A DNA stretch of 64,000 bases from Paecilomyces variotii. Lineage: Eukaryota. Positions 1 through 64,000 of this stretch are shown piece by piece. The translations under genes and the position numbers were made by a program. Below the pieces are notes generated by a model, which was given only the letters and a program-made list of their open reading frames with translations, did no database searches and was not told the origin of the DNA. Position 1 is the stretch's first letter, and every line of letters begins with the position of its first letter. The stretch is from NCBI GenBank assembly GCA_004022145.1, contig RCNU01000001.1; one strand, given 5' to 3'.

Positions 1-740
1 ATCTTATAATACTAATAAAGAGTATTATAAAAGAGATAGATCTAATTTATTTACCCTAAATCTAATATATTCTATTCTTTAGTATAAGAAGAAAAGGTAA
101 TAAAAATACCTTATTTATATTAATATTATCTATAGCAGGCAGAGCAATAATAATAATAGTGCTAGTCCTTAAAGAAAGATATATAATATATATAATAGAT
201 TGAGTTAGATAAAGAGCTTAAGCCTATACTTATATTCTATATTTATATCTATAGCTAAGCTTTATAATAATCTAATTAGTACTAGTAATAATTAATATAG
301 ATACTGTAAGATAGGGGTATTATTATCTAATATATATTATAGCTCTATAAGATCTATAAGATTATTAATAGTATAGAATTAATTAAATAATAATAGATAT
401 AATAATTAATATAATAGCTAGAATATTTATTATATCTATTTAAAGTAAATATTTAATTATTATAAGAAATATAATACTTATAATCTATAAATAGCTATAG
501 TATATTATTATAAATAGCTATATAATAATCTATATATTTAATATATTAATAAAGAATAGGTTTATAGATAGGCTCTATATATTGCCTATAATAAGTATTA
601 GGGTTAAATATAAGTATAGATATAAAGATAAATAAGAAAGCAGATATTAATAATAAATAGCAAAGATCTAAGATAAATATATATTATAAAGGCATTAATA
701 GCCGCTATTAATATATAAAATAATTTAGAGTAGTTATAGA

Positions 741-925
741 AAACTAAAAAAACCGAACTAAACCGAACCGAACCGCCTATAGTTTAGTTCGGTTTATAAT
801 TTTATAAACCGGAACGGTTTATAGACTTTGTAAACCGAACCGATAGTTTATGGTACACTATATGGTTTTTTTAGGTTTGGTTTTTTTGGGTTTTTTAGTT
901 TAATTCGGTTTTTTTGGTTTTTTTT
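741..925. repeat. Left subterminal repeat array (AAACCGAAC / GTTCGGTTT units)
   Basis: aaccgaactaaaccgaaccgaaccg, agttcggttt, aaaccggaacggttt, aaaccgaaccg and ttcggttttt units occur in both orientations next to the TIR. Confidence 0.85.
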
Positions 926-1249
926 AGTTACTTTAGATTAATCTGAATTTTTATATAAATCTTATTAATCTTTAAGAACTATTTAGATTTTTATTTCTTT
1001 ATAATATCTATTACTAAATATTAACTAAAAATTAGTAGAATAATATTAGAATATAATATTAGAGTCTAACTTAAGTTAGATTCTTAATATTTATATTAGC
1101 CTTTAATATAGTTAATCTAGCGTAAGCAATAATTAAAAGACTCAGATCTATTTATAGTTATTATGTTCCTCTAAAGATATATAGAAACTCTAGATATAGA
1201 TAATTTATTTAATTATTCTCCTTTATTATAAGTAGATTTAATAATAGGT

Positions 1250-3900
1250 TAATTTATTTAAATACTTAAAAGACCTTAACCCCTAAACTGCTTTATTTAA
1301 TAATCTTTATTATTTATATTTATCTCTCCTTCTGATATATTATCTATATCCTTATTATTATTGATTAGATTTAGTAATTTAATCTCTTCTTTTTTAGATT
1401 ATTGATTATTAGGTATTATATTTATATTATTAGTTATTATCTTAAACTCCTGCTAAATAGTGAAATTTTTAATATATATAAAAAATATTAAAGCATAGAT
1501 TATATTAGGAAATAGTTAGCTATATTAGTAATAGCAGATATCTCGGGTATTATTAAATAATTGTTCTATATTAATATTATTTGATAGGATTATAAGAAAA
1601 TCTTAGGCTATTATTATAAGAATTAGGAATTGGTATTTATTAATTCTCCAATAATTAAGGATATTATCTGATTCTAATAAACCTAATCTAATTTAAGTTA
1701 GAATAATACTGTGTGATTTAGATATAATATTGGATAGAATATTACCTTTAGTAAGATAAGTCTGAATTTCTCGATAAGTACTAGTAGTACTTAAAGGGAG
1801 ATAATAATATTTAGATTGTGTAAGTGCATAATCTAAGGTTAAGACTGATAAATAGGTTCCTAATTATATCTTAATATTTAGATTTTAATTACTATAGTAT
1901 TAAAATATCTTATAAAAAATCTTTTTATAAGTATTATACTAGTTTTTTATTATATCTTGCCAGACTTAAGTTTTAAAATATTTAAGTTTTGCGCTGGGGT
2001 AAAAGATCGTTATAATTATATATATAAATCCTTAAGATTTATATATTTTAGTATAATAAGTTTATAACTTATTATAAGTTTTAGATAAAATATTTTAGAG
2101 TTAGATCTTTTATATAGCTCTTTTTAATTTTAAATGCTCTATATAGTTATTAAGATAATTAAAGATAATATTATAGATTTTAAAAACCCTATAAATTAAT
2201 AGACTGTTTATCTTTAATATAGTAAGAGTAAGATTATAGAATAGCTAGATTAACTTAATAAGATATTTAACCTAATATTATTTAGTAGGAGATAATATCA
2301 GAAAATAAATATCTTTATTAGCTTATAATATAATAAATCGTCTAATTACTATATATAGTTTAAGGGTATATATAAATATAAAATATATTGAATTCTATTA
2401 TATCTGGTAATTAAGAAGTAATAATTTTAGCTAATTAGTACTTAATTATTATAATATTAAGAAATATTCCTAATGCTAAGGGCTTATATTAATAAATCTA
2501 GTAATCTTGTAAATCTATATAAAAATCTATTAGTATTAATCTAACTTAAGTTAAATAAAGAATATCTTTTCTAATAATATTGGGATACTCTAAGGATATA
2601 ATAGGCCTTTATCTTTTTTTATATCCTAATTAATACTATTATTAATAGGAGTATTAATATAGAGTTTATCTAGTAAAGTATTAACTATAAGTTATAAAAT
2701 ATATATTAAATATAGAATATAATAGCAATTTAAAATGAGTTAACTTAATATTATATCTTAGAAATCTTCTAATAATAAATTTGTTTTAAGCTTATCCTTT
2801 AGGCTTTTATCTAGCTTTGTTATTAGGGTAATATTATTATTTGTATTATCTATAGTAATAGTAAGAATCTAATATTATAAATTATATTAATAAAGATTTT
2901 TTAGTAATATTTTAGCTAAGTTTTTCCTAGTATATAATTTATAAATAGAATTAAAGGCTAAGAGTACTTCCCTATATATTTATTTTATATTAATAAAATA
3001 CCCAGTTATAGCAAAAAAAGAATATTAACTTTAATTAGTCTAATAATTTAATACTAGAGAAATCTTTCCTTGCTCTGGTAAATATAATAATATTTTAATA
3101 TAATTAATCTCCTTGAATTTAAAAAGGTATACTTAAATCTGATATTAGTTAGATAATTCTAGATGTAAATTACCAGCAGCTGTATATAATATATAGCAGA
3201 ACTAAATATATTTAACTATTTAAAATAATTAGCAATATTCTATAATAAAATACAGGATCTAATTATATAATATATCTAGTATATATATTGGATTAAAAGT
3301 TTTTTAAAAAAAATATTAGTAATAAAGTCTATATTAATTATCTAGTTCTTACCTTTATAATTAATATATTTTAAATATTGTTATTTTTTTAAGTCTTATC
3401 TTTAGATTAGTATATGGCTTTTTTTATATAGGCGGCTATTAAGCTAATACTATTTCCTCCTTTATAAGAATATTGAAGAAATATAGAGTAATATAAATAT
3501 TATATATAAGGGATACTAGAAATATTATTTGTAACTTCTTAATAATATTGCTATATATATAATTAAGTCTTTATTTTTGCCTATTAAAACTTAGACTATT
3601 ATTTTATAAACTCTGTTTTATTTTATTAAAATTTAAAAATCTAAACCTGTTTTAAAAGAGCTAAATAGATAATAGCCTTTTTTTAATTATATCTTATTAT
3701 CTTAAGTTTAGTTAAGTTAAGAGTATTAGCTTTAGATTGGGGCTTATATTGTTTAATAGGATTATAATTAAAATTTATATTCTAGATATTAGTATTTAAA
3801 GATAAAGGAGTTTTATAGGTCTTTATAAGAGTATAAATAATATAATTCTAAAACTATAATAAAGGACCCGGTAATCCTAATATATCTCTATTAAAATAAA
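1250..3900 (-). pseudogene. hAT transposase, RIP-mutated (ends approximate; core readable ~1490-3080)
   Basis: Allowing only C>T/G>A reversions, the minus strand gives KISLALDCWTS...FFAITGYFI...YREVLLAF...HTGENLA...ILAITTDNASNN (~3065-2830), HIPCLAHILQL (~2720-2690), IRKIARFINASPQR (~2514-2470), TRWNSTYFML (~2403-2375) and the dimerisation domain YWRIN..QFP.L..MARDFLAIP....VERLFNSARDICHY (~1655-1520). Introns at 2515-2565 and 1683-1745. Confidence 0.92.
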
Positions 3901-4439
3901 GTAAGGAGGAGGAGAAATTTAAAAATAATAGTATTAGCAGCGGTATAATATCTATAGCATTTTAACTTAAGTTAGATTTCTGCTTAGATATATTTATATC
4001 TTAGGTTATTATAAAGCTAGCTTAGATTATTAAGATATATTATTTTTTTTTTTTATTTTATAGTCCTTATCTTTATAGTCCCGCTCTTTTATCTTTAATT
4101 ATTATTCTAAAATAGAAATAAGAAGCAATAGCTATATTAACTTAAATTAAATCTTTAAAAACTAATTTCTGTTTTATTAATAAAATCTACTTTAATTTAA
4201 GTTAGAAATAAAGCTTTTAAATAATATAAGTTCTTATTACTAGAAGAAAACCATTTTTAAATAATCTAATTTAGAAGTAGAGATTGTATTATTAGTCTAA
4301 AAAAAACCTGATTATTTTATTTCTAACTTAAGTTAGTTTTTTATATACTAAGTAAATACTATTAAGATAGCTTATCTAGAGCTAAACTAAAAAATCTAAA
4401 TTTAAATTAAAAACTTAGCCCTGCTCCTATATTTATAAT

Positions 4440-7400
4440 AATAATATTATTATAACTATTTAATAATATAATTAATAAGAAAAATAACTTATCTTTATTA
4501 TTATTATCTGTATTATTCTTTTAAGGCATATTATTTGCCTTATTAGTCTCTGTGTCTTAATCTAGAATTTTAATTAAATCTTATTCTAATTTTAGTTAGA
4601 ATAGATATATTAATCTATTTACCTATAGAATCTTTTAATATTTTTTATTTTTTTCTTAAGATATTAAAAGTAATAGCTTAGAGCTATTTCTAATTTTTTA
4701 GCTTATGTTGTTCCTTATTATTATTATAAGGGCGTTTATTTATTAGTAGTTAGTTTAATAAAGTTAAAAAAGGTATATATGACTTCTTCTAAGCAGTATA
4801 TTTATTCTTAATTTTAAGATTATAGTCTAGTATAAAGCGCTATAGATATTTATTTATATTATTTATATCTGGAGCCCAGTCCTATTTAATTAAAAGATTG
4901 GCGATCTTTTTTAGTGTTTATAAGCACTAATACTATTCCTTCTAAATCAGGTTAATTTCTAACTTAAGTTAGATTAGTAGTATATATATCTTAGTCTTAA
5001 TAAAATCCTTAGAATCTTTCTTGTAATTATTAGTCTTAGAGAAGCTAAGCTTTATAATATAAATTATGCTTTTCTTAATAGATTAGTATATCTATAGAGC
5101 CCTAGTAATATTAAATTAGGTCTTTAAATTATCCTTATACTAGTTAATTTTTAGGATTTTTAGATTCTTTATTATATTATTATATTGAAATTAGGCTTGC
5201 TATATAATATTGCTAAAGGTAATAAAGATAGAAAGTTATTTGTCCTATATTATATTAGTTTTAATTTAAGTTAGAATAGTCTAGACTTATAATCTTGCTC
5301 TTATTGTTAAATTAATTTATAATGCTCTTAAAGTTAAGTAGGACTGTTTTAGAAGTTATATAGAGGATATAGGCTTAATAGCGCTGTTTAAAATAGGAAA
5401 GATATATATATTATTAGTTATAACTATCTTATTCTTTAATATCTTAAAAATAGAGATTGTTATATAGTTCTAGCAGCTAAAAGATATTAGTATTAATTCT
5501 AATTATAGTTAAGTAAAGTTATTATATAATGCTTTAGATCTGCTTAAGTTTATAGGGAGTCCTTATAAAGCTTATTAGCGAGTTTTTTTATAAAGCCCTT
5601 AATAGCATATATATTATCGGACTTATAAAAGAGAGAATATTAAAGTTTATTTGTTTACTAGAATTCTTAGAGATATTTAGAGGCTATAGCAGGATATTGC
5701 TATTCTAGATTATATTAGAATATAATATATTTTAGTATAGATTTTAATAGAAGACTAATTTTATTATTAAGATTAATCTATAAGCTTTTATAATAATTAG
5801 TTTGTAATTAATTTTTATATCTAACTTAAGTTAAAACTTATTATAAGGGGAACTTAAGTTCTCTATTTTCTAAAATATTCTTCTATATTTATATATATAC
5901 TTTATTTAGTAGGGCTATAAGAAAAGATAGTTATTAAATAGGGTTTTTAAGAGATAGCATAAGAATCTTTAAGTAAGATAATAATTATTTATTAAACTAC
6001 CTGTAATCTAGAGATAGTTTAAGTTTATTATTTTTATAATCTGCCCGCAAAGGAAAGAATAATATATATAAGATATAATTACTCGCGCTATAATAATACT
6101 TAGTAATTAGTCTCTAATCTTCTGCTAATATTATTTTGCTTTATTTATTTATAAAGATTATCTTAGTAAAGCTAAAAAACTTCTTAAACTTTATAATCTA
6201 GATCTAATTTAAGTTAGAAAATTAAAATTAAAATTAAATCCCTGAATATATTTAATTTAGCTTTATATTTATAATTATTTCTCTTAATATATAGTTCTAA
6301 TAAGAGTAATTATAAGTTGTCTATAAATACTCCTATAAATATTATAATTAAATATTATTATATAGAGGGGCTATAATATAAGCTATATAGTTAAATAATA
6401 TATTAATAATAGGGTGTGTTTAATTTTTAAACTTTTTATAGTTCTTTAGTAGTTCTTTATATTAATTTATAGATTTCTTCTTTTACTCTTTAATAAGTAA
6501 GAATATATGCTCTTTATTAGTATTAATATAAGTAATATTTTTATAATTGGATTATAATACTGTAAGAATTTCTGATAATATTGCCTTATTATAGAGGTTA
6601 ATAGCCTAGAGATATGCCTGTGGATTAATTAGCTAAATTCTAACTTAAGTTAAAATAGAGATATATATCGGCCTATAGTCTTTTAATTATCTTTCCTTTA
6701 TAATTAATAGCTTTAGCGGTAGCTGTTTTTTTCTGCTTAGTTAGCAGCTCTAGAAGAGCTATATAATAATATTGCCTAGCTTATAATATTAGTAATATAA
6801 GCCCTTTTAGCTATTTCTTTAGATAGATAAAAAAGTTGCTATCTTTATTCTACTGCTGTTTTAAGAGATTATAAATATTGTTAATATCTACTAGTTTTAG
6901 TAGTTTTGTTATATATGCTTGCAATACTAGATTAAAGTCCTTAGCGCTTAGGGTCGCTTTTATTTATATATTAATATTAAATCTTTATATGCTAGTATAG
7001 AACTTATTTTTTAGGTTTTTAATATAGTTAGTATTAATATTTTAATTGTGTTCTATATCTTTCTAAGATATTTTAAGCTTCCTTATATCTATATATAATA
7101 TTCTTAGATATTTATTCTTAAGCTTTGTGTAGATTATATTATCTCTTATTATTAAGAAGACTCTAGCCTTAGCTATATAGGCCTTTAGCCTATATAATAT
7201 ATTAATCTAAATAGGCTTAAAATCTAAATAGGGTTCTATAGAATTATTATAATTATAAGCCTTAGGTCTTTTTTATTAATACTTTTAGCTAGATTTTTTA
7301 TATTAAAATCTTAGAGAGTTTGTCTTATTATTTAATAGGTATTTTTATTATTTATACTGTCTTTCTAATAGATAAAGTTATAGAGCCTTTAACTTAAGTT

Positions 7401-8400
7401 AGAATTTTAATTATAATAGGGTTAATAATTTATAGTAATATATAATAATCTTCCCTTATATCCTTAAAAATAATCTAACTTAAATTAGATTATTATTTAG
7501 TCTGTGTGCTATTCTTTACCTAGAGTTCCTCAATTAAATTCTAACCAGGTTAGAATTTATTTTTTTTATTAAAGAATATATTTAGTAAAAGAAGTAAATA
7601 TAGTAAAAGAAAAAATAATATAATATATATACTCCTAATATAGATTATATCTAATTAGGAAATTGTATATATATAGGTATATAATATTAGAGACTCCTTA
7701 GGCTCTCTTATTAATTATTTTATTATTACTTTAGTTAACTATTATTAGTAAGATTGCTGCTAATTAAATAAGTAAGCCTTGCCTATTTTTTAGAGACTAA
7801 ACTTATAAATTCTAATTTAAGTTAAATTATAAGTGGGTCTATTATATATTTAATTTGTTATTATCTTTATTATTAGTAATATCTTGTAATAACTTATTGC
7901 TTATATTTCTTTTTTAGTGGCTTATAGTAGTATTTTAAAGGTGCTTTAAATTCTTAGGTTTTAGTTAGATATATTTAATTAAAAGATCAGTATATAATAC
8001 TTATTATTTATCTTATTCCTCTATAGGCTAAGTTATATATAGATAATAGTTAGTTTATTTAGTAATATAGCTAAAGTAGCGCTAAATATTTTAAGTATAA
8101 CCTTCTAGTATATTTTAACTTAAGTTAAAATGCTCTTTTCTGGCTTAGATTATCTATTTAAACCGCCCTTTATATCTAGAGCTACTATAATAATAAATAA
8201 CTTATAATTTTTTTTAATTATTGTTTTATAAAATCTTAATATTTCTTTTTTAAAACTATCTTATTTAATTTGCCTTTAAAAAAGAAAGATATTAGCCCTG
8301 GGTTATAATAGTTATTATTAAGATTAATCTGATTATTCTTAAGAATATCTTTATTAATCCTGAAGCTATTTTATCTAAAATTGCTATATTTTTTATTTGG
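4440..8400 (-). pseudogene. Second element-borne gene: multi-intron ParB-like / DUF3723-like protein, RIP-mutated (ends approximate)
   Basis: One continuous frame 7140-6667 whose stops all revert by RIP: KYLG..Y.DIRKL..SWKD.EHNRDIDTNHVKNLKNKF.TG.RRFD..TRMKATLSAEDF...WPEGL..P.LQAGQHRRAALLELL (literal L*ARQYYYIALLELL at ~6786-6742). After intron 6618-6666 it continues AYLWAIDLYD...L.SNR....NTDGE. About 11 short intron-like segments lie between 4562 and ~8165. The family assignment is from motif recall only. Confidence 0.7.
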
Positions 8401-9409
8401 CTTAATAAGATTAAGGGATATTCTTATATTTATTTTTACCTTTTTTTTTTTTAATATTATTTAAAAGGCAAATTGGCAAATTTTATTGCCCGATATTAAT
8501 ATGTAAGATATATATTTCTACTTATAGTCTACTGTAAAAAAGTATTAAGTAACTTAGCTTGTTATATTTAATATATTAATAAAAATATAGATAGCTAATT
8601 TAATTTAGGATAAATAATTCTGGTATATTTAGGGGATTATTTTAATTGCTTTCTTAAATAGTAAGGGAAAGTATCTTGTAATTTAAGATTATAATCTATG
8701 AGATCCTGGCTAAAAATAACTATATTAATTTTTTTTTTTAGCACAGAATTATTTTTTAAAATTGGTAAGAAAAAAAACCTTAGTTTTATTATTATAGTAT
8801 TATATTAATAGAGCTAAATTAGGGTAAAATAAGTGTCTGCAATTTATAATAGAATAGCTATATTAAATAGCTTAATTAGGGGATTATCTATTATAAGAGA
8901 ATAATATTTAACTTAAAAACTATATTTAGATAAAAAAGAAATAGCTATAAGAATAATATAATCTTAGTAGTTTAAACTTAAGTTAGAATTTTAGTAAGCT
9001 TTATAAGTATATAGAATTTATATATTTTCTATAGAAGTTATAACTTACTAATTATATATAGATTTTATTATTAATTTATTAAAAGAATAATCTAGAAATT
9101 ACTTTTTATTAAGAATAATAATAGTAAATAAAATCTATTCTTTAGTTTAATAACTTTAGCTTTTATAATAAATTATATATATTGTTTAATAGTACTCTAT
9201 TAGCACTATAGTTTATAAATATATATATATATTTCTATAATAATTATTTTAAAGTTTATATTAATATTTAATAATATTTTAAAAGACTATCTTTATATTT
9301 TTAGATTTAATATAATAATATTATATTTAAACTATTTTTTAGCTATAGATTTAAAAGGATATAAATTTAATAATAATATAAAATAATATAGAATATTAAT
9401 ACCTTTAAC

Positions 9410-9615
9410 ACTGTAAACTGTATAAACTATTTAAACCGAACTGTTTAAGAAAAATCTAACTTAAGTTAGTTTAGCGCCCGGTCTTAGCGAATATTTTGGT
9501 TTTTTTGGTTTTAAACTGAACTGCCAGAATACGGTTTAGTTTAGGTATGGTTTTCCTGCCCTGAATTAAAACCTGCTATGGGCGGTTTAACCCTTCCCCG
9601 AACCGAACTGAACTA
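9410..9615. repeat. Right subterminal repeat array (AAACCGAAC-like units)
   Basis: aaaccgaactg, aaactgaactg, cggtttagttt, gcggttt and ccgaaccgaactgaac next to the right TIR. Confidence 0.8.
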
Positions 9616-10485
9616 CCTATATAACCAGTCTAAAATAATTTAATATTATAATAAATTCTAAAGGATTATAATATTATAAAATAAAAATAGAGATAGATTT
9701 TATAGATAAAATATTTACTATATTTAAAATAAGATATATATATATTTATAAAGCAATTTAGATATTAAAATAATAGTTAATATCTAATTTCTATAAATAA
9801 GGAAAGTAATAAATTATACTTATAGTAATAAATAATATATAGCACTTAAAAGAAGCTATTAATAATATTAAATAAAGATATAAAATATATAGTTATAAAA
9901 GATTAGAGGAATAATATATATAATAGGGATAGAAAGATAAAGATAGAGGTAATATTTAGTATATATTGCTAAAGATAGTATAAAAAGTTTAGATAAAAAA
10001 GTAGTTTTAATAAAATATAGGAGCCTATATGTAACTACAGGAAGCATCTAGAATAGAAGATGGTTAGACTAAAACTAATAAGCAATACAGAATAGCAGCA
10101 GTAGAACAGATATTAAAGTATACATTTTAAAGGGATCGCCTATGTATATATATGATCCTGGGGATAATATGGCTCTTTTCCTTGGATATCTTGTGTTTCC
10201 TGCCAAGTCTAGGGAAGCTTGGACTTTGCCCACGTGGATACCCCAGGAATTGGTTCGCGCGAGTAAGATCCATTATACAATGGTCAATGCATGTTCACAG
10301 AGAGGGAAATATCGCAAATAGGATAACTTAGACGAAGAGAGGCTTGAACTATCATCGCATATAGCGGCCTTACGTTCTATAGGGCATGCTTGATCCAAGA
10401 TACTGTACAATTCTACCAAGTTGAACGGAGCTATGCTATCGCTATCGTACACTAGTCCAACATCTAGCTTTGAAGAAATGCAGCT

Positions 10486-12442
10486 CTAGGCGCCCGTTCG
10501 CAGAGGATGAGCATTGGGGCCAGGCGATGTGGCAGAAACATCTGCAAAGGTCGATGCCCTCTTCCCCTTGGTTTTATCACCAACCCCATTCATCTTCGTG
10601 CCGGCATCAGGGAACTTCCGCGGATTGATCCATTCACCGCTGGTAACACTATCCTCACTGTCTCTGCGCGAGAGATTGGGAGTGACTCGGCCCAGCAGCA
10701 GACCACGAACCCCTCCCGCTTTGCGAAGCGGTATTTCAGCGCCCCCTGCAGTGAGCACGTAGAGCAGATATTTCAGATTGGGCAAAGTATGGCGAATGTC
10801 GAGTGGCCGTAGTCCACGGGCCGTCATAAGGAACTCGATATCCTTGTTGAGGAGGAAGACACCGTACTCGAACCGATAGTGAACGTTCACCGGATAGAGG
10901 GGGAAAGTCCGCTGTGGGAGAGCAACCGACACGGGGTCGTGAATAATCGACGCTGAGGAATAGGGCTTGAGGGGATAGGGAATAGGAGTAGATAGATAGA
11001 ACGACAGAAGAAATACCAAATGAGCCGTGAATCCGAGAGCCGCGGCGACCGACTCCCGGTCTATATCCCCAAAGGATGAATTGGGCAACGCGAGGCCAGC
11101 AATGGTAAAAGCGAGTGGCTTTCCCGGAATAGGCTCGATTGGATAGACTGAAAGAAGATCTTCACAGATACGGCGTATTTGGCCCTTGGATTCTTCTGTG
11201 TTCTTCTCCAGCAGACTTGCACTTGATGCGAGTTTCACTTGGGCATCAGGGAGATGGCTGCGTGTCCTATCCTGGCTCTCACGGCCAACAACCATTGCCT
11301 CTCTCCTCGCCTTTATACTAGCTACTAATTCTTCTTTGCGTTTGGTGGAACCACGGAGCTGCTTCTTCTCAGCTGCGACGGCGCGTTTCGTGAAGGAAAG
11401 GTGGTCTTGCGCTTGTGAAGCCTTGCTAAGGGAAGAGATTGCATGCTGGTTCTTCTCGAGGATCGTGTTGATCTGCGCCTCTAGCTTCTCCCTTGTCGCC
11501 AGCGCATCCTGAATACAGTCGTCCAGGTTCGCCAAGCGCATCAATGCATCATAGGAGGATGTCGGGTGGGCACTTTTCTGATGCCATTCCGACACCTTGG
11601 AGGTTCCAGGCCCTTGGACGGGAGGAAGATCTGTTAAATTCGTATACACCCCGTCGGCAAAGTGGAAGAGAATCGAATTGGGCGGGAGAGGCTGGTGAAA
11701 GCTGTCCAGCGATTTCCCCACGAATTGAAGAGACCGGAGACTCAGCTGTAGCTCGACCAGCAATGTATATTCACGCATCGCAGCCGTTTTCGCCCAGAGC
11801 TTTAATGTCATCTCATCCAATCGCGAGACAAGTGGTCCGCAGGTGTTTAGATCGAAAGACTGAAAGCTTGGATTCGTCGCTTTCTCAATCACCTCGCTGA
11901 TATACACCGGGCCTTCGACATTGTCGCAATGGATCGAAAACCACGTATCTGCCATCCTGCTCTGCATGATATCCCCGAGTTTTATCTGTCTAACCTCGGC
12001 ATTATCGCCACTCCAGGGGAGGGTACTTCGTCTTCGACTGCGCCGGGATTCATGCCGCGGATCTTCAGCATCATTGCCAGGCAGTTTGACAGGGTTCTTC
12101 AGGTCCGTAAAGGAGCGCGAATGCTGCAATGAGCGGCTTTCCGCTTTGGCCATTGCTTTCGCCGGCGACTGTAGGGTGTTCGGGATGTCATCGTCGTCAA
12201 TTGTCTTCCCACGAGACCGGTTGGATGGGGGGTCGATGACGAGATTACGAACCGAGACCCCCTGCAAGTGTCGCAGTCTGCGATTCTAGGGCAACAGTCC
12301 ATTATTAGGCGTACGTTCTATCAATATAATAGATAATAGATAATCAGGAAGCAAGCTGTACCGATGGGAAGAGCCATGGCCGCTGGCGCTGACTGCCCGC
12401 GACGTCGTTGGAACTGTCCGGGTTGTCTCTTGTAGACGACAT
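10486..12442 (-). CDS. VPS38: UVRAG/Vps38-like PI3K complex subunit (Atg14-type coiled coil)
   Basis: Exon 1 12442-12362 (MSSTRD...RPWLFPS), GT-AG intron 12361-12286, exon 2 12285-10486 (NRRLRHLQGVSVRNL...YISEVIEKATNPSF...AALGFTAHLV...FEYGVFLLNKDIEFL). Confidence 0.85.
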
Positions 12443-12854
12443 AGCGATCCTACTGCCCGTCGTCCGCGACACCAGTCATCATTTGAGGGGGCGATGGGCC
12501 CAGAATTATATAAGAATATGGCGATCAATTTAATATTATTATCATGAGGATAGAGGACGCCCGTTGTTGCGCGGAGTTGACACCAGTAGTCTTCATAAGC
12601 CGCCTTTGGGGGTTCAAGTTGACGCGGAGAGACCAGCGGACGCCCCGATTGGGACAACGTTCGAGCTCCGTCAAAAATTGATCCGAGCTTCGCATCCCAA
12701 CTTCGTCCATTTAAGTATCCATCTGCGGCACTTTGTCCACTTACTCCAACTCCCAACGACCGCCTCCGTCTCTTCACTTGTGGGCCTGCGATGCAATAAG
12801 GGATATCTCTGCAGAGGAGGGAATAAGTGCAGCGCACCGATATCACAGGCCGCA

Positions 12855-13963
12855 ATGGCCTCCGCACAGCCGATCCAGAGACCGATCCAAAAGATCCTGG
12901 ATCCGACAAAGATCGGAACCTGGAATATCGTCCGACGACCACCTATTGAGAATGGCAGTATCATCCAAGGGAAGCCGAGAGAACAGAGTTCGAATGCTTT
13001 CAAGACATTTCAATGGCAAGAAGGGGCACGGCTACGGAAGGCTCTGAATGCCCTCACTCACGGAAAGAACATTTTCGTGTACAACAACATCCGTACCAAC
13101 CAAGTGGTCTATTCCTTGACCCGATATCTGGAGGTAGGTCTTCGACTGTTAACACTGACGAGATATACATCGGATCCGATTTACTAATCAACATCTCCCA
13201 TCAATAGAAGAACAGTGTTCTCTCCCAGCTCGTATACCATGGCAAGAAGACCGTTCCCGCGACCCTCCGAAAAGACATGTGGGTTCCCTATTTCTCCGCA
13301 CATTTCAACGAGAAGAAGGTCGGTCTGCGAGCCTACCACCTTCTTCGCGAATTCTCCATGCAGCGCCAATTGGCCCCGCCGAGGGAGATGATCACGATCA
13401 CGGAGGAATTTCTCCAGCAGAAGCGACCGCGCGATCCTAACGAGGCCAAGAAGTTTGACGAGGAATACCAGGGCAAGCTTGGTTGGTTGATGGACAAGAA
13501 GCAGCGTGCCCGTGTCCTGATGGACCAGAAGGCCACCAGTGTCGCAGATCTGGCTGCGGTTCTCGCCATTCAGGAGGAGGAACTCAAGAACGGTTTCGCA
13601 GATGGAAAGAGAGGTTATCTCACGCGGACGGCGAGACAGCGCCGTCGCGCTGCCCGCGAGCAGGAGAATGAGCTGGCTGAGAAGCACGCCCAGCTGATTG
13701 CGAACTTCGAAAAGGCCATCAGCACCCCCGAGGTCGAGTACAAGATCCAGGAACCCCACGGCAACACGGAATACGACGTGCAGAACGATGAGGTCAAGGT
13801 TCTCTGGTACGATCTCCAGGATGCACGATACGCCGAATCATGGCCGGAGAGAGTCAGACACGGCGAGCTGGAGCTCACCCGTCAGCATGTTATTCCCGGA
13901 CAGAAGCTGTTCGACCTGGACGTGCTGGCCGATCACGCTTTTGAGGAGAAGAAGCAGGCATAA
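12855..13963 (+). CDS. MHR1: Mhr1 / mitoribosomal protein mL67 family
   Basis: Exons 12855-13133 and 13208-13963. HGKNIFVYNNIRTNQVVYSL...HGKKTVPATLRKDMW...LREF...LMDQKATSVADLAAVL...VLW.D..DA.YAESWP motifs. Confidence 0.88.
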
Positions 13964-14775
13964 ATGCCTACATTTTTTCATTTAAATGATCTCACGCTGT
14001 TCCGTGAAACGCACAGCTGAGATGAACCTGGCACGCGTCTACTCCTATAATGCCATATCCTCTTTCTCGCACCCCTTTCTGGCGGATCAAAAAAGAAAAC
14101 CGGAGTTTAGGCAACCCCGCTTCCATATTCCTTTTTCTGAACCTGTATTCCAATCTGCATTTTATACAACTTGTACATCTAGACGTCCTTACGTGTCGAC
14201 TTTAGAAATGACAAAACCCAATTCATTCAAATTTACTCGGAAAAGAAGCACTTTACCCATTTTCCTGGTATTTGAATATTGAGCTTATGGTTAAGGAGGG
14301 TAAATCACGGAAGAAGAAAAAAAAGGCGACCATGATATACCGTACATAAGTCCGATTGGAAACTGGTAAATAAAAATTGGATAGAGTTCAACAATGCTGC
14401 AGCAACAGGCCAGCAGGAAGGCTTTGAAGAGCAAAAGAGCCATGATGTGATAGCGCTGCGAATAACTGAGCTGGAGACGGACATAACGGGACTGGCTCGT
14501 CCATAGAACAGGGAGCAAGAACAAGAGGAAAAAGAAAAAGAAAAAAAGACCATCGAACCGAGTCGGAAAGGGGAATAAATATCCATGTCAGAGTTTGTCT
14601 TGGCTCGTGTCTGATCAATGGATGCGCTTTGACGCGTGGAAAGAGAAGTAAATCAAAAGTCGCCTAAGTAAACACCGCCCACCTGCCCCGGTCATACTCA
14701 AGTTACAAAGTAAATCAAAGGATCTCTATTGTCATTTGAAATATAAGTTGCTGGTCCCTCCAGGGATAGAAAGAA

Positions 14776-16568
14776 CTAGGAGTTCTTGTCGTTATCGTCA
14801 TTTATTTTGGCCTTGTTCTCCACGTCCAGCTCTTCAATATCGGGTCCTTCTGTGATCGCGGCCAACTCGGGGCCAAGTTCTTCGTTCGAAGATTGTTTGA
14901 CAGCTTCTTCCTTAAGCTTATCATTGAGACTCGGATCCACACCTCCCATATCGGCCTTGGCTATACTCTTTCTGACTCCCTCGACAATCTTGTCGGCCTC
15001 GCTGATTCCGCCCTTCTTCAGCGTGGAGGGATCGCCCTGTACACCAATTGGTTCGATCCGCCGCTCGACCACGTCTTTAACACGAGCCGGATCAAAGCGT
15101 ATGACCATACACGAAAGGTTGTCCGTACTAAAGCGTGAGAGCGCATGGTCAACGAGGATCCTGGAGGCCTCCTGTGGATCTTGGACGTTGCGAATGAGAT
15201 CGACAGCTTCCTGATCGCTACAGACATCCCAAAGCTACATATATTGATCAGCATCGATAGTCCTAGTTGGCCAGTGAGGTTTGAGTAACTGATGAGACTT
15301 ACACCATCGCATGCCAATATTAGAAATTCATCCACATCCGGCTGGATGACTGTTTCTGTAGTGTATGGATGACCGGTGACGAGATCTTTCAAGTAGGCAT
15401 CACCAAGCGCCCTCGTCACGGCTAGGACGCCGTTGACTCGGTTATTAAGTATCAGACCGCCCGCGTTGGCGATCCGTTTCCCTTCGTTTTCATCACTGCC
15501 CTTATGGTCATAAGATAAGCGAAGAGCCTTGCCGTTCCGGCACAAGACTATGCGTGCATCACCGACATTAGCTGTATAAAGGACGCGCTGGCGAGTGGCA
15601 TTCTCCTGCATCTTGGACAGAAGCGCGTTCGAGCTAGCATTCGAGGTCGCCTGCGTCGGAGTCTCTGCGTTGTCTGTTTCTCCATCGGATCTATTGGAGC
15701 CAGAAACAGCCGCCGCTATCGCGGTAGAGCCAGTTGCAGACTGAGAGCTCGGGATTCGATCCTCCCATCTCAGAACTGCGGCTACAGCAGTACATCCGCT
15801 ATTTTTCAACGGTAGTTTTTCCAACTGCTGATCGACGCTAGTAAACGTCTGATCAAGAAGCTCGGGCACGGGAGTGTTTGGGTTTTTCCGCATTATGTCT
15901 TCAAGGATCAGATGTAGCTTCTTCCCGCACCATTCTGCCGCGAATGTTCCTGCGTGACCATCGAAGATAGCGAAGTACCCATTGTCCGTCTCGACGACAT
16001 GCGTTGATTCATCCGAATCGGTTGGGTTGTCCGCAGAATCGGGGGAATCCTTGCTGTTGAGAGAAGAAGCCTCCAGCTGACCGGAGGGAGCTGGCGTCCC
16101 CAGGAAGTTGTACAGATACGCGTGCGTATCCTCCATTGTTCTCCGACATTTTCGATTTCGATCTTCCGTGACTCCGACTCGGAATGAGGACCGCGCTGTT
16201 GGCAACGACTCTCCAGCTGAGTTATTCAGCGGACCCTGCGGGACGCTTAGTGCGGGGTCCATCTTCCCCAGCTTCTGTAGAGGGGTCTGAGGAGACTGAG
16301 CTACGGCGTTCGCCTGGTCGCGTGAGCTGTACAGGTGTAACGAGTTCTTGGCGTTGCTGAAGAACGATGCTGCCTTTGCCACGCTACTCCTGCGCTTCTT
16401 GTCTGCGTCCGCGCTCTGCTCTTCGCTGTTCTTTCTCGCAAACGGGTTCCTCCTCTCGCGTCCAGCGCTCGTGTCTTCGGTGTTGATGGTCAGGGAACCA
16501 GGGCTAGTCGGACTGGTTCCGAATGAATCAGGTTTGTCTTTGGGCGGGCTCGATGAGCCACCGAACAT
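14776..16568 (-). CDS. PTC1: Protein phosphatase 2C, Ptc1-like
   Basis: [36 protein letters not shown] and [12 protein letters not shown] motifs. Intron 15302-15235; last exon 15234-14776. Confidence 0.93.
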
Positions 16569-18510
16569 TCTGTTCAGGAACCCGCCCTGAGTAGAGAAAC
16601 TCCTCCGTTTAGTCCCTGCCAGCTTGATTGTTGTCCGACAACCGGGATAGACACGAGGTAATGTGAAGAGTAGCGTCGAACCGGCTGAACCGGGGGAACG
16701 GGAATGATTGGATTTCAGTAGCTGTTGGAGCTGGGGCTCGCTCCGTGGCTATAGTAACGAGACGCCGTGTAGACAAAGTCGAGGGACGAAAGCGGCTATA
16801 AGACTATTGTAAATGGTGTCAACCGACAATTCGACGTTCAGAATGGTCAAGGGGTCTGTAGCTTCAAAGGATACGCTGGCATTGTCCGGAAGCCGGATGA
16901 TCACGTCGAGCAGCGTCCGTGTAGGGACAGGGCGTACAGCTTTCGTTTCGCGGGCCGGCAGCCTCCGGCCGGTGGGAGCGGAAAGAGAACGTACCTTTAG
17001 AATCGAGTACTATACTAGGTAGTATATGGAAGACGGGAGAGGGAGATAAGTGCGTTCGATGGTGGTGATAGCAGGTTGGGTCTGGTCTGGCCGGTTCAGG
17101 AAGACTCCCACAGCGCCAGGTCTTGCGAGGCGTAAGTTAAGTACTCCGTATTATTACAATCCGGATTCCACGGGCAGAACAGCGCAGCGCGGAGGCCAAG
17201 GTTCAGGAGAGGTGGGAGGGTGGGAGAAGTTCAGACAAGAAGGAAACCCAAACCCCTGGCAGATGAAGAACAGGGCGGATAGTTGACTATGATTATGGTA
17301 TTATGGACGAGAGGAGACGTGGAGAGGCACTATCGATCTGGGCAACCCGAGTATCGGGGTGGGCGGTGCAAGTGACGCCCGTCGCAGCACGTTGAGAGCC
17401 TCCTGAGGGTCGAACGCGGCGGGGAGGAGCCCGGAGCCAAGAAAAGGCCAGGACTAAAGTAGTGACGGAAATCTGAGGAAGTCGAGTAGTAAGTTACTAG
17501 AGTATTTAATAATAATCATAATAATACTAAATAATAATAATAATAATACATGATGACTGTAACTACTACTCTGTACATAATTAACTAGTTCACTAGTTAT
17601 CTAGTCCCGGGCGGACAATGAGATCTCCAGCGCATCCTGGTGGAGCATCATCTGCCTGCAGGCTAAAGCTAAGACAACGCCTCATTATTATTTACTGCAG
17701 AGAATAAGGCAGTCCTCTATGAATCTATCTCTCGATCGAGTTAATAGTCCTTCCACGCCATCCCGCGCTGACGTGCCAGTGTCGCACTGTCATAGTAACT
17801 AAGAATACTACCACATACATACCTAGCCTATCGATTTAGCGGCCCTGAGCGTACCTCCAGACTCCAGAGTCCAGCGGAGCGGAGATCGTGCATGCATAAA
17901 TAATAACTACTAACTCCTCTCCAAGTTTTTTTTTTCCTACTAACTACTCTAAACAAGCGGGGTTCGAGAGCACATCTCACTGGTATTCTGGACTCTGGAC
18001 TCTGGCTGCTCCGCACGCAGATGATGGAATAGCCGACTCGGCCACTCTGACAGGAAGGTTATCCAGGGCGCATTCGAATTGATTTTCCTCAGCTTGCGCA
18101 TATCAGGACATGAAACCTAGGTGTGACCTCACAGCATGATAGTACGGCATATCAATGCTGGATCCCTCTCACAAAGCGCATCATAGCCTTTGATGCCTGG
18201 TTTTCGGGCTTTTCCGCCCACAGTTCACTCGGATGGTCTCTGGTGCACATCAGGTCTCCCTATTAGCATCGAAGTTCTTATCTACGCCGTACAGGCTGTT
18301 ATAGAAGAGGCTCGATCTGTCCACGGGCATAAAAGTCCAGGGTATCTGCCCGAGTCGCTTTCTCGTTCAACGAATTGAGGTGCTTGGTATACGTATATCA
18401 CATGCAGACCGGGGACAGCGAACTCCAGGAACACCGGGGTCGTAAAACAGAAAGCAATGCCATCGAGAAAAAAAAAAAAAAAGAACCAAAGAACCCATCG
18501 TCCAGTCAAA

Positions 18511-19431
18511 TCATCGTCGAAGGCTGTCCAATCTAGCCTGAAGATCGTCGTCGTCGGTGCTGCCGCCGCCGCCACCCACGGCTTGAGCCACTCTTGCTTC
18601 GCTGGCGGAGGCCTTCTGAAGCCCTGAGGGGGTTTCTCCCATCTAAATGAGATAGCTTAGCTGTTTGTCCCAAATCTACTCGTAGCATCGTGCGCGAAAG
18701 GAAGCAACATACCGCTTGGTTGAGGTCAACTCCAATCTCGTCTAGGACCTCCTTAACAACCTCTTCACCTTCCTCTTCATCCTCCAATCCAGTAACGTCA
18801 TCAATAGCATCGTCCATCATTTCTTGGCGTTGGTCCATAATGTCGTTTTCTCTTTCGAACTCCATCGCTATCCGTTGGAGGGCGGGAAGATTCATCTGAC
18901 GGTTCATGCTTCCCAGAAGCATGGTGGCCCCTTTCATCGACTGCATCATCTGCTCGTTGCTTCGAACAGTCTGTCTTATGGTGAGTGATGGAGAAACATT
19001 AAATGCCATTGAATTGGGATGGTGCGTACCTGAATGCGTAGCGAAATCGCTTGTAGCTGGGTTCGCATCGAGTAGAATTTCTGGATATATCTAGAGACGG
19101 ATATCCGTCAGCGAACAGTGGATATAATCATCACCAAGCCCTTCTGATAGACGTACCGTCTAGTCCTCACGAGATCCTTGGCTTGGATCTTGCAGGCGCC
19201 CATCTGTCCGTTTTTGGCGCTCTTCTTGATGTCCTGCACCAGCTTCTTTTCCTGATTCTCCAGCTTGATCCGCTCTCGGTCCAGCTCCCGCTGGGTGCGC
19301 TCAAGCGCTCTCTGATGTTTTCGCAGACGCTCTGCCGGCGTCATGCGCTTTCCAAAGGCCCATTCGACGATCTAGGCAACTCCGTAAGTAAGCGGGATGA
19401 CAATAGCAGGAGGGGAGTTGGTTACATTCAT
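18511..19431 (-). CDS. VPS2: ESCRT-III subunit Vps2/Did4
   Basis: 6-nt first exon (MN), then IVEWAFGKRMTPAERLRKHQRAL...AKDLVRTRRY...QAISLRIQTVRSN...DDLQARLDSLRR*. Four GT-AG introns. Confidence 0.95.
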
Positions 19432-19769
19432 GGCGGCGGCAAAGGTATAATCGTCCTGGACTACCTTGCCTGCAAGCAAGAGCGACAGTGTCTCTTGACG
19501 GACGATGGAACAGCTGCACGCTGATCGAGATAGCCTCTCTGTGACATCAAACGGCTGGTAGATAGAGTCGATGAAGCCAAGAGCGACCACACCCGATTGG
19601 GCCTAGGTGTCGGAGCATGCGATCACCGCGAAATTTCCATGGGACTGACGCCTCCTGCTTCAGACAATCACTAAGCAGCTTTGCCGCGAGCCCCGAGAGT
19701 CAGCGTTGTTTCTCTTTTTCATGGAGACGCGAGCTGTGTAACGTTCGCCCAGCGCATGAATTTCTCATC

Positions 19770-22734
19770 ATGAGTCAAGAATATTTCCCCAACAGGGCTG
19801 GTTCCTCTGCCGGCGAGGGGTCGTCGCGATCCGTCCGCGATGAGACGCCTCCCCGGAATCCTTTTCTGCCGCCGGAATATATGACGGTTGGCAATGGAAC
19901 GACCTCAGAACACGCTACGGCTTTGATGGCGTCTCTGAATCAGGATTCTGGATACGGTGGCAGCATTGCTGGAGACAGCGCATCGGATGAACAGATTCGC
20001 GAAGGATGGCGTGCAGGATTGATGGAAGACCGCCCGACCCCGATGCATACGCCTACTTTCCCCGGAGACTCAAGCGCTGCCGGTAGGTGTTGCAAATCTG
20101 CTCGTCGAGATTCAGACGGAGACTGATGTTCCATGTTGGTAGGCGATCATGAACGACACGTTGTTGCGAGTCACGTCCATCAACTACTCTAGTATGCCGT
20201 CTCCTGACAGTCCGCCAGATTTCCGGTACTGACAATAACCCAGCAATTCGAACCGCACCAAGCTGTCCAGGTCCATCACCCGCACAATTGAAACGTTGAA
20301 GGAGTTACAGGAGATGAACCGCCAATGGCCGGCACACTATCCGTCTGTTCAAGGGAGTCCTGAGAGACCGGCGCTGCAGCATACGCAATCCCTCGTCCAT
20401 TTGGAGGATGAAGCCAATCTTCCGCCACGTCCGGGCCCAATCAAACGGGCGGCAACCTCGTTGGAAGATGGTGAATCTAGCGCAGCTGCTGAACGCCGCG
20501 CGCCTCCGGAGCCCAGATTGATGACGCCTCAGATTGCTCAGGAATTCTCCATTCTAAAGCTAGACCTGAAGCTGGGAGCATTGTCGCAAGCTGAACTGGT
20601 ACATTCGCTGGAAAAGGCGTCGATTGCGTCGTTGCTCGATGGGAAGATCAGCCAAAGTATCAAGCACCTCCTATCATTGCGGGATCGGATCGAGGACATC
20701 TCCAGCAAAGTCCTTGTCACCGGTGATCTGAACGCGGGTAAATCCACATTCTGTAACGCTCTGCTTCGTCGCAAGATCTTGCCTGAGGACCAGCAGCCAT
20801 GTACCAGCATCTTCTGCGAAGTCCTCGATGCCAGGGAGAATGGAGGGATCGAGGAAGTCCACGCCGTGCACAAGGACCGACAGTATAACAGAAACGATGA
20901 GAGTACATACGACGTATACTCGCTGCTGGAACTCGAAAATATTGTCATTGACAACACGAAATACATGCAGTGCAAAGTCTACGTCAAAGATGTGCGCTCT
21001 ATCGATGAATCGCTGCTTAATAACGGAGTGGTCGATATCGCTCTTATCGATGCGCCTGGCCTGAATTCTGATTCCCTGAAGACTACCGCTGTGTTTGCAC
21101 GACAGGAGGAGATTGATGTTGTCGTCTTCGTGGTTTCAGCTGCTAATCACTTCACCCTGTCCGCGAAGGAATTCATCATGAACGCAGCCCATGAGAAAGC
21201 GTACATGTTTATGGTGGTCAACGGATTTGATAATATCAGGGACAAGCAACGATGTGAGCGAATGATCTTGGACCAGGTCGCTAAACTTAGTCCTCGCACG
21301 TACAAGGAATCTGCGGAGCTTGTCCATTTCGTTTCCAGCAATGCCATTCCCGTGGCACCTACGATCCCAGTTGGAGGTTCTGGTTCCGGAAGTGGTGGAC
21401 CTGGCGGTGGATCAGACCCTTCCGACGATGGTCCAGGAGATGACGGCGACGATGACGACAAGGGAAAGGCTGTCGATAAAGGGAAGGGAAAAGAGAGAGA
21501 AAAGATTCAGGATTTCGAAAATCTAGAGAGTGCTCTACGTCGATTCGTCTTGGAAAAGCGGGCTCGCTCGAAGCTGGCGCCTGCAAAAACTTATCTGATG
21601 AATGTATTGTCTGATCTCAACTCATTGGCTTCTGTCAACCGTGACGTCGCACAGGCGGAGCTGCAACGAGTCACAAAGGAACTGGAGGAGCTGGAGCCAG
21701 CATACGAGGATGGCAAGAAAAAAAAAATAGCGGTGGCGGATGATGTCGAGAAACGCATTGAAGAATCATGCGAGGATGTTTACGACCACACTCGCTCCAA
21801 GCTTACGACCACAATCTCTCACGTTGCCGAAGCTGATCTTGGGGTTGAATACCCCGGTCTTTTCTCCGTCTTCCAATACGCGGAGGATCTCAAGCTCGCC
21901 ATGTTGGATCAAATATCCATGTCAGTGTCCGACTGTGAGAACTACGCTCGTGCAAAGACCGTGCAGGGTGTCAACTTCATTCAGAACATTGGCCTGCTGC
22001 ATGTAGGCGAGGACAAGTTCCCACCCCTGAATTTCAGAGCTGACCTTATGTTCCGTCGCGGCCGTCGTCATACCTTCGCTCGTCAAGTAGACACCGAGGT
22101 GGAGCTGTTGGATTTCTTTGATATTGCCAGTCTCTGGGAACGTCAGGAAAAGGTCGCTGGAACGGGAATGGCTATGACCCTTGTTACCGTTGTCGGGGGT
22201 AGAGCATTTGGAGGCGCGGGTTGGATCGACGGTCTCTTCGGCGCTGCGAGAATCCTCGGATCTAACAATTTGCGTCGCATGTTTTTCCCAGGTGTTATCG
22301 CCGCAGGTAAGTACAAAGTCTACTTTTCTTTGCATTGGTCTTATCGGCACACATACTAACTTCTGCCTTTAGTCGTATTGACTGCCGCCTATGTTCTCTC
22401 CTCAATCCCAACCACTCTTCCTCCACGTCTCTCCAAGAAGCTGGCCGCCAGGTTGGCTGAGATTGACTACACACACACCAATGCGTCTAGAATCTCGGCA
22501 GAAGTCCGCCGCATGCTCCGTATACCGGCAGTTAACCTCCAGACTGCCCTGGCTCAGGATATTGAAGACCTGGGCAGGCGCAAGGATGAGGTCACGAAAG
22601 TTAAGCGGGAGAGCGAGGTTGCGAGCAAATACTTTGCCAATCTCTTCCGTGACAGTGGGGAGAACCGAAGAAGTGTCGAGCAGATCGACCTTGAGGCTCC
22701 ATTGCCTGGTGCTATGGCCGGCTATGGGGCGTAA
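19770..22734 (+). CDS. FZO1: Mitofusin, transmembrane GTPase Fzo1
   Basis: P-loop GDLNAGKSTFCNALL, LPEDQQPCT and LIDAPGLN. Introns 20083-20142, 20192-20243 and 22307-22371; C-terminal TM and coiled coil. Confidence 0.95.
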
Positions 22735-23975
22735 AGCTCAACTCATCATCCACACTGATATATGTATTTACTGTACGATTTGATCCCGGGGACTGGCGCG
22801 ACTGGATTGCACCTCTGCGTTCCTATGATGTTTTCTTCTCTATTCCCCCTTTCCTTTATTCATACAATTTCTCCCCACATCACCCTGACCTTCACTGTTA
22901 CCCTCTGATGCAGACCAATTATTGTGGTCTTGACTCTCCTATTGTTTACAGCGGCGCATATGGGTACTCCAGATGGAACTCTCGAAACGCCATGATATAC
23001 CATAAATACATTTCAGGCAGCTCGCCTTACCACTATCCCAATGTATCTACATAACCTGGTCATCAGGCAACGTCATATAGTTTTCTCTGAAGGTTCTATC
23101 TGTTCTTAGTAGGATCCGAGGCGCCGTCATTCTCTTTTGTCGTCCAACTGGATTCCCAGCCAGGAACGAGGTATCTAGAGCTGAGCACTTAACAATCCTC
23201 CGTTGTATATGGAACCAAACTAGAAGAGATAACCAACTATATATATTTTCTGGACAGGGGTCATATATCATCAGTGTCAAAGTGCGTTTCCTCGTAGTAA
23301 AGATAAAGATATGACAGATGCTCTATGCATAAAGCGAAGATAACCAATAACAGTAGCCAAATCAGTGCGGCGTGAATGAAAAAATAGTATTCCTTGTTCC
23401 CCGGACCGCTCTGTCTTGATGGTACTTTTGACATTTCGTCAGCTCATCTTGCATTGACTTGATTCGACTCGACTCGACTCACGTACTATGTTACTGTCTT
23501 GATCTTGTCGATTTTATTGAACGAAAGAAAGAAAAAGCAAGAAATCTCTTATTCACGAAGTTAGTTGGCCATATCACATCTCAGCTTCTGCGCGGTCTGC
23601 TGGGAAGTCGCTCACCCGGTCCTTCACTAGTTAGCAGTTACTTTCATCTCCGCCTCCCCTCTCAGCTAATCTAGTTGCTTCACTCCGAGGGTATTTAATG
23701 GCTTTTATATTTACGGAAATGTAGCTAGCTCTACGTAGCTCCCTTAGGATTATAAATACAGTGATCTTTCTTGCACTTCTGTGATTGAGTTTTGTTCCTT
23801 CTTCTACAGAGAGTGCCTATCTTTTACCTATATAGTCTTTCCTTCCCATTGAACTTTATATAGAATCCTTCTTATATTTTTTTATGGCTTAGGAACCTCT
23901 TTATTTCTCTCTGTGTTCATCTCTATTGTGAGAGAAAAGCTAACTTTATTTCCACAGAGGAAAGGAGAAGCAAAA

Positions 23976-24433
23976 ATATATTTCAATACGTCGGACTTTC
24001 TCAGCACACTTGGCTCACTGATGGTCTCTCTCTTCGCCAAGAACTGGCTTGCATTCTTCCTTGTCTTATCTCTAAATGGCTCTGGCCCGCTAATTGGGAG
24101 AAGAAGTGGGAGGCTTAGGAGAAGGCAAAAGAGGCCAGGTCGGATACCGAGGGCCATTAAATGACCAAGATAATGCTGATGCCGACCCCAGAAGATCTAA
24201 AGGAGATACTGTCACAACTGAACAATTTCAGGTTGGGATTGGAATCATGGCAAGATACACTCCTATGCCGAGAGGGAGAGCGCATTGATAGGAAGCTCTT
24301 GAACATTTATCGGTATCACTTCGTTGATCAACACGGATTCACGGAAAGAAGACTAGCTTTCACTTTGATCAATGAAGAAGCCCGCAGTCATGATATCAAC
24401 CGGCACTCAGACAAGCGAGGATATATCTCCTGA
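23976..24433 (+). pseudogene. Disrupted paralog of the orphan gene at 27579-28055
   Basis: IYFNTSDFLSTLGSLMVSLFAKNWLAFF / KWLWPANWEKKWEA*EKAKEARSDTEGH*...PTPEDLKEILSQL aligns with MPFNWSDFASTLVSLVVTLWVKDWLQFF..WLRPTAWAERWQAQQMANEARSDTEGH..PTSKDMKDLLTQL. ATA replaces ATG; one frameshift near 24070 and two stops. Confidence 0.8.
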
Positions 24434-25303
24434 ACTGCCCCTGGGGAACCCTGTCCCAAGCGAACCCTCATACGCTAACCCCCATACGCCCGCCGTTATG
24501 AGGGGCTCAGAAGGTGCCTGGGCTCGCTAAGCACCGGTCGTTTCGGAGGTAAGGCCTTGACAACGGTCTTCTGAGTGATAAAGAATCTGAGATCAGAACG
24601 CAGGAACAGGAATCGCTTGCCGATGAATAGTGCAAGTACGATAAGTTCCAGCAAGCCATCCAGGTAGACGCGGTCATGTATATGTTCAAAGTTTGCATGC
24701 GGCCAGATAACCACTGGCATCTGATCGCCTTTCCGCGCATCTGAAGTGACAAGAACAGCTGGAGAGCAGGATGAAGGCGCATCTCCGCTCTTCTCTGCGA
24801 GAGCCAGAAAGACGATCACCTAACTTGTTATAGTTGTTCCTGGCAATTACTACGTCCTTCTGTTTTTAGCTTTTCAGAAACTCTGCCTCTTTTGTTGTTT
24901 GTGCTAATGAATTTCTCCTGGTAGTATCGTGGCCTCCTATAACCCTGGGTGAGCTTTTTGGGCCGTACATCACAGCAGGCAGATATGCAAACACAACTTT
25001 TTATTTGTCTTTGAACAGGTTGCGAGCATTGGCGAGAGAGAAGATATTAGCGATGGGCTTTACTCCCGCCTAGCTCTTGCTGGCGATTAGCAACCTTGCC
25101 CTTCTGGGTAACTGGCTCTCCGTTCTGACTCCGTATTTTGACTTTACGGTAGGCCTAACCGGGGATTCTATGATCAGTTAATAATTAAACTCCGATGCTG
25201 ATATCTCCAGGATTCCCAAACCTTCGAGGAAATGTGATATGTTGAGACAGCAGGAGATATTTGTTGTACAGTACAATAGTCGGAGATTTCTTTGGTTTTT
25301 GTA

Positions 25304-26389
25304 CAATCGCCTACCGGAAGTCATTAGATTCTCGCTAAGCGCTTGGCAAGACCCACCTACCTATTAGATCTATATATCACATATTTGATCATTTAAACCC
25401 CTATATCCAAGAAAATTTGGTGTTTTCATATAGAATAATGACTGGAGATTCAATCTAGGCTAGTATTTAGTATGCCCATCCCTTGCTAAGATGCAAGCAC
25501 CGCATCTTTTATATATAGTCAGGATAATGTTGTCAATTACCCCTTAATCTATCTTATCCTATTCCTCTTGAATACGACGACCTAATTTAGCTAGAGAATA
25601 AATCTAGTGACGTTGTTTTGATATTTGGATCTTAATAATATGCCAGATATTTTTAATTAGGTTTAAATCAAGAGATCTTGTGGGCCAAACTATATGTTGC
25701 ATTATTATAGATTGTTGCTAATTTCTTATTACTTTAAAAGTATAGTATTGAGCTCTATCTTCTTGCCAAATAGCGTCACCATATTCTTTTATAAGCTCTT
25801 TGTAAAATGGGAAGGCATATTAGTTCAAAATAATATCACAATAGATCTTGGAGTTCATTTGTAGACCCTTAGGGAGGATTAATAGAGCTTCCCTCTTTTT
25901 ATAGGCAATATAACCCCAAATCCTAATAGATGAATATCCTAACCCAAAGGCAGGTCTTAGATATTCAGATTCAAATGCCATGCCCTTTAGTTGTTTGACA
26001 TATCCCGGTGTACCATTATATCCAAGCTCGAAGGTAAATTTATTAGAGAACGTTCAGCTCATTTATTAAGCATAAAGGGATAACCTAATCGTTTTTGATA
26101 GTTATCTAAGGTCTTTTTATAGTATTCTTTCTCCTTAACGATATGGTAGATGGTAGATCTTAGGACATTTGTTTTAATGCTAATTTTGGGGGGCTTATAG
26201 CCTAGATTATAAAGCTTTAAGATAACTGCCACTGTAGGACCTGAATACTTATGTTTTAAGGTCTTTGGAATGCTAGGCATAGTGAGGAATATAGTGTTGT
26301 AGAGGGGAGGGGGTGGGTGAGTTGTCAATAGATTAATATAGATCTCCATGTGATTGGAAAAAAGTTCAATGACTTCTGGTAGGCGATTG
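25304..26389 (-). mobile_element. Tc1/mariner element, internally deleted and lightly RIP-mutated
   Basis: 22-bp TIRs CAATCGCCTACC(G/A)GAAGTCATT at 25304-25325 and 26368-26389 (21/22). TA target duplication at 25302-25303 and 26390-26391. Confidence 0.93.
25460..26280 (-). pseudogene. Tc1-family DDE transposase remnant
   Basis: MPSIPK..HTH..KRLGYP, FSNKFTFELG (FSDE motif), WQEDRA, WPTRSLDLNLIKNIW (WP..SPDLNPIENIW) and ending DGHTKY*. Contains stops and a frameshift. Confidence 0.9.
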
Positions 26390-27446
26390 TACCTCGGCGG
26401 CTGCTGTTTCGCACTGGCATACACAAGGAATAAATCCCTGCTTAGATCCAAGCCAAAACGTTATCAATACCTTTTTTTTTTGTTTTTGTTTTTTTTTTTA
26501 CTGATGCGTATTTGCTCAGGTATAGGAACAGGGCCCCCCGAACATCACCATGTAAATGTATTTATAGACTGTACTCATCTACATGAACCTTTATCGCTTT
26601 TGTGATAGATAACCATATTATTTATTGACTCAAGAAGTAAATATAGTCTGTCCGCTGGCATGCAAGAACTAGTAAATAGTACACTAACCCTGTCTATCAA
26701 ATGAATCTATAACTTCCATCCATATTTTTATGTGTGTTAATTATGTCACTTTGTCCATTTATATAGCAATTGTACTGAATAGATGTTATGCTCTCTTCTC
26801 TCTTGTTATCCCGGGCCCTCAGAGCATAGATCTCTGCGAATTGGAGTAACATATCTGTCAGTATCTTACCCCAGATATATCTGAGATTTCAACGAGATCT
26901 TCCATCTTAGGGTGTTGCCTGAGGAGCTTGGCCAGTAACATGACGTCGGCGCAGCCTCATGGGATTTAGCACTTGTGCTCGCTCTGATATAGTATAGTGG
27001 TGATAAACCAGAACAGAACTATGCCTAGTACTTATAAAACGTCGCTTCATCACCCTCTCTATCCTCGATTACTACTTCGTTCCATTACTTCGTTCCATTT
27101 TTGATACTGGTTATCGCATAAGCTATCTCAGATTATGCTGTCTGCTGGGATGTCGCTCACCTGGACCTTCATTAGCAGTCACTTTTGTCACCACCTCCCC
27201 TTTCAGCTAGTCTAATTGCTTCCATCTGAGGGTATTTAATATATTTTATATGCACGCAAATATAACTCTATATAGTTCCCTTAGGACTACAACTATAATG
27301 ATATTTCTCGCAGTGCCGTAATCGAGTATGTACCTTCTTCTCTAGAGAGTGCCTGCCTTTTGCCTATTGCTGTGTCCATGGTCGTTCCTTCCAATTGAAC
27401 TGTAACTGGAATCTTTCTTATGATCTTTCATCGCTTGGGAATCTCT

Positions 27447-27449
<3 letters not shown>

Positions 27450-27485
<36 letters not shown>
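27450..27485. repeat. (TC)n microsatellite
   Basis: About 17 TC units upstream of the 27579 ORF. Confidence 0.9.
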
Positions 27486-27489
<4 letters not shown>

Positions 27490-27578
27490 GATCACCATTT
27501 CGACAGATAGCAAAGCTAAGTACACCCCCAATAAACCCCATACACAAACATCTCCACTATTTCCACATTTGCTATACA

Positions 27579-28055
27579 ATGCCGTTCAATTGGTCTGACT
27601 TCGCTAGTACCCTGGTGTCTTTGGTGGTCACTTTGTGGGTGAAGGACTGGCTTCAATTCTTCCCTGGCTTTGGATGGCTCAGGCCCACTGCTTGGGCGGA
27701 GAGGTGGCAGGCCCAGCAGATGGCCAACGAGGCTAGGTCGGACACTGAGGGGCATCCGACGACAGACACTCCGCCGACCTCAAAGGATATGAAGGATTTG
27801 CTGACCCAGCTCAAAGGTCTCCGGTCAGACTTGGTCGCTAGGGAGGAGGCAGTCCTGACCCGAGAGGAGAGGTACAGTAATCTTGAGGAGCGGCTCTCAA
27901 TGATCGTGGAGCGTCTGGAGCAGATATCTTCTAGCGATGAAGGAAGTGCCCCTCGTGAGGGAGCGATCCACCGTCCTTCGAGCTTACCGCCGTTGCACGA
28001 GCGAAGCTCGTGGGATCATATCGATGATCCACGGTGGGTTTCCCGAAGTGTCTGA
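27579..28055 (+). CDS. Hypothetical 158-aa protein (Trp-rich hydrophobic N-terminus plus coiled coil)
   Basis: ORF with a good start context (acaATG) and protein-level similarity to the paralog at 23976-24433. Confidence 0.7.
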   Translation: MPFNWSDFASTLVSLVVTLWVKDWLQFFPGFGWLRPTAWAERWQAQQMANEARSDTEGHPTTDTPPTSKDMKDLLTQLKGLRSDLVAREEAVLTREERYSNLEERLSMIVERLEQISSSDEGSAPREGAIHRPSSLPPLHERSSWDHIDDPRWVSRSV

Positions 28056-28958
28056 GAAGTGACCATCAAAGACAACACCCAATGATCCCCTCCGGTTCGG
28101 GTCCAGATCGGTAGGGGGGAGGGTCACCAGCGACGAACTCGCACTTCTACGCAGTGCTGGTGACTAGTAGCCTTCGGGCGAAGCTAAGACGAGTTCATCT
28201 ATCATCTCTTTGGTTTCCGATGCACTGTTCCTCGGCGCTCCTTAGAGTCCTCAGCTCTCTCAACAACACCCCCCAACCCAACCCGACTATACAATCACCC
28301 CGGTGGCTTCGAATTGGTTTGGCGCAACCAGGGGGGGATAACTGAGTGCACGAGTTGACAGGCTGGCAAGCTTCGATATTAGGACAAGCTCACATGTGAT
28401 CCCAGATGTTTTAATATTTCGAACCCATGCTCTGTACTGTAGTTGCCCAGGATGTAGGGGCTCTTTCGCTTGTTGAGCGGTAGAACACGAGATTGACGGT
28501 TTGATTTCTCTGTTCCTCAGAACAGCACTGTCTGTAGATAAATGAATTTAGCCTCCTATACTCCGAGTCTCGTCCCGCATGACGCGGTATCCGCCGTACT
28601 TGACATTTTGTCTCCCCGGTTTGGAGAATGGAAGGGGCTTAAGAGCTTACGATCGTTGACGCCCTGCAGAGCATACGAGCAAATTGGTAGGAAGGAGGAT
28701 AGATGATGTAATGATCGCATACTGGTGGTATTGCAGTTATACGGAGTAAGAAGATCTCTCATTTCTAGTACAAATGCATTCATTAGCACAAACGACAAAA
28801 GAGCCGGAGTTGCTGAATGTTGATAGATCATGTCGATAACACACAAAACCTACACAAAAGCTGGAAACAAAAGGACCAAGTAATTACCAGGAACAACGGT
28901 CACCAGTTGGTCGATTGCCTCCGAACGCGCACGAGGCGTGATGGCGGCCCCCCGAACA

Positions 28959-30005
28959 TCACCATCGACGAAAACGACTCGAATACCAATATCTCCACAT
29001 TGCGTTCAAGGGTCTCCGAGAACCGAACCACCAGTTCACGGATGAAGCAACGGATGAAGCAACGCGAATATCTCCTAAATTGCGCACGCCCTTGACAACA
29101 CAGTGGAGGCCATCATTGGAACGACCAAGCAAGTAATACATTGTATCGCAACAACCGCACTCGTTCCTAGAGCGCCTGCTGGGCGAGTATAGCCAAGCAA
29201 TCGCATGAAGGTGTGGGCAGAGAGCTACGGGATCAGTATTTTTGGATGGCCGGTATGGTTCCTCGACGGTCGATCCAGAAAGGTTGTGCGGTTTCGTCCA
29301 GTGCACATTGAATCTAGTAGCGAGTATTAGGCAGTGGCTTGCGTCAAGTGTCACTGTCGTCGCAAGACTGATGAACGCGTCCTCATGGCTAGTAATTGAA
29401 CAGTGGTGAAGAAGTACACGCTTGTTATTGACCAACTGGGATTGGAATAACTCACGGATGTTTCGGTGAAGATTGAGACTGGGGGTTCCTGTTTCTAGCC
29501 ACTCGACTAGTTGTATGCCATGGAAGAAGGTCAGAGCAAGACAGGCGCATACATCAACAACCCACACATTATAGTTGCATAGTCGATCTGATGGTGGGTC
29601 ATTTGGTAGGGATAGAGTAAAACGATTCTTTAGATGAAGCTTGAGGCAGCCGCTGCAGTACATCCAGCGGTTATCTTCAAGCTTTAGTAAGAGCTCGTTT
29701 CTTGGAAGATGCGGCTGGCTCCCAATCAGCTCGTATGATCTGCTGGCCAAAAGTCTTGGCCAGGCTAGCCGTTCATCGTCAAAGACGCAGCGTAAGAGTC
29801 TATACAGAGGCTTGCAGGTGAGCGCGAGGCAAGCATGTGAGACGAGCGGTAAGTGTGGTAATATGAGTCGGAAAATATCGATTGGGAGTTCTAGGAGCGG
29901 AGGCAAAGGTGGTTGTTCGTCAGGGGATCCTCGCCGTTTAAGGAGATGAACGATGCACAGGACCCTTTTGATCCAACGAGTCATTCTTGACCAGAGCACA
30001 CGCAT
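28959..30005 (-). CDS. F-box-like domain protein
   Basis: 348-aa ORF with LLELPIDIFRLILPHLPLVSHACLALTCKPLY, then CSGCLKLH, LCPH and CGCC Cys motifs typical of expanded fungal F-box families. Confidence 0.75.
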   Translation of the reverse strand: MRVLWSRMTRWIKRVLCIVHLLKRRGSPDEQPPLPPLLELPIDIFRLILPHLPLVSHACLALTCKPLYRLLRCVFDDERLAWPRLLASRSYELIGSQPHLPRNELLLKLEDNRWMYCSGCLKLHLKNRFTLSLPNDPPSDRLCNYNVWVVDVCACLALTFFHGIQLVEWLETGTPSLNLHRNIRELFQSQLVNNKRVLLHHCSITSHEDAFISLATTVTLDASHCLILATRFNVHWTKPHNLSGSTVEEPYRPSKNTDPVALCPHLHAIAWLYSPSRRSRNECGCCDTMYYLLGRSNDGLHCVVKGVRNLGDIRVASSVASSVNWWFGSRRPLNAMWRYWYSSRFRRW

Positions 30006-30567
30006 TGTTGGACAGATGGTTTATAAGATATTGAGGGGGGAAAGTCGTTTATTATGTATTTTTGAAGGTCCATCTTCTTGGATACTATTACATACCCATT
30101 TGTCGGACATTGATTAATTACCTTTGGCTTATTAGGCAACATTCCCGGGATAACCAACCTTTTCAATCTGTCAAATTTGTAAGATTTCAAGATTATTTCA
30201 CTACGTACGACTCTAGGAGCAGAGCTCGTATGGGAAAATAACGAGAGTGGAGATCATTGCAGCCCAATATTTTTACGACCTAGGTGACTATAGTGGGGTA
30301 GATATACCAGCTCAAGCAGCTGTGCTGTGCTGTGCTATTAGAATTCGTCATGAATGCGATATGATTGTTGTATAGCTAGCTGGAGATGAAAAGCTTTCCT
30401 GGACAGAACCATACCATCCGGAGATATATGTAGACACATTCCCTCTGAAATCATCATAACGCCGTCAATATGATAACGTGAACAGAAACGCCGCCAAATG
30501 CAGTGCAGGTTCTTGATGTGGAATTTTAACAGGACTGGGAAAGGAAAATCAGATATGCAAGACTGGT

Positions 30568-33426
30568 TCAAAAAGCGCCGTGATCCGGTTGTGTCGTCTT
30601 TCCTCCCCGTCTCGTCCTTCTTCCAGTTGCCCATCCGTTGATGTCTTCTAGCTCCCTGACCTCGCCCACAACCAAAGGTTTGTTAGCTCCAGAAGCCGTA
30701 TCAGTCCCTTTACCGGCGCGCCTCATGAATTCCTCTCGCATGGCAACAGCATCTGGATCTTCGTAGTTGAGCTGCGTCATAGCTGGTGCTTCATCTTCTT
30801 CGTCCATTTCTCGGCTGGCTTCGCGGAACAGACGCGGATGGTCACCAGGGAAGTCAAATTTGCCGTTCATTATCGAGTTGAAACTCTGCTCGCCCCTGCT
30901 GTTACGAGGTGGCCTATCGTTGTTCGTGTCAGTATCGAGACTTTCTGCCCCACTGCCACAACCGTCTTCGTTGAGTGTATCGATGGAACTGGCGCGTGAA
31001 ATGGAAAAGGCCCCAGCTTGTTTCACTGAAGAGAAAGAACTTGCTCTTCCGAGGAGTGGCTTTCGTCTCTTCGAACGAGATTGTTGACTTGTATCCGCGC
31101 TGGTCGAAGAGGCGCGAGAACTAGCTCGTACTTGCTTGAGGAATCCGCTAACTGCGAGGCCGAGTGCTTTCGATTTACTCGATTCATCAGATGGTTTTGA
31201 GTCATCATCTTCTCCACGCTCCGAAGAGGCCCCGGGAGCAAGGTCCTTGCTATTTTCCTTTGTTGAAGAAAGTGATCTGGATGGGTCCCTAGGTCGGTCT
31301 ATTGAGATGGCCGTGGATGGATCCTTGACGGAGCTACCATTGGTAGTTGACGGAGCACTGGGCTTTGCAGGCAAATTATCTTGTCCGGCGGAAGCTTTGA
31401 GGGCCGCCTTTTCTGCACTTATTCTCGTGTCGTCTGTGGAAGGAGTATTATCAGCCGAGACCTTTTTGTCTTTTTGAGCTTTTGCTCTCTGTGGTCGTTC
31501 ATTGGTCTTCTCATTGGCTGTAAGCGGACTTGGTCCTATAGATCTGTCCTTCTGCGACGATCGTTGGACCAGGTATGGCTCAAAGGTTTTTCTCTGTCCA
31601 GTCTGAATAGAGATCCATAGCCAATCGGCAGATACTGCAGGGATGTTCCATTCCCTCGTATGTCGTAGCTTTTCAATATTTGCTGTGCGGGGGTCATTGC
31701 ATATAAGGACGGAAGCGCTCGGTGTTAGATATTCGTCATAAGTAGCACCTAGATGAATTAGTCTGAGAAGCACATTGAGGAAGGCGGCAATTACCAATTA
31801 GAGTGACGATTTTCGAAAGATGAAGTAGATCGATGCCAGCAAAACCAGTAGAACATATTTTCATGCCACGGAACCCTGGAACCGTTAACTAAGGCAAAGA
31901 GAAACTTTGAAAGGACAAGACCGACCTTCGATTGGGAATTCATTAATCAGGGTGCTCGCAACATGAGACTCCGGCGGGACGAAGGACCTGCAATCCAGAC
32001 ATCTCTCGAGCCACATCTCAGTTACGATGTCCACCTCGAATGCCATGTCGTCGGTTGAAGGTATGTCTGATCGTTTAGTTTTATGAGGAACGATCATATA
32101 GAGGCCATGGCCAATTTTTGGTATTGAAGGACTTGCAAACTCGTTCAAAGAAGGCACAATCTGGGCTCCATTGAACTCCAGATGTTGCTGTAAAACGCTG
32201 GTCTGAACACGGGTCAGTTTCTATAATTAGCAAGTTTACTGCGACCAACTTACCTGTTTCGAAGAGAACCCATGTATGAAGAAATAACAGTTATCCAGGA
32301 AACCCCGTTGTTTTTCAGAAGGGTTTGCATTCGATGACTGAGAGCGGGGTTCCAGCCGACCAGCAACTGTTGTCTCGCTTGCAAATGATTTGGCTTCCTG
32401 TATGACAGATCTGGCCTTGATAGGTGGAAGATCATCCACACTCCGTTGGTTGGTCTCCGTTTGCGCCTCATCAGAAGTGTCGAATCCCCTCCCCATGATA
32501 TCCCCCCAAATGCCTTCATTTTGATCACCTAGCTTCGTACTAGCGATTCTACGCAGCTTGCGAGGTCGTGGGTTGGATGAGTCCGTATGCTCAGATCTCT
32601 TGTCGGCGGGTGCAGGTACAGATCTATTCCATGCGCCAATTCCCTGCTTTTCGGTTGGCGTAAGTGGATGATAAAGTGTCTCTTCGAGGATCATGCCCCG
32701 GTCCAAACTGTCCGTAAACCATTTCACACTAACAACCTTGATATTCCATTGAGTAGCGAACTTGTACTTTTGCCCTTCTGCTTCTCGAGCGATCAAGTGC
32801 GTCACGCTCTTTGTGAGGTCTTTCCTAAAGTCCGCGCCATTTGCAGTTGCCGTGTTCTGAATATGATTCCTAAACGCCACTTGTTTTTTCTCACCATATT
32901 AGTGAAAAAATACGGGCCTGTTATGGAAGAATGTAACTCACAGTCGTCAAAGCCAGTAATGCAGATAGAGAGACCAGCAAATGTAGGAAACTTGTACTGT
33001 TCCTCCAAAGCCTTGATATCCGTATCCCCACCTTGGATCCATGACTGCCTTACAGCTTCGATCCATTCCGGCATTAACACAACAACGTCACTTCTTTCGC
33101 GCGCAACATATTTGTATTTGGGGGTGTTTGTCTCCCCGACTAATAGGTGTGTTACATCCGAAGTCAGGTCGAACTTGTGTGTCGCTCCCATTTGACTCGC
33201 AACCGTGGCCAATTCGGTCTATCGTTTGTGGGAGAAACCTGTCAGTATTGTTTAATAATAGTGGATGCAGATTCGACTATACTCACACGCTGCTCAGGCA
33301 AAATGGACGTGAAGCATAAGACCACCCCCGCAAGAGGGTGTTCTTTGTCTGCTAATGTTAGTTGGTATTGTCATTGAATCCTCATTCAGAAGTATCTGAC
33401 TCACCAAATGCTCCTCTCGCTGTCAT
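30568..33426 (-). CDS. DPB11: BRCT-repeat replication/checkpoint protein Dpb11/Rad4(Cut5)/TopBP1
   Basis: Multi-exon: MTARGAF|ADKEHPLAGVVLCFTSI, DLTSDVTHLLVG..TPKY, GLSICITGF, DLTKSVTHLIA..GQKYKFA, VTEMWLERCL, AVSADWLW. Four BRCT-like units. Confidence 0.88.
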
Positions 33427-33530
33427 ATTTCATGGTTGGAGCCCCGCTGCCATATCCTACCTGTATAGCCGGGGCGAAGGACTGGGGACTGCTTGCTTCG
33501 CCGAATATCAGGATGTCTCCGAATCTCCAG

Positions 33531-33969
33531 CCGCGCGCGTCAAGATAACGCGGTGTCACGTGACAATATAGATTTATAGAATGACACCACTCCATATCGT
33601 TCTCTGTGAGCTCACAGCTGGTTGGTTCGAAGATATGTTATTCTCGAAAATGAAACAGTCTCCTAGGATGCTATTTCTGAAAGACAGATGGCAAATATCT
33701 TATAAATTGGCGTCTTTGGTTCTCTAGGTATGAAGCTTGCAAAACCGACCACAAGACTTATACATATAGAAAGCAAGACTCACTAGTATGAACAGTTATA
33801 CAGTGTGTTTTCACCTATATCTCTACAGAGGAAAGCTCTGTTGTCCAGAGATAAAGTATTATCATCATGTTAAAAGAAAATCACCGGCTATTTCCCACTC
33901 CGCATCCAATCTTATCGCAATCAGTCACGTGAAATGAGCCATGTCGCGTCCCGTGTGAGTAGGCGCGAA
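33531..33969. promoter_or_regulatory. Divergent DPB11/PIF1 promoter with MCB-like (ACGCG/CGCGAA) and GTCACGTGA motifs
   Basis: cgcgcgcgt 33532-33540, acgcg 33548-33552, gtcacgtgac 33555-33564, gtcacgtga 33924-33932, cgcgt 33945-33949 and cgcgaa 33964-33969. Confidence 0.5.
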
Positions 33970-34077
33970 CTTTCAAACAATGAAAGTTTCCAGACCGATG
34001 ATGATATGGGAGGGTCTAGCTCCTAAGCCTGCTTTTCTTGCTATGAGCCTCTAACTACGCCTTTGATTAACTCTTAT

Positions 34078-36569
34078 ATGTTGACTTATGCTACTCGGGG
34101 ACGGGGTCTGGCTTTGATTGTGCAGGGCTTTTCTTGTCGTACGGCAACGCGGATCGGTTCCCCATATTCGACATCAAGCAGACGGCTTCAGTCATCTGAC
34201 GACTTAGACATGTTCAAGAAGGCAGTCCGAGACCATTCGGGTCCTGTGAAACTTTCGCAGTCTACTATTTCGCGTGTAAATGCACCGGTACAATCTACGC
34301 CAAATCCGCCATCCCAGCCCGCAGGCTTTAAGCGGAAGTTCGAAATGGCGAGCGCTGGCCAGTCCACTCTGAGCTCTCTACATAGCGCTGTATACTTCGA
34401 CGAGAATGATTTCGACGATGACGACGAATTGGATCTTGAAAGCCCCGACCCATTCCCGACGATGTCATCAACACCATCAACTCAATCATCCTTCAAGTAC
34501 CCGGCTCTAAAGCAATCATTCGCATCGAGCACATCCTCACAGACTAAGATGCCTGAGAAAACAGAGGTTCCAGCGGTCCCTAGGATCGAAAGTGATATCA
34601 AATATCCAGACTTGCCGCCAGTCCCAGCGAATGAAATGCCACCGCCTGATAACGTACCCTCGAGTAGCATTCCACTTCCCTGGTCTTCATCACCGCCGTC
34701 ACATATGCTGCCGCCCCCGAAACGCCGTACATTGCCGTGGCTGAAGAACGAAGCTGAAGAGGCCAACAACGAACCCGTGACGCCGGCAAGATCGAAACCG
34801 GCTTATCCATGGAACAAGACTATGAGTGCAGTTAAGGAAGAGCAGAAAGAATTGCGGCGACAAAATAAGAAGCGCCAACAGGTGGAAGGAAAAACAAGAG
34901 TACACCAGCCTCGTCAACGGGTTGCTTCATTGTTTCTCAGCGATGAGCAGCGTGGAGTTCTCGAAGCCGTTGTGGACAAAGGGAAGAGCATATTCTTCAC
35001 TGGTTCTGCCGGAACGGGTAAATCGGTTCTGATGCGAGAAATCATCAAAAAGTTGCGAGACAAATATAGGCGGGAGCCAGATCGGGTGGCCGTTACGGCC
35101 TCTACTGGCCTTGCTGCTTGTAACATCGAGGGCGTAACTTTACACAGCTTCGCTGGAATCGGATTGGGCAAAGAAGCTGTCCCTGAGCTTGTGAAGAAGG
35201 TAAGGAATTGTGGTTCAGTTGACTTGGAATTTAGCTGATAGCTTGAAGATCAAGAAGAACCAGAAGGCGCGGAATCGGTGGATGCGAACAAAGATTCTGA
35301 TCATTGATGAAGTATCTATGGTCGATGGTGATCTGTTTGACAAGCTAGAAGAGATAGCTCGCCGGATAAGAAATAATGGGCGGCCTTTTGGAGGGATCCA
35401 ACTTGTCGTCACCGGTGATTTCTTTCAGTTACCTCCTGTCCCTGACTCCAACCGGGAAGCGAAATTTGCATTCTCAGCCGCTACGTGGAACACTTGCATT
35501 CAGCATACTATCCTCCTAACCCACGTCTTCCGACAAAAGGACCCAGAATTCGCGGAGATGTTAAATGAAATGCGTCTAGGAAAGATCACCCCACGCACTA
35601 TTGAGACGTTCAAGAAGCTCTCCAGGCCTTTGGATTTCCATGATTCACTAGAAGCAACAGAGCTGTAAGCTTAACCGATCATCTCCTCAATCCCAATGCT
35701 GACGAATTAATTTTAGGTTTCCAACTCGCGCTGAGGTGGAGAATGCAAATAGCGCAAGAATGCAAAGGCTTTCTGGGGACTTGATGACATTCCACGCAAC
35801 GGACTCTGGAACTGTTAAAGATGTGCAGTTTCGAGAGAAGCTATTAGCAAATTGCATGGCACCACCTGTCATTCATCTTAAGAAAGGCGCCCAAGTGATG
35901 CTCATCAAGAACATGGAGGACACCCTAGTTAATGGCTCACTTGGCCGCGTAGTGGCTTTCATGGATGAAGCAACCTTCGATTATTACCGGCAGAACGAGG
36001 ACGAATTCGGTGATGAGGACGGGGCTTTAAGCGACGAAGAAAAGGCCAATCGGGCGCGCAAGAAGCTTAAGGCCTATGCCCATAAAGAGAGAGAAGGCGC
36101 TGTCACCACAGGCCGGAAATGGCCCTTGGTCTGTTTCGTTCAGCCTGATGGGACAGAGAGACATCTTCTCTGCCAGCCAGAATCTTGGAAGATCGAATTG
36201 CCCAACGGTGAAATCCAGGCTCAACGACTGCAGGTGCCCTTGATTTTGGCTTGGGCCTTATCCATCCACAAAGCGCAAGGCCAGACGCTGCAGCGGGTAA
36301 AGGTTGATCTCGGTCGCGTTTTCGAGAAAGGCCAAGCTTATGTGGCCCTAAGTCGAGCGACTTCCCAAGCTGGACTCCAAGTCCTGCGATTCGAACCGAG
36401 GAAGGTCATGGTGCACCCCAAAGTCATTGACTTCTACTCCAACTTGGTCAGTATTAACCAAGTTATCAAGCCCAAGTCCTCCAAACCGGCGGCTAAAGAC
36501 ACCCGTGATAAACATGACGAAGACTTTGATGAGTTTGAGGAGGAGTATCTGGCAGAAATGTACGCCTGA
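34078..36569 (+). CDS. PIF1: Pif1-family 5'-3' DNA helicase
   Basis: [48 protein letters not shown] and GQAYVALSR. Introns ~35200-35248 and ~35665-35717. Confidence 0.96.
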
Positions 36570-37169
36570 GGGCCTCATTGTCCCAGCAACTTATTTCCTA
36601 GCGTTGTGGCCATACCCCTTTCATTTACTGTATACCTTTCACTTTTTCAATTCTCTGCTGCATAAATAGAAGTTAGAAAGGTCGGCGCCAAGGTCTTCAC
36701 CATACTCTTAGAGAGATGTACGTTTTATGCGGAGTGTATAATCCTGGTCTTATCGTTCTAGTTGCGCCTATGAATGGAGCCTCTCAAAAAAAGATAGATA
36801 TCCCAAGAACAAGATATAATCAGAGACGCGTTCTATCTATATCCACGACCAAGTAATAGAGATGAATGTACATACTAAGGACTGCATAGTACATACTACC
36901 AGTACTGACAGCCAAAGAACCAGTTGGCTTGCAGAAAGAGGCTGTTATCTCTTATCGATAAGAGATCACGTGAATCCCGCAATCGATTAACTCCATCCGG
37001 AGCTGAGAAGCTGGCGTGAGTTTCACGGGAAGAACACCAGCCTCCGTCCTTTCCTCCAAACGCAACAACTGCATCTCTCCTCGATAATATCGTCCTATCG
37101 CATGATGCCCGCATTTATTGTCGCTTGAGGAATTGGTCTTTCTGCGAGTTGATAATTCCTGCGTTCAAT

Positions 37170-39545
37170 ATGGCTTCAGACTTCGTCGGATTTGATGTTC
37201 TCGTGACGCTCAAAAACCCGCCAAATGCGCGAATCCAGGGAACAGTGGCTGCTGTTGTTGGACAGCGTCTGACACTTGAAAATGGTAAATAATGTCTCAG
37301 CAAGTATGTCACATCTATTCTAACAGCTACAGTCACATTGCTATGGAATGGTCAACGTTTGCCACGGTATCACATTGAGGGTACAGGCATTGCAGACTTG
37401 GAAGTCAGCCAGGTGCCGCGGCCTACCTCAGCAACGAATCAATTCGAGAGTCATCAGCAGAAACATGCGACTTCTGCAAATGGACTGTACGACAAGTCCT
37501 TTAACCAGTCAACTCCTGTTGAGACTACACCGAAAGCTGCGCCACAACCCTTCGTCGACCCTGCCATACTGAGCTTCTCGAAGCCTCCACAGAAAACTAC
37601 TGCTGCAGCTCCTGCAGAATTGAGTGGACCTGATCTGGGCTCCATGTCACCCGTCGTACTCCCTGGGAATGCAACAGCTGGCTCATCTCGAACAAACCAA
37701 ATACCGTCCTTCCCTACGAGCGTTACTGCTACACAGACGAGAACTGTGCCCTCACAGATCGAAAGACACGACTCAAATGCAACCGCGATATTAACTGAGC
37801 CCTTCAACAATCTAGGCCTGAATGGCAATAGTGGTGTAAGTGGGAATCAGAATGGGGAAGAGGAGCTTGCCCTCGACGGGTCTGTCCCCGAGGGAAGGAT
37901 AGGAGCAGCACCACTGGAAGCTCCACTGAAATACACCGGCAAAAGAAGTCGTCGTGGTGGCCGTAACAAATTAAAGGAAGGCCTGCCCGAGGATGTCAAT
38001 GCGCCCGGTGCTACTTTGAACACGAACCCCAAAGCAAAAGGTTGGCGTCAGACAGCGTTTGTGGAACCAATGTATCCACAGGCATCTCGAACGAGTGCAC
38101 AAGAGAAGATGGCCTCCATGCACAGTAGCGGTAAGCGTCGCAAACAGCGGAACCTCAAATCTTATGCGGAAGACACGAACGGCTGGGCGACCGAAGACGC
38201 GACCGATATTCAGGAAATGGGCGACTTTGACTTCCAGAGCAACCTGTCGAAATTCGATAAGAGACGGGTATTCGACGAGATCCGCAACGATGATACGACT
38301 GCTGACGAAGACCGCCTGGTGAGTTTCAATAGGAAGGCTCGGCCAGGAACGAATGGTGGCAAGAATCTGCATTATACGGAAAATGTGCTCGACAGCCCAC
38401 CTGCCAAATGGAACAGCGAAGCTGGAGAGACGGAGGAAGAAGTCAGCGATGGGAAGTTCAGCAGTGGAAATTACTCCGGACGAGATCCATCCAGAACGTC
38501 CACACGGCCGCAATCTCGGAAAAGCAGCACCATTTTGGGCCAGCCTTTAATGCCACCCCAGATTAATTCTATTGGGAGGACCCAATTGACTTCATCAAGG
38601 AACGCAAGTCCGCGGCCAAGCAAACAGTCAATATCAGCATCTCCCATGAATGGGCCCATCGGTGTTGCAAGTACTTCGTTGCGACTCACGACAACCAACA
38701 GGAGTTGCCCCACCGTGAGCCCGTTGCAGATGCTGGAAGTTGAGCAATTGGCTATCGCCGAGCTTGGCCTGACGGAAGACATGATTACAGAGAATGCTGG
38801 TCGTGGAATTGCTGAAGCCGCTGTCGCTCAGTTATCGAGCGAATCCACTGCATCTACATTGCTCGTGCTTACAGGAAATCACCGCACTGGCGCGAGGGCT
38901 GTTGCGGCAGCCCGTCACCTGCGAAACAGAGGACACCGCGTGACTCTTTGCTTGCTGGGTCTCGAGCATGAGAATGAACTTCTAGAAAATTGTCGCAAGC
39001 AGCTTGAGATCTTCAGAAAGATAGGCGGTCGCGTGCTGAGGTGGGAAGAGCTATCAGCAAGGCTGTCTACATCTGATTTCGCTCCAGATTTGGTGGTAGA
39101 TGCTTTGCTCGGTATGCACATTGCGTTCGAAGATCTGCGGAGTGACGATCAAGCCGCAGCCTTTGAAATGATCGCATGGATTAATAGGAGCGGTGTGGAT
39201 ATCCTGTCTGTGGATGTTCCGTCAGGGATTTCTGCTTCTAGTGGTAAGTCTACTATGGCGGTTTCCAGTTCAGTGCTTTGTTAACCATGGATTACAGGCG
39301 ACGTTACCCAGGTGGAAGGTGCTCGGCTCTCTGTCAGCTCCAAGTCTGTTGTCTGCCTTGCAGCACCTAAGACTGGTATACTGAACGCTTTGCTTGCTGG
39401 CGAAGGCCAATCGTGGAATATCACTGTCGCGGACATTGGAATTAGTCAAGTGGTTTGGCGAAAGTATGGTACTCGCCGTCGACATGGGGTTGACTTCGGC
39501 AACCGCTGGGTTGTGCCATTACGCTACCAACCTAGCGCTGCGTGA
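37170..39545 (+). CDS. EDC3: Enhancer of mRNA decapping Edc3 (Lsm + FDF + YjeF_N)
   Basis: Lsm-like exon 1, DFDFQSNLSKFDKRRVF, ENAGRGIA, GNHRTGARA, VVDALLG, SVDVPSG and ADIGI. Two introns. Confidence 0.9.
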
Positions 39546-40057
39546 GAAGTCGGTTTCTATCTACATTATTGTTCGGGGAGTTACGGGGGCGGACGGCTCA
39601 AAAGCATCATGGTCCTTTTGTTAAGTGCATCTTTATTCCCGGAATATTCTGTTCACGTTGTGATTGTCTTCCTGTCAGCCGCTGGACACTGCAGGTATCA
39701 GGCCCAGTTAACTATGTTTTGTCGCTTTATCAACTGGGGAACTATCTCAGTACGCTCGGAGTAGGTCTCTCCTGACATAGCATCTTCGAGAGCCGGAATT
39801 GATGTGAATTATCTAATAATTTGACTCCGTTCCTTGAAGACTTCATGGTGTAATTACTTATCTATAAAGATGCTGCATCATTATTATTGGCTTAGAATCG
39901 ATAGGTAGGTAGGTGCCCTGGACTGGAGATTGCCGACTATTTCCATAAACGGCTAGCGGGAGTGCGGCGAGATGATGTAGCTCCGGTCAAGCAGCAGCGC
40001 GAAGAAATCGCGACAGTCCAGCTCGAGGACAACTACATAAAGTTCAGTTCTCACAAT

Positions 40058-42006
40058 ATGGGAAAGGGTAAGTTCCTACTGCAGAGATATGAAGAATATT
40101 GAAACCTATGCTGACTTCTTCTAGGAACTGATAAGCTATATGTAAGCCACCCTACCGTCCGACCAGCTCATTTCTTGTCGCATGCAGAATCCATCAAACT
40201 TGAAGACCCAGTTGACTGACGACTTCGCCTATTGCAGATTACCCATTCAGAGTGGGCATCTGAAGACTCATACGGCGCGAGTGCTGGAGCCGGCGTGTCG
40301 AGAGCTAAGAGGGATGGAGTCCACGCGTCGTTTAAACGTCTCCCCTACAACTTCTGTTCGCTATCTCTTCAACCATTCTCGCATCCAGTCTGCACGCCAT
40401 CGGGAACAATCTTCGACATTACCAACATTCTACCGTGGCTGAAAAAGCATGGAACGAATCCTGTGGATGGCAGCCCGCTCAAGAGCTCAGATCTCATCAA
40501 GCTCCATTTCGCAAAGAACGAGGCGGGCGAGTACGTTGACCCGGTGACCTACAAAGTCTTCACGGATAATACGCACATCGTCGCTCTTCGTAATACAGGA
40601 AATGTGTTCGCGTGGGATACGGTGGAGAAGCTAAACGTGAAGCCGAAAATGTGGCGGGATCTGGTAACGGATGAAGAATTCGGTAGGAAAGATATCATCA
40701 CATTGCAGGATCCGCAAAATGTCCAGTCAAGAGATCTCAGCTCTTTCAAATACCTGAAGGAGGGTGAGACTTTCCTGACGGAAGAGCAAGAACGTGAGAG
40801 GAACGATCCCACGAGCAATGTCAATGTCGGAGCACTGGGCAGCTCGGCCAAAATCTTGAAAGCAAAGGAAGCAGTTGCGAGAGCTCGCGCAGAGAGGGCA
40901 CAGCAGGCTGGCACTGCTGGTACTTCCAGCGCTTCTGGGAAAGGCGGTGTCGCAACTAAGTCAGTCACTCAGAGGACTTCGATGCACCAGTCAGGGAAGC
41001 CCGTTCCATATAACGCTGCGAAACACACGACAGGTCTTGCAGCTGCGTCATTTACAAGTACTGGTCTTACACCCCATACGTCTGGAGAACTTGCTCTTCT
41101 CACTGAGGAGCAGTATATGCTCAAGCGCGGCAGAGTGAAGATAAAGGGATATGCTCGTATATCCACCAATGTCGGGGACCTCAATCTGGAGTTGCACACA
41201 GAATATGCCCCTAAAGCAGTCTGGAACTTTCTCCAACTTGCCAAGAAAGGCTATTACGACGGTGTGATATTTCATAGAAATATTAAAGGTTTCATGATCC
41301 AGGGTGGTGATCCCACTGGAACAGGCAGAGGAGGTGAAAGTATCTGGGGTAAAAACTTTGCCGACGAATTCGAGGGACCTCTGAAGCATGATGCTAGAGG
41401 AACAGTGAGTATGGCGAACAAGGGAAAGAACACCAACAGTAGTCAATTGTAAGTTTCTTCATCGATCTTTTTCACTAAGATACTGACATGTATCGCAGCT
41501 TCATTGCCTATCGTGCTCTTCCTCACTTAAATAACAAGCATACCATATTTGCTCGCCTGATTGATGACCCCTCTCCCTCGTCGACAACGCTAAATGCCAT
41601 GGAGACACACCCAGTTGATTCCTCAACCAATAAACCCCAGCCTGATATTGTCATCAAAGGAATCACAATCTTCGTCGATCCCTTCGAGGAGTTCCTCAAC
41701 CAGAAACGACAAGCTGAAGAAGCCGAAAAGGCAAAAGCTGCTGGCGAGGGTGAACCTGGAGAGACATCGAGACAGGCAGATGACGAACAAATGACTTGGA
41801 CGGGAAAGAGGATAAGAGGAGCTGGAGATGGCCGTGGCCCAGAAAGCAGCACAGGAGTAGGCAAGTATTTGAAAGCGGCACTGGCGGACCGCGCTGCTCA
41901 AGACGAGGACGAAATCGTGGAATATGTGGATGACGAGCCGGAGCCGGAGCCCTCACGAAAGAAGATGAAATCTTCTGGCGGATTTGGGAACTTTGATAGT
42001 TGGTGA
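40058..42006 (+). CDS. PPIL2: U-box cyclophilin PPIL2/Cyp60 (peptidyl-prolyl isomerase-like 2)
   Basis: Micro-exons 40058-40067 and 40125-40141 give MGKGTDKLY|ITHSEW. U-box [10 protein letters not shown]; cyclophilin [22 protein letters not shown] and SMANKG. Confidence 0.93.
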
Positions 42007-42256
42007 ATGGAATTTTCTGTTGTGCGGTGTTATAGTATTATACCTTCAGGGACGGATGGCGCGGGCTTTAGGACCAGGGGAAAAAATAATGACAATGTCA
42101 TTTTCAAGTACAGCTATATCTCTATCATGTTCCCAGTGCTTTATGATACTGATTCCAGATGCATCAAAGATGCCTTTCAAGGCACTCTGCCGGTTACAAC
42201 GTTTCCGCAGTGGAAGACGTAACACTGTCTTCCACATGTTTCGCGGGATGTTATAG

Positions 42257-43972
42257 TTATTCCCAGCTCTCATTCATCTCAACTGTTTGCCCAGATTCTT
42301 CCGATGTACTTTCTGAGTCTTCGGGGAAGTCTGCAGCAGGGCGTCGAAAGGTGCCCTCATTCATCCAATGCCCTTGGAACCATGGGAACGAGGCAAGTTC
42401 ATGAAGCGTTGGCCGCTTTTCCGGTTCCTTGGTGAACATGGCTCTGAGCACGTCGACACAGTCCTGAGACAGGTTTTCGTCAATAGGAAGCTCCTCGTTA
42501 ATGACCCTGTCACGACGTTCCAACATTCTCCACCAAGACTCCTCATTGCTTTCTGCCCGTTTCTGGGCCCATTGTCGAATACCGCCGATCCTGTGATCAA
42601 GTTTTCTGTCTTCCCACGCCGAGTAACCGTGGAGCAGATCGTAGACTATGCAGCCAAACTTCCACAGGTGCTCCACGCGGGCGTCGTGAGGAAGATACAC
42701 GATCCTTTCTTCCTCTACATCGTACTGACCTTCCTTCCACATTTCCTTGCTGAGTTCGATTGCGAGCTCAGGCGATATCTGATACTCCTGATATGGGAGC
42801 CATGCCCAGCGTGTAACTTGGAAGTCATGCTCGCCATCCAATGCGAATATCATCAGTCCAAAATCTAGGATCTGAATCTGTACTTCGTTGTCAGCTTTGA
42901 TTACGCACAATAGGTGAAAGAATCGAGCGGAGAAAACATACATTGAGATATTCGTCCACAACATAATTATGGTGACTGAGGTCATCATGCGACATGTTCA
43001 TATCCATCAAGTACATCATAGCCTGAAGCATTTGCCATGCGACCTTGCACACTTCAACTTCGCTCAGTAGCGGTGTTTTCCCCTCTATCAGCTGTGCGCC
43101 CAAGAACGAAGGAAAATAGTCCTCGTCGTCATCGGATGTTCTCGTTTCCCTCCTTGGGTCATAGTCAACTGCCGCGGCGCTCATAATTGTCGTTTGATAT
43201 AAATCGTGCGTGTAAACGGATTCGATCACGGGGAACCTTCTGCTTCCTGTGACAAAACGCATCATCATGGCTTCGGTAGGAATGTAGCGAATATTGCCTC
43301 CTACATCATCCCAGCAAGCCATCGTGGGACCCCTTCCTCTCGCAATGGCCTCCATTTGCGTCATGTGCGGCTCGACTTTCAGAGCGTAATGCTTGACATT
43401 TTGAGGATCTTCTGGGTATTTTTCTCTTGCTGCAAATACTACCCCGTGACCTGGAAGTAATATAGTCAGTTAACTGTACCATTGACTCTTGCTACTCAAT
43501 CATGACATGACAAGAAGACGCTGAACAGGAAGTAAAAAACATATCAATAGGGTGGGGAGGGAGAAAACGCACTTCCACTTCCTATACACCCATATACCTC
43601 GAGCCGCTTATGTATCTCAGGACACAAGGACCGCAATAAATACCCATGATGTTGCATGTTCTTCGCAGCCTCCTCTTTGTTGCCATGAGTCCGGATGTGA
43701 TTCTGGTACATGCCACTGTCTGTTCGAGCCCAATCCTGGGATGGAACCATGAAATCACAATCACAACGTGAGAGTTCGCCGTAAATCGCGCCCTCTTTTG
43801 CGCGTTCTCGGAATACGCGGTGTAGATGGGAATGGTCTTCACCACATCGACTAGGGGCCATGAGGCTGTGGATGTTGGTTGCGAATTTGTTCGTCCATCC
43901 ATCGACGTAGCGGTATGAGGCAGAGCCGGAAAATCTCTCTTCTGTGGTGTCCATTTCGGTAGATCGGTCCAT
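42257..43972 (-). CDS. Divergent protein kinase (orphan fungal family)
   Basis: Spliced reading gives IGSGS|HGVVF (Gly loop), HYALK, MSHDDLSHHNY (HxD..N), N|IQILDFG, ISPE, LWKFGCIVYDLLHG and KRPT...FPWF. Introns ~43572-43452 and ~42941-42880. Confidence 0.8.
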
Positions 43973-44698
43973 TGTGAAGCTGGATACGGGGGAATTGAAT
44001 AGTCAAGATAATATGTATACCTAGTCAAACTTTCAGATTTGCGAGGTGGTGTTCGAAATGATGTAGATACGATCTGTATTATTATTTCGCTAAGGCAGGT
44101 ATATACTCCTGGTCTTATATCATTTGCCGAGAGACCTTGAACTGTATAGTGAATTAAGAAAAAGGGCGGGCGTCATGACAAGGAAAGAAAAGAAGAAATT
44201 AGGATATACATTTTCATCTATGCATGTCTCAAGAAACTCCAGGATATAAAGCAAAAAGAATACAAGGTAGGGATTGTTTGCTAATCTTCTGGGGTGATAG
44301 ATCTTGGATTTGGACAAAGGGTAGAACATGCTTTGAGAGATTTGAAAAAGTGAATGTTTGCAATCAAAGAATAGTAGTAAAAGGGACAAGACACCCTAGT
44401 AAACAGAACAATAAGGTACATACAAAGCAGAAAGAGTGAAAGCATACTGTTCTTCATTGATCCCGTCTCGAGCATTGTTTGCCTCATTTGGCATTGTCAC
44501 TCCATTGTCACTCGCTTGTCTATTCTTTGGTCTGATCTGCAAGACGTATACGAAAATCTGGCGCCTGTGGTTTGTTACCTTGAACGTGCTTACTAGCTAT
44601 TTTCTCTAAACATAGTTACGGCCAACAGATGTATGTATATCAGATCAATAGCATAATGCTTCGACAATATTCTAAGATAAAGTACAAAGGAAAAGCCA

Positions 44699-46075
44699 CT
44701 ACCTCAGTATTTTCTGCAAGAGCCCTGCATTTGTGTAGCGTTGAAGTTTTTCCACTTTCGCCTCCAAGTCTGCATTTTCGTCTTCCTTTTGATGAAGTTC
44801 TCTTTGCAAAATCTCCTTTTCAGAACGGAGCTGCTGCATTTTCTGCGCCATCTTTTCCCGATACTTGGCATTCTCATCGAGCATACCTTCGATTCTATTC
44901 CAAGTCATAGGGTCGGTGCTGGTTGAGGGCTGCTGCTGTATCTGGGGTATCCGAGATAATTCATCCTCTTTTTGTCTCAGCTGGGCCTCGAGATCGCTCA
45001 CTCGGGCTTGCCAGCTCTGCCCCAGCTCTGGAGATGCACCCTCTAGCTTCATAGCTGCCATCTGACGTTGTAAGTCCTCATTGGCCTTTTCCAGCTCGAG
45101 GGCTCTTTGTTCCAGAGCCGCCGTCCTTGCGGCCTGGAACAAGTCTGTGGTATTCTTTGGCTCGAGGGTATCTCTTCGTTCAAGAGTATTTCTCCGCTCC
45201 GTGCTTTCTCTGGCAATCGTGCTCCTCCCCTCGATAGAAACGATACTTCTTGGTCGTCTGGAAGGTGTTATCCTTCCGCCGGACTTCTCAAGACTCTCGA
45301 TCTTTCGCGTGGCTTCGGCAAGTCTGTTGCGCAGAGAAATGACGTTTCCAAGGTCGTCATCACGGAGTTTTCTGATATTTGCATGTTCCCATCGCTCTTC
45401 GGCCAACAGAACGCGGACCTTGATGAGATTAGCCACATCTTCATCTCGAAGAGCGAAAAGTGCCTCGTATCGAGCAGCCATCGCTGCTTTTTCAGCTTCC
45501 AGTGTCTTGATCCTGTCTTGCATGGCCTGATACTCTTCTGGACTAACGGAAATCGTAGGGTTTTCACGTTCCATGAATATGATCTTGCGCATCAAGGCAG
45601 ATAGTTGCTGTTCAAGGGGTCCAGGGACACGAGTGTCGGATGCCTGATATTCTGAGACTTCATATTGATCCGCCTCTTCTGTCTTTGGATGAAATTCATT
45701 CTGACTTTCGACATATTTCGCTGCTGGTAGCAAAGTCGGCGTCTTCTCCGGCTGTTCATAGTCCTCTTCCACATCAAGTGTCGTGGCCTGAGAGTGCGTC
45801 TCGCTTTCAGGTGGACTATGATCATCTTCCTGGTTCAGACGAGCCATGGTGATCAAGGGTCGAGGGTATATCTCGGCGAGTTTCGGCGATTCTTGTTGGG
45901 GCTTCCTGGGCAATCCGTCCTGCGGATGCCATAGTTGACGGCTGGTCCGATCATTAAACTCATTAAAGGCATCTGAATCGCTACTGCGCTCAGAATCGTA
46001 ACTATGAAGAGAAGAAACGGAATGTGAGAGCGAGTGGACCGAAGCCGAACGAACAGACGAAGGTCGCGACCACAT
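44699..46075 (-). CDS. Hypothetical coiled-coil protein
   Basis: 458-aa ORF with a Ser-rich N-terminus and long E/K/R/Q heptad regions. Confidence 0.75.
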   Translation of the reverse strand: MWSRPSSVRSASVHSLSHSVSSLHSYDSERSSDSDAFNEFNDRTSRQLWHPQDGLPRKPQQESPKLAEIYPRPLITMARLNQEDDHSPPESETHSQATTLDVEEDYEQPEKTPTLLPAAKYVESQNEFHPKTEEADQYEVSEYQASDTRVPGPLEQQLSALMRKIIFMERENPTISVSPEEYQAMQDRIKTLEAEKAAMAARYEALFALRDEDVANLIKVRVLLAEERWEHANIRKLRDDDLGNVISLRNRLAEATRKIESLEKSGGRITPSRRPRSIVSIEGRSTIARESTERRNTLERRDTLEPKNTTDLFQAARTAALEQRALELEKANEDLQRQMAAMKLEGASPELGQSWQARVSDLEAQLRQKEDELSRIPQIQQQPSTSTDPMTWNRIEGMLDENAKYREKMAQKMQQLRSEKEILQRELHQKEDENADLEAKVEKLQRYTNAGLLQKILR

Positions 46076-47871
46076 TGTGAATCGTGAGTGGAGATATACA
46101 GCAATAAGAGTGGATAACTAAAAAATGAAGAGAAGGAAAGAAGACCAGCTTGGGAAAAGAAAGAGAAGGGAAAAATTGACCGCGATGTTTTCCAGCAGCT
46201 AATTAATGTATCCAGAACCCAGAAAAAGGGTCCAAACAACATGAGACGTCTAATACGCAAGGGCCTTGGCTGTGACAGGAACGATGATGCTGAAACTTGC
46301 TTATCCTTCCCCAGGCCCAAATAGACCGGCAAAGACCGGAGAAGAGCTCAATTCGACATATTTTGGGGTATTTGGAGAGCTTAAACTAAGTTTCATATTC
46401 CAATCTCTCCAAGTTGTCTATTTGGCCGGTGTCGCAGGAGACGCCAAGCGCACGAACAAGGCGGAGGGAAGCCAGCTAGATAGGGTCTCTCGACAGTTTC
46501 TTAGGCTATACAGAAAGCCCTGAACACGACGTGGATGAACTTATCAGCTAATCACAAGATGGTTTTCTTGGACTTAACTCGGGTGATGCTCAGCCAGGAG
46601 AGCTCAGTCGCAATTGAAAATACAGGCGAGTCCCCGACTGCATGCATCATACAACTATTTGGACGCCACCAGGAAAAAAGAAAGACGCGCTCAGGCAACG
46701 ACACCCGCAAAGATTGCTGGACCTAGTCCTATCCTGAAATGCGCCCGAGATCCGTTTCTGTCTTAGAATATAGATAGGACTTCTCCGCCCAGCAGCGGAG
46801 AAGCTATATTGCCTTAGGGGATCCTTTTTCCGGCGTATTGGCCAATTGTCCAATACTCAGACAGCATACACTTCAACCATAGGATCGAACCAGAACCGTT
46901 CTTTCCGATTCTATGAAAGCATGGAATTTCAAAGATAAGAAGAACCCCTGAAGATGGTTGATAATATCGATTCGAATATCTAGCAGACGCACGCGCCAGC
47001 GAGTCAGGAGAAGCGACAACGATCGTTTCAGGTTGGGCTAGACACCAGGAGCTGCCAGACTAGGAAATAATGGCCGTTACGGACTGCCATTTATGTATCG
47101 TTATGGTGAGAAGAATGTAGAAGTGGGTCATGATTCGTGATAACAGGATATAGCACTGAATTGGATTGATCGCTTCTCAAGGACTGAAGGACACTTGGCA
47201 ATCAGCAACAACTTGATGTTAGGTAGTAGTAGGTAAGTACTGCCACCATCTACCGCCTTGGGTCGGCTGCATGGATTTCTTTGAATTTCTGTGTTGATTA
47301 GCGGTGTATGGTATTATTATAGTAAGTGTAGTAATTATGATTATTTCAATAATTGACTTGTGGAGTTCTCTTCGGTTCAAGCCGAACCTTTTAACAGTAG
47401 GTAACTTTTCATACCTGAAACTTCGAGCCAGATCGATCACGTGAATATGAGCTGCAGACTATGTATGTCCCATTCCGAAGCTGGGAATAACTATCGAGGT
47501 GATAATAGTCCTTAAATCCATGATAAATGCCATGGGAATTTGTACAACTCCAAAAATACACTCATTCATTCATTCATTCATTGCAGTGCCATACGTCAAT
47601 ATAGCAAGACGCATTAACGGTCCTAGGTCCGACCAGGAGACTAATATATATGGTAACGGAAATATTAACAGGCCACCGTAAGGATGGCAAGAGACCAAGA
47701 AAAAGTGCGAATATCCTAGATTATCGACATCAGTCCAATAGAATTGTAATCTCCCCAATCCCTCATTATATGTACCGTTAGCTCTGCCCAATAATCTATA
47801 TTCCAATAGGTCCAAAACTACACATATATATCTATACCTCTGGCCCTCCAGCACAGAAAGTGTGTCCATAT

Positions 47872-49488
47872 CTATAACGAATCTCTAATCTTGATGAAGT
47901 CCAAGTACCGCTCCCGGGTCCAGATTCTGCACTTCTTCCCCCAAATCATCATCGGGATCGTCATCATCACGAAGAAGAAATCCAGAGCAGCGATCTCGAT
48001 GAATGTATTTCTTGTCCCCTGAGCATCGAGCCAGTATTGTGTCGTGAACGTCAGGATACAGGCAATCGAGTTGTTGATGACTGATACGCCGACCATGCCT
48101 TCGAGGACCATCTCTGGATAGGCGTCCATTAAGTACGCCATGCTCAAGTCTCCGGTACAACCCCAGCCGAAACCGATCAAGCCTAAGCCAACATATGGTA
48201 CGTGCCAAGTCCAGCCGTATGCTGTGCCAATTCCAAAGAGTAGCATCCCCGCAGGACTGATGATTCCACACGGATACAATAGCCAGAGTCTGTGCTCGGC
48301 TTCTTGAATGCCTCCGTTTCGTCTTGCAAGCCAGAGTACGAATTTGTCGGAGACGTAACCACCGTAAAAACATCCGATCACAGCGCCGATGATGCAAGGT
48401 ACGTTCATTAGACCGACTGCAGCATCACCGTAGTTCCATGGTGGTCCGATCCACGTACCTTCTTCCAGTGTGAGATAGAATGTCAACCAGGCATCCTGCG
48501 CGCCCCACTGGATGCCCGAATAGATCACAGCGGGGAACGAGAAAATGCGCAGGGTGTGGAAGAGGCGCGCGAAATACTGTCTGAAACCCGTTCCAATGAT
48601 GTTTGGAGCTGGGGTGATGAGTGCAATCCGCTGCCAGTAAGACTTGGGTTTCAAGTCCGAAGGCGATGGTGAAAGTTCTCCAGCGGTGTATGCAGAATCT
48701 TGGACACGAGTTGACACCGGCTCTTCCACCTTCTTGAATGCCAGCTCCTCGTCTGCGGTACCAGTGGGAGTCCCTTCCCCCAGAGCGACCTGAAGAGCAC
48801 CTGTTCCATAGGCCGAACGGTCGAAAAGGGTCTCTTCAAGGGTGAACAGGCATACAATAATTGTGCCACCTGATATAATCGCTCCCCACCAGCCAATCCA
48901 GCGCCAACCCTGGCTGCTGTCTGCTATATAACCCGCAATCAGCGGGCCCAAGTACGTGCCAATGCTAGTGGCCAAAACGTAGATACCGAGAACGGTTCCA
49001 CGTTGGTGTTCGTAGAACAGATCGGATAGAGACAACTGGACAGTAGCCTCCGCACAGGCCTCGGACGCGCCCACGAAGAGCTGATTCCAGATCGAGTCAG
49101 CTGTTGTCTGGACGCGCGCCATCCAGATCGAGCCCACCAGACCTGAGGTCAAGCAGATGAGATAGGTGCTTCGCCGACCGTAGAGCCAAGCACCAGGCGA
49201 GCTCAGCAACGTCCAATAACCGATACCGACAAACAGAACACCTGCACCGGTGTTCATGGAATCATAGGAGATTCCCAAATCGGCATTCATGCCATCCTGA
49301 GCGGATCCGGCATCGTTCGAAGTCGCAGCAGTGAGAGCCGTTATGAAGCACACCAGGAAAGCATGCCAATATTTACGGAACGATGACCAGTTCAGAGGGT
49401 CATTGGGGGAGTTTGTCGGCTGCGGAGACAGGACAACATCGCCGTCGTCGACCAGCCTGATGGTCCCCGGGAGGCTATCTGCATGCAT
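47872..49488 (-). CDS. HOL1: MFS transporter, Hol1-like (DHA1 family)
   Basis: PGT..L, PQPTNSPNDPLNW, FITALTAATSNDAG, GISYDSMNTGAGVLF, DLFYEHQRG, EAEHRLW and AYLMDAYPEMVLEGMVG; about 12 TM segments. First ATG is at 49488. Confidence 0.88.
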   Translation of the reverse strand: MHADSLPGTIRLVDDGDVVLSPQPTNSPNDPLNWSSFRKYWHAFLVCFITALTAATSNDAGSAQDGMNADLGISYDSMNTGAGVLFVGIGYWTLLSSPGAWLYGRRSTYLICLTSGLVGSIWMARVQTTADSIWNQLFVGASEACAEATVQLSLSDLFYEHQRGTVLGIYVLATSIGTYLGPLIAGYIADSSQGWRWIGWWGAIISGGTIIVCLFTLEETLFDRSAYGTGALQVALGEGTPTGTADEELAFKKVEEPVSTRVQDSAYTAGELSPSPSDLKPKSYWQRIALITPAPNIIGTGFRQYFARLFHTLRIFSFPAVIYSGIQWGAQDAWLTFYLTLEEGTWIGPPWNYGDAAVGLMNVPCIIGAVIGCFYGGYVSDKFVLWLARRNGGIQEAEHRLWLLYPCGIISPAGMLLFGIGTAYGWTWHVPYVGLGLIGFGWGCTGDLSMAYLMDAYPEMVLEGMVGVSVINNSIACILTFTTQYWLDAQGTRNTFIEIAALDFFFVMMTIPMMIWGKKCRIWTRERYLDFIKIRDSL

Positions 49489-52400
49489 TCTAAGAGCAAC
49501 TCCCACACCCCCCGATAACTGGCAAACGTCGCTGATAAGGGATCAAAGGGAGGCGAATATGTTGAACAAAACACCCGCCGCAGGGTTATATATCTCAGCA
49601 CAGACCGGGAGAGAAACGGGACCCCTGGGGGGAGGAATACTGCGGACTCATTCCTGTCCCATTTTGACAGAATTTCGCAGCTATGAGAAGTGGTAATGCC
49701 TGTCTGATAAGAGCGATCTGTCAAGAGTGCGCGTCGCCGCGTCCAAGGGCAATGCCCCCAGAGAAGGTCAGGAGCTGATCAGCAAGTTGACTAAATGGTT
49801 GCCAAGTCCTCCGTCGAGTTGTGGAAGTCTCAGGATTCAGGCAGCAATTGTGGCCTCATGTCGGGATCCCTGGCTCAGAAATGCATGACCCTTCAAAAGC
49901 GATTTGAGCGCCTCAAAGTATTCGACAGCTGACGAGCGTCCTAGCAGCAGAAACCCGGAGAGTTAACCCACGCGACAGCTTGCTCGTTCGCTCTCAGAAA
50001 TTTCGGCTCTCACCGCCGCCACGCACTAGGGCCCATATTTAAAGGCTTGTGAAGATGCGGTTATCTTCGATCGGCAAATAAAAGGGGTGGTTTGAACATG
50101 CCAGAGATAACAAACTTCGCTCTTCATCCCGTGTTGCCGCTTATTGGGCATGATAGATTGGTCCACAAAGCTTCGCCAGACGCTTGTCAGATCTCGGGCT
50201 GTGGCTGGATAAACCGGATCGGGCTTAGGATGCTGTCAAAGCTGTCGACATGGGGTTGTGGCCAGTGATCAAATATTCCTGTATGCACGGCGCCTCTAAC
50301 CTCAGTACCTATCATATTTCTTTTTTTTCTGTGCGAAGCGTTTAGCACCAAGCGAACTGAGCTTGGCACATATGTGCAACGACAACCCGTCGTGAGCGAC
50401 AGGCAAAAATTGTCGCTTTTGCGACATGGACAATGCCAGTCGTTTCAATTCGTCGATTTGTATTTTCCAGCCTCTCTGATACCTGATTCGAGAGTGTTGC
50501 GTGTAAGATCTCGAAGATCGCTTCGCGCAAACAAGGGAGCCGATCGTCGGATAGCTCGCACGGTGACCTAATGGTAGGAGAGGCCAAACCACAACAATAT
50601 TCCTTTTATCTCGCAAGGTGGTATTCTGTTGGAGTCAATGAAGTGGAATGATCCCAGAACCGGGTTCCAGAGACATTGAATAGAGGGCTTGATCAAGCTC
50701 TGCCTCTAGAAAGGCAGGTAGCTCCAAGATAGGTACTTCTGTGGAGATGATGTATCCTCTCACGAACATCGAGACCCTAGTTTTCCGGGTTAGTTAGCAT
50801 TTTTCTGCTATCGAAGTGCTCTGACTGTGGCAGTATAAGTAGTAGAAGCTCTTATCGATGCCATTGAGCAAAGTGTTCTACCGATTGCACATTTAATGTC
50901 CGCCTGCCTTAAGGCAACTGTGCTCTTCACCGGCACTTACAAAACGTCTACTCTAGTCCAAGAATACGAGCAATGTGCCCAAAAAGTCTGTCTAACGGCC
51001 GAACATCAAAGCCTCGTACTCGCAGTCGTCTTGCCTGCCATTCCTTGGCATTGACATTAATTGATTGCTCAAACGGCAGACTTTCCATATGAGGACTAAC
51101 CGCCATCGAGGAGGAGCTTTCGCAGCACCTAACCCAGAGAAATGGGGCCTCATTGCAGGAGTGAAGCGAAATAATATGCCAATTCTGCCCAAAAGTGGTA
51201 AGGGTACATGAGGACAGCTGGGTCAAGACTCGAAAGGCCCATCTAGGCTGTGGTAAATAATGAGGGTCAGTACACGAATTGACTTCCAATATGGGAAACA
51301 TCGTTTCTTTTTTAACGTTCCTGCATTCAAGAACCGTGCCATGTTATGCGTACGACTTAAAATGGTTCGACATCCTGTACCGGGCAAGATGTTTGTGGCC
51401 AGTCGTTCAATGCAGGGCCGTTAGTGAAGTATATGCTCGGTTTGCCACGAGATATGACGACCGATCCACAGTGGCAAGGGAAATAACAATCAGAGACATA
51501 GTGACCAGAAAGCCCCATCGCGCATTGATGCCCAATGATGATGAACTAACGAACCTTGAGATGGGAGGTTGGAGTTTCGGTTAAGTATCAGACCTGCGGG
51601 GAGGATACTTGAAAGAGTCAACGCTTATGCAGCCTCTAGAATCGGATTCTTGGAGCCGCCAGCGTTTGCCAGGACATAATCAGTTGCTCTCGGCATCAGA
51701 CGGCGATGGGTCCCGGCAAATAGAACCCATGCGAGTCATGGCCAAGTACCTAATAGTCAGTGTGTAGGTACCTGTAGGCAAGTACTGTACATGTTGTAGG
51801 GTCCCCCTTCAACGTCGATTATGCCAAGAAATGCGTGCATGTATGCTGCATGTTTTTTAAATATCTGGACAAAGTGCGTGATCAGAGTGCTCTTTTCCCC
51901 ACAAGAAGCAAGAGTGTCGTGAGACCTCCGTGAGACATGTTGAGTTGGCGTTCCCTTGATGTTCGAGCAAACTCTATGGGAAGAGAAATCGATCATGATG
52001 AGACATTGAAACCGTACGATAGTTACCGGTAGCCAGATTCGAAATAATTCTGCCGCCGGACGCGCAATCCGTATGCGACCAATGTTCTTTGCTGTCCATT
52101 GGTTTCTTTGACTGACATGGGACAGTCGAAAACGTAGGGAGAGGTTTTGATCAAAATAGAGAGCTGCAGAGATGAATTGACCAAAGACAGGTGAATGGTA
52201 GATGGGAATCCAGCAAGCACTTCAATGTCGAGAAGATAATAATGACCGGGGGAGTGCGCGCCTTGTTTGTATGAGGACGGTGAATGGACCTGACCGCTAG
52301 TTGCCTGAATCTCTCCCGACTTGGCAATGGCTGTGTGGGATCGACCACTATAACCGCTGCTACCCGAAGACATTCCTACATAGAGTATAGCCAGGGTTCA

Positions 52401-53860
52401 GCCATTTCTGTATGCTTCAAAGGGACGTAGATAGTACTGGTAGTCCATTGTCTCTGCTCCAGCAGGTACTATGGATCATGCAATAGATCGCGTTCTGCTT
52501 TGGGTGCCAAATGAGCTGACAACAACAGGGTTCCACTTGATCAGCCGTTGGACTTCCGTTCTGACTGCAGAGCACCACAAAAGTCAGTGCTCACGATCCA
52601 CTGGTTCTTGGTGAGCGTTGAACTATGTGTCCCTGCATTGCATTATTCTTGCAGTGTCCAGACTTGATAGTCGGCGGAGAAGAAATCCCCTGATCGGGCA
52701 TGAGCTAGGGCTAGGGCTTAGGGCCTGCTCTTCGCTCTTGGAACTCCCCGCATATCTCCGCCGATACGTCTAGGATCATGAAACGGTTAGTAGTCGGCTT
52801 CGATGGGGATGAGGGTCATGAGTACACATCAATACGAATCCCATTCTGCCAGGGTCTGTCCCTATCTACTCCCATTTCGTGGTCAGTTCGGGGAGGCTCT
52901 AAACCGGGGCGTCTCTAGCGGAAAGACTGTTATACAACGGTGCGGCTTCAAGGCAACAGTCTTTGAGTCAGAGGGCTCAGCTGCACACTGACGACCACTT
53001 CCGTGTCAGGCAATCTTGTTAATGTCTTGATGCTTTTTGGCCAGCGCGCACCTTCATGGATCAGAACAATGGCCCACAGATCGATGGGCGAGAACAATCA
53101 GTAGATGTGTGCTGCAATAAAACGGGGCCAACGTGGTGCTACAGTGCAGAAAATACAGTGCTTTTGTACTGTCTGTGGGTCTCCTGCCGATATCTGCAAT
53201 TGTCCCTAAATGGCTGTCTGCCACAGATTCGTCTGGAGTCATCAGCACAGGCTTATGTGGACGGCTCGTCGCCGATGGGATATCTCGGCGGAATGCGCGG
53301 CCACTGAGAACTTGGGTTTTATTTCCCTGATGCCTGCTTTGGCTGAGCCAGCCTCGTGGGGCGCGCTGCTGACGGGGCGTCCAACCTGAATAATGAATCG
53401 GGCGCTGCTAGCTCACAAGGCAGACACGCGCGTTTGGTTGTTCTAGTGTATAGCGTGCAGTCGAGACAAAACATCCCCGGATGGTGATATCGCCCGGTCT
53501 CGACGACGACGATCCAGGCTGCCGCACTATCTGGCTCTTTCTCCTGCAGGGAGCTCTTGACTACATATACTGAGAACAGCTGGACCGGTGGACCGGAAAA
53601 TAGTCGATTTTCCTGCTTCACGATTCCATCTCTCTTGTTACTTTCCAGTCATCAACTCGTGTAGCTTACCTATATCTCAGTGCTGAATATCACCTTTCCA
53701 TTTCCTGCCTCATTGCCTTCAGAGATCTACTGGCTTAGATCTGTCACACTCCGATATAGATCGTCTTACATCCCGGAAAGAGCTTCCAGATCCCATCTCT
53801 TGGGCGTCGGCTCTGCCTTGTTTCTCAGAGGGGAGAACCCCCCTGTGACTCCTAGCAACC

Positions 53861-55954
53861 ATGAATCCTCACAGGGTCTCTCATGTGTCCCCAAGCCAGT
53901 TCCTCCCTCATGGACGCAATGCACCTCCTATTGTATACCGCAACCCACCACCCCCACAGCCAGTGGGTTATCAGCCAGCGCCTGTTCTGTCTCCCGGATA
54001 TAGTCCCGCTCAAGAGAGTCTCCGGACGCAGATGGCCAAGCTCAATATAATGAACAACATCAGTTCTACGAACATGAGCTCCACGAAAACAGAAAAGCCT
54101 GCTGAACATGGACAGCCTTCGAAGACATCGCCCTCGCAGGGCAGTGACCCTAATATGCCTTTCTATGAGGGTTGGACCCTATATCGGGCCGATCCCCAGT
54201 CGGAAGATCAAAAGCCTAGCTGGAGGCAGGCTACCAGATCAAAGATGAGTCTTTCGCAGACGGATCTCTCTGACATGGTCCAAAAGCGGAAGAAGAAGAT
54301 TCCCTTGGCGGAACAATATCAAGACCTGGGTAAATTTAAACGAGCCCACGTGGATCTTTTGATAAAAGACCGCGAGACAAAGGACGACGCCCGTTTCAGC
54401 TGGACCTGCGTTTATGTGGATGTCGTCAACAGGCCAGCAAAGGGGAAGGGTGCCCGGCGTGGTGACTACGAAACCATCTCCATGGACGTTATCATTGTGC
54501 GCAGACTACGGCCTGGTACTCCGAACCGGTCTGTCGAGAGGTCTCCGTCCAGACCTGCCCCCGGCGAAGTGATCTATCTGCAGTCTCCCCTCCCCTCTCC
54601 TCTCCCGATTCAGGACAGATTGCCGGATCAGCATACCCTGGAGTCAACCACGCAGGCCGTGTTTGGAAATGGACAGCAACACGCACCCAGCTTCGCCAAT
54701 GCCGGTCCTTCAGGTGGGCCTCATCAGCCTGCCACGAACCCGGCATATATGATGGGCAGTCAGACTCCAATCAGCTCTCCAGGTGCACCTGTATCAATGC
54801 TGCCCACACTCCAAGCAGTCAACCATCCTGCTACTCCGCGCATGAATATGGGCGTACCTGGCCCGGGACCTCATCCGCAATTTGGTAACCATAACGGAGC
54901 ACAGCTACCCCATTTTGGAGTGCAGCCACCTCATCCAGGAGGACCACAATTCCATCCAGGAGCGCAGCCGCCTCATATGCAACTACCACATCCCGGAGAT
55001 GCGCCTTCATTCCGCGAGCCTCAAGGCAATAATCATTCTTCCCCGCAGGGCTATTTTGATTATGTGCCCCCTCAGAACCCAGCCGCACATCCTCGTACCC
55101 CGGTGTCTCCCTCTCCCTTTCCAGATGTTATCAAGAGACAGCCACGGGGCCGATCAAGCGTCTCGGGGCCTAAAGTGCGCAACGCAGTATCCAAGTCATC
55201 CAAGTCCCGCGCTCCACGGGTTGAACTTGACTGGCCTCCAGAGGATAGCAGCGTTGGGGACGATGAGTCTGTTCTCTTTGAACTAGACTACGACAGCTCA
55301 GCGACTGAAGATTCTTCCGACGGGTTCGAGAAGATCTCAATGCCACGCGGTAGCACCCGCCACGGACAGCGTTCTCCCAGACACGAGCGATATCAGAAGG
55401 TCTACCACTCTCATTCGGACCGCTCTCATTCCGCAAAAAGACCTTCTAAGACCGCACATCGAGACGACCAGAGACGGAAAGGTTACAGGGAGGATGCCGT
55501 TGAAATTATTCCAGAGAACAGTCTGCGTGCGCGTCGACGGTCAAGGTCAAGGAGCCGTGCAAGCGCCGGAACCGTCGCTCTTTCTCGCCCCAGGGTTACA
55601 TACAGTGACCGGGAGAGTCTCCGCGACTCTGTGCTGCTATCGACCGCTCCTCTTTCATCCATCAAAGCTGAGTTGGCGTACCTTGAGATGCTTCGGGACC
55701 AGGAGCGACGGCTCCGTGATATGGAACATGTCAGCAGCCGAAGACTCCAGGAGCGAGAGGACCTACTTCGGATGCGCGAGCAGGATCTCGAGTATCGTGA
55801 GAAGGAAGCTGATGACAGGGAGCGGTTTTCCAGTGGCCGTTTCACGCCCCGCCAGCCTTCACCTCGAGGCCATCCTCGCTACCACCAGCCTTCTGGCTAC
55901 CAGCACCCACATCCTCATCCTCATCCTCATCCTCACCCTCACCACCTATACTAA
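53861..55954 (+). CDS. Hypothetical Pro/Gln/Arg-rich protein with a C-terminal (HP)n tract
   Basis: 697-aa ORF with a small ordered block (FYEGWTLYR...W.CVYV...ISMDVIIVR) in low-complexity sequence. Confidence 0.75.
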   Translation: MNPHRVSHVSPSQFLPHGRNAPPIVYRNPPPPQPVGYQPAPVLSPGYSPAQESLRTQMAKLNIMNNISSTNMSSTKTEKPAEHGQPSKTSPSQGSDPNMPFYEGWTLYRADPQSEDQKPSWRQATRSKMSLSQTDLSDMVQKRKKKIPLAEQYQDLGKFKRAHVDLLIKDRETKDDARFSWTCVYVDVVNRPAKGKGARRGDYETISMDVIIVRRLRPGTPNRSVERSPSRPAPGEVIYLQSPLPSPLPIQDRLPDQHTLESTTQAVFGNGQQHAPSFANAGPSGGPHQPATNPAYMMGSQTPISSPGAPVSMLPTLQAVNHPATPRMNMGVPGPGPHPQFGNHNGAQLPHFGVQPPHPGGPQFHPGAQPPHMQLPHPGDAPSFREPQGNNHSSPQGYFDYVPPQNPAAHPRTPVSPSPFPDVIKRQPRGRSSVSGPKVRNAVSKSSKSRAPRVELDWPPEDSSVGDDESVLFELDYDSSATEDSSDGFEKISMPRGSTRHGQRSPRHERYQKVYHSHSDRSHSAKRPSKTAHRDDQRRKGYREDAVEIIPENSLRARRRSRSRSRASAGTVALSRPRVTYSDRESLRDSVLLSTAPLSSIKAELAYLEMLRDQERRLRDMEHVSSRRLQEREDLLRMREQDLEYREKEADDRERFSSGRFTPRQPSPRGHPRYHQPSGYQHPHPHPHPHPHPHHLY

Positions 55955-56803
55955 TAATGACTAATGTGTTGTTTTCCTTTGTCTGTCATAATTTGATTGA
56001 TTTTCTGCAGATCTGGATTTGGGATACCCTGGGTTTTATGTGGGTTTATTGGGACTTTGGGAAGCGTATCGGTCAAAACGGTCAACCCTCTTCAGATCTC
56101 GAGCAGCCTCGTGATTATGTATCAGACGGGCTGTTGTATTCTTTTGTAATATGCTCATCCACTATGCTAATTTGATGATGATTCCATTCTCGTGCTTGAT
56201 CTCTGATATCGCTGGGTGGTTCTTGTAGTAACATCGCTTGCATCCTTTGCCTGATGAGGACATTATTATTGCATCTGAAGCATCTGGGTATGGTAGAGCA
56301 AATGAAACTCCACTATGGAGCCACAGGAATGACAGGATACGACAGGCGTCCAGGACCAAGAACGGTTCCACTGCCAGCTGGGGCTCCGTGAGTGGCCATC
56401 GCGACAGCTCTGGGAGAAAGGGACGGTTAGACGAAGCGAATGAAATAATAATAATAACTGATCGGGATGTGGGATGAGACAGTGAGGCCAAAGGACCTCG
56501 GTGACATCACGGCATCTCCGTCGAACCGACCAAGAGAGAGGCTGATGATCTGCTCCTCGATCGAATAATAATATTAGGATTAAGCGGTTTTGAGGTCTCC
56601 CGGTCAAGAAAAGCCCCTCCGTCCGGTTTTCGCCGCCCCCAGCTATTTTTCTGCCGAAACGGACCACATCATCATCATCACCATCATCTATCGTCAATCT
56701 CTCAATCCTCATTCTTTCACAGAAACAGCTGCACAGCTTTGTCCCCAATTGACCTTTCTTCCTTGACATCTTGACTATCCTAACATTTCACACAACCGTC
56801 AAA

Positions 56804-57919
<1,116 letters not shown>

Positions 57920-58356
57920 ATGATTGAAAGATACCCACCGCCTTTTCCGAGTAGTGGAAAACGGAGAGATGCGGGGATGAATGTCGACATACCTCTTCGC
58001 AGTTACCATGGCAATAATGTGATAATGGCGTATGTATAGACGAGAAATTGAAAAATAAATTCCGTTGAAATATCCAACTGTCTATGAAATATTGGATATC
58101 AATTTATCGATCATGATTAAGCTTTCATAAACTTATTATCCGCTAAGTATACAACCCGCACTAAATAACAAGGGACCAATGATCATAACCACGTTTATAA
58201 ACATTCGTAATCTAGTTTATTTGCCGTAACTAAATGACAATGTATCTCAATGTCTGTATGCTAAGAAAGCGAGAGATAATAAGAATAATGAAAAGAGGAA
58301 TTCAGACTGTGATGTGACGGCCTTCCACCTTCGGTTACGTAGTATCTAGTCCTGCC

Positions 58357-59854
58357 TCACGAAGCATACAAGACCGACACCCCAACACCCCGCCAATACG
58401 ACATACCCGGTGCACCACCGCCTGCGCTCTGCCCACTAGCCGAACCACCAGCATACGATGGCGACGGCGGAGTAGACGGGGAGATGGAAAACGAACCAGG
58501 ACCAAGCCCGACTCCAGCACTGACGAGGAGGTCCTTCACGCGGCCTTCCCATAGAATGCGCACGTTCCAGGACTGATCGACGCGGATCTTGACCACGGAT
58601 TCTGTCTCTTCTTCTTGACTATGAGGAGGACTTTGGTCGTCTGGCATTACTGTTGCACCGGAGAGTGTGGGCGACATGACGGCCACAGGGGGCCCTGGGG
58701 GGGATTTGCTGGAGGACGGGTGATTCCCATCTTGCGACGAGCCCATTCGAGACCATCGTCTTCAGGTGGAGGAGGGACCCGGCGCGTTCGTCGCCACAGT
58801 TCACAGCCAGCTACCATTTCGCTTTCCCAGCTGTAGACGTTGAAGCCGAAACGAGAGCTGAAGGCCAGGTTGGGAGAGGCGCGAAGCGAATAGGTGGTGG
58901 ACAGAGAGCCCGTCAGCGGCGTTAGGGTCAAAGTCAGTGTGTAAGGAAAAGTCGAGATCGGGGATGATGACGATCCTGTGCCGTCGGTTGCTGCAGGGAG
59001 AGTGCTGAATCTCAGACCGGTGGACATGCCCACCAAGGACGATACGGGAGAGTAATAAGCCTCTCCACCGGCAGAGAGAAGCGATAGGGGGGTCGGCGAC
59101 GACCCATGCTTCTTCTTCTCTCGCGGGTCGGGGCCGAAGTTCCATAGCCCCCTCCAACCGAATAGAGTATTGTCGGTGCTGAAGAGGTATTCATTGCTGT
59201 ATTTTCCGGTGTCGTGAGACAGTTGTGCGAGGACAGATGCCTGCGGCGCAGATTTCGACATCGGAGGTCCACGGGTCGAACATAGCGCGAGAGACAGCTG
59301 CGTCGTGGGAGACAGCCGGCGGAGGAACAGCGCATTGAGCGTCGACGGAGGTGGTAGGTGTAGCGTCGCATGGAGCAGAGTCGCCTTTTTCTGGGCCTCC
59401 TCTTCCTTGCTCACTGGTATACTTCCCTCCAGCAAAGCATCCCAACCCCAGTCACGGACCGGCGCAACTGGTGACTGAACCTGACGGTAGCCCGGAACAA
59501 GTTTCCGCAGGGGAATCAGAGCGCTTTTGCTGGGTGTGCCATTGAGAGGGAGAGTGCTGAAAAGATATGACACGGAACCGTCTATCAACCCAACAGTGCC
59601 TAGTGTATATGTCGTTGCGAATTGAGGCGTGGACAGCGATGAGAGATGTACGCGCAAACGCTCAGGGGTGGAGAAGTCTAGCAGAGCTGTAAATGGAGTA
59701 TGCGTCAGAATTAGACATGCAGTAAGAGGAAATATATAGATACAAGGCACGACATACACTGTGCAGTAGCCGTCAGCGAAGAATAGGAATTATCGCGATT
59801 CCAGTTGGTCGCATCGGCGAAAGCGACTTGGATATAGTCCATGAAATCAAGCAT
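58357..59854 (-). CDS. MDM10: ERMES/SAM beta-barrel subunit Mdm10 (apparent frameshift near 58700)
   Basis: [50 protein letters not shown] and [14 protein letters not shown]. The C-terminal [26 protein letters not shown] is in another frame. Confidence 0.9.
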
Positions 59855-60264
59855 TGTCACCAGGACGTCGGGGACGGCGGAGATATAACATACGACATGC
59901 TCTTGGAAGATAGAATAATGAAACCACTTAAGCAGACGAGGGTTCTTCGCGATACATCCACTCCATCGTTGACCTGATGATTGATACTTTGACGTCTCTC
60001 CTCTCCGCAAGCTGATTCCCAACTTCGGTTTAGCGCAGTCGGATAAGGCACCGCATCAACATTCCTCCATCCCCGCCCGCCGTTATCAAAGAGAAAAAAA
60101 TCACCAAAATTCCATATCGGGCTCAGGCGCACGGTGGATTCCATCGATCTTTCTATCCCGCCATCCGTTTCATTATTTTCCTTTCCTTTTCTTCCATTTT
60201 CTTTTCCCCATATTACTTGAACACGGTATATACTTCGGGAGAGTAATACACAAGATCAAACACA

Positions 60265-61155
60265 ATGCCTCTCTCCAAGCGCGCAAAGATCGTCCACGAG
60301 ACCAAGACTGCGAAGAAGTCGCACAAGGAACAGACTCGACGACTGTACGCCAACGTCCAAGAATGCGTCGAGAAATATGATCACCTCTTCGTCTTCTCCG
60401 TCGACAACATGCGCAATACCTACCTGAAGGATGTGCGAACGGAATTTTCTGATAGCCGGTTTGTCCTCCCATTGAATTTCCCCAATCGAATAACAATAAA
60501 ATCCGATCATCGCTGTTCCTTGACCTTTTTACCTTTCTTCTTTCACTCTACGGTGGTTGGAATTCTCTATAAGAATGATATGAAGCTAATACGCAACCTC
60601 TCCAGTCTTTTCTTCGGCAAGACCAAAGTCATGGCCGTCGCACTCGGCAACTCTCCCGAAACCGAATGCGCTACGAACCTGCATCTTCTGAACCCATACT
60701 TCACCGGCGCCGTCGGTCTGCTATTCACTTCCCGCGACCCTGAATCCGTCATTGCGCACTTCGACTCGTTCCGACCCCTCGATTACGCCCGTGCGGGTAC
60801 TGTCAGCACGAGATCCTTCACGATCCCCAATGGCCCCGTGTACTCGCGTGCTGGTGAGATTCCCGAATCGCAAGATGAGCCCCTCAGTCACACGGTGGAG
60901 CCTACGTTGCGGAAATTGGGCGTTCCAACGCGGTTGGTGAAGGGCCGTGTTGTCTTGGAGATGACCGATGGAAATGGCTATCAGGTCTGCAAGGAGGGAG
61001 AGGTCCTCGACTCGAGACAGACGACTTTGTTGAAAATGTTTGGTGTTGCGACTGCTGAGTTCCGTGTCGGAATGAAGGCCTACTGGAGCCGGAAAACTGG
61101 CGAGGTCAAGGTTCTCGAAAAGAAGGAGGGTGAAATGGATGTCGATGGACAGTAA
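60265..61155 (+). CDS. MRT4: Ribosome assembly factor Mrt4
   Basis: FSVDNMRNTYLKDVR..FSDSR|LFFGKTKVM, GAVGLLFT, DYARAG and EPTLRKLGVPT. Intron 60459-60605. Confidence 0.95.
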   Translation: MPLSKRAKIVHETKTAKKSHKEQTRRLYANVQECVEKYDHLFVFSVDNMRNTYLKDVRTEFSDSRFVLPLNFPNRITIKSDHRCSLTFLPFFFHSTVVGILYKNDMKLIRNLSSLFFGKTKVMAVALGNSPETECATNLHLLNPYFTGAVGLLFTSRDPESVIAHFDSFRPLDYARAGTVSTRSFTIPNGPVYSRAGEIPESQDEPLSHTVEPTLRKLGVPTRLVKGRVVLEMTDGNGYQVCKEGEVLDSRQTTLLKMFGVATAEFRVGMKAYWSRKTGEVKVLEKKEGEMDVDGQ

Positions 61156-61923
61156 AATCGACGGGCTTGCTGGTCGAGGCTGGTAAATATTGATTTTCTT
61201 CCTTTTTTTCCGTCTTCTGCAGCATATCTCTGGGAGTAAGGGACTGGCGTTTTCTTTGGTTTTATACTAGATGAGACATAAAAAGTATATGTTCTCCAGA
61301 CTCAAAAGAAATGGATACCGCTACTTCTACGTTTGCAGATCAAATATCCTACGCAAATATCTTCAAATTACCTGGCAATAATGAAATTCCCATGAACACA
61401 TATACGACGATAGAAGCTGCAATTACCATCGTCGCAAAAGATCTTTTGCACAGATTACCTGTGCATGGCTCGTGCCTAACAGCCTTACCTGATCTTACCC
61501 GCGAACTGAAGGCCCTTTGCTCACAAATCTCATCGACCTAGAATACATTCATACTTACCCCAGCAACAGAAAGAAAATAGGGGCGGCAGTAGAAGAACAA
61601 ATACAACAATGAGAAACTGGCAGATAGTCGAGTTATGAGCCGGGAAAGTGGATATGGACCTGGACAGCCGTAAATCTCGGGATAAAGGACATCAGAGAAT
61701 CAAGGTAAAAAGTCGCGTAGGCGATAAAAATGCTTCTTCCTGGTTCGGGGAAGGGTAGTCCAGAAAGTTTCTCGGCTGTTGTGAGTAATAGGACGCCGCG
61801 TTCATACTCCCGCTGGAAAGTTGCTGGCGCTGCCTTACCCTTGGCGAGCGAAGGGTCAAGACGAGCTCTCGTGATAATGATATACCCACCCACAAACCAG
61901 ACTGAAGTGACATTTGGTGTCTT

Positions 61924-63292
61924 TCAGTACCTGCGTTTCGAACGAGGGTCATCGTAGCCATCGTCATCGTGGTGTCTCTTCCGGGAATAGTCGTCTCGGC
62001 CGCCGTACCTGTCGCGGTCGCGGTCTCTGTCCCGACGATCGCCGTCACGATCCATATATCTGTCTCGGTCTCGGTCTCGATCCCTATCCCTATCGCGATC
62101 ACGTCTTTCGCGATCCATTAGGCTATGTCCCTCTCGCGGCCTTACCGGTTCCCGGTTGCTACCAGTTGCGCCCCGGGGCTCACGGTCAAATCTACCCCCT
62201 GCAAAGCCACCGCGTCCACCTCCAGGACCTGACGGTGCGTTCGGCGGAGGCTGTCCTCCAAAGCCATTACGGCCACCTTGGTATCCGATGCCACCCCTGG
62301 GAGGGCCATATCCACGATCGCTGCGATAACCTCCACGAAAGCCCCTACCGCCATATCCGCCACGGAAACCACCTCCATAGCCTCCAGGTCCTGAGGGAGC
62401 ATTGAATGTGCCAGGTCCCAGTGGGCGAGCTGGCAGTGCCTTCGTGTAACCACGGCCACCAAGTCCACCCCCAAAGCGCCTGGGCTTCCAGCCTTTCACC
62501 GTACGGCCGCGTTCAACATCCACCAAAACTCGTCTGTCCTTGATACGAATACCGTCGGTTTCCTTGTAGGCAGCTGTAATGAAATAAGTAGGGTAGTGTC
62601 AGTGGACTCAATCCATTACCTTGACCATTGTTTTTCGGGGGGAGGGGATTAGGGTCAAATAGAGGGTTCCAGGCGGGGGAAATACCCTTCATATCCTTCT
62701 CACGCTCGTACACGATAAATGCATATCCTCGGTGAGGCTTCTTCGGGTTCGGGTTCTGGTCCCTGACGATACGGATCTGAAGATTGTTAGTGTCCTCCAG
62801 ATCAAATAATTCATCATACACTCTGATATCTTACCCTCTCAATGGGACCATAGCGACCGAATTCTCGCTCCAGATCGGATTCCGTCACGTCGTAACTGAG
62901 ACGTGCAACAAAGAGAGTCTTGAACGCGTCTCCGCGAACCTGCGGGTCCTTGGTAGGGTCATCTGAAAGCAGTAAGTCAGCATGAATTTGTCAAGAAGAT
63001 GGTATCGATTCGAAAAGACAGAGTACGTACAATTCTTGACTTCCTCTGTCAAGTAATGCTCCAGCTTCTCTTTCTTTTCCGCCTTCAAGCGTGCCTTGCG
63101 CTGGAGCCAACTTTCCGTAGGATGATAAGGAACCTCCTCATCATATTTCTTCAAATCATCGAGAAATTGCGCCACACCAGAAATAGTACTTTTCTTAATG
63201 TCATCTGGAGCGCGATCCGAGGGAGGGATATAACGGAGAGGTGGGCGCGGCGCGAAGAGCGCGAGGAGGTTGGGAGGGAGCTTGTCCGTCAT
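61924..63292 (-). CDS. SNP1: U1 snRNP 70-kDa protein
   Basis: [67 protein letters not shown] and an RD-repeat tail. Three introns. Confidence 0.95.
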
Positions 63293-63609
63293 TGTACGCG
63301 CTCACTTGATGACGGTGAGGATGGAAATGAACAGAGGGGATAAACTAGAAAGACATGAGGTGTGGGTTCACTGAACGGCGCCGTCGAGGTTCCTAGTTTG
63401 ACCGTGGTTCACTGCAAGCAGGCTGACAAGGGGACGCCCAGAGTTTCTCGTTCCTCCAGCTTTTCGCGTCTGTCAGCCGCGTTAGGCGCAGTTGGCGCCA
63501 GCCAATCATAACACGCATCGACTCCCAAAAGTTCCCGACATTCGCAAAAGGCTCGGACAAGTGAACAGCAGCTTGATTGTCGGCGACAACCAGAAAGCAA
63601 CAAGCCGCA

Positions 63610-64000
63610 ATGCCAGTACAAGGGATTCGAACAGTGGCTAAGGCCAGGGTATGGTTTTGTCTTATTTCTGCAATTGCTTCTATGTCATTTTCGTTCCCAA
63701 GCTGACAGGAACTTTTTTCCTTCCAGAACGGCGTTGGCGCCTTCATCCTACAATGCAAACGCCTCGACTTCCACTACTGCGACTGGGCTGGTAGCTCAAG
63801 AGGGATGCTGTATGTTCTCTATGCTTACTATCTTGTGACGATTTCTCACGCTCTGCGTGTTCTAGGGCCTTCCTCAAGCACTCCCTCCCCTCCTTTGCAA
63901 AGGCCAACCCCCAGATCGAGATCCGAGTCTCCCCACGACCGCACAAACACCCCGTCATCAAGGGCCACTACATCAACGGCAGAGAGAAGGCCATCTGCGT
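63610..64000 (+). CDS. MRPL51: Mitoribosomal protein mL43/MRPL51 (runs off the window)
   Basis: MPVQGIRTVAKAR|NGVGAFILQCKRLDFHYCDWAGSSRGM|..FAKANPQIEI.VSPRPHKHPVIKGHYINGREKAIC. Two introns. Missed by the ORF track. Confidence 0.93.

Follow-up and report, generated by a model that had tools for sequence, protein, structure and literature searches.

The hAT elements, which include Ac, Hermes and the fungal Restless, are flanked by an 8-bp duplication, have short inverted ends that start with TAG, and carry subterminal repeats in both orientations. They encode a transposase with a C-terminal hAT dimerisation motif, and the transposase has few, short introns. A different arrangement is seen in En/Spm (CACTA), where two proteins are encoded on one strand with many introns, and the second protein, TnpA, binds a repeated 12-bp motif.

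Symmetric sequence is also found in fungal introns. The sister stwintrons of the Hypoxylaceae are internally symmetric spliceosomal introns that have proliferated, as reported in PMC8469720, and related fungal stwintrons and introner-like elements are the subject of two further papers (PMC9024468, PMC12403724). Introners are introns derived from transposons, according to two reports (10.1101/2022.06.06.494994, PMC12130899).

The window analysed here is a 64,000-nt stretch of contig RCNU01000001.1 from Paecilomyces variotii. Its G+C content is ~20% over the first 10 kb and ~50% over the remainder. Sequence changed by repeat-induced point mutation (RIP) has a high TpA/ApT and a low (CpA+TpG)/(ApC+GpT) relative to host DNA, and the values between 726 and 9632 are 1.31 and 0.43, compared with 0.69 and 1.24 in the host part. 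On the basis of the AT-rich composition and these indices, this region is a fungal repeat hit by RIP. It is bounded by a perfect 8-bp duplication, AAATAATT, and by 13-nt terminal inverted repeats (TAGAGTAGTTATA at the left), of which 11/13 positions are identical and one more differs by a transition when the left end is compared with the reverse complement of the right. Repeats of the AAACCGAAC type lie just inside both ends. The region is an 8907-bp RIP-degraded hAT transposon, classed as such by its ends, its target duplication and a weak match to the dimerisation domain. It contains two genes, both on the minus strand. An earlier note, made from the sequence alone, had described it as a transposon with two minus-strand genes, and this description holds. 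An Rfam search of 1-10200 gave no RNA family. The features are listed in Table 1.

Table 1. Features of the transposon and of the palindrome copies within it (positions in the window).
Feature	Position	Strand	Remarks
Left 8-bp target-site duplication AAATAATT	718-725	.	8/8 same as 9633-9640
Left terminal inverted repeat TAGAGTAGTTATA	726-738	+	13 nt
Left subterminal AAACCGAAC-type repeats	745-930		both orientations
Palindrome copy, left subterminal	1065-1080		
Gene 1, hAT transposase, RIP-degraded	1250-3960	-	introns 2565-2515, 1745-1683; N-terminal limit uncertain
Probable intron with palindrome (1687-1702), 63 nt	1683-1745	-	frame 2 either side
Predicted intron with palindrome (2540-2555), 51 nt	2515-2565	-	P0001 ORF end
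Intergenic spacer with four copies (3961, 4136, 4191, 4322)	3961-4337		
Gene 2, helical protein of no recognised family, RIP-degraded	4410-8260	-	P0002/P0003 alignments and codon-frame profile; limits approximate
Intron-like segment, palindrome (4585)	4562-4622	-	61 nt in line with frame 2 before, 0 after
Predicted intron with palindrome (4958), 48 nt	4942-4989	-	P0003, P0005, P0006 gene models
Intron-like segment, palindrome (5260)	5245-5290	-	46 nt in line with frame 1 before, 2 after
Intron-like segment, degenerate weak copy	5477-5525	-	frame 0 to 1 fits 49 nt
Intron-like segment, palindrome (5820)	5785-5841	-	57 nt fits with AAAAG acceptor at 5785
Intron-like segment, palindrome (6203)	6198-6251	-	54 nt in line with frame 0 before and after; P0002 stops upstream, at 6300
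Predicted intron with palindrome (6639), 49 nt	6618-6666	-	P0002 joins across, frame change
Probable 138-nt intron without palindrome, or indel between copies	6961-7098	-	P0002 46-residue gap
Three close copies (7388, 7474, 7547), putative introns and micro-exons of 29 and 21 nt	7387-7581	-	
Intron-like segment, palindrome (7811)	7797-7848	-	part of frame chain
Intron-like segment, palindrome (8114)	8105-8163	-	fits only with exon end in frame 1
Palindrome copy upstream of gene 2	8972-8987		
Palindrome copy, right subterminal	9455-9470		
Right subterminal AAACCGAAC-type repeats	9420-9615	.	both orientations
Right terminal inverted repeat	9620-9632	-	inverted partner of TAGAGTAGTTATA
Right 8-bp target-site duplication AAATAATT	9633-9640	.	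perfect copy of left one

The 16-nt palindrome TCTAACTTAAGTTAGA occurs 18 times between 1065 and 9470 when up to three mismatches are allowed, and all of these copies have two or fewer. The number expected is 0.34 from shuffles of the whole window, and 0.6-0.7 from Markov models of order 1-3 for the AT-rich 10 kb alone. There are no copies in the 54 kb of host DNA at 10001-64000, introns included, nor in ~1.1 kb of AT-rich DNA beyond the element, so that within the window the palindrome is confined to the element. A weaker copy at 4136 has four mismatches, and a variant copy at 7547 (TCTAAC-CAG-GTTAGA) is one base shorter. Both halves of the palindrome are retained in all 19 aligned copies. 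There is a weak symmetric extension, with A at -2 in 14/19 and T at +2 in 12/19, giving the extended form (A-N-)TCTAACTTAAGTTAGA(-N-T). Past this core of 16-20 bp, no similarity is found between flanks or between introns. Independent point mutation cannot yield twenty identical 16-mers in unrelated flanks, which points to copying. Excision footprints were considered as the origin and rejected, since 20 sites have the same sequence. A Helitron end was rejected too, as was a half-site of telomere type, C being found at position 1 in no copy.

In its ends, target duplication, subterminal repeats, weak dimerisation match and short transposase introns, the element resembles the hAT superfamily. It differs from it in its size (8.9 kb), in having a second large gene, and in having a 16-bp palindrome throughout its body, mostly in introns. 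It shares with En/Spm two genes on the same strand, many introns and a repeated motif, for which binding is here putative; the motifs of En/Spm are however subterminal rather than intronic, and it belongs to another superfamily. Stwintrons and introner-like elements are likewise intron families that share symmetric sequence without target duplications, but the stwintron symmetry consists of inverted repeats of 45-55 nt, involves the whole intron and is found in host genes, compared with 16-20 bp in one transposon here. Introners too consist of inverted-repeat DNA, which provides splice signals and gives rise to introns, but each is a complete element with target duplications and they are scattered through host genes; there is no such spread in the window. 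A full-text search of a literature library for the 14-mer core of the palindrome found no paper. Topical searches brought up only the symmetric introns of Hypoxylaceae, and no description of a transposon with one identical palindrome in nearly all of its introns. None of the systems compared unites the introns of a transposon itself with a single short palindrome common to them. The arrangement is real, and it is unusual.

The copies contain 26 mismatches across the 19 aligned, of which 21 are C>T or G>A. Cytosines in a CpT context are a poor substrate for RIP, and the survival of C and G in the palindrome may reflect context only. The palindromes could in that case have no present function, and be leftovers of old internal duplications or of gene conversion between introns, whose CpT cytosines escaped RIP. 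Both the RIP-type mismatches and the sequence context are compatible with this. Unselected old duplicates should however have decayed evenly, whereas the flanks are fully diverged and the 19 copies of the 16-mer have only five non-RIP changes. We regard the absence of any function as decidedly improbable.

TCTAACTTAAGTTAGA contains a stop codon in whichever of the three frames it is read and, being palindromic, in all six. Its absence from exons is therefore forced, and is silent on the suggestion in the earlier note that introns act as slots that hold a site every few hundred bp. The mean spacing is 420 bp, with a CV of 0.78 compared with a mean CV of 0.93 for random placement. Since 21% of 5000 random sets were as even as this or more so, the spacing is no more regular than random; a role of the introns as slots is hypothetical. 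Seven copies lie outside the gene bodies, as had been noted, and four of these are within 380 bp between the genes, where the codon-frame profile gives no coding signal (4412-3933).

Gene 1 matches Dimer_Tnp_hAT (PF05699) at ~1507-1665 on the minus strand with E 0.0099 and 16.1 bits, which is below the cut-off of 21.4, the query being the RIP-degraded translation. The hAT dimerisation motif in this degraded translation was read by eye. With the degraded translation of 3570-2566, an un-degraded ORF, P0001, was found (E 4e-64), which aligns to 3192-2554 with 55% identity (E 2e-66). P0001 has no Pfam or PDB match, and a metagenome scan with it was empty. Past the sequence ...SLEK, it has four further codons (VFSI) and then stops at the TAA of the palindrome, so that the ORF ends just beyond the donor predicted at 2565. 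In the segment 1745-1683, the palindrome TAA is in frame and lies 21 codons' worth upstream of the in-frame dimerisation motif. The C-terminal domain resumes in the same frame 63 nt on, from which we infer that this segment is an intron. Near 3600 the reading frame shifts, with no canonical palindrome there; a scrambled look-alike is present at ~3697-3720.

Three proteins came out of an exhaustive HMMER search in which one frame of gene 2 was the query. P0002 and P0003 are un-degraded, annotated gene models of Paecilomyces variotii, and are predictions rather than transcripts. P0002 joins KKPQAD to AYLWAINLYNK precisely over 6666-6618, with the expected change of frame. P0003 lacks 4989-4942, a gap of 16 residues, which is exactly 48 nt, and the same stretch is left out of P0005 and P0006, which cluster with it. 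As gene predictions, these models show that an un-degraded copy is interrupted at both positions by a segment whose splice sites are usable. At the level of sequence comparison, un-degraded relatives thus confirm three predicted palindrome introns (2565-2515, 6666-6618 and 4989-4942), and three to four of the copies reside in introns. The earlier note had reported that removal of the introns at 1683, 2515 and 6618 joins conserved motifs in frame; relatives support the introns at 2515 and 6618, and that at 1683 is deduced from the frame.

For the other 11 of the 14 segments, intron status is based on reading frames only. Stop-codon counts alone failed to separate the frames in short exons, and a codon model was therefore used, with 1917 nt of validated coding sequence for training. 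Left-out blocks were placed in the right frame in 7/7 cases, and 150-nt chunks in 8/10. The intron lengths drawn in the earlier note fit the frames for the segments starting at 6251, 5525, 5290 and 4622. For 7848, 7581, 7519 and 7433, only the summed length fits, and the micro-exons between them (7434-7540) are putative; the segment at 8163 fits conditionally. The frames do not fit 5841-5778 as first drawn (64 nt) unless the acceptor is moved. The copy at ~5490 has a weak motif, and its designation as degenerate is that of the earlier note alone. No frame of the exon 7796-7582 scores as coding.

Besides the exon 7796-7582 and the putative micro-exons, other results speak against the statement that nearly every intron contains the palindrome. 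They are the stretch 7098-6961, which has AT..AG ends and four in-frame stops, is free of the palindrome and is either an intron or an indel, and the frame switches near 3600 and, in gene 2, near 8250, where there is no canonical copy.

The 14 segments are 41-64 nt long, with the palindrome 0-42 nt from the intron 3' end. Their donors begin with AT in ten cases and GT in four, in keeping with the view that most donors have been changed by RIP. As was also observed earlier, the palindrome carries CTAAC and TAG on both strands, and several introns have a second CTAAT or CTAAC closer to the acceptor that may be a separate branch site. In all 14 segments CTAAC is 11-53 nt from the acceptor, which is a usable range. 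The palindrome might therefore regulate splicing at the RNA level, its 3' half pairing either with the half that holds the branch point or with palindromes elsewhere in the introns, and thereby tuning intron removal or alternative splicing; one long transcript would yield both proteins, and the stops in six frames would truncate unspliced messages. The two genes share a strand and there are copies in the spacer, as this would require, and the hairpin is present in the minimum-energy fold in 6/7 contexts. Its energy is however small (-3 to -5 kcal/mol, z -1.2 to -2.6), two contexts being no better than shuffles, and the copies close to the element ends (1065 and 9455) are unlikely to be intronic. 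The RNA-library contigs contain no spliced RNA: those over 6618-6666, 6198-6251 and 7387-7433 are unspliced, and the contigs are degraded copies and may be DNA, so that the lack of spliced cover in them is by itself no proof in either direction. A role in splicing regulation is unlikely, and the weakness of the hairpin favours a role at the DNA level. Contig joints that end beside palindromes were considered as deletions and rejected, their short sides of 21-25 letters being taken as a palindrome aligned to another copy.

The requirement for copying speaks for an introner-like origin, in which the palindrome would be the core of a unit that works in either orientation, having a branch point and TAG on both strands, and that was copied around the element. 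Copies that landed in coding sequence would have survived by splicing at a nearby donor and acceptor, while those in the spacer simply remained. The variable position of the core in very short introns fits this origin, as does the lack of homology outside it. Gene 2 is dense in introns (up to 13 in ~3.9 kb), and symmetric, proliferating intron families exist in fungi, according to PMC8469720. At 6666-6618, the first 10 nt of the intron and the first 10 of the next exon have 8 identical positions and 2 transitions, resembling a target duplication, but such a flank is found at only 1/14 introns. Known introners and introner-like elements are similar over their whole length, rather than over 16-20 bp, and an insert of this size alone cannot account for a 50-nt intron unless coding sequence was lost. 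Near-identical whole introns in many host genes, which define introners, were not found, there being no copies in the 54 kb of host sequence. We consider an introner-like origin rather unlikely, though it is the main rival to the reading preferred below. It is unlikely, too, that the palindrome is a minimal either-orientation intron seed, having a branch point and TAG on each strand and stops in six frames, copied repeatedly into the hAT's own genes and creating most of their introns.

It is tentatively proposed, with a probability of about 35%, that the palindrome is the binding site of a dimeric protein encoded by the element, tolerated only in non-coding DNA. The region 726-9632 is a single copy, inactivated by RIP, of a two-gene hAT transposon of high copy number, and its ~20 palindromes would be a family-specific cis element with dyad symmetry, spread inside the transposon by copying. 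The dimeric binder would be the transposase or the product of gene 2, and its action on the DNA would serve regulation or assembly of the element. The stops in six frames would restrict the palindrome to introns, spacers and subterminal DNA, and within introns the CTAAC half could double as a branch point, so that a copy there would be cost-free. A dyad DNA site is favoured because both halves are kept everywhere, whereas a branch point needs CTAAC alone, and because several introns already have their second CTAAT/CTAAC. It is also favoured by the restriction of the copies to the element, the variable position in introns that have no similarity past the core, and the seven extragenic copies, four of them where the promoter of the transposase gene would be expected.

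Other observations weigh against a binding site. Copy density is ~1 per 55 nt in introns compared with ~1 per 315 nt in other non-coding DNA, and this ~6-fold difference argues against a pure binding site. The usual hAT sites are short subterminal repeats, which are already present here as AAACCGAAC; the spacing is not regular; and the CpT context may be all that the survival of C and G reflects.

A further point against it is that the searches of gene 2 brought up no DNA-binding domain. The Pfam matches of gene 2 are at chance level and far below cut-off, with E 0.013 for ALIX and 0.0097 for Mu Gam. A lead to DUF3723 (Atlas feature score 0.93, with 149 shared features, under the tool's guide of 170) was rejected, with no match to PF12520 in Pfam at E up to 1. 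The largest exon of gene 2 as query gave no match of near length, P0002 as query found no longer proteins, a family search with P0003 gave no usable match, and a metagenome scan with alignment A1 was empty. The AlphaFold model of gene 2 has a mean pLDDT of 42.5. P0002 ends at a TAG that is also present in the window at 6300, and gene 2 may therefore be more than one gene.

If the palindrome is a protein site, a mobile element places regulatory DNA inside its genes and leaves the protein untouched. If it is an intron seed, it is a tractable case of fungal intron gain, and the spread of introner-like introns in fungi, so far without explanation, would then be tied to a fungal DNA transposon. The RNA-library contigs, from two runs of one organism, contain thousands of pieces that are 85-99% alike, with differences that are almost all transitions, indicating that the transposon family is high-copy and has been degraded many times over. 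With un-degraded fragments present in the Paecilomyces variotii annotations, this makes both readings testable.

Three P. variotii gene models that carry a fragment of gene 2 (P0003, P0005 and P0007) have C-termini with the sequence ...NYYRKFVPHFSAIARPL, which resembles a retrotransposon polymerase motif. Because the gene 2 fragment continues into this retrotransposon-polymerase-like sequence, the loci are chimeric relics and not intact elements. The degraded element itself forms a minor portion of two metatranscriptome libraries labelled as food fermentation, X1 and X2 (0.08 and 0.05 of sampled words, respectively), from which 361 and 146 pieces, respectively, could be aligned to it; these pieces may derive from DNA.

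The near-repeat at the confirmed intron 6618-6666, where the first 10 nt of the intron and the start of the downstream exon match at eight positions and differ by two transitions, looks like a target duplication. It was found at this intron only, out of 14.

Two further sequences resemble the palindrome. The variant palindrome has the core AACTTAAGTT in common with the main palindrome, and is located within the coding frame, where it encodes E-L-K-F; the palindrome copy at 5820, which is in an intron, follows 15 nt downstream. The scrambled look-alike is close to a point, towards the 5' end of the transposase gene, at which the reading frame changes without a canonical copy of the palindrome.

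At the left end of the element, the inverted repeat covers both the end and the subterminal repeats, and this end could fold back on itself by means of it. The right subterminal region retains G+C far above the remainder of the element, as if it had partially escaped RIP.

Positions of the features described in the text
Feature	Position	Sequence or size
Inverted repeat	706-955	58 nt, 76% complementary, 134 nt apart
Scrambled look-alike	3697-3720	CTTAAGTTTAGTTAAGTTAA
Variant palindrome	5849-5862	12 bp, GAACTTAAGTTC
Downstream exon start	6608-6617	GCATATCTCT
Palindrome intron (minus strand)	6618-6666	ATATATCTCT (first 10 nt)
Right subterminal region	9470-9610
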